Shown here one piece after another: positions 1 to 33,688 of a stretch of 33,688 bases of DNA. How positions within the stretch are numbered: the first letter of the stretch is position 1; each line of letters begins with the position of its first letter. The notes under the pieces were generated by a model, which had not been told where the DNA came from, ran no database searches, and worked only from the letters and a program-made list of their open reading frames with translations. The DNA comes from a virus (lineage: Duplodnaviria; Caudoviricetes): positions 1 to 33,688 of IMG/VR virus record IMGVR_UViG_3300032884_000230; one strand, written 5' to 3'. Position numbers and translations under genes: made by a program.

Positions 1-75
1 AAATTGTTGTGGGCAGCAAAAGCAATAGAACATGGTTGCAAATTTAAAGGTATATTAGGAACAAGAATTTTATAA
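1..75 (+). CDS. 3' end of an upstream gene (partial)
   Basis: Open frame 1 KLLWAAKAIEHGCKFKGILGTRIL* ending TAA at 73-75; start lies outside the window. Confidence 0.65.
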   Translation, partial: KLLWAAKAIEHGCKFKGILGTRIL

Positions 76-1366
76 AATTAGCATACATTGAGGAACAAAA
101 AGATAAATGAAGCATCAATTCACCTATAAATATAGGTTGTATCCAACGGAGCAACAAGAAATACTTTTAGCCAAACACTTTGGTTGTGTAAGGTTTTTGT
201 ATAATCAATTCCTCCGTTCTCGCATTGATGCTTACAAAGGTGAAGAACATAAGTCATTAAATTACTACGATAATGCTACTTCTATTCCTGAATTAAAGAA
301 ACTCTACGAATGGTTAAAGGAAGTAGGTAGTCAATCACTTCAATACGCAGCACGCCAATTACAGAATGGCTTTGATAATTTTTTTGATAAATGTAGGTTA
401 AAGAAACAAGGCAAGTTCAAAGGCAAAGTAGGTTTCCCACGATTTAAGAAAAGACACGGCAAGCAGTCATTCCGTGTTCCTCAAAATGTCAAAGTCATTG
501 ATGATAAATTAGTCATACCGAAGTTCCTTGATGGAATACTAGTAGTTCTCCACCGACCATTAGAAGGTGAAATTGAATTTGCCACAATTAGTAGAAACAA
601 AGCAAATCAATACTTTGTTTCTATTACTTGTGTCAAAGAAATTGAAGAGTTGCCACAAGTAATTAAAGTTGTTGGTTTAGACCTTAATGTTCAATACATT
701 GTAAGTAGTGATAATGAGCGATATGCTAATCCTCTTCCTGCTACTACAACATATAAAGCAAGAGAAAAATTACTTGCAAGAGCAGTAAGTAGAAAAGTAA
801 AAGGAAGTAATGGAAGAAATAAAGCAAAATTAGCGTTAAATAAGTTGAAATTGAAGCAAAGTAATATTCGTGAAGATTTCTTACACAAAACATCTAAGAG
901 AATAATTGACGAGAACCAAGTCATAATTCTTGAAGATTTAAGTGTAAAATCTATGCTTAAAAATAAAGACTCTGAACAAAGAAAAGAACCAAGATGGAGA
1001 GAAAAATTACTTCATCGTAAGTTGAATGATTGTTGTTTCTCGTCATTTGTTCAAAAGTTGATGTATAAAGCAAAGTGGTATGGAAGACAAGTAATTAAAA
1101 TAGACCGATGGTTTCCGTCCTCGCAATTATGTTCAGAGTGTGGATGGCAATATCGTGATTTAGGGGAAGAACGCCATTGGACTTGTTTTAATTGTTTCAC
1201 GCCTCACGATAGAGATTACAATGCGTCAAAGAACATCCTTAAAGAAGGATTAAAGAACCTACGGAATGTAGGGGATAGCCAAATGAGTTCTAATGTAAGT
1301 CTCGCTGAATTAGTGAGCAGTTAAGTTAGTTTGGAAGCCCCTCCCCTTGTGGGAGGGGTAATTCAC
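74..1366 (+). mobile_element. IS200/IS605-family element without tnpA (left boundary tentative)
   Basis: Right-end hairpin CCCCTCCC-cttgt-GGGAGGGG (1338-1358) followed by TAATTCAC ending at 1366; only 31 bp between the upstream stop and the tnpB ATG, so no tnpA; left end inferred only. Confidence 0.7.
107..1324 (+). CDS. tnpB: RNA-guided endonuclease TnpB (IS200/IS605 family, IS1341-like solo)
   Basis: N-terminal YKYRLYPT..QE..L...FGC.RFLYN HTH; PRFKKR; RuvC-I VGLDLN, RuvC-II IILEDL, Zn ribbon SSQLCSECG..WTCFNC, RuvC-III HDRDYNASKNI; SD GAGG upstream. Confidence 0.96.
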   Translation: MKHQFTYKYRLYPTEQQEILLAKHFGCVRFLYNQFLRSRIDAYKGEEHKSLNYYDNATSIPELKKLYEWLKEVGSQSLQYAARQLQNGFDNFFDKCRLKKQGKFKGKVGFPRFKKRHGKQSFRVPQNVKVIDDKLVIPKFLDGILVVLHRPLEGEIEFATISRNKANQYFVSITCVKEIEELPQVIKVVGLDLNVQYIVSSDNERYANPLPATTTYKAREKLLARAVSRKVKGSNGRNKAKLALNKLKLKQSNIREDFLHKTSKRIIDENQVIILEDLSVKSMLKNKDSEQRKEPRWREKLLHRKLNDCCFSSFVQKLMYKAKWYGRQVIKIDRWFPSSQLCSECGWQYRDLGEERHWTCFNCFTPHDRDYNASKNILKEGLKNLRNVGDSQMSSNVSLAELVSS

Positions 1367-1386
1367 GTGGCTATTAGATTGCATTT
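1235..1386 (+). ncRNA. Putative omegaRNA (reRNA) scaffold plus about 20-nt guide
   Basis: Hairpins CCTAC/GTAGG (1258-1272) and CTCGCT/AGTGAG (1301-1317); long-range pairing GGGG..CCAAA (1271-1283) with TTTGG..CCCC (1330-1341); overlaps the tnpB 3' end as in known omegaRNAs; guide would start at 1367. Confidence 0.7.
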
Positions 1387-1900
1387 AAATTCTACCACAA
1401 ACATAATCCCATCTATAATTATCAGAATGTTTTCCAATATTAACTTCCCGCAAATAGTTATATAAATCATTCCAACTACCGAACATTTGGGAATGTGGAA
1501 TTAGTCCAAAATACCAAAATGCAACATGTTCTTTTCCTTGTGTGCATACCAATAAAACTGGTTTTTTTTGTTCTGATTTTACAATAATTTCATGTACTGT
1601 TCCTACTGTTGGAACTCCTTTTGGGACATTAGAAATAAGAAAATCACTAGAATCAACCAAACTTAAATCTTTTCTTACAAAATTATTTGCAATTCTAGCC
1701 ATTTCATTATAATTCTTTTCCTCTCGTGCAGTAACTAATGCAGATGCCCATTGTTGTTTTGGATCGTGGAATGGGTCAAAAAGATCAATTCCAAATTCTT
1801 CAATTAATATTTTACTAGGCTCAATTCTCCAATCATCTTTTGGATTGGCGTTTTCTATCGGCCCTGAAAGGTAGCAGCGTTTTCCCTTTAAATATCTCAT
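1385..1900 (-). CDS. Nucleoside 2-deoxyribosyltransferase / nucleotide N-glycosidase family protein
   Basis: YLSGPI..W R..DPF, DLSLVDSSDFLI and GTVHEI motifs of the NDT/Rcl/MilB flavodoxin-like fold; SD AAGGAG. Confidence 0.8.
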   Translation of the reverse strand: MRYLKGKRCYLSGPIENANPKDDWRIEPSKILIEEFGIDLFDPFHDPKQQWASALVTAREEKNYNEMARIANNFVRKDLSLVDSSDFLISNVPKGVPTVGTVHEIIVKSEQKKPVLLVCTQGKEHVAFWYFGLIPHSQMFGSWNDLYNYLREVNIGKHSDNYRWDYVCGRI

Positions 1901-1947
1901 TTTTTATCTCCTTTTACTCTTATAGAGGATATCACAAGGAGTTATTA

Positions 1948-2598
1948 ATGTCAACGAAATTAGCAGTTTATGATAAAATTATTAATATTTTGCAAGATGT
2001 AACCACTGTAAATAGGCACAGTTATTTTCAAATTAAATATTTTATTATTGGAAAAGAACCAACCCATCAGGCAAAATTATGGCGATGTGTTAAAGAATTA
2101 GAAGTAAGAGCAGATTCTTTAAAAGCTTTAAGAATGGAATTAGATGATGGTATTGATAATTTAAAAATAATGGAAATAGGATTAAAAAGACTAGAACGAG
2201 ATTTGTCTGTTGATCCACTAGATATAGAAGAACGTGCTATTCAAATAAGGAAACGACAACGACACAAACTGGTAGCTACTGAAAAATTAACAAATTTACA
2301 AAAAAAAGTTAAAGAAACAGAAGAAGAATCTGCTATTTTTTTGGAATCATTTAATATGTTACAAAAAAAAGAAGCATTAAAACCTTACGATGATTTGGAA
2401 TCTCAAACAGAAATGTGGAACGAAAAAATTTCCCAAGAATTTAATCTTCGTGGTTTATTGGGACTTCCTGTTGATTTAGAATTAGCTAAAACCACATTAG
2501 CACTTGAAAACAATGTACCAATTAAACAAAAATTTATTAATAAATTACAAGAAATAACAAATATTAAAATTAAATTAGATAAAATGGAGCAAGAATGA
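1948..2598 (+). CDS. Coiled-coil phage hypothetical protein (start revised from 1840 to 1948)
   Basis: SD AAGGAG at 1936-1941 before ATG 1948; the 1840 start overlaps the divergent gene; central heptad-like charged helix. Confidence 0.7.
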   Translation: MSTKLAVYDKIINILQDVTTVNRHSYFQIKYFIIGKEPTHQAKLWRCVKELEVRADSLKALRMELDDGIDNLKIMEIGLKRLERDLSVDPLDIEERAIQIRKRQRHKLVATEKLTNLQKKVKETEEESAIFLESFNMLQKKEALKPYDDLESQTEMWNEKISQEFNLRGLLGLPVDLELAKTTLALENNVPIKQKFINKLQEITNIKIKLDKMEQE

Positions 2599-3629
2599 CA
2601 AGAGTATCAAGTGCAGATTTAGGATATATTGCTGGAGATCTTAGTACTTTTCCATTAGCAGTAGATACAAAAGAAACTCTTTATGAAGTTAGAAATAATG
2701 CTGCTACTACACTAAAACAAACGCTTCCTATTAATGGCACTTATATTGTAGTTTATGATGCATCTATTTTTCCACCTATGGGTTTAATTCGTTTAGGACC
2801 ACACGGATCAGTAATTCCGAGTATGATGCCTCCTAGCGATTTATTAAATAGCAATATTCCTGGAGTTTCTGGTGATTCTGAATTAATTTATTATGGAAGT
2901 AGAACTGATAACACTTTTAAAGAACTTCAAAGAGGCTATGCTGGTTCTAGACAAAATCAATGGGCAACAGAAACTCCTGTATCTAGTTCTGTAATGGCTG
3001 AAACTCACAATTCTATTAAAGATGCCATCATAAACATGGAAAATTATATAGGAACGCAATTAAATCCAGCAATAGGAACAATTAACTCAAATTTAAATAT
3101 ATTAGAAAATAAATATTTAGCCCCAAATGTTTTATTTAGAAGTTATCCTACTAGTGGAAAGCCTCCTTTGACTGTTAATTTTCATAATCTTGGTGCGTCT
3201 AATACAGAAAGATTTTTATGGGATTTTGGTGACGGAATAACTTCAACTGATAAAAACCCAACACATATTTATACTAATGAAGGAATTTACACTATAACAT
3301 TAAATATTATTACTAATACAAATGCACAGGGAATTACCACTAAAAACAATTATATTTCTGTATCTAATGATTTGTCCCCAGTATTTTTTTATTCAGTTGT
3401 TGATCCAGATGATTCTAATATTTATAATTTTGTAGATCAAACAGATGGAGCTATAGTAGAAAGAATATGGGTTTTTGGAGATGGAATTACTGAAACAATT
3501 ACAGATCCAAATGTTCATACAACAAGTCACACATATACTTCTGGGTCATATGTTCCAAATATTTTAGTTACATTAGAAAATCAAATCACAAAGCGTGGAT
3601 ATTCATCAACAACCATTATTGTTACATAG
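2595..3629 (+). CDS. PKD-domain virion structural protein (paralog 1)
   Basis: SGKPPLTVNF..FLWDFGDG..NPTHIYTNEGIYTITL and a second WVFGDG..HTY PKD repeat; ATGA coupling with the upstream gene. Confidence 0.8.
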   Translation: MTRVSSADLGYIAGDLSTFPLAVDTKETLYEVRNNAATTLKQTLPINGTYIVVYDASIFPPMGLIRLGPHGSVIPSMMPPSDLLNSNIPGVSGDSELIYYGSRTDNTFKELQRGYAGSRQNQWATETPVSSSVMAETHNSIKDAIINMENYIGTQLNPAIGTINSNLNILENKYLAPNVLFRSYPTSGKPPLTVNFHNLGASNTERFLWDFGDGITSTDKNPTHIYTNEGIYTITLNIITNTNAQGITTKNNYISVSNDLSPVFFYSVVDPDDSNIYNFVDQTDGAIVERIWVFGDGITETITDPNVHTTSHTYTSGSYVPNILVTLENQITKRGYSSTTIIVT

Positions 3630-3636
3630 GAATTAT

Positions 3637-5865
3637 ATGACTAAAACAGCAGAACAAATAGAATTGGCAGCAAGTAATTTTCCTATTAGTTTAGATTCCG
3701 ATGACAATCTTTATTTGGTACATGATGCTTTAAGGGTAAAATTAGCAATAGATTATGTTCCTGGTGACAAATCAATAACAATTTATGATGAAGATGGTGT
3801 TTTATCAAAATTTCCCAATTCTGGAATTATTACTCTTACGGAACAATGTAGTGATGTTAAAGATAGGGCAATAAGTTTTTATTATGATGCAGTTACTACT
3901 TCTGGATTTTCTGGATTAGTTTTATTAATTGGATTTTCTGATGTTGTAAAACCTGCCAATATAACTAATGTTACTTTAAATGTAGTGAATTATCATCATG
4001 AAGTAATTAAAAATAGCGTTATGTCAATTCAGAAATTTATGGGATTAAAAAATGAAGAAAATTCTATTCCAAAAAACGCTACTAATTCTACAATTACTGC
4101 TCGTTTAAATTATTTAAGAAAAATAGTTTATACGCCAAGAGCATGGTTTATATCTAATAAAATTTCAGGGACAATTCCATCAACAGTTATATTTACAGAT
4201 CAGTCTTTTGGACTAGGATATGGTTCTGTAACTTATAATTGGATTATTTCTTCTAATGGCATTGCTGTTAATGGTGTTGGTGGAATTTTAACAACAGAAA
4301 AAACATATACATATACATTTACATCTGGCGGAATATATGATGTTTCTTTAAAAGTGACGAATGAATTTGGTAGTGATACAGTGTCTTTTGAAAAAATGAT
4401 AATAATTCGTACTGTGGCTCCTGATGAGGCTATTTTAGAATGGATTCCAACTATTGGACAAATAGTAGATGGACAAACTATTCGTGCTCCAACTGATAGT
4501 TTTGTTTTTGTTGAAGTTATAGATAATGGAGAACAGCCTTCAGATCCAATTGTTACATACACATGGTCTTTAAGTGATGATATAAATCATCCAAGTCAGC
4601 CAAATGCACAGGGATTATACAGTGTTGGTGGTTTATATGATTTAATTCTAAGAACTGATACAACATGGGGATCTTATAGAATTACAAAACATTCTAGTGT
4701 TATTAATATGGTAGAAGCAGAAAATCTTTGGTTGTGGGTTTTTCCTAATATGCCTTTAGATGAATATAATCCTCTTAAATATATTGGTTTAAATGGTAAT
4801 GTAACAGCACTTGAATTTGGACTTTTAAGTGAAACATTTAAAGTTGCCACAACCACATTAACAGTTGACAGAAGTGAAAATTTTATTACAGCAGAGAGTC
4901 AAAATGGAATAGAAAATGTTCCACAAGCAAAAACTGAATTTCGTCGTAATGTTTCTTTTACTCCAAAAGGAACTGTTAATTCTGGACATGGAGGAAAATC
5001 TATGTTGTACTGGGCTGGACAAGATTCATCTGTTGTTGGACCTGGAACAACCTATTCTGATCATGCAGTAATAAACAAACAACATGATGGATTTACTGAT
5101 ACTTATATTAATTATAATACTATTGCAAGGCCATGGAATTGGGTTTGTTTAAATTCAGACACCACAAGTTATTTTCTATTAGGAGTAGATTATATGTGTG
5201 GAAGCTCATCTACTGAAAGTCCTACCTATCAAGTAGTTTCAGAATTAAATTTAGTTTCTCTTGCTGTAACTTCTGCTAATTTATCTTTTGAAAATTATAC
5301 AAATGGTTCTTATGAACTTCAACAGAATCCAGCAAATTATAATGGATCTGGAGACATAACGAGTGGTAATTTTTCTGTAACTAGAACTGCTTGGAAAGGA
5401 AATTCTGGATATATTTTAAGAAACAGTGCGGCGGGGACTTTTTTTAGAATTAAGAATTTTTATAGAACAGAAGGAACTCTTGGTCAAGAATTTCAAACTA
5501 TTTCAAAATTAATTGATATGACTGGTCCTGCAAAATTAGAAGGACAATTAGTTACACTATCAGATGGATTATTTTTCTTTAATAATTCTGGCAATATTTC
5601 TGCTTATAATGACATAACTGGTGTTTGGGAAACTGGTGGTGCAGGGGCTGGTTCATCTTCTTTTAGATCCATGCAAGATACTACAGAATCTGATTTTGAT
5701 GATCCAATGAATACTTTATTGGCAGCATCATATGATAGAACGGCTTATTTGAGTTTTGATTATTCACCTTATGCATTTGTTAAATTTAATAGTTTAGATT
5801 TAGCATTTTATAATTTGGGAGCAAAACCTATTGGAAAGTCTCAGTTTCTTATGGGAGTTTACTAG
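3637..5865 (+). CDS. PKD-domain virion structural protein (paralog 2; start revised to 3637)
   Basis: SGTIPSTVIFTDQS..YNW..YTFTSGGIYDVSLKVTN PKD; shared N-terminal module with neighbours; AGGA before ATG 3637. Confidence 0.75.
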   Translation: MTKTAEQIELAASNFPISLDSDDNLYLVHDALRVKLAIDYVPGDKSITIYDEDGVLSKFPNSGIITLTEQCSDVKDRAISFYYDAVTTSGFSGLVLLIGFSDVVKPANITNVTLNVVNYHHEVIKNSVMSIQKFMGLKNEENSIPKNATNSTITARLNYLRKIVYTPRAWFISNKISGTIPSTVIFTDQSFGLGYGSVTYNWIISSNGIAVNGVGGILTTEKTYTYTFTSGGIYDVSLKVTNEFGSDTVSFEKMIIIRTVAPDEAILEWIPTIGQIVDGQTIRAPTDSFVFVEVIDNGEQPSDPIVTYTWSLSDDINHPSQPNAQGLYSVGGLYDLILRTDTTWGSYRITKHSSVINMVEAENLWLWVFPNMPLDEYNPLKYIGLNGNVTALEFGLLSETFKVATTTLTVDRSENFITAESQNGIENVPQAKTEFRRNVSFTPKGTVNSGHGGKSMLYWAGQDSSVVGPGTTYSDHAVINKQHDGFTDTYINYNTIARPWNWVCLNSDTTSYFLLGVDYMCGSSSTESPTYQVVSELNLVSLAVTSANLSFENYTNGSYELQQNPANYNGSGDITSGNFSVTRTAWKGNSGYILRNSAAGTFFRIKNFYRTEGTLGQEFQTISKLIDMTGPAKLEGQLVTLSDGLFFFNNSGNISAYNDITGVWETGGAGAGSSSFRSMQDTTESDFDDPMNTLLAASYDRTAYLSFDYSPYAFVKFNSLDLAFYNLGAKPIGKSQFLMGVY

Positions 5866-5885
5866 ATAGATAAAAGGTATAAATA

Positions 5886-8204
5886 ATGGCATTTCCTCCA
5901 GATTTAGTTTATCCGTATAGTTATGATTCTGATCATACATTATATAAAGTGTATAATACTACAGAATCTAAACTGTCTTCTGATAATCAAGCATGGGCAA
6001 GTGAAATTGATATTGTTCCAGTTACAACTTATGAAGTTTGGCCTAATAGTGGATTTGCAACTTTAGAAGGTGAAATTATTTATTATGATTCTGTTGCTAA
6101 AAATGATGCTGGATTTGTAATAAAATTAAGAAGATGTGGAAGAAATTTAGGGGGAAATAAAACAAGATTTAATGTAGCTGGAACTTGGATTCGTGGTTTT
6201 GTTATGGCAGAACATCATAATAAAATTGTTGATGCAATTATCAACCTTGAAGATTACGTTTTAAGTCTTGATGAAATGATTGCAGGATTACAAAATGAAC
6301 CAATATGTATTGATGATGGTGGCTGTACATCTGTTAATTTTGATTTTGAAACATCTTTACCAAATGCATGTTTAGGGGTTGATGCTATTTATAATGTTAA
6401 TATTACAGGGAATTATACAACAGCAAAAGTAGATTTTGGAGATGGAAATACAACTAATGTATTATCTGGAACTCATACTTATAGTCAAAATTCTACTATT
6501 GATCCAGTAGTTACTGTAGAAAATGCATTATGTACAGTAATTCAAACAGAAACAGATAGAGATGACACTAATAATTGGACGCCATATTCACCTCCTCCAC
6601 AATCACCGTATATTGAAACCTGTCAAATTCCAGATATTCCTCCTTTTGTAATTCCTACTTTTGTACCACCTACTGGTTTTGCTACACCACAAATTACTAG
6701 TCCATGTATTGATTTTACACCATTTAATTTTGCATTAAGTATTCCAAAAATTTTAATAAGTATTCCAAGTATTAAATTTCCAAATATTAAATTAATAGTA
6801 CCTAGCATACCAAATATTAGTATGATTGTACCTAGCATACCAAATATTAGTTTGATTGTTCCTAGCATAATGCCAATTAGTTTTATTGGTAGTTTTAGTG
6901 GATATCTTCCAAGTATTATTAGTTTTGGACCTGTTAATATACCAAGTGTTATTGAATTTGGACCTGTTAATATACCAACTATCATTCCAATTATTGCTCC
7001 ACTTGGTTGGGCTGCACCGCCATGGAATATTAATATGATTGCACCACCCAACTGGCAATGGAAAATTACAATTGATGGTCCAGTTCCTCCACTTCCAAAT
7101 CCTATTCAAATACAAGGTCCAGAGCCTAAAATTCCTTCAGTTATTACTGTTCAAGGAAATATTGTTTCTGTTATTTCAATAGTTGGTTGTTCGTTAACAA
7201 ATATAAGTGTAGTTGGATTAAGAGATATAACAATGTCGGTAGTTGGATTAAGTAATACAACAATGCAAGTAGTGGGATTGAGTAATACAACAATGCAAGT
7301 AGTGGGATTGAGCAATACAACCATACAAGTTATTGGATTAAGCAATACAACTATATCAGTTATTGGATTAAGAGATACAACAATGTCAGTTGTAGGCTTA
7401 AGAGATACAATAATGCAAGTTGTAGGATTAAGAGATACAATAATGTCAGTTGTAGGATTAAGTAATGCAATTATTTCTGCTGTTGGTCTTGATGGACATT
7501 CTATTTCTGTAACTGGGATGCCTGCAACTATTGCTGTTACTGGTATGCCTTCTGCTTTAACTGTTAATTGGGGAGTAGTTCCTAGTATTAATGTGAATTG
7601 GGGCAGTTGTTCTTGTGCTATTACAGTTTCTTGTGCAAATACTCCTGCTCCTGCTCCTGCTCCTTTTACTAATTTAGCAGATTTTTCAGATGGTTTAAAT
7701 TTAAATGCTTCTTTAGAGTCAAATGAAATTGGAATTCCTTCTGAAATTACGGTGTTGTTTCCAGAAGAACTGCCAAAATTTCAAATAGAAATACCAAAAA
7801 TTCCAGACATTGTTATGAGATTAGAAAAACCACTACCTACAGAAATTAAAATTACAGGTGTTCCAGAATCAATTAGATTAGATACTACAAATATGCCAAA
7901 TTCAATTAAATTAGATGCAACATCATTACCTGAGGCTATTTATCTTATTGCTCAAGATGTTCCTTCTATTATTACTGTTGATGGATCAGATATACCAAGA
8001 ACAATTAAAGTAGAAGGAATTCCGCAGGTAATTGAGCTTAAAGCCCCAGATTCAATTGCATTAAGATTGCCAGAAAATTTTGAAATACCATTAGTTTTTA
8101 AAGGAGATCCAATTCCAGTTCGTTTTGATATTTCTAATTTTAATGGAACGGCTTCTGAATCTCCAAGATTTGTTATTCTCCCCGCCCCTTGCCCTCAAGC
8201 ATGA
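5886..8204 (+). CDS. Virion fibre/spike-like protein with a PKD-like domain and Pro/Ile and VVGL repeats (paralog 3)
   Basis: VDFGDGNT..HTY; shared N-terminal module; long low-complexity repeat stalk. Confidence 0.7.
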   Translation: MAFPPDLVYPYSYDSDHTLYKVYNTTESKLSSDNQAWASEIDIVPVTTYEVWPNSGFATLEGEIIYYDSVAKNDAGFVIKLRRCGRNLGGNKTRFNVAGTWIRGFVMAEHHNKIVDAIINLEDYVLSLDEMIAGLQNEPICIDDGGCTSVNFDFETSLPNACLGVDAIYNVNITGNYTTAKVDFGDGNTTNVLSGTHTYSQNSTIDPVVTVENALCTVIQTETDRDDTNNWTPYSPPPQSPYIETCQIPDIPPFVIPTFVPPTGFATPQITSPCIDFTPFNFALSIPKILISIPSIKFPNIKLIVPSIPNISMIVPSIPNISLIVPSIMPISFIGSFSGYLPSIISFGPVNIPSVIEFGPVNIPTIIPIIAPLGWAAPPWNINMIAPPNWQWKITIDGPVPPLPNPIQIQGPEPKIPSVITVQGNIVSVISIVGCSLTNISVVGLRDITMSVVGLSNTTMQVVGLSNTTMQVVGLSNTTIQVIGLSNTTISVIGLRDTTMSVVGLRDTIMQVVGLRDTIMSVVGLSNAIISAVGLDGHSISVTGMPATIAVTGMPSALTVNWGVVPSINVNWGSCSCAITVSCANTPAPAPAPFTNLADFSDGLNLNASLESNEIGIPSEITVLFPEELPKFQIEIPKIPDIVMRLEKPLPTEIKITGVPESIRLDTTNMPNSIKLDATSLPEAIYLIAQDVPSIITVDGSDIPRTIKVEGIPQVIELKAPDSIALRLPENFEIPLVFKGDPIPVRFDISNFNGTASESPRFVILPAPCPQA
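6780..6985 (+). repeat. In-frame tandem repeats: 30-nt (IVPSIPNISx x3) and 33-nt (FGPVNIP x2)
   Basis: gtacctagcataccaaatattag repeated; tttggacctgttaatatacca repeated. Confidence 0.9.
7209..7478 (+). repeat. Nine 30-nt in-frame tandem repeats (V-V/I-G-L-SN/RD-T-T/I-M/I-Q/S)
   Basis: Units start every 30 nt from 7209 to 7449; degenerate copies continue to about 7600. Confidence 0.95.
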
Positions 8205-8235
8205 TAATTTTGTTTAATTTAAACTAAATTATAGA

Positions 8236-9099
8236 ATGATAATTAAGAAACATAAAAATAGAAATGAATATGTCCTAACATCTGATGGTATTTGGGTTAG
8301 AAATTTTTGCAAACAAGATGTTAGTTCAATTGATGTTAATAGTTTTCTTAATGAAGAAGAATATCATTGCATTTTAAATAATGAGTTTGAAAATAATAAA
8401 TTAAACTTTAATCAATCTTATCAAACAATACAATTTCCTAATATAATTATTGTATCTGATGGTTATGATTTTATTAATAAACAAAAAATATTATCTAAAT
8501 TGCCATATAAAGAAGTTGCTATTTTTGCTGTTAATGGAGCACTAAGAGATTGGAAATTAGTAGGAAAAAATTGTACAAATGATATGAAAAGATCTATTGA
8601 TTGGTTTATAGTTAATAATCCGTATCCAGAATGTAAAAAATTTCTTCCTAAAAACCATTCTTATTATCCACGTTGTTTAGCATCTTCACGAACAAATTCA
8701 GAATTTATAAAACAATATCAAGGAGATGTTGTTTTATATCAACCATCTTCTGATGAAAATTATTCTGGTGTATTTTATGGTATTGAAAAATCCATTGATG
8801 ATTATAGAAATCCTATATGTGCCGCTATATCTTTAGCATATCGTTTTGGTGTTAAAAAATTAGGGTTATTTTGTTGTGATAATTCATTTATTGATGAAAG
8901 GCCATCAGCAGAAAAGTTAGACAATGGACTTTGGTGTTATCCTCAACATAAAATATCACAACGAGTAATTGATGCAAATTTATATTGGTTGTCTCAAAAT
9001 AATATAAAAATTTTTGATTGTTCTAGTGGAGAAAAATACGAACATGCTTCATACATATCAATAGATGAAATTTCAATTTTTTTTAAAGATGACAAATAA
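8236..9099 (+). CDS. Divergent Maf/DUF115/CstII-like (GT-A variant) protein
   Basis: IIIVSDG..AIFAVNGAL..AAISLAYRFGVKKLGLFCCD resembles the IxxxGPS..N..A..LAxxMGxxxIxLxGxD pattern, with GPS altered. Confidence 0.5.
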   Translation: MIIKKHKNRNEYVLTSDGIWVRNFCKQDVSSIDVNSFLNEEEYHCILNNEFENNKLNFNQSYQTIQFPNIIIVSDGYDFINKQKILSKLPYKEVAIFAVNGALRDWKLVGKNCTNDMKRSIDWFIVNNPYPECKKFLPKNHSYYPRCLASSRTNSEFIKQYQGDVVLYQPSSDENYSGVFYGIEKSIDDYRNPICAAISLAYRFGVKKLGLFCCDNSFIDERPSAEKLDNGLWCYPQHKISQRVIDANLYWLSQNNIKIFDCSSGEKYEHASYISIDEISIFFKDDK

Positions 9100-9392
9100 T
9101 GAATAATTTTTTTTCACCGGATGATTTTAAAAAATGGGTAGAAGAACATAAAGAACAATTTAATTCTAAATTGTCTAAAAAATTTATTCTTTCTGGTATA
9201 ATGGTGGAATCTAAGGTTAATATTCGAAAGTTAATTTCTAGTATTGATGTTCAAGAAGGAGATGTAAAATTAATATCTAAAGATTTTCTCCGTAATGGAG
9301 GTATGGTTAAAGAGGTTGATGGTTGCGATATATTAATTGAAGTTAAAAATGGAATTTTTGTTATTTCTGAAAAACTAATTAGAATTCAATAA
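9099..9392 (+). CDS. Hypothetical protein
   Basis: 97-aa ORF coupled by a TAATG overlap. Confidence 0.7.
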   Translation: MNNFFSPDDFKKWVEEHKEQFNSKLSKKFILSGIMVESKVNIRKLISSIDVQEGDVKLISKDFLRNGGMVKEVDGCDILIEVKNGIFVISEKLIRIQ

Positions 9393-9760
9393 TCTTTTCT
9401 TTTTTGTAGCATTGTTTCATTTTTAAAAGACAATTTTTCAAAATTAGGTATGATTGGTCCTAATGGATCTTCTGGATCATTTATAAATAATGGTTGTCCC
9501 GATATTGGTACGTCTTTATAACCTCTTTTAATTAAACTCTTTTTTAATTGTGAAGAATTTTCTGCACTTTCAATCCATACTTCCCATAAAAATCTATTTT
9601 GATGAACAGACATTCCTATTTTAGTTTCTAATATTTCTGGCAAATTTAAGTCTTTAATATTTGGTATTCTTGTAGCTAATAATTTTTCTCCTTTAAAAAT
9701 GGAAAGTATTTTAACTTGTGATTTGTCGCGTCTTGCTAGATATAAATAAATTTTGGTCAT
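9386..9760 (-). CDS. Hypothetical protein
   Basis: 124-aa ORF with SD GAGGA. Confidence 0.75.
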   Translation of the reverse strand: MTKIYLYLARRDKSQVKILSIFKGEKLLATRIPNIKDLNLPEILETKIGMSVHQNRFLWEVWIESAENSSQLKKSLIKRGYKDVPISGQPLFINDPEDPLGPIIPNFEKLSFKNETMLQKRKDY

Positions 9761-9884
9761 TTAATAATTCCTCAAATAAACTTTCTAATACTAATTTAGT
9801 ATAAATGTCTTTATCAAATTGCTCAAAAAAGGCGGCAATAGTTTCATCTGCTAATTGACATTCATCTTCATTGGAATAATTCAT
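9711..9884 (-). CDS. Possible 57-aa acidic small protein (not in ORF track)
   Basis: MNYSNEDECQLADETIAAFFEQFDKDIYTKLVLESLFEELL..; SD AAGAGGT upstream; fills an otherwise empty gap but overlaps both neighbours. Confidence 0.45.
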   Translation of the reverse strand: MNYSNEDECQLADETIAAFFEQFDKDIYTKLVLESLFEELLNDQNLFISSKTRQITS

Positions 9885-10488
9885 GTCGTTACCTCTTAAT
9901 CAATATGTTAAAGTAAAAGATAGATATTGCATTTCTTATTTAGGTCCATCAAAAGAATATATTCAACTTCTTTCCTATTTAAGACCAGCAATCGAAGCTG
10001 AATTGCCTGGAATACAAATCTATTTGTGTTGTAGGAAAGAATTTTTACCAAATACTGAAAGAGTATTTGATTTGTCAGAATTAAATAAAAAAAAGAATGA
10101 AATGGCGTATATTAGAGAATTAACGTGTGATTTAGTAAATCATCCAATAGAAATGCTTATTAATGAATCATTATTAAAATTAAATTACTGGCACCCTCCA
10201 ATTTTAAAAATTTCAAAAGGGAATCGTTATGTTTTTTGTCCTAATGGAACTCTTCCAACAAAATCATTGACATCAAAACAAGTAGATTTAATTAAAAAGA
10301 AATTAGGTCCTTTTGAAATTAGTAATAATATTGAGGATGCCGATTGGGTTGTTGGAGTAGAAAATGAATGTTTATTTAAGGCGGCTATGCTAGGAATTAG
10401 AACTACTTTAGTTCCTACTGGTTTGGGAACTAATCTTTATAAAAAAATATTTCCAAATGGAGAAATATTAAATTTATGGAATTTGTAA
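9883..10488 (+). CDS. Shortened, divergent GT9 (heptosyltransferase)-like protein
   Basis: ADWVVGVENECLFKAAMLGIRT matches the GT9 ADxVIxxDSGxxHxAAAxGxPT region with substitutions; FCPNG echoes FCPYS of 11233-12219. Confidence 0.5.
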   Translation: MSLPLNQYVKVKDRYCISYLGPSKEYIQLLSYLRPAIEAELPGIQIYLCCRKEFLPNTERVFDLSELNKKKNEMAYIRELTCDLVNHPIEMLINESLLKLNYWHPPILKISKGNRYVFCPNGTLPTKSLTSKQVDLIKKKLGPFEISNNIEDADWVVGVENECLFKAAMLGIRTTLVPTGLGTNLYKKIFPNGEILNLWNL

Positions 10489-10559
10489 AAAATATATAGT
10501 TTGTTGTATATATAATATTGAAAGCCATACATTTACTCTAATATAGGATTTATAAAACT

Positions 10560-11171
10560 ATGTCAAGATTTAAAGTAGCGTTAAATAATGCTAGTCAAGG
10601 AACATTGGATGTTAGTCCATCTTTGGGTGGCGGAGTGCAGATGCAACCAAGTTTGCAACGTACTGTTTATGTTATGGGTCCAAGAAAAATTAATCGTGAA
10701 TTAAAAGATGGAATGGAATTCACTGATTGCAATTATTGGAAGAGATTTTGTTCATATACAAACACTGTAGGTGGATTAGCTGATGAACAAACTGCAATTC
10801 TAACTTGCATTTATGATGATGGAACTGTTTATTCTGATGATCCAAGCGAGAATGTTTATCCAAAAGCTCGCACTTTTGAAGTTGCTAATGCAGATGTATT
10901 TGCGGATGAACATAATGTTTACGATATTGTTGGTACTTATGGACAGCCAGCAATATTTGTTGAATTGGTAAATCAAGATGCTCAAAATGTTCAGGTTAAG
11001 TTGAATGGCGATACTGGTGCCATTTTTACACTCGGAGCTAGTGACACATGGGTATTTAATCATGGCGATCTTCAAGTTACCAAAGTAGAATTAGCTGGTA
11101 CTGCTGCCAGTGGTGGAATTGCTTGTACAGTTGATATTGTTATTGGTGTACAATCTGCTATTAACAGCTAA
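10560..11171 (+). CDS. Putative virion structural protein
   Basis: Beta-rich, G/A/T/V-rich acidic protein followed by its own terminator; no recognisable enzyme motif. Confidence 0.5.
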   Translation: MSRFKVALNNASQGTLDVSPSLGGGVQMQPSLQRTVYVMGPRKINRELKDGMEFTDCNYWKRFCSYTNTVGGLADEQTAILTCIYDDGTVYSDDPSENVYPKARTFEVANADVFADEHNVYDIVGTYGQPAIFVELVNQDAQNVQVKLNGDTGAIFTLGASDTWVFNHGDLQVTKVELAGTAASGGIACTVDIVIGVQSAINS

Positions 11172-11186
11172 TGATTGAAAGTTTTA

Positions 11187-11220
11187 AAAAGGCTATTTAA
11201 AGAAATTTAAGTAGCCTTTT
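11187..11220. terminator. Intrinsic terminator (potentially bidirectional)
   Basis: AAAAGGCTATTTAAA-gaaa-TTTAAGTAGCCTTTT hairpin immediately after the 11171 stop. Confidence 0.8.
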
Positions 11221-11232
11221 CTATTATATTGC

Positions 11233-12219
11233 ATGGTACAAATTAAAAAAACCCCTATTGTTTTTATTAAACCTAAAACATTTTCATTGAAAGAATTTTG
11301 GGAAAAAAGAAATCAAATTATAATCAAAAGAGAGGTTTTAGCGCTTGGTGATTTTTTAATTCACAGAATGGTTTTTGAAGATTGTAAAAAAACACACCCT
11401 GAAATAAATATAAATTTTGCGTGCCCTATTAAATATTTTGATGCTTTAAAGGATCATCCTTTTATAGATAATTTATTAGATAGTTCAATGGTTAATATAG
11501 AAGATTATATTGCAACATACAATACTAGTACCGCTTGTACAAGATATGAATCAAATCATGGAAAAGAATCAACAATGCATAGAAGTGATATATGGGCGTC
11601 TCAATGTGGGGTGGTGCTTAAATCACATAACATGCATTTCAATATTTCTGATGAATCTAAGACATGGGCATTAAAAGAAATTTTTAAAATAAAACAAGAA
11701 AACAAACCAATAGTATTGTTTTGTCCTTATTCTGCCAATCAAACAAAAAATATTACAGATGAACAAATTGAAATTATTGTTAATTATTTAAAAGAAAAAA
11801 ATTGTAATATATTTTCTATTCATTCTAATTCTACATCTATTTTAGAAAAATTGAATATTCCAATTTTTATTAATTTAAAATTTAATAATTTAATAGCTTT
11901 GGTAAATTGTGCAGATTATGTAATTTCTGTAGATACATCATTTTTTCATTGTGCAGGAGGACTTAATCGTCCATTAATGGGTATTTTTGGATATACCAAT
12001 GGAAAGGTCTATGGGAAATATTATAAATTTGAATTAGTACAAAAACATAAAGATAATGGAAATTGGGATTGTGGACCTTGTTATTTGAGTTGGAAGTGCT
12101 CTAAAATTAAAAAAAAAGGACCATTTCCTTGTATAGCAGAACTAACTCCCCAAATGTTTTATGATGGGATAGATAAAATGTTTAATAAACATCCTTGGAA
12201 AATAGAAAAATTGCTATAA
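11233..12219 (+). CDS. Glycosyltransferase family 9 (heptosyltransferase-like)
   Basis: ALGDFL N-terminal motif, HPFID, ADYVISVDTSFFHCAGGLNRPLMGIFG, C-terminal CGPC..C..C. Confidence 0.88.
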   Translation: MVQIKKTPIVFIKPKTFSLKEFWEKRNQIIIKREVLALGDFLIHRMVFEDCKKTHPEININFACPIKYFDALKDHPFIDNLLDSSMVNIEDYIATYNTSTACTRYESNHGKESTMHRSDIWASQCGVVLKSHNMHFNISDESKTWALKEIFKIKQENKPIVLFCPYSANQTKNITDEQIEIIVNYLKEKNCNIFSIHSNSTSILEKLNIPIFINLKFNNLIALVNCADYVISVDTSFFHCAGGLNRPLMGIFGYTNGKVYGKYYKFELVQKHKDNGNWDCGPCYLSWKCSKIKKKGPFPCIAELTPQMFYDGIDKMFNKHPWKIEKLL

Positions 12220-12244
12220 ATACTATACTATGTAAGGTAATAAA

Positions 12245-12469
12245 ATGGTTGTAATAACAAAAAAACCAACAATTCAAACAATAGTCAAAACAGTTGGTGG
12301 AGAATGCAGTGTTAAAATTGAATTAGACATAAATATTAATTTAAATCAAAATGAATTATCTATTTCTGCAAATCATGTAGAAAAAAAAGAAGAAAACGAA
12401 GCTACACTTTGGACAATTCCTGATTTTGATAGTGCTGAAATACTTCAATTTGGAAAAGAGGAGAAATAA
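12245..12469 (+). CDS. Hypothetical protein
   Basis: 74-aa ORF, SD AAGGT; TATAAATA (T4 late promoter consensus) at 12215-12222. Confidence 0.7.
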   Translation: MVVITKKPTIQTIVKTVGGECSVKIELDININLNQNELSISANHVEKKEENEATLWTIPDFDSAEILQFGKEEK

Positions 12470-13191
12470 TGAGTATTGGAATTTATGGTATTAAAAATAC
12501 AATAAATAACAAGATTTATATTGGACAATCTATACACATTTATAGACGTTTTACAGAACATCGCCGTGAATTAAATAAAGGCATACACAAAAATGTACAT
12601 CTTCAAAGAGCATGGAATAAATATAGACAAAATAATTTTGAGTTCTTTATACTCTTAGAATGTGATATTTCTCAATTAAACATAATGGAAGAACAACAAG
12701 CCAATCAAGTACCTAATGGATTGTTATATAATATAAATAATAATTTTACTTCATGTATAGGAATGAAAAATCCTTTTTTTGGAAAGAAACATAGTAAAAA
12801 ATCCAAAAATAAAATGAGTGAATGGAAAAAAGAACATTATAATGGTAAAAATAATCCAAATTATGGGAAAAAACAACCACTTTCTGTGCGATTGGCAATG
12901 ACAAACAATAATTCATGCACTAAATTAAAAGCTGAAGATGTGTTAATTATTGTTAATTTACTGAAATCTTATGTGTTACATGAAATTATTGCTCAAAGGT
13001 TTAAAGTATCAAGAACGGTTATTACAAGAATTTCTAACGGTACTCGTTGGCAAAATATCACTGGTGGTCCTGTTTTTCCAATAATATATAAATATGGAGT
13101 TAGACAATTTTCTGAAGATCATCGTAATAAAATTGGCAATTCGCATAGAGGTAAAAAATATAAAACTAAGGAGAATTTATGTCTGGAATAG
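12469..13191 (+). CDS. GIY-YIG homing endonuclease with NUMOD3-like repeats and HTH
   Basis: GIYGIKN..KIYIGQS..RR..EH; catalytic E and LYN; NPFFGKKHSKKSKNKMS; IAQRFKVSRTVITRI HTH. Confidence 0.93.
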   Translation: MSIGIYGIKNTINNKIYIGQSIHIYRRFTEHRRELNKGIHKNVHLQRAWNKYRQNNFEFFILLECDISQLNIMEEQQANQVPNGLLYNINNNFTSCIGMKNPFFGKKHSKKSKNKMSEWKKEHYNGKNNPNYGKKQPLSVRLAMTNNNSCTKLKAEDVLIIVNLLKSYVLHEIIAQRFKVSRTVITRISNGTRWQNITGGPVFPIIYKYGVRQFSEDHRNKIGNSHRGKKYKTKENLCLE

Positions 13192-14219
13192 GTGCGGATA
13201 TTGGGACGTACAATTTGGTTCTTTGTAAAAGGGATGAAGAAGGAAAATTTATCTATAAAAAAGAAATAAATGCTTTTTTAGAAATACCAATTGATGATGA
13301 TAATCGATTTGTATTTAATATGATGAAAAATGCTGAACTTTCTGCTGGGAGAAAAGTTCCAATAATTGAAAATAAAGAGGAAAAAATAGCTTATGTTATG
13401 GGCGAAGCAGCTATTAATATGGCTTATGCTATTAATAAATTAGAAGTTAAACGACCAATGAAAGATGGATGTTTAAATCCTAAAGAAAAAAGCGCTCAAC
13501 AAATAATGAACAAAATGGTTCATGGAATGATTGGAACATGTTCTCCAAATGAAACACTTTATTTTAGCAAACCAGCAAATGCCATTAATGAAGAAACAGA
13601 TGCAGATTATCATGCTAAAGTTTTAGAAGCTATTTTTAAAGCATTCAAAGATAAAGACGGAAATAAAGTGAAGCCTCATCCAATTAATGAAGGATTAGCT
13701 TTAGTTTATGCTGAATTAACTGAAAAACAATGGACGGGTTGTGGCGTATCCCTCGGAGGCGGGATGGTAAATGTTTGTTTTGCCATTTATGGAAATCCTA
13801 TTTTTGAATTTTCTTTAGTAAATGCTGGTGATTATATAGATAAAATGGCAGCAAAAGCTACTGGAGAATCTTCAACATATGTTAATAAAGAAAAATTAAA
13901 ATTAGATTTAACTATAGATTCTACTGTATTAGTTCAAAGAGCACTTAAAGCTCAATATGAATTAATGGTTCAAAAAACAGTTCTAGGAATAAAAAAAGGA
14001 TTAGAACAATCTGAAAGTAAAATAAGGGCAGACAACCCCATTGATATTGTAATTGCTGGTGGTACAAGTTGTCCCAATGGATTTGATATATTATTTAGAA
14101 ATATAGTTGCACAATCTGGATTGCCACTTCCTATTGGTAGTATTATTAGACCATCAGATCCACTTTTCTCAGTAAGTCGTGGATGCTTAATTGCTGCCGA
14201 AGCTGCAAATAAATCTTAA
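13179..14219 (+). CDS. Actin-like ATPase (MreB/ParM/FtsA superfamily)
   Basis: Phosphate-1 IGADIGTYN, connect-1 INEGLA, phosphate-2 VSLGGGMVN, adenosine IAGGTS, connect-2 VSRGCLIAA; SD AAGGAG. Confidence 0.9.
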   Translation: MSGIGADIGTYNLVLCKRDEEGKFIYKKEINAFLEIPIDDDNRFVFNMMKNAELSAGRKVPIIENKEEKIAYVMGEAAINMAYAINKLEVKRPMKDGCLNPKEKSAQQIMNKMVHGMIGTCSPNETLYFSKPANAINEETDADYHAKVLEAIFKAFKDKDGNKVKPHPINEGLALVYAELTEKQWTGCGVSLGGGMVNVCFAIYGNPIFEFSLVNAGDYIDKMAAKATGESSTYVNKEKLKLDLTIDSTVLVQRALKAQYELMVQKTVLGIKKGLEQSESKIRADNPIDIVIAGGTSCPNGFDILFRNIVAQSGLPLPIGSIIRPSDPLFSVSRGCLIAAEAANKS

Positions 14220-14232
14220 AAAGGATGAATGT

Positions 14233-14490
14233 ATGAAAAATGAAAACGAATTGCATATAGCATTAGAATTAACTGTTCGTGAGCCAGTAGATGACTTAGG
14301 AGCTGCTGCCTATTTGCTTATGATGGGATGGAAAGTTATTGGAAAGAAAGATAAGTCATTTGTATTTGAAATTGAACAATCTTCAAAAAAAGAATTTGCT
14401 GATTGTCATTTAGAATATCTTAATAGTGATTTTCATAGATTTGATTCTTGCTTAATGTCTTTGAAAAAAATGCATCAACAAGTTTCTTAA
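14233..14490 (+). CDS. Small DUF5659-like protein (start revised to 14233)
   Basis: DLGAAAYLLMMG..FVFE pattern; SD AAGGA before ATG 14233. Confidence 0.55.
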   Translation: MKNENELHIALELTVREPVDDLGAAAYLLMMGWKVIGKKDKSFVFEIEQSSKKEFADCHLEYLNSDFHRFDSCLMSLKKMHQQVS

Positions 14491-14530
14491 TTTGATCATA
14501 TATATATATTTATAGTAAAGGTGAGAAAAT

Positions 14531-16096
14531 ATGAGAAATTTAAGAGAAAATGCAGAAGATATTGAAAAAGAATTAGAAAAACTTCGCATAGATTATGAAA
14601 AAGAAGTTGATTCTATTTTAGATGATCTTTATACAAAAATAAATAAAATAGACACATCAATAGAACCAGAGATTTTTGATTCGGATTCTGATTCGAATTC
14701 TGATTCTCGCAAGATGCATTCTATACCTGGTTCTCATTCTGTCTCTAGCAAGATGCCTTCTATGCCTAGTTCTCATTATGATAATCCAACTCTAACTCCA
14801 ACTCCAACTCCAACTCCAACTCCAACTTCAACTCCCACTTCAACTTCTGATACTAAAAACAACAATCCTAAATGGAAATCTACTTGGCATGGACCAGTTT
14901 TAAATCCAGAGCCAGACATGACTCCAGATGAATATTATAAAAAATATGGAAAAAACGAACCTAGTTGGAGAAAAACTATTAGACATCAAGGATTAACTGG
15001 TTTAGCAAAAAGAATTTGGCGTGGTACAAATCCAATGCAGGATATTGCTTGGAGATATGCTGATAATGAGTCAATTCGTGGTTTGCCAACTATTAAAGAA
15101 TATATTGAATTTAAAAAAATTGTTGATTTTTATGTAGATCCATATTTTCCAATAAACGAAGGCGAAAATGAAATGCAAGATGCTTTTGATGATGCAAAAA
15201 TTCATATTAAAAAAGCATTAATTAATTTTATTCGTAGGATTCATAGTGTAGGACAGGGATTAAAAATGGACATGTTAAAGGATGTCCCTACTGCTAATGC
15301 TGATCATATTGACGCTGATATTGTTGACGAACCTAACGATGAACCTTCTGTTGACGCTGATGTTGTTAATGAACCTGTTAATGAGCCTGTTGGTGAGCCT
15401 GTTGGTGAGCCTGTTAATGATCCTGTTGAACCTGCTTCTGTTGAACCTACTAATGATTTAGATGTAGATAAAATTATAGCTGGAGTAAAGAAAAAGACTG
15501 GTAAAAAAATAAATAAGAACGAAATTATTGAAAAGATTAAAACAGAAATAGTAAATGAATTGTTGCCTAATATACATGAAAAATTAAAAGAAAAAGGATT
15601 AGATATTACTAGATGGTTTAAATGGCAAAAATGTGCAAATAAATCTTTAGATACAGACGAAAAAATTAAAAACTTTGCTATTGTTATGCAAAGGGATGCT
15701 TTTCAAAATTTAACAGATTCTTCAGATTCTTTAATAGAATTAGCTGCATTTTTACTTATTCAAAGCACAGACTATGAGAATGCAGAAAATTATTTGAAAA
15801 ATATTACAAATAACTTATTTACAGGCGATGGTAAAATTCTTAACAAAATTCTTTCAAAAACCGCATTGTCAGATGCTAGTGTTCGTGAAAAAATTCAAGA
15901 AAAATATCAAGAATTAAAGAAAACCATTCCTCATGCAATTGATTTACAAATATCAAAATCTTATAAAGAACCAGAAAAATCTAATGAACCATCAAAATCT
16001 GAAGAAGAAAAAGAAGAAGCTAGGCTGCAAAAAGCCTATGCAGCTATTGACGCTGGAATTGATAATTATGAACTAAATAGTTTAGATGATTATTAA
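14531..16096 (+). CDS. Large low-complexity hypothetical protein, possible internal head protein
   Basis: PT and EPV repeats, acidic linkers, L/I-x-E sites; SD AAGGTGA. Confidence 0.65.
   Translation: MRNLRENAEDIEKELEKLRIDYEKEVDSILDDLYTKINKIDTSIEPEIFDSDSDSNSDSRKMHSIPGSHSVSSKMPSMPSSHYDNPTLTPTPTPTPTPTSTPTSTSDTKNNNPKWKSTWHGPVLNPEPDMTPDEYYKKYGKNEPSWRKTIRHQGLTGLAKRIWRGTNPMQDIAWRYADNESIRGLPTIKEYIEFKKIVDFYVDPYFPINEGENEMQDAFDDAKIHIKKALINFIRRIHSVGQGLKMDMLKDVPTANADHIDADIVDEPNDEPSVDADVVNEPVNEPVGEPVGEPVNDPVEPASVEPTNDLDVDKIIAGVKKKTGKKINKNEIIEKIKTEIVNELLPNIHEKLKEKGLDITRWFKWQKCANKSLDTDEKIKNFAIVMQRDAFQNLTDSSDSLIELAAFLLIQSTDYENAENYLKNITNNLFTGDGKILNKILSKTALSDASVREKIQEKYQELKKTIPHAIDLQISKSYKEPEKSNEPSKSEEEKEEARLQKAYAAIDAGIDNYELNSLDDY
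14786..14848 (+). repeat. Hexamer (ACTCCA)n repeat encoding a PT/ST linker
   Basis: ccaactctaactccaactccaactcca.. Confidence 0.9.
15325..15450 (+). repeat. 12-nt repeats encoding EPVN/EPVG
   Basis: gagcctgttggt / gaacctgttaat units. Confidence 0.85.
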
Positions 16097-19000
16097 GTTC
16101 CAGTTTTTTTATTAGGATTTGTTTTTTTATTAGGATTTCTTATATTCCACATTGCTTGTGTTCGTGCTTGTATATCTGGTTTATTAATAGAATTTGTTAA
16201 TATAGTTAAAATTTCTGTCGGAATTTGGTAATTAACACCTATTTCTTTATTTGTATAATGACCAGTTTTTAGTACTTCTTGTATTGTTTCTGGTGTTAAA
16301 ATCCAAGTTTGTGGGTTTAATAAATAAGCATGAGCAAGTAACTCCTCATATTTGTCATCATATTTTTTTATTATAGCCATTGCATTTTTTCTTAGCTCAG
16401 GGTCAGCTAAATTGCCATGAATTTCTTTAGCTAGAATGTCAAGAGACTTAATAACTGGAATTGGATCTCCTGGGTTTAGTTGTGCTTTTTGTAATTCCTG
16501 TTTATATTTTTCGTCAAAGCCTTTTAATATTTGGTCATAAGACATTCCATATTTTTCTTCGCGTGCTTTTCTAGTTGGCAATAATCTTTCTTCTCTTTCT
16601 AATTCTTCTTGTTGTTCCACATCTTTTTTACATTGAATTTGTTGTTGTTTAATTTGTTTGTCCATTTCTTTTTTAATTTTGTCATAGTATCGTAAACATA
16701 TTTCTTCTAATTTATTTTCTTTTTGCGTTTGATTTAATCCTTGATTGTTTTCTATTTCTTCTATTTCTTTTTTAATATGAGGATCGTCACTATTTTTAAG
16801 TAATTTTATTCGTTTGTTATTTAAAAGAAAGTAAGTTTGTTGCACACTTCTGGCTGCATATACATCCATCCAATCAAGTGAATATTTTTTTGTAGTTATT
16901 TTATTTTGTAATTCTTTAGCGTTTTTTATTCTTGCCGCTAATGATCTCGGCCAAGGATTTTCCATGTTTTCTGGACTGTCTTGTCCTTCATCATCAGTAG
17001 CGTTATCTCTTTGTCCTATGCGTCTTTCAAGATCTTTGCTAGTTGTAATTAAATCAAAACGTCCTTGTCCGCTATCTCCTAGTTCTTTATTTCCAGATTC
17101 AGTTCTTTCTCCAGCAGCAATATTTCCTCTTGTTCCATATCCTCCAATGTTTAATTGATGTAACAAAGCTGTAAATTTCCTTCCAGCGTTCATAAGACGT
17201 TTTCTTAAATTTTTTAATGCTGTTTCTAATTCTACATAAGCTATTTTTATATTTCCTTCACCAGACATACTAGCTTTTAGAAACAATGATTCAGCTTCTT
17301 GAAATCTGTTAAATTCTGGCCATCCAAGATTAGCTTTAACATGTTTTAAAGCACATTGCATAGCCCATGAAAAACTAGCTTCAAGAGCTTCTCCTTTTAA
17401 TTTCTTGATTCCTCCTGATTCTTTTAATCCGTCAATATAGTCTTGAATTCCTTTTGCAATTGGAGATGGAGAAAATTTGTAAATTTGTTGTAATTTTAAC
17501 ACTTCTATTTGTTTGTTGTTTTTTTCAATTTCAGATATTGCTTTTTTATATTCATTGCTTTCAGGAGGAAGTTGGTCTTTTTTTATTGTTAATTTTATAT
17601 TTGTTTTTTCAATTTTTGTTAATTTCTTGGTAATTTCTTTTAGTTCAGCAGAATCTTTTTCATAATATAATGGACCAACTAGATATTGAACTTTATCTGA
17701 TGTTGCTTTTAGTGCATTATCATCTTGTCCGAAAAATTTAATAAGTTTATCATTCCACTTATCAACAAATTCTTGCGTGCCGCTACTTTCTTCTTTATCA
17801 TCGTGCATTGGTATCCAACCACAATTAGCCGCCAAATTTACATTAAAAGTATTCTTTCTAAAAGTTCTTTGACGATTGTATATGTTGGCATCATATAAGT
17901 CTCCAGTTTTTATTGTAGAAATAAGTTTATAAGTTTTTTGTTTTAAATTTTGTAAATAATTTTGTACTAAAATTTTAAATGCTTCTTCATCTCCAATTGT
18001 TATTTGATTTTGTCTAATTAGTTTTTGAAGTTCTAAAGAAACCCAAATTTCAGCTAAATCAATACCTAATTGTTTATAAACTATAATTTTATTTTTTTCA
18101 CTTAATTTTTTATTTTCTACACCATCAATTTCTTTAATTTTATTTTCAGAATCTGTAGTTGATGTTTCTCTTACTTTTTTATAAAATGTTGTTATATTTG
18201 ATAAACCATTACGAACTATTTGAATTTTTTGAAATAATGGTTCAGGCTGTACTTCTTTTCCATTGCGATCTATTGTTGGTTTATAAAATTTCTTTGTTTT
18301 TGGTTCATATTTTATCCAATCATATAGTTGAATAATGCGTTGTGGCTTCATATAAGGAATCATTGAGTCTACATGTACAAGTTTTCTCTTTATAAGAATT
18401 GGATATGTTCTTTTTCCAATACCATTTGCATTTTTTGAACCATATGCCATTGTACTAATATGATTATGTAAAATATTAGTTTTAGTGTTCGTTGATTTAC
18501 AAATAGGACATTGAGTTTTTGCTTGATTAGAAAAACTTTTTCTACAATCAACACACATCCATTCATTTTTAGTCAATCCTTGTTTGTTCAATTCTTTTTC
18601 ATCTATGCTTTCTAATGCTTTAAGTCTTGCTGAATTTCCAAATATTGGATGATTATTAAAAACTTTTTCAATAACGTTTTGTGGAAGAACTGGAAATTCA
18701 TTTGATTCTGTTTTGTTTTTTGCTCCACGAGGTTTTTGTCCTGGTGCTGGCTCACTTCTTGGAAAATTAATAAAATTTTGTTTTTGTTGTTCTGTTGCAA
18801 ATTCATTTCCACTAAATGGCTCAGAAAGTATGTTCCAACCTTCCGCATTTCTCCTTAAAAATCTACTTATAATACGACCAGCTATTGCTCTTGTCATTCC
18901 TGGTAAAGAATCAAATATCCATTGTTCTTCTCCTTTTTCTAATTTTGATTTTTTATTATTTACATTTTTAATTTTTTTTAATACTGGATTGGAAAGATCG

Positions 19001-19512
19001 TATCCATATAAACCACCTTTAGGATATTTTGCATTTTTTGAATACTCATTTCTTTGTTCTGCACTTCCATCAGTTTTATCAAAAAAATGGTCATCGGGTT
19101 CGGCGTCTAATTTATAAAATGGACGTGCTCCACCAATATAAATAAAATAAACTCTTCCTTCAGCAGGAGTAGGCGGTGTAAAAATCCAATTTGGCATTTT
19201 GTTTATTGTGCCTTCTTTTTTAGCAATTGCTACTTTTGCAATCCAATCATTATATTTATACGAAAGTCCTATTCTCCAATCTGATTGTATAAATTGAGAA
19301 AGATAAAGAATTTCTTCTGTATCAATTTGAATAGGAGTTCTTACTTTGGTTGCTTTTAATTCGCCACCTTTTTCTTGTACAGTTTGGTCTTTTGCCATTT
19401 CTTTATAAACAGCAAATTCATCTTGATTTTCAATTGAATTTTTAGAATAAATTCTTTCTAGAATTTTTTCATTTTCTCTTTGACAGTGATAATCATAAAA
19501 ATTAAGCCACAT
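16093..19512 (-). CDS. 1139-aa Lys/Glu-rich hypothetical protein with a zinc ribbon
   Basis: CVDC..CPIC; coiled-coil segments; SD GAGGA; no polymerase motif seen. Confidence 0.75.
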   Translation of the reverse strand: MWLNFYDYHCQRENEKILERIYSKNSIENQDEFAVYKEMAKDQTVQEKGGELKATKVRTPIQIDTEEILYLSQFIQSDWRIGLSYKYNDWIAKVAIAKKEGTINKMPNWIFTPPTPAEGRVYFIYIGGARPFYKLDAEPDDHFFDKTDGSAEQRNEYSKNAKYPKGGLYGYDLSNPVLKKIKNVNNKKSKLEKGEEQWIFDSLPGMTRAIAGRIISRFLRRNAEGWNILSEPFSGNEFATEQQKQNFINFPRSEPAPGQKPRGAKNKTESNEFPVLPQNVIEKVFNNHPIFGNSARLKALESIDEKELNKQGLTKNEWMCVDCRKSFSNQAKTQCPICKSTNTKTNILHNHISTMAYGSKNANGIGKRTYPILIKRKLVHVDSMIPYMKPQRIIQLYDWIKYEPKTKKFYKPTIDRNGKEVQPEPLFQKIQIVRNGLSNITTFYKKVRETSTTDSENKIKEIDGVENKKLSEKNKIIVYKQLGIDLAEIWVSLELQKLIRQNQITIGDEEAFKILVQNYLQNLKQKTYKLISTIKTGDLYDANIYNRQRTFRKNTFNVNLAANCGWIPMHDDKEESSGTQEFVDKWNDKLIKFFGQDDNALKATSDKVQYLVGPLYYEKDSAELKEITKKLTKIEKTNIKLTIKKDQLPPESNEYKKAISEIEKNNKQIEVLKLQQIYKFSPSPIAKGIQDYIDGLKESGGIKKLKGEALEASFSWAMQCALKHVKANLGWPEFNRFQEAESLFLKASMSGEGNIKIAYVELETALKNLRKRLMNAGRKFTALLHQLNIGGYGTRGNIAAGERTESGNKELGDSGQGRFDLITTSKDLERRIGQRDNATDDEGQDSPENMENPWPRSLAARIKNAKELQNKITTKKYSLDWMDVYAARSVQQTYFLLNNKRIKLLKNSDDPHIKKEIEEIENNQGLNQTQKENKLEEICLRYYDKIKKEMDKQIKQQQIQCKKDVEQQEELEREERLLPTRKAREEKYGMSYDQILKGFDEKYKQELQKAQLNPGDPIPVIKSLDILAKEIHGNLADPELRKNAMAIIKKYDDKYEELLAHAYLLNPQTWILTPETIQEVLKTGHYTNKEIGVNYQIPTEILTILTNSINKPDIQARTQAMWNIRNPNKKTNPNKKTGT

Positions 19513-19534
19513 ATAATAATCCTCAATAATCTAT

Positions 19535-19960
19535 TTATGGCTTTGGTTCACCAAAATTTTTATTTAAATCTTCAGCAATTTTTTTTATAGCCTCTGTATC
19601 TAGATAAGGAGTTTTTAATTCTTGATTATTATTTTGTTCTAATTCGTCCATGATTTTCTTTTGTTCAATAAATTGCTTAATATCTTCGGAATCTTGTGGA
19701 TTATCTGGGTCTAAAACCTCTTCTTCGGCAATTGCTATTAATTGATCCTTCATAATAAACACTTTAAGTCCTTTTGTGACTTGTGTTAAAAAAATACCAT
19801 ATTCATCTATGGATTCAACAACGCCTAAGAAATAGCGATGAAGAGATGCTGGATAATTGCGAATGTCTTCTAATTTTAAATCTCTACTGCTTGTAGTTGT
19901 AAAAACACTACAAACTTTGCCAATAAAATATGTTAATTCTTTAGTGGGAAATGGTTTCAT
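19535..19960 (-). CDS. Sm/LSm-fold-like protein with acidic tail
   Basis: FIGKVCSV..YFLGVVESIDEYGIFL..VFIMKDQLIAI resembles Sm1/Sm2 strands. Confidence 0.5.
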   Translation of the reverse strand: MKPFPTKELTYFIGKVCSVFTTTSSRDLKLEDIRNYPASLHRYFLGVVESIDEYGIFLTQVTKGLKVFIMKDQLIAIAEEEVLDPDNPQDSEDIKQFIEQKKIMDELEQNNNQELKTPYLDTEAIKKIAEDLNKNFGEPKP

Positions 19961-19975
19961 ACTTTAAATTAGTAA

Positions 19976-21058
19976 TCAACCTTGTAGTTTCATTAAATTT
20001 GCATCATTTAGAGGTTTTTCATATGCTTTTAAATAATGTAAAACAATTCCAGGACTAGTTTCACAAAGCATTTTATTCCAATCTTTATAAGCTTTAGGTG
20101 GACGAACAAATCTTGGTCTCAATCCTTTTGCCCTTAAATCTAAACCCATTTTAATTAATCCTTCTTTTCCATAATCTATTCCACCAGGATCAGTATCAAG
20201 GCATAATACTGGTTGATATTGTCTAATCATTTCTATTTGCTTTTCAGATAGGTTCTTGCCGCCAAAAGCACCAGAGTATATTTCTACATCTCGTTCTTTT
20301 CCACAAATATAAATGGAAAGAGCATCAAATTCACCTTCTGTAAGATATATTTTTTTATCAGGAACTGGCCATTTTGGAACATAAAGTACGTCTTCCTTTC
20401 CAACGCCACAAGTTTTTTCAGGCCCCATGTATCTTAAGGCTAATTCGTTAGTTCCAATATAACGACTATTAAAATAAATCAAATTGCCTGTAGCGTCGTA
20501 ATAGGGGATTATAATTCTATTACGATAATTTCCAGCCGTACAGACGTAAAGCCCCTCACAAGGCATTTTACGATTAAATAAATAGACTTCTGATTGAACT
20601 CTATAATAATTATTATTGGGAAGATCTGTTATGGAATAAGTTTGAGGAGGAAGGGATATGTATTTAAATTCTGGTTCCGTTTCTTCTTCATCTTGTTCTA
20701 TTACTCTTTTTATTTGTTTTTTTGGTTTTTCTTTATTTTTATTAGCCCAAAATTCTTCAAATTGTAATTCTAAATTGCGAATAATTGAATTTTCGCCACC
20801 TAATTCAGAAAGAGCTTCTTGAAAAGTACATCCTTGTACCATCATAACTAAACTAATAAGACTTCCCTTCTTGCCAGTTTTCCAACATTGAAAACAAGGT
20901 GGCTGTCCTTTTTTCCCGCCTTTTACATTACACCATAATTTATGATTTTTATCGTCAGTAAATATAGAATTTAATTTTACTTCATCTCCAGTTATTATAA
21001 CAGAATCAAAATGATTTTCTGCCCAAGCTACAAATTTTGAAGGAGAAATAGGAATCAT
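19976..21058 (-). CDS. DNA primase (T4 gp61/DnaG-like, TOPRIM)
   Basis: N-terminal Zn-binding region FQCWKTGKKG, RIIIPY, YLTEGEFDALS, LCLDTD, KDWN. Confidence 0.92.
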   Translation of the reverse strand: MIPISPSKFVAWAENHFDSVIITGDEVKLNSIFTDDKNHKLWCNVKGGKKGQPPCFQCWKTGKKGSLISLVMMVQGCTFQEALSELGGENSIIRNLELQFEEFWANKNKEKPKKQIKRVIEQDEEETEPEFKYISLPPQTYSITDLPNNNYYRVQSEVYLFNRKMPCEGLYVCTAGNYRNRIIIPYYDATGNLIYFNSRYIGTNELALRYMGPEKTCGVGKEDVLYVPKWPVPDKKIYLTEGEFDALSIYICGKERDVEIYSGAFGGKNLSEKQIEMIRQYQPVLCLDTDPGGIDYGKEGLIKMGLDLRAKGLRPRFVRPPKAYKDWNKMLCETSPGIVLHYLKAYEKPLNDANLMKLQG

Positions 21059-21080
21059 AATAAATTTTTAAAAATTATTG

Positions 21081-21109
21081 TTTCAATAAATTCTATCTTA
21101 TGATATAAT
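21081..21109 (+). promoter_or_regulatory. Sigma70-type extended -10 promoter
   Basis: TTTCAA-17 nt-TATAAT with TG at 21101-21102, upstream of ATG 21132. Confidence 0.6.
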
Positions 21110-21131
21110 AAAAACACAATAAGGTCAACCC

Positions 21132-21947
21132 ATGAATATTGAACATCTTTCTGTAAGTAGAGCAAATTTATTTACACAATGTCAAAAGGCTTATTTATAT
21201 AAATATCATCTTAAAACAAAAACAGATGAACCAACTCCTCTTTATTTCTCTTATGGAACTATTGTTCACAGAATTGCTGAATTGTATGTCCAAAATAAAA
21301 AAAAGATTTCTTTAAAAGAAATTGCAAATCAAGTTTTAAAAGGTGAAGTTTTTCTTCAAGAATATGGTGGTAATAAAACCTATGCTGAACCATTGTCCCC
21401 AGAATATAAAAAGAAATTACCAATTCATCTTGAAGCAGTACAAAATTTAGTTAATAAAATAGGCGTAGATGGAGAAGTTGAATATAACTTTAAATTTGAT
21501 TTAGATCCACCAAATCATCGACTTTTTACAGGTGTTATTGATAGATTAATTAAAAAGAAAGACAGCTTTTGGATAATTGATTATAAAACTACAAAAGCAG
21601 GAAAGTGGCGCAAAAATGAAAAATCAATTACTAACGATCTTCAATTAAGATCATATTGTAGGGTTGTGCAAAAAGAATTTAATGTAGACGCATCAAATAT
21701 TAAAGCAGCTTTATTTTATCTTGATCCACCATCCAAGCTAATTGCTGTTAAATTTAGTAATAATACGCTTCTTAATACTGAAAAAGAATTGTTAAAAACC
21801 TATAAAACAATAGCAAGTGCAGATCCGAAAAAAGTATGGGGAAATGTTGGCAGTCATTGTTTCATGTGTGAGTTTAAGAAAATATGTCCACATGCTAAAG
21901 GTGGCAAACTACAAGAAAACAATTTAAATAAATTTGGATTATTATGA
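21132..21947 (+). CDS. PD-(D/E)XK exonuclease, RecB/Cas4-like with Fe-S cysteines
   Basis: LSVS..C..Y; GTIVH; GVIDRL; IIDYKT; QLRSY; C-terminal HCFMCEFKKICP. Confidence 0.92.
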   Translation: MNIEHLSVSRANLFTQCQKAYLYKYHLKTKTDEPTPLYFSYGTIVHRIAELYVQNKKKISLKEIANQVLKGEVFLQEYGGNKTYAEPLSPEYKKKLPIHLEAVQNLVNKIGVDGEVEYNFKFDLDPPNHRLFTGVIDRLIKKKDSFWIIDYKTTKAGKWRKNEKSITNDLQLRSYCRVVQKEFNVDASNIKAALFYLDPPSKLIAVKFSNNTLLNTEKELLKTYKTIASADPKKVWGNVGSHCFMCEFKKICPHAKGGKLQENNLNKFGLL

Positions 21948-22435
21948 TATTAACACTTAGTATAGTACACCAAATCTTTTTAACTAGAGATGAGAAATAT
22001 TTACTAATAAATGGAAGTCCAATAGAAGTTATTGGCGTTAGTTTGCCTGTTTGGTCTAGTGATACATTTACAACAGATCCAGCAGAAGAAGTTTTTTGTA
22101 AATATAAATTATTAAACAATGGTGAGCCTTATAGTGTAAATAATACGGTTGATGGTTATTTAATTACTCTTTCTTCTAAAACTAATTATAAATCACCAGT
22201 ATATCCATCTAATGAAGTTTGGCGTAATGTTCCAATTGAAAATAGAGAAGCGTGGTATGATAAAAATCAACCACCATCCACTGTTAAAAATCTTCTTGAT
22301 ATTAAAGATGGCGGAGCTTCTTATCTTAGATTTAAATATCATAAAAAAATTCAATATAAAGAACATTTTGTTAATATGTTTAATTATGTTGAAATTAAAG
22401 ATATGAAAACATTAAATGATTCTATGTGCATTTAG
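21944..22435 (+). CDS. Hypothetical protein
   Basis: 163-aa ORF, ATGA-coupled to the nuclease. Confidence 0.7.
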   Translation: MILTLSIVHQIFLTRDEKYLLINGSPIEVIGVSLPVWSSDTFTTDPAEEVFCKYKLLNNGEPYSVNNTVDGYLITLSSKTNYKSPVYPSNEVWRNVPIENREAWYDKNQPPSTVKNLLDIKDGGASYLRFKYHKKIQYKEHFVNMFNYVEIKDMKTLNDSMCI

Positions 22436-23786
22436 CTTGTGGATATGGCATAGTTGGATCTAAATCACTTGTTTTTGGATATAAAGTAAATGAAATTCCA
22501 GATTGTATTGTTATTTTATATAATGGAGTTACAGGATTGTATTGGGTATTCCATTGACATGTTGCAAGATAAGCATAATAATTTCCTGCTAGAATTGTAA
22601 AAGAATTATCTCCAAAACCAAGAGTGGAATTAAATGTATTATACTGTTTTTTCCAATTTATACCGTTTGGACATGGGGCAAATCCACCACCAGTACTAGT
22701 TGCGGGAAAATAATACCATGGTGGAGCTTGTAATTCGTATTCATATCCAATTCCTCCTCCCTCGTGCGTAAAAGGAGGAGTGAGAAATGTGACTAGACTT
22801 CCAGCAGGTGATTGTTTGTCTCCTGGGAATCGCCATGTACCACCTTGATAATGGTCTATATAAGTTATAGGTGGATCAGTTACTTTAATAATTTTTAGTA
22901 TAAAATGTGTATCATAACGATTAGTTGTTGTGCCGCCATTTGGATTGCTTTGGCATCGTCCTTTTCCATACCATTCATTATACAAAGCATCTTCATTAAT
23001 TACAATTTTTAATAATCCAGGTATTAATGTTGTTGGAACTGTACAAGTTACAGATGTTGCTGTAGAAGGGGCTGTAAATGTTGTTGTATTATTAGCTACT
23101 GCAAATGATTGTCTATTATTAGTTACAACAAGTTGTTTTTTATTAATTGAAACAATGGATTTTCTACTAGAAGATAAATTATTTTCTATAAATGATGTTG
23201 TGTTGTTAGGTGCATTATTTAAAACAACTGTTCCACTGGTATTAGGTGCATTACTCAATGTAAGTGGTATTCCTGGTGGACAGTCACATTGTGCTCTTAG
23301 CGTCAAAGACATTTTCATACTAATTTGTTCGCCACTTTGAACAGTAATAAAATTATTTAAAGGAACACTTGCAATTAATTGTCCGCTACTATCAGCAGAA
23401 GTTGCCATGAATAAATTACTTGCTGAAAAACTTCCACCAACAGCAGCAAAACTAATTACTGGGCTATAAGCTGTTGAAACGCCACTTGTAGTGATAAGTG
23501 AAAATTGACCTACAGAAGATACAGCGACTCTTGCGTACCCACTAGTATTAGGTTCATTATAAATTGTGCTTAAATTATCATTTAATGAAAGTTCATATCT
23601 TTGGTCTAATCCAAAATAATAAATAGGCGGAACCACACCATCTGTAAACATAGAACTCAAAATTACTAATTCGCCTTCATGATGTAAAATATTTGTTAAA
23701 TTATTATCTTTCCAAATAATATTGCCGTTTTTATCCAAATGTTGAATTTCAAGTATTTTTATTAAACCTTTCCAATTTTCTTTCAT
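22422..23786 (-). CDS. Putative tail/baseplate-associated virion protein
   Basis: N-terminal EP..SGYARVAV..FAAVGG module typical of tail-associated proteins; N/T-rich linker; aromatic-rich C-terminal domain. Confidence 0.6.
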   Translation of the reverse strand: MKENWKGLIKILEIQHLDKNGNIIWKDNNLTNILHHEGELVILSSMFTDGVVPPIYYFGLDQRYELSLNDNLSTIYNEPNTSGYARVAVSSVGQFSLITTSGVSTAYSPVISFAAVGGSFSASNLFMATSADSSGQLIASVPLNNFITVQSGEQISMKMSLTLRAQCDCPPGIPLTLSNAPNTSGTVVLNNAPNNTTSFIENNLSSSRKSIVSINKKQLVVTNNRQSFAVANNTTTFTAPSTATSVTCTVPTTLIPGLLKIVINEDALYNEWYGKGRCQSNPNGGTTTNRYDTHFILKIIKVTDPPITYIDHYQGGTWRFPGDKQSPAGSLVTFLTPPFTHEGGGIGYEYELQAPPWYYFPATSTGGGFAPCPNGINWKKQYNTFNSTLGFGDNSFTILAGNYYAYLATCQWNTQYNPVTPLYKITIQSGISFTLYPKTSDLDPTMPYPQAKCT

Positions 23787-23804
23787 GATAAAGTATATAG
23801 TTAT

Positions 23805-24011
23805 ATGAATATAGGTTTTAAAGAATGGTTACAATTATTTGAAGTAGGAATGGGAGGTGGCGGCGTTGGAAGTGGAATGGAACCGCCCCTCGAAAATCCA
23901 AAAATTGGAGCATTTGCTTTAAATGATCTTCATGATCCAAATAGTGACCAATTACCACCAAATAACAAACCACGAAAAAAGAAAAGAAATTCAGTGAAAT
24001 TTACAAATTAA
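23805..24011 (+). CDS. Small protein with FKEWL..E N-terminus and basic tail
   Basis: MNIGFKEWLQLFE..GGGG..KPRKKKR. Confidence 0.65.
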   Translation: MNIGFKEWLQLFEVGMGGGGVGSGMEPPLENPKIGAFALNDLHDPNSDQLPPNNKPRKKKRNSVKFTN

Positions 24012-24256
24012 AAATCATCTTCTTCTTCCTCTTCCTCGTCTTCATCATCTTCATCGTCATAATCTTCATCGTCATAATCTTCATCATCTTCATCATCTTC
24101 GTCGTCATAGTCTTCGTCATCTTCGTCATCATAATCTTCGTCATCTTCGTCATCATAATCTTCGTCATCTTCGTCCTCGTCATAATCATCTTCTTCGTCA
24201 TAATCTTCATCTTCATTATCTAAATCTGCATCATCATAATTAAAAGTACTTCTCAT
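24008..24256 (-). CDS. Hyper-acidic 82-aa protein (64 D/E)
   Basis: Strong SD AAGGAG; DDEDDEDY repeats; directly downstream of the protease gene. Confidence 0.75.
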   Translation of the reverse strand: MRSTFNYDDADLDNEDEDYDEEDDYDEDEDDEDYDDEDDEDYDDEDDEDYDDEDDEDDEDYDDEDYDDEDDEDEEEEEEDDF

Positions 24257-24266
24257 TTTTATCTCC

Positions 24267-25613
24267 TTAACTAATAAATGTTCTTAATAATTTGTTATTT
24301 GTAACTTCCCACATAGTATCTGGTCCCGGACCAATACTTTCAATAGATGTTACACACATTTGAGCAGCTTTAATAATTTCTTCATCGGTTGGTACAATTT
24401 CATGAATTAAATTTCCAAATTGATCGAATTCATAATATTTTCCTGCTGCCACCTCTATTTCGCAACTTGATAAATCATAACCTTTAATAAACATTGCTTT
24501 AATATTGTTTGGTTCTGTAATATGATCTGATAGTTTTAAAGTTCTAATTTCGTTTATAACGACAACTTCTGTTTGTCCAATTTTTGTAGTTATTCCCTTT
24601 TCAATTTGATTTGTCATGTCTTTTTTAGACGTTTGTGTTAATGATTTAATTACAGGTGATAATATTTTACGTTTAACAAATACCTTATTCATTATATCAT
24701 GATACTTGCTTCCTTCTGCCGCATCAATAGCTAACATGCTTTTTGCTAATGCTTCGTGCAACCTAACTGTGGCTGGAATTGTTAAAATGGCTTTAGCAAA
24801 ACAAGTAAAAGAAAAATCACGAGCTTTCTTTAAAGCATCCATTTTGCTTAATCCATTAGCTACTTCTTTTTCATATATTTCTATTAATATTTCATACCAA
24901 ACACCAGTAATTAATCTTCCAAAACTATGACATTCACTTGATAATTGATCATCAGGTGCCCATGATGGCAAATCTTCTGGTGCTTTAAAAACAAAATCAT
25001 TAATAGCGTTTCTTAATCCATTAAGGTTGTCTTCTCTGTTTCCTTGAGAGTGATAAATTGCATCTCCCATTTCTTCTGCCAATCTAGAAAGAACATTAGA
25101 TAATCTTAAATTGCCATTGGTTTCTTTTAATGCTTTTTCTAATGCTAAATCTGAATGCATTATTGTATTTATAGCAGTAATATCTGAATAACCTTCATGA
25201 ATTGCCCATACTTCTAATCCTTGAGTGTTCCAAAAATCTGGACGACAAGCATCTAACACTCCATGTCCTAGTTCATGAGTTACAACTTCTGATGAATTAG
25301 CAGCACAAACCATTTGTTTAGTTATAGGATTTTCTTTAAAAAAGAACTTAAGAGACTTTCTATCATAAAAAGCATTAAAATCACGTCCTGCTTTTGGATA
25401 AATTTCTAAATTACTTGTAGCAGCCCATTTTAATATAGGTAAAAATGTACTTAAATCATTAATAGCAATATCCAAAGAAGTTTTGCAATTAATGGCTTCT
25501 TGATCTTCTCCATTACAACCTTTAATAGTAAATGGAAAATTAGGACTGGATATAGTTGGAACAATGTCAACAAATAAATCGGGTGTCGAAGGATCGTTAA
25601 TTTGATATTTCAT
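24267..25613 (-). CDS. Thermolysin/fungalysin-like zinc metallopeptidase (gluzincin)
   Basis: NAFY, VVTHELGH (HExxH), third ligand HEGYSD (ExxxD), ECH; no signal peptide evident. Confidence 0.88.
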   Translation of the reverse strand: MKYQINDPSTPDLFVDIVPTISSPNFPFTIKGCNGEDQEAINCKTSLDIAINDLSTFLPILKWAATSNLEIYPKAGRDFNAFYDRKSLKFFFKENPITKQMVCAANSSEVVTHELGHGVLDACRPDFWNTQGLEVWAIHEGYSDITAINTIMHSDLALEKALKETNGNLRLSNVLSRLAEEMGDAIYHSQGNREDNLNGLRNAINDFVFKAPEDLPSWAPDDQLSSECHSFGRLITGVWYEILIEIYEKEVANGLSKMDALKKARDFSFTCFAKAILTIPATVRLHEALAKSMLAIDAAEGSKYHDIMNKVFVKRKILSPVIKSLTQTSKKDMTNQIEKGITTKIGQTEVVVINEIRTLKLSDHITEPNNIKAMFIKGYDLSSCEIEVAAGKYYEFDQFGNLIHEIVPTDEEIIKAAQMCVTSIESIGPGPDTMWEVTNNKLLRTFIS

Positions 25614-25710
25614 ATTTTTCCTTAATGTTTATTTTGCCTTATTTCTTATAATTAGTAACTTTATATTTATTTTTAAAAATATTTTTTAAAAAAATAAGAT
25701 ATATTAATTT

Positions 25711-26334
25711 ATGGAAGATAAAGAATTAAGAATTAAAGAATATCGAACTGTTGAAGCCAAAAAAAAGAATTTGATGGGACTGCATGGTAAACTTGGTTAT
25801 ATTTTATCTGCAATGGGACAACCAATAATTGCACATGCCGAAGGAGGGGGATTATTTTCACAAACATTTTTAGATGATTGGGATTATCAACCCAAAGATT
25901 CATCTAATTTACAACCAGGATCAGCAGAAGAAATAATGAAGCAAATACCAACTGCTGATACTGTATCTCATGATATTCCTGAAGGATGGGAGTGGAATTC
26001 TGATTTAGAAGCTGATATTTTTGATGAACAAGCAATAGGATGGCATTTTGATGGTTTAAGTCGCGGAATGCATATTGAAATTACTTACAAAGAAAAAGAT
26101 AAAAATTTATTGGTTTATTATAAGGGATATTTAATTTTTAAAGAACATGCAGGAGATTTGAAATCTTATGTTCCTGGTCCTGAATGGGAATTGATAATTG
26201 AAAGATTATATAAATCTTCCGTTCAAATTCTAAAAGAACGTGGAAAAATAAAATTAATAGAAAGAACAAAAAAGAACCAAGCAAAAAAAATTACTTGGCT
26301 CGCTAAATTACAAACTCGCTGGGGATTTAATTAG
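25711..26334 (+). CDS. Hypothetical protein
   Basis: 207-aa ORF with normal composition. Confidence 0.75.
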   Translation: MEDKELRIKEYRTVEAKKKNLMGLHGKLGYILSAMGQPIIAHAEGGGLFSQTFLDDWDYQPKDSSNLQPGSAEEIMKQIPTADTVSHDIPEGWEWNSDLEADIFDEQAIGWHFDGLSRGMHIEITYKEKDKNLLVYYKGYLIFKEHAGDLKSYVPGPEWELIIERLYKSSVQILKERGKIKLIERTKKNQAKKITWLAKLQTRWGFN

Positions 26335-26365
26335 ATTTAATTTCAATTCACTTCATTTACTGCTG

Positions 26366-27496
26366 TTAAAAAGGTTCAATTAAATCTATTGTTTTTAACA
26401 CATGTGGTGTTTCCATGAATTTAGATGGAGTTGCATCACTTGTGCTACTATATACGTAATTAGTCTTTTTAGCTATAAATCCTGCTGTTGCTCCACAAGG
26501 ATATTCGATAATTTGAAGTGGTCTCCCAAGTCCAGCATCTACTCCAGTAGCGTCTATTGTAATGTTTTTAAAGTTAAAAATACCAACTCTTCCAGCTAAC
26601 AATTCAAAATCTTCCTTTATATTAGAAAAAGTATAGTTAAGAAGATTGCCTTGTTTGTCTTTAGCGTTTGAAATAACTCCTATACTGGTCATTGTAGCCC
26701 AATAACCACGAGTTCCAGCAGTTACGGCTACGTTTTTACCGCATGTAAAAGTATTTGCTGTAACATTTGCTACAGTTAACGAAGTTCCATCAATTACAGC
26801 ATTAGAATCAGATTTGACAATTTCAATTAAATTGGTATTAGATAAACCATGTGCAGCCGAAGTTACTACAGCAGGATTTGCCACCGTAATAGCTTTCGTT
26901 GCTGATATAGCGTAAATTGATGGAGTTAAAAGAATTAACATTCCAACACTATCAGCATAATTAAGAGAATTAGCTATAGTATGACGAATAAAATATTCTG
27001 GTAATTCTGATAATCCCGCACGTTCGTTAAATTGAAATGCTTCTTCTGCATATCCATTAACAATATAAAATTTAAATTGCGTTACTGGACGATTTTGTCT
27101 AATTAACAACCTATTGCTTCCATCATCAAATTTTCCAATAATGGCTGTAAATAAATTGTTGAAATTAGTATTTAAATTTAAAACAACGGCTATGTCTGTT
27201 GCAGTAGCTATAGCAACATTATAAGCTGGATCATGGGCAATTAAAGCAGCATTAATGTCAATGCCCATTGTATTCCAATGTAGAAAATCAAAAGAAAAAG
27301 ATAAATATAAATAATTTCCATCTCTTCCAGTTAAATCTGTTGGATTATTAAAATCATATGGACCTTTTTTCCATGACCAAACCCCGACTTTTTCTCTTCC
27401 AGTATTGGTAGGGCAAATAAAATCTAAACTATATTGACGATCACCAAATGGCAAACTTCCTCGAAATTCTTCTGAAAATGGATTTTGAAAAAACAT
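26366..27496 (-). CDS. Putative virion structural protein with an inserted small beta domain
   Basis: ITVANPAVVTSAAHGL..VANVTANTF (FCCH-like module common in phage tail proteins); SD AGGAG. Confidence 0.65.
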   Translation of the reverse strand: MFFQNPFSEEFRGSLPFGDRQYSLDFICPTNTGREKVGVWSWKKGPYDFNNPTDLTGRDGNYLYLSFSFDFLHWNTMGIDINAALIAHDPAYNVAIATATDIAVVLNLNTNFNNLFTAIIGKFDDGSNRLLIRQNRPVTQFKFYIVNGYAEEAFQFNERAGLSELPEYFIRHTIANSLNYADSVGMLILLTPSIYAISATKAITVANPAVVTSAAHGLSNTNLIEIVKSDSNAVIDGTSLTVANVTANTFTCGKNVAVTAGTRGYWATMTSIGVISNAKDKQGNLLNYTFSNIKEDFELLAGRVGIFNFKNITIDATGVDAGLGRPLQIIEYPCGATAGFIAKKTNYVYSSTSDATPSKFMETPHVLKTIDLIEPF

Positions 27497-27546
27497 ATTC
27501 TCTCCTGATTAATTATACTATATATTAGAAGAAATAAGTATTTTAT

Positions 27547-27588
27547 AAAAAAAAGACTTCTGAAATGCTAATAGCACTCCAGAAGTCT
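27547..27588 (-). terminator. Intrinsic terminator after the WYL-like gene
   Basis: Minus strand AGACTTCTGGAGTGCTA-T-TAGCATTTCAGAAGTCT followed by a T-run. Confidence 0.88.
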
Positions 27589-27606
27589 CAAACAGAAAGA
27601 ACCACA

Positions 27607-27927
27607 TTAGACACCACGCTTGACAAGATCGATTAACGAAGCCCTCTTAAGAGTGGTTTTATTGAGCAAATTAACATCAACACGATTTCTAAGCCTACGA
27701 CCACATTGCTTGATTTTAGCAATTTTATTTTTACAATACGACTTAACTGGTGCTGTTTTGAAATTTCTAATTTCTGAACCATCTCGTAATTCAAATCCTG
27801 TTATTACACGAGAGTTTACTTCAATTATTAGCACAGTCCTACGAACTGGGTGCGTATGACTTCCACTGTAATAAAAACGAGCAACAGGTAACGAACGAAC
27901 GATTTTGTAATCTTTCTTTTCTTTCAT
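27607..27927 (-). CDS. Stand-alone WYL-like small basic protein
   Basis: ARFYY..VRRTVLI..ITGFELR..VKSYCKNKI parallels the WYL FxY..RxVxP..LxAxC..RxFRxDRI pattern; SD AAGGA. Confidence 0.55.
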   Translation of the reverse strand: MKEKKDYKIVRSLPVARFYYSGSHTHPVRRTVLIIEVNSRVITGFELRDGSEIRNFKTAPVKSYCKNKIAKIKQCGRRLRNRVDVNLLNKTTLKRASLIDLVKRGV

Positions 27928-27961
27928 GATTTTTCCTTTATTTAAGTATTAAGATGTTCAT

Positions 27962-27990
27962 AGTATATCAAAATGAAAACCATATGTCAA
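27962..27990 (-). promoter_or_regulatory. Near-consensus sigma70 promoter
   Basis: Minus strand TTGACA-17 nt-TATACT with TG extension. Confidence 0.85.
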
Positions 27991-28023
27991 GTCAATTTAA
28001 AAATTTAGACTATATATATTATT

Positions 28024-29892
28024 ATGGATTCAAATGCATTAAACATCCCAGAACATGTTATATGTCCTGATTTAAAATTTATTTCACAAAATAAACCTTC
28101 TTTTTATTATCAACATAAGAAGGTAAAAGATATAGTACAATCACCAGAATGGAAAATATATAGTCAATTCTATAATTTTGATAAATATGAATTAGAAATT
28201 GATATTACTGAAACTGACGACAGTAAAGAAAAATATGATCGAGCAAGACAAGAAATAGAATTTGAAAAATGTGTCAGAAGTTTTTCTTATTTTTGTCACA
28301 AATATGTTAAAATATTTCACCCAATGGATGGGCTGATTCCATGCATTTTATATGGATATCAAAGAACTGTAATAAAACAATATGAAAATAAAAAGAAAAG
28401 ATTTAACATTCTTTCTAAATTTCGTCAGGGGGGATTGACTACAACTGCTGTTTTGTGGGCATTATGGCGTTGTATGTTTAAAACAGATCAAAAAATTCTA
28501 TTAGTATCTAAAACTGACCGTGAAGCTATTGATGCTGGTGAAATTAGTCGTAGAGCTTTAGAAAATCTTCCTGCTTGGTTAAAACCAATAATGGATGCGT
28601 CAAGCAAACATGAAAAAATATTTAAAGAAACTGGTTCTCAATTAAATTTTTATACTCCAGAAGCGGCTCGTGGTAAAGCTTGTACAGTCATTATTGTAGA
28701 TGAAGCTGCGTTTATTGATAATATGGAAACTCACTGGGCTGCTATTTTCCCAGTTATTTCTACTGGCGGTGCATGTGTTATTATTTCTACAGTTAATGGA
28801 CTTGGAAATTGGTATGAAGAAACTTATCATTTAGCCGAAGCTAATCAAAACCCATTTAATGTAATTCAAATTGATTACTGGGAACATCCTGATTATTGTG
28901 ATCCAAAATGGGCTGCTGAAATGCGTGCTAATCTTGGAGAACGACGCTGGCAACAAGAAATTTTAAGAAATTTCCTTGGGTCTGGTGAGACTTATATTCC
29001 AGCACATATTATTACTGAATTAATTGATCAAACTAGATATAAAATGCCTTTGCGTATTTTAATGCCTAAATGGTGTAATAGAAATGAAATGCAACATGAT
29101 TGGGAAAAAGGAGCATTGTGGATTTGGAAAGAACCTTATGATGGACATGAATATATAATAGGAGCGGATTGTGCTGAAGGTATTAGCGATGGAGGTGATA
29201 ATAGTGCTTTTCAAGTTCTTGATATGGAAACTTTAGAACAAGTAGCAGAATTTTATAGCAATAGTATAACTCCTAATAATTATGCACAAGTCTTAGAACA
29301 AATAGGAAGATATTATAATACCGCTTTGGTTATTATTGAAACAAATGGAGTTGGAAGTGCTGTAGCTAGTGCTTTACAACTTGGATTAGGATATGATAAT
29401 CTTTATTTTGCAGGAAATAATTCTGATAAATCTGGAGTTAAAATAGGTCAAAATAATAGAAATGTTTATTTAGAATCTATACAAAATAGATTGTTGGCTG
29501 GAACTTTAACCATAAATAGTATACGTTTGGTTCATGAATTAAAAACATTTATTTATCATCGACAACATAAACGGGCAGAAGCTTTAAAAGGAAAACATGA
29601 TGATGCAATTTTATCAATGTGCTCGGCTCTTATGACGAGAGATGCATTAATTCATGACCTGCCTGTTGGGATGGGAGTGCCAGAAGAAACAACAAAAGTT
29701 TTTAAATCTGATGTGTATGAAGAAATTAGACAAGAAATTCTCAGAGGCTCACCAGAAGATTTGTTTGGAGGTGAAGACGAATTGTTGATGCCCTTTATGG
29801 ACTTCGATGATAGCAATGATGGCGGAGGAGCAGGATTGGTCTACGAAGATAGTAGACGAAATAGTTGGATCTTAAAAGAATTTTCGTGGTAG
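28024..29892 (+). CDS. terL: Terminase large subunit (T4 gp17-like)
   Basis: LYGYQ, KFRQGGLTT Walker A variant, IIVDEAAF Walker B, ISTVNG, nuclease IGADCAEG..D.SA and HDDAILS. Confidence 0.96.
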   Translation: MDSNALNIPEHVICPDLKFISQNKPSFYYQHKKVKDIVQSPEWKIYSQFYNFDKYELEIDITETDDSKEKYDRARQEIEFEKCVRSFSYFCHKYVKIFHPMDGLIPCILYGYQRTVIKQYENKKKRFNILSKFRQGGLTTTAVLWALWRCMFKTDQKILLVSKTDREAIDAGEISRRALENLPAWLKPIMDASSKHEKIFKETGSQLNFYTPEAARGKACTVIIVDEAAFIDNMETHWAAIFPVISTGGACVIISTVNGLGNWYEETYHLAEANQNPFNVIQIDYWEHPDYCDPKWAAEMRANLGERRWQQEILRNFLGSGETYIPAHIITELIDQTRYKMPLRILMPKWCNRNEMQHDWEKGALWIWKEPYDGHEYIIGADCAEGISDGGDNSAFQVLDMETLEQVAEFYSNSITPNNYAQVLEQIGRYYNTALVIIETNGVGSAVASALQLGLGYDNLYFAGNNSDKSGVKIGQNNRNVYLESIQNRLLAGTLTINSIRLVHELKTFIYHRQHKRAEALKGKHDDAILSMCSALMTRDALIHDLPVGMGVPEETTKVFKSDVYEEIRQEILRGSPEDLFGGEDELLMPFMDFDDSNDGGGAGLVYEDSRRNSWILKEFSW

Positions 29893-29929
29893 GTTTGATT
29901 TTAAATAATTTATCTGGTATAAATAAAAT

Positions 29930-30244
29930 ATGAAAAACAAAGAAATTAAGTTTTATATCGAACAAGCAATAAGAAAATTGCCCACAAATGATGCAAATGG
30001 TGTAAAATATTGTCTAAAAAAAGCAATAACTCTTTTAAATCAATCCGAAACTCAAGAAATAGTTCCAGTTGCTAAAAAAATCAATGAACAATATGATTTT
30101 CAAACTATAAATAATACAACTAATGCTAAAAAAGTGATGGTTGGACTTGATTGTATGATTGAACAAGAAAAAAATAAATTAGAAGAAATTTTAAATAGAA
30201 AGAAGAAAAAAGATGATGAAAACGTGGAACAAATTTTTGGATGA
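29930..30244 (+). CDS. Hypothetical protein
   Basis: 104-aa helical ORF; TATAAATA at 29918-29925 just upstream. Confidence 0.7.
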   Translation: MKNKEIKFYIEQAIRKLPTNDANGVKYCLKKAITLLNQSETQEIVPVAKKINEQYDFQTINNTTNAKKVMVGLDCMIEQEKNKLEEILNRKKKKDDENVEQIFG

Positions 30245-30758
30245 AAAAGAAAATAATGATCACGATTTTTCATCAACTCAAATAAATCTGCCTAAAAAAT
30301 TGGCTGATGAAATAATAGCCTGGGGTCGTGAACATATTCCTAATTCGTTTTTGTATAATAACGATAAAGGTAGAGAAAATGAAATTCATGTAACGGCTCT
30401 ATACGGACTTAGAGATAAAAAACCAGATAAAGTTAAAGAAGTTTTAAAAGATCAAAAATCAGTAAAATTAAAATTAGGTAAAATTAGTGCGTTTATCGAT
30501 AATGGAGAATATGATGTAATTAAAATTGATGTAAATAGTCCTAATTTACATAAATTACATAAATTATTAAAATCATTGCCACATTGTGATTCCCATCCAA
30601 AATATATTCCACATGTTACTCTTGCTTATGTTAAAAAAGGAAAAGGAAAAAGAATTATTGGAAATGGAATTTTTGATGGAGAAATAATCGAATCAGATAA
30701 ACTAACCTTTAATTCTTTTAATGGAGAAAAAACCGAAATTAAATTAACCAAAGGATGA
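30213..30758 (+). CDS. 2H phosphoesterase, Acb1 (T4 57B)-like
   Basis: Two HxT motifs: IHVTALYG and YIPHVTLAY; size and spacing of the LigT/Acb1 family. Confidence 0.88.
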   Translation: MMKTWNKFLDEKENNDHDFSSTQINLPKKLADEIIAWGREHIPNSFLYNNDKGRENEIHVTALYGLRDKKPDKVKEVLKDQKSVKLKLGKISAFIDNGEYDVIKIDVNSPNLHKLHKLLKSLPHCDSHPKYIPHVTLAYVKKGKGKRIIGNGIFDGEIIESDKLTFNSFNGEKTEIKLTKG

Positions 30759-30759
30759 T

Positions 30760-30843
30760 ATGATTGATTTAATTGTCTTGATTATAGGAATACCATTATT
30801 TATAATTTTAGTATTTTATGCTTTAACTAGGAAAAAAATATGA
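30760..30843 (+). CDS. 27-aa single-pass membrane peptide (not in ORF track)
   Basis: MIDLIVLIIGIPLFIILVFYALTRKKI*; AAGGA at 30751-30755; exactly fills the gap; stop overlaps the next ATG (ATGA). Confidence 0.65.
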   Translation: MIDLIVLIIGIPLFIILVFYALTRKKI

Positions 30844-31547
30844 GTGTCGCAGGTTATGTTACTTTATCTACTCCTTATTTTGGATTACAAAAAATAAATT
30901 GGTTTTATGAAAATAAACCAAATGAGCGATTTTTAGTTTATTGTTGGGATTTTTCTAAAAATGATTTCACTCTAAGTTGGGCTTATGATATTAAAAAAAT
31001 TAAAATAGAAAAAACAATTAGAGTTAAATTAGACGATGGATCTTCTTTTGTAACCAATCCAGATCATAAAGTGTTGTTAAGAACTAATGAATGGAATGAA
31101 ATAAAAAACCTTGATTTTGGAGATCATTTATTGGCTTTTAATAAATTAAAACCAAATATTCATTTTAATGCAAGTTTAAAAACAAAACAATTTCCAAGAA
31201 TTTATACACATACTCATGGATGGAAAAATGAACGACAATTTATTGATGAATGGCGAACTAATACAATAAAAGATGAAGATAAAAAACAATATTTTATTAA
31301 TAAAATAGTATCAGAAAATTTGCCAATTAAAGAATTGTGTAGAATTCTAGAAATGGATGTCATTACATTAAAAAGTAAAATAAAACGAGCAGGATATTCT
31401 ATAAAAGAATTAAACCAACTTGGAAAAGAAACAGATTATAGAAGAATTATTGGCGTTGAAGCATGGAAAGAAGTTGATGTATACACCTTGTCTGTAGAAA
31501 AACATATGAATTTCTGCGTAGAATCTGTAGTGCTAATTTCTAATTAA
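30840..31547 (+). CDS. Free-standing intein/Hint-domain protein without exteins
   Basis: Block A SVAGYVTLSTPYFG from residue 2, block B VTNPDHKVL, LDFGDHL, block F VDVYTLSVEKHMNF, block G VVLISN-stop. Confidence 0.85.
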   Translation: MSVAGYVTLSTPYFGLQKINWFYENKPNERFLVYCWDFSKNDFTLSWAYDIKKIKIEKTIRVKLDDGSSFVTNPDHKVLLRTNEWNEIKNLDFGDHLLAFNKLKPNIHFNASLKTKQFPRIYTHTHGWKNERQFIDEWRTNTIKDEDKKQYFINKIVSENLPIKELCRILEMDVITLKSKIKRAGYSIKELNQLGKETDYRRIIGVEAWKEVDVYTLSVEKHMNFCVESVVLISN

Positions 31548-32129
31548 TTTCAAATTTAATTGATTAAATAAATAAAAATATTGCTCGTAATAATCTTCTG
31601 CTTGCTGCCTAATAATATAAGGAACATCATCATCTTTGTTCTTTATAAATAAATCTGGCTCTGATAGCAAGGGTTCTTTTAATTCTAAATATTGATCAAT
31701 TAAATCTAATCCCTTTCCATCCGCTAAATTGTTCCAAGTAAGAAAAACAGCACCAGGAGTTTGATGTGCCATTTCATACAAACGACGTAATCTAAAACAA
31801 TAATAATTAAAGCCCGTTTCTGGTGTGTAATGATATTTAGATATTAATTCGTTCATTGTATCCGTTCCAGATCGAATACAATAAATAAACTTCAAACAAG
31901 AATAAAGAGATTTGTTTGAAAAATTAATATTAAAAAGAATGTGATCTCCAAAAATCGCAGCAGAATTGTTTAATTTGTGCTTGTTAGATTTTAAGGATTC
32001 AAGATCGCTTATTCCTTCGTAAATTATATTAGATTCTGATACCTGAATTCTTTCGTTTTTATTCAGAATCTTAATTAATTCAGAAGAACCAGATGCTAGA
32101 TGACTAGTAATAAGAACTATTCTGTTCAT
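31533..32129 (-). CDS. Divergent sulfotransferase-fold (P-loop) protein
   Basis: LITSHLASGSSELIKILNKN ~ 5'-PSB xxRSGTT.L..L; KFIYCIR ~ 3'-PB KxIxxxRxP; key residues altered. Confidence 0.6.
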   Translation of the reverse strand: MNRIVLITSHLASGSSELIKILNKNERIQVSESNIIYEGISDLESLKSNKHKLNNSAAIFGDHILFNINFSNKSLYSCLKFIYCIRSGTDTMNELISKYHYTPETGFNYYCFRLRRLYEMAHQTPGAVFLTWNNLADGKGLDLIDQYLELKEPLLSEPDLFIKNKDDDVPYIIRQQAEDYYEQYFYLFNQLNLKLIRN

Positions 32130-32207
32130 ATTTTAAAAAAATTATTACCTTTTAACCACTAACTATATTAGTATGGCAAAAATATTCTGTAAAATATAGG
32201 AATGAAT

Positions 32208-33688
32208 ATGGCAGTTTGGGATTCTTTATATAAAATTTGGAATTATTCTTTTGAACTTGACCCACTAGAAAAAAGGGCAAAAAGAGATATTACTGGTGCT
32301 GGTGTTACCCTTCCTGATGCTATGCCACAACCAGGACAAGATGGAAGTATGACTGGTGGCGGAAGGGGATCGGTTAGGCTAAGAGATAGTAAAGATTTTA
32401 TTGACCTTTCTACTATCACTAATCGTTCTTCAAGATATAAAGAATATGAACGCTTGAGAAATGTGCCTGAAATTGAAATGGCTATGGAAATCTATGCTGA
32501 TGAAGCTTGTCAAATTGGTGAAAATGGACATATTTTTGATGTCGTTATTGATAATGAATTCGTTAAAGAAGAATTAGAATGGTTGTTTTTTCATCGTAGA
32601 ATGTTAAATTTAGATGATCCTACTGTTGGATGGAATTTAGTTAAAAAATTATTCATATTTGGAGATCATTTTTCTGAATTGCTTATGAACCCAGAAAATC
32701 CTAAAGATGGCATTATTGGTATGACGGATCTTCCCTGTGAATCTATGTACCGAATTGAAACCACTAAAGGTAAATTAATAGAATTTCAACAGTCTAATGA
32801 AGGACCAGATTATCAAAGCTTAACTCGTGCCCCAGTTACACAAGCTACAGAATCTGAAATAATGCAAACAACTGCAATTAGATTTACAGCAGAACAAATT
32901 ATACATTGGAGAGTTGGTGATGAAAGAAAAACATTCTATCCGTATGGTGTAAGCTTAGTTGAAGCAGCAAGAGGACCAGCACATCAACTTCGCCTTATGG
33001 AAGATGCAATGGTGGTATACAGGCTAACACGCGCGCCTGAGAGACGGGTGTTTTACATTGACGTAGGCACTTTATCTCCAGCTAGAGCAGAAGCATTTGT
33101 TGATCGTATTAAATCCCAATTTAGAAAAAGAAAAATTACTTCAAATCAAAGTGGAGGAAAAACAGGAGCTTCGGCAGTTGATGAAAGATGGCATCCACCT
33201 TCTCAGGATGAAGATTACTGGTTGCCAACTCGTCCTCAGTCAAATACAAAAATAGATACGTTGCCAGGTGCTCAGAATCTTGGGGAAATTGACGACGCTT
33301 TATATTTTAGAAACAAGCTTTTTACAGCATTAAAATTCCCCAAAAGTTATTTTTCTAATGAAGATGTGCAAACTACAAGAATTAGTTTGTCTGCTCAAGA
33401 TGTAAAGTTTGCAAGAATTATTGAAAGATTACAAGCTCACGTTGCTGCTGGATTTATGCAATTAGCAGAAAGACACTTACAACTTCTTGGTGTTCCAGAA
33501 GATGATTATAAAGATTTGAAAATAAAAATGACTCCACCTTCTGATTGGCGTGAATTAACACGTCAAGAAATAGTTACAGCACGTATTTCTAATGCTAATA
33601 GCTTAAAAGGCTCTATGATTATGTCTGACTTTGATATTTCTACAAAAATTATGAAATATAGCGAAGATGAAACAGAAGAAATGCAAGC
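32208..33688 (+). CDS. Portal protein (T4 gp20-like), 3' truncated by the window
   Basis: Translated by hand: MAVWDSL..PEIEMAMEIYADEAC..QLRLMEDAMVVYRLTRAPERRVFYIDVG..EDYWLP..IDTLPGAQNLGEIDD; SD TAGGA. Confidence 0.96.
   Translation, partial: MAVWDSLYKIWNYSFELDPLEKRAKRDITGAGVTLPDAMPQPGQDGSMTGGGRGSVRLRDSKDFIDLSTITNRSSRYKEYERLRNVPEIEMAMEIYADEACQIGENGHIFDVVIDNEFVKEELEWLFFHRRMLNLDDPTVGWNLVKKLFIFGDHFSELLMNPENPKDGIIGMTDLPCESMYRIETTKGKLIEFQQSNEGPDYQSLTRAPVTQATESEIMQTTAIRFTAEQIIHWRVGDERKTFYPYGVSLVEAARGPAHQLRLMEDAMVVYRLTRAPERRVFYIDVGTLSPARAEAFVDRIKSQFRKRKITSNQSGGKTGASAVDERWHPPSQDEDYWLPTRPQSNTKIDTLPGAQNLGEIDDALYFRNKLFTALKFPKSYFSNEDVQTTRISLSAQDVKFARIIERLQAHVAAGFMQLAERHLQLLGVPEDDYKDLKIKMTPPSDWRELTRQEIVTARISNANSLKGSMIMSDFDISTKIMKYSEDETEEMQ

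Follow-up and report, generated by a model that had tools for sequence, protein, structure and literature searches.

A free-standing gene derived from a portal intein in the packaging cluster of a megaphage family

A gene in the packaging cluster of a megaphage encodes an intein without exteins, and this free intein descends from an endonuclease-less intein that is almost fixed inside the portal protein of the same phage family. The genomes of this megaphage family measure roughly 500–600 kb, two records rated complete having 511 and 527 kb and GenBank LR756511.1 595 kb; a search for a cultured member found none. The portal intein has no nuclease core and has been set free repeatedly, and its free copies have lost the catalytic residues of splicing and have selectively retained the leader segment of a former HNH endonuclease. 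The reading that we favour, with modest confidence, is that the free gene is a domesticated portal intein serving as a DNA-binding late factor. It likely supplies a protein that the phage needs and that its relatives make by splicing from a portal precursor.

The stretch of DNA that was analysed (the window) is a viral fragment of 33,688 nucleotides. The initial annotation took the whole open reading frame to be an intein, and this is borne out. The Pfam profile Intein_splicing (PF14890) matches the free protein at an E value of 7.6e-11, above the curated cut-off, its AlphaFold model has a pLDDT of 92, and solved inteins are found in all top matches listed when this model is compared with the PDB by Foldseek (best 6frg, E 1e-8), the Hint fold thus being recovered by both profile search and structure prediction. 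Consistently, a structure search of BFVD with the free protein matches intein-bearing viral proteins. PHROGs holds no family for it. Because an in-frame stop lies 4 codons 5' of the ATG (the stop-to-stop frame has 238 codons) and TAA directly follows Asn235, the gene has neither an N- nor a C-extein, as had been proposed, and a second genome, L008, has the same layout. Read-through of TAG under an alternative code would give an N-extein, but terL itself ends in TAG and the 2H phosphoesterase gene occupies that place in L008, so this reading was rejected. In the alignment, Ser2 takes the nucleophile position of block A, Thr216 stands in place of the block F Asp, and the C-terminus reads ISN instead of HN, the last two in agreement with the earlier reading of Asp to Thr and penultimate His to Ser. 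Block B had been read as T72-x-x-x-H76; H76 is confirmed, but the motif is T-x-x-H and its Thr aligns to Asn73, so block B is N73-x-x-H76 and the Thr is lost. Judged by its motifs, the free gene appears not to be a functional class 1 intein, having no exteins and an incomplete catalytic set. It is not a split intein either, both Hint halves lying in one reading frame and the portal gene being continuous across the site. BIL and Hedgehog Hint domains are fused to other domains that they process; the free gene is not of this kind, as it has no flanking domain and its nearest relatives are portal inteins.

The gene order is terL, a 104-aa ORF, the 2H phosphoesterase gene, a 27-aa ORF, the intein gene, a minus-strand gene for a 198-aa protein with a sulfotransferase fold, and the portal gene (Table 1). 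A place between terminase and portal had been claimed for the intein gene; it does lie within the packaging cluster, but it adjoins neither gene, since the 104-aa ORF, the 2H gene, the 27-aa ORF and the sulfotransferase-fold gene intervene. The ATGA overlap behind the claimed translational coupling is with the 27-aa ORF in the window and with the 2H gene in L008. The terminase and portal genes are free of inteins in the window, as stated earlier, portal over the 495 codons present. The sequence TAACTA occurs 9 times on the plus strand of the window, two of these copies lying just 5' of the free gene and of the portal gene. Across the megaphage family, 67 of the 110 sequences 5' of portal contain it, vs about 6 in shuffles. 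The motif suggests that the free gene and the portal gene may be expressed late. A further TAACTA, a candidate late-promoter motif of the family, lies at window position 23798 on the minus strand, and a scan of the sequence for sigma-70 promoters and terminators remained at chance level. Several other features of the locus and the window are recorded here. The 2H phosphoesterase (30213–30758) matches the Acb1 (anti-CBASS) and 2'-5' RNA ligase families and is found near portal in 28 of 88 loci whose portal carries the intein (filled loci), and the sulfotransferase-fold gene lies divergently upstream of portal in 75 of these 88. Elsewhere, the window encodes an actin-like protein at 13179–14219 (Pfam Volactin, E 2e-62, in a megaphage), an IS605-type TnpB at 107–1324, a free-standing GIY-YIG/NUMOD3 endonuclease at 12469–13191 and, on the minus strand at 24267–25613, a 448-aa protein with a HELGH zinc-metalloprotease-like motif and a weak Peptidase_M4 match (E 0.07).

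Table 1. Features of the free-standing intein gene and its surroundings, in window coordinates
Feature	Position	Strand	Basis
Free-standing extein-less intein gene, 235 aa, degraded splicing motifs	30840..31547	+	ORF, Pfam, AlphaFold, Foldseek, alignment
N-terminal Hint half, residues 1-100; Ser2 at the Cys1 position, block B N73-x-x-H76	30840..31139	+	
Leader beta-hairpin and helix, residues 113-140; HNH endonuclease remnant; best-conserved part of free copies	31176..31259	+	
HTH-like helical domain, residues 141-198; variable sequence, fold kept	31260..31433	+	
C-terminal Hint half, residues 199-235; Thr216 replaces block F Asp, ISN-stop end	31434..31547	+	
Large terminase (terL), intein-free	28024..29892	+	
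2H phosphoesterase (Acb1 / 2'-5' RNA ligase-like); directly coupled to the free gene in L008	30213..30758	+	
27-aa hydrophobic ORF; stop overlaps the intein-gene ATG (ATGA); absent in L008	30760..30843	+	
Sulfotransferase-fold gene; usual portal-upstream neighbour (75/88 filled loci)	31533..32129	-	
Portal gene (Portal_T4), runs off the window end; no intein in the 495 codons present	32202..33688	+	
Empty intein site DEA|CQ in the T4-like portal gene; insertion point before 32508	32499..32513	+	
TAACTA, putative late-promoter-like motif, 16 nt 5' of the free-gene ATG	30824..30829	+	
TAACTA 5' of portal	32160..32165	+	

An artefact of assembly or gene calling, by which a frameshifted fragment of an intein-bearing portal would be mistaken for a gene, is largely refuted and is given almost no credence. 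The window record is a 33.7-kb fragment on a single metagenomic contig, rated about 7% complete, and frameshifted contigs do exist in the megaphage family, as in L215, where portal and intein at 6600–8800 contain several frameshifts throughout, probably as sequencing errors. However, in L008 the genes follow the same order, the free gene (55% identical) is coupled to the 2H stop and the portal is empty. In another run (X1), contigs from a related strain span 30524–30946 and 31494–31653, bridging both ends of the free gene, though none spans the whole gene; misassembly is therefore unlikely. Furthermore, no portal match flanks the free gene, and both termini as well as internal catalytic residues are changed. 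In related strains from runs X1 and X2, low-depth contigs carry a 9–10-nt insertion at window 30827–30832 that repeats the ribosome-binding-like stretch TAGGAAAAA immediately 5' of the free gene; the 10-nt form of the insertion would shift the 27-aa ORF.

The closest relatives of the free protein are inteins embedded in portal proteins. All 113 longer homologs from one protein search are T4-like portals with the same intein at DE[AST]|C near residue 100, which answers the homology question raised at the outset. From the collected proteins and loci, 306 distinct embedded copies of 228–241 aa were extracted with Cys1 and the last Asn as cut points, so these two residues are not independent evidence. 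The block-B Thr and His, the block-F Asp and the penultimate His, none of which was used for extraction, are each intact in all 306. The insert has roughly 100 residues, and none of the 306 copies carries an HNH core motif. At its start it matches the leader found in HNH-bearing inteins of remoter large-phage proteins, with 50 matching segments spread over 46 proteins and 43 of these segments lying in portal-like ones. Its end is similar to the helical tail that some of these HNH-bearing inteins have. On these grounds the insert is an HNH endonuclease that lost its core and in which new residues were fixed. The earlier description of an HNH-leader-like remnant without a core is thus upheld. 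The model of the insert folds as a hairpin and helices. A putative HTH-like segment, likewise suggested before, is in line with a fold search (VIA) in which HTH regulators are the top matches, albeit weak ones (Z 4–5 over 45–60 residues), and with weak HTH Pfam matches in a minority of 35 members. A search of the ESM Atlas with the insert gave a best score of 0.78 and no usable lead, and a PDB sequence search with the insert profile returned nothing informative.

Neither the embedded nor the free form shows signs of an active endonuclease. Because out-of-frame endonucleases have been reported in phage inteins, in the accessible part of 10.1101/2025.01.02.630785, alternative frames of the embedded copies were inspected; no frame is consistently open in 121 DNA copies, and a hidden out-of-frame endonuclease was rejected. 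The free gene, with no core motif in 306 embedded relatives and no such frame, is not an HNH homing endonuclease. Pfam gives no LAGLIDADG match in the free protein, whose insert has 100 residues and whose reading frame ends at block G. The embedded intein also occurs, with intact Cys1 and His-Asn|Cys ends and without an endonuclease, in two other hosts known from protein sequence. One, P0230, is homologous to the sulfotransferase-fold protein encoded beside portal, and the other, P0227, is small and rich in Cys; a scan with P0230 for its DNA context found nothing. A second insert site of the portal, at residues about 276–283, holds roughly 400 aa in L002, L009, L013, L026, L029 and L105. It is filled in 10 of 75 loci found with the intein query and in 0 of 38 found with the portal query, and some such portal proteins have LAGLIDADG Pfam matches. 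The patchy filling of this second site is that of an ordinary mobile intein and contrasts with the fixation of the intein at DEA|C.

Pattern scans of IMG/VR count about 170 filled sites vs 1 empty site in the megaphage family, as loci rather than species, many loci being redundant and records close to the window possibly missing from the data. The filled-site pattern listed 120 loci (about 170 estimated), 119 of them with portal and intein and 1 ending early. The first empty-site DNA pattern gave 2 matches, the L008 contig and a chance match (L192), and a second, independent one gave 21, comprising the L008 contig, 7 distant portals and 13 without a portal match; together the two empty-site patterns would catch 300 of the 306 known flanks. 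An empty-site scan of GTDB returned 27 matches, none of them a portal. Queries with intein-less portals favour empty alleles, yet few were found: of 124 viral loci, the 80 best comprise 76 filled ones, 4 that end before the site and no empty one, and among the best 120 of 1600 portal proteins 115 have the intein and 5 do not. In the 7 distant T4-like portals (32–38% identity) the site is empty, and the available DNA of their loci contains no intein of this kind, so any need for the intein would be specific to the megaphage family. Comparison of trees indicates that the embedded intein has largely co-diverged with the portal and is mostly inherited vertically. The intein and portal trees share 52 of 156 splits vs 0.2 under shuffling, with a Mantel r of 0.44, and 19 of 31 well-supported intein splits are found in the portal tree, 4 conflicting with it.

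A selfish or defensive action at the DNA level would have the protein bind the portal site, shielding it from the free-standing HNH or GIY-YIG homing endonucleases of co-infecting relatives or guiding them. Such an action would suit the descent of the insert from DNA-binding parts of a homing endonuclease, and also the spread of the intein, its splice ends intact, to the host genes of P0227 and P0230; collaborative and trans homing occur in T4-like phages according to the part of PMC2988022 available. But inheritance is mostly vertical, only 3 of 44,551 pairs resemble recent intein transfer, and empty target sites are almost absent from the megaphage family. This explanation is very unlikely.

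Empty portals fall in two lineages of the portal tree. The window's empty portal nests among filled portals beside P0014, P0015 and P0131, and the same three are sister to the free genes of the window's clade in the intein tree, so the free gene derives from the portal of its own lineage. The DEA|C site of the portal (32508), named as a plausible origin in the initial annotation, is accordingly supported by portal inteins as homologs, by the agreement of both trees and by the empty site here. The second empty portal, P0134, groups with P0104, P0136, P0056 and L029, as do the free proteins P0231 and P0011. Putative pairings come from equal lengths of the longest contig, 4730 bases for empty P0134 and free P0371 (a cluster-mate of P0231), 74526 bases for empty P0129 and free P0005, and 9772 bases for P0004 and a terL of the window's cluster; the trees agree with the presumed P0005/P0129 and P0371/P0134 pairs. 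Both empty-portal loci that were read as DNA, the window and L008, hold a free gene, and they count as one event because they belong to one lineage. By comparison, each of 9 large filled-portal records searched whole holds exactly one copy, in the portal frame, and among 215 loci scanned only the frameshifted contig L215 has two insert matches. Precise loss of the intein from portal has happened two or more times, in each case apparently alongside a free copy. Cys codons mark the two ends of the embedded intein, with 2–5 nt of microhomology (119 junctions), which would make a precise deletion possible.

Free-standing homologs amount to 12 proteins, so the free gene is not confined to a single genome. 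Eight of them form the window's clade (support 100/100), whereas P0009, P0011, P0229 and P0231 are placed apart, every one of them beside other embedded inteins. Five changes are needed on the intein tree, and a single origin of the free copies is rejected (p-AU 1e-6), with trees of 38 rows and of 90 rows, the larger having an unsettled bootstrap. P0009, P0011 and P0229 are known from protein sequence alone. A scan with P0011 for DNA context gave 32 loci, the best at 46% identity and its own contig not among them, and a metagenome scan for free or relocated copies in DNA gave 26 loci, all embedded. All 12 free proteins are without Cys1 and the His-Asn end, the block-B His is replaced by Gln in 9, the block-F Asp survives in 5, and none has the full catalytic set. 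Because catalytic residues are lost in every free lineage, the earlier idea of a trans-acting catalytic Hint protein is unsupported. The 12 proteins keep the Hint core and the core of the leader motif QF.R...W..ER.F.D.W, the residues retained in every one being Q117, F118, P119, R120, W128, E131, R132, D136, W138, G185, E190 and L194. In the window's clade the leader is 85% identical and the HTH part 49%; over all 12 proteins the values are 75% and 36%, respectively.

Between the window and L008, dN/dS of the free gene is about 0.2 for residues 101–140, about 0.5 for the gene and about 0.9 for the HTH part, compared with 0.10–0.26 for the terL, portal, 2H and sulfotransferase-fold genes, all rough NG86 values from one AT-rich pair. 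The proposal that the intein was kept as a separate gene stands, since unbroken homologs are present in five lineages and the leader is under purifying selection. The free genes of the window and L008 share 54–55% identity at 87% portal identity, while for embedded pairs from equally distant portals the median is 69% and the 5th percentile 62%. The free copies are clearly relaxed, evolving faster than the embedded ones, and a strictly unchanged role for them is therefore disfavoured. The relaxed rate and the near-neutral HTH would suit a relic, in which the mini-intein is fixed only as its precise deletion is rare, the insert is kept because folding requires it and the free genes are duplicates in slow decay. 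Inteins at essential sites are lost by precise deletion only, as put in the portion of PMC2988022 consulted, and protein searches find intact ORFs only, which biases them toward intact copies. However, the window's clade comprises 8 intact ORFs of 232–236 aa with about 60% mutual identity, although dS in neighbouring genes is near 1. Furthermore, catalytic residues were selectively lost and the leader kept five times, and the Cys-codon microhomology at the intein ends and the two or more precise losses, apparently with a free copy present, speak against a mere relic. It is judged unlikely.

The preferred reading, a domesticated DNA-binding late factor, may be set out as follows. The ancestor of these megaphages carried the intein at the portal DEA|C site, with a remnant of an HNH endonuclease, a leader hairpin plus an HTH-like domain, as its insert. 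The excised intein would be set free one-for-one with portal subunits, late in infection, and would bind DNA via its HTH and its basic leader hairpin, with Arg120 and Arg132 as invariant residues. It may act as a late regulator or a packaging-linked DNA factor, with the Hint fold as a scaffold. A local duplication probably gave rise to the free gene; a precise deletion between the two flanking Cys codons would then have removed the portal copy, and the free gene would replace the excised intein where the portal lost its copy. A more tentative proposal, which we hold somewhat less probable, is that the intein was domesticated while still embedded. The portal would then be an obligatory two-product polyprotein that releases an essential DNA-binding factor, and it would shed its intein only after a move-out, either to a free, splicing-dead gene (five times) or to another host (twice).

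DNA binding is the most likely activity of the excised or free intein, by analogy with HNH enzymes, because the protein is basic and its hairpin is positioned like the DNA-reading sheet beside the HNH core. According to the available portion of PMC3384342, DNA is recognised by the antiparallel sheet next to this core, and WhiA and SMAD MH1 are descendants that no longer act as nucleases; I-TevI doubles as a repressor in the corresponding portion of PMC2988022. A DNA-binding regulator, as the initial annotation suggested, is a plausible candidate role. The dN/dS of about 0.9 in the HTH part is a poor fit to a conserved DNA target. A search for an I-TevI-like operator 5' of portal found none, the homing-site halves matching there at 11.7 of 18 positions vs 11.5–11.6 in the controls (112 loci). 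A domesticated intein might instead have a protein-binding job, as a factor that chaperones or helps to assemble portal, terminase or prohead, or as a virion part that comes free together with the portal. This is rather unlikely. It would accord with the co-production of intein and portal in filled genomes, with the position of the free gene in the packaging cluster behind the same TAACTA upstream motif, and with a leader conserved as a surface while the HTH sequence drifts. But the parts retained are the DNA-recognising parts of an HNH endonuclease, and the protein is basic (pI about 9) with invariant Arg residues. Predicting the free protein in complex with residues 60–495 of portal gave a score of 0.00 and bears neither way.

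The free gene resembles several known systems in part. The class 1 portal inteins at DE[AST]|C (P0014, P0015 and P0131; LR756511.1) have the same length, the Hint fold and the leader and HTH insert; P0014, P0015 and P0131 are 49–52% identical to the free gene and its sister group in the intein tree. In contrast to these, the free gene has its own start and stop and no exteins, and Cys1, the block-B Thr, the block-F Asp and the His-Asn end are lost. The HNH-bearing portal inteins of other large phages (P0245, P0262, P0294 and others) have the same leader G-W-x-x-E-H...A-E-W, and some have a C-terminal HTH-like segment ending in GF. However, they keep the HNH core and are much longer, and the megaphage family has fixed ER for EH and D for A. 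The yeast HO and WHO elements, as described in the accessible text of PMC7282813, are like the free gene intein-derived, independently expressed, without exteins and without splicing. In that text, HO and WHO keep an active LAGLIDADG nuclease and have an added zinc finger, whereas the free gene is nuclease-less and holds an HNH-derived remnant. Moreover, unlike HO and WHO, it seems to stand in for an embedded copy, which almost every relative has retained. The free gene is therefore a free-standing intein-like gene but not an HO/WHO element, having no LAGLIDADG domain and no C-terminal zinc finger. WhiA/DUF199 and SMAD MH1 (PMC3384342) and I-TevI autorepression (PMC2988022) are, in the excerpts available, cases where parts of homing endonucleases serve DNA binding or regulation without cutting. 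These have no Hint domain and are not delivered by protein splicing, and for the free gene DNA binding is only presumed. Taken by analogy, the free gene is most like HO in origin and most like WhiA or I-TevI in proposed activity. In Jug phages, the available part of 10.1101/2025.08.10.669567 counts Intein_splicing Pfam matches of huge phages among stand-alone genes and describes them as insertions between gene fragments such as nrdD, without characterisation in that part. A literature search, thin in its coverage of subscription papers, found no description of the megaphage family or of such a free gene. What is distinctive is the family-wide fixation of an endonuclease-less embedded form together with its repeated, apparently compensatory liberation.

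The persistence of inteins without a homing endonuclease is a long-standing question, for which conditional splicing as a stress sensor has been proposed (PMC4760082, from the portion at hand). The megaphage family offers repeated natural experiments that part splicing from the excised protein: the splicing residues were dropped five times and the leader was kept, and the portal lost its intein where a free copy is seen or presumed. If the proposed role is true, an excised intein can itself be the selected product, here a small soluble protein in which two invariant arginines are named. The free gene would also point to an uncharacterised late or packaging factor in phages of 500–600 kb.
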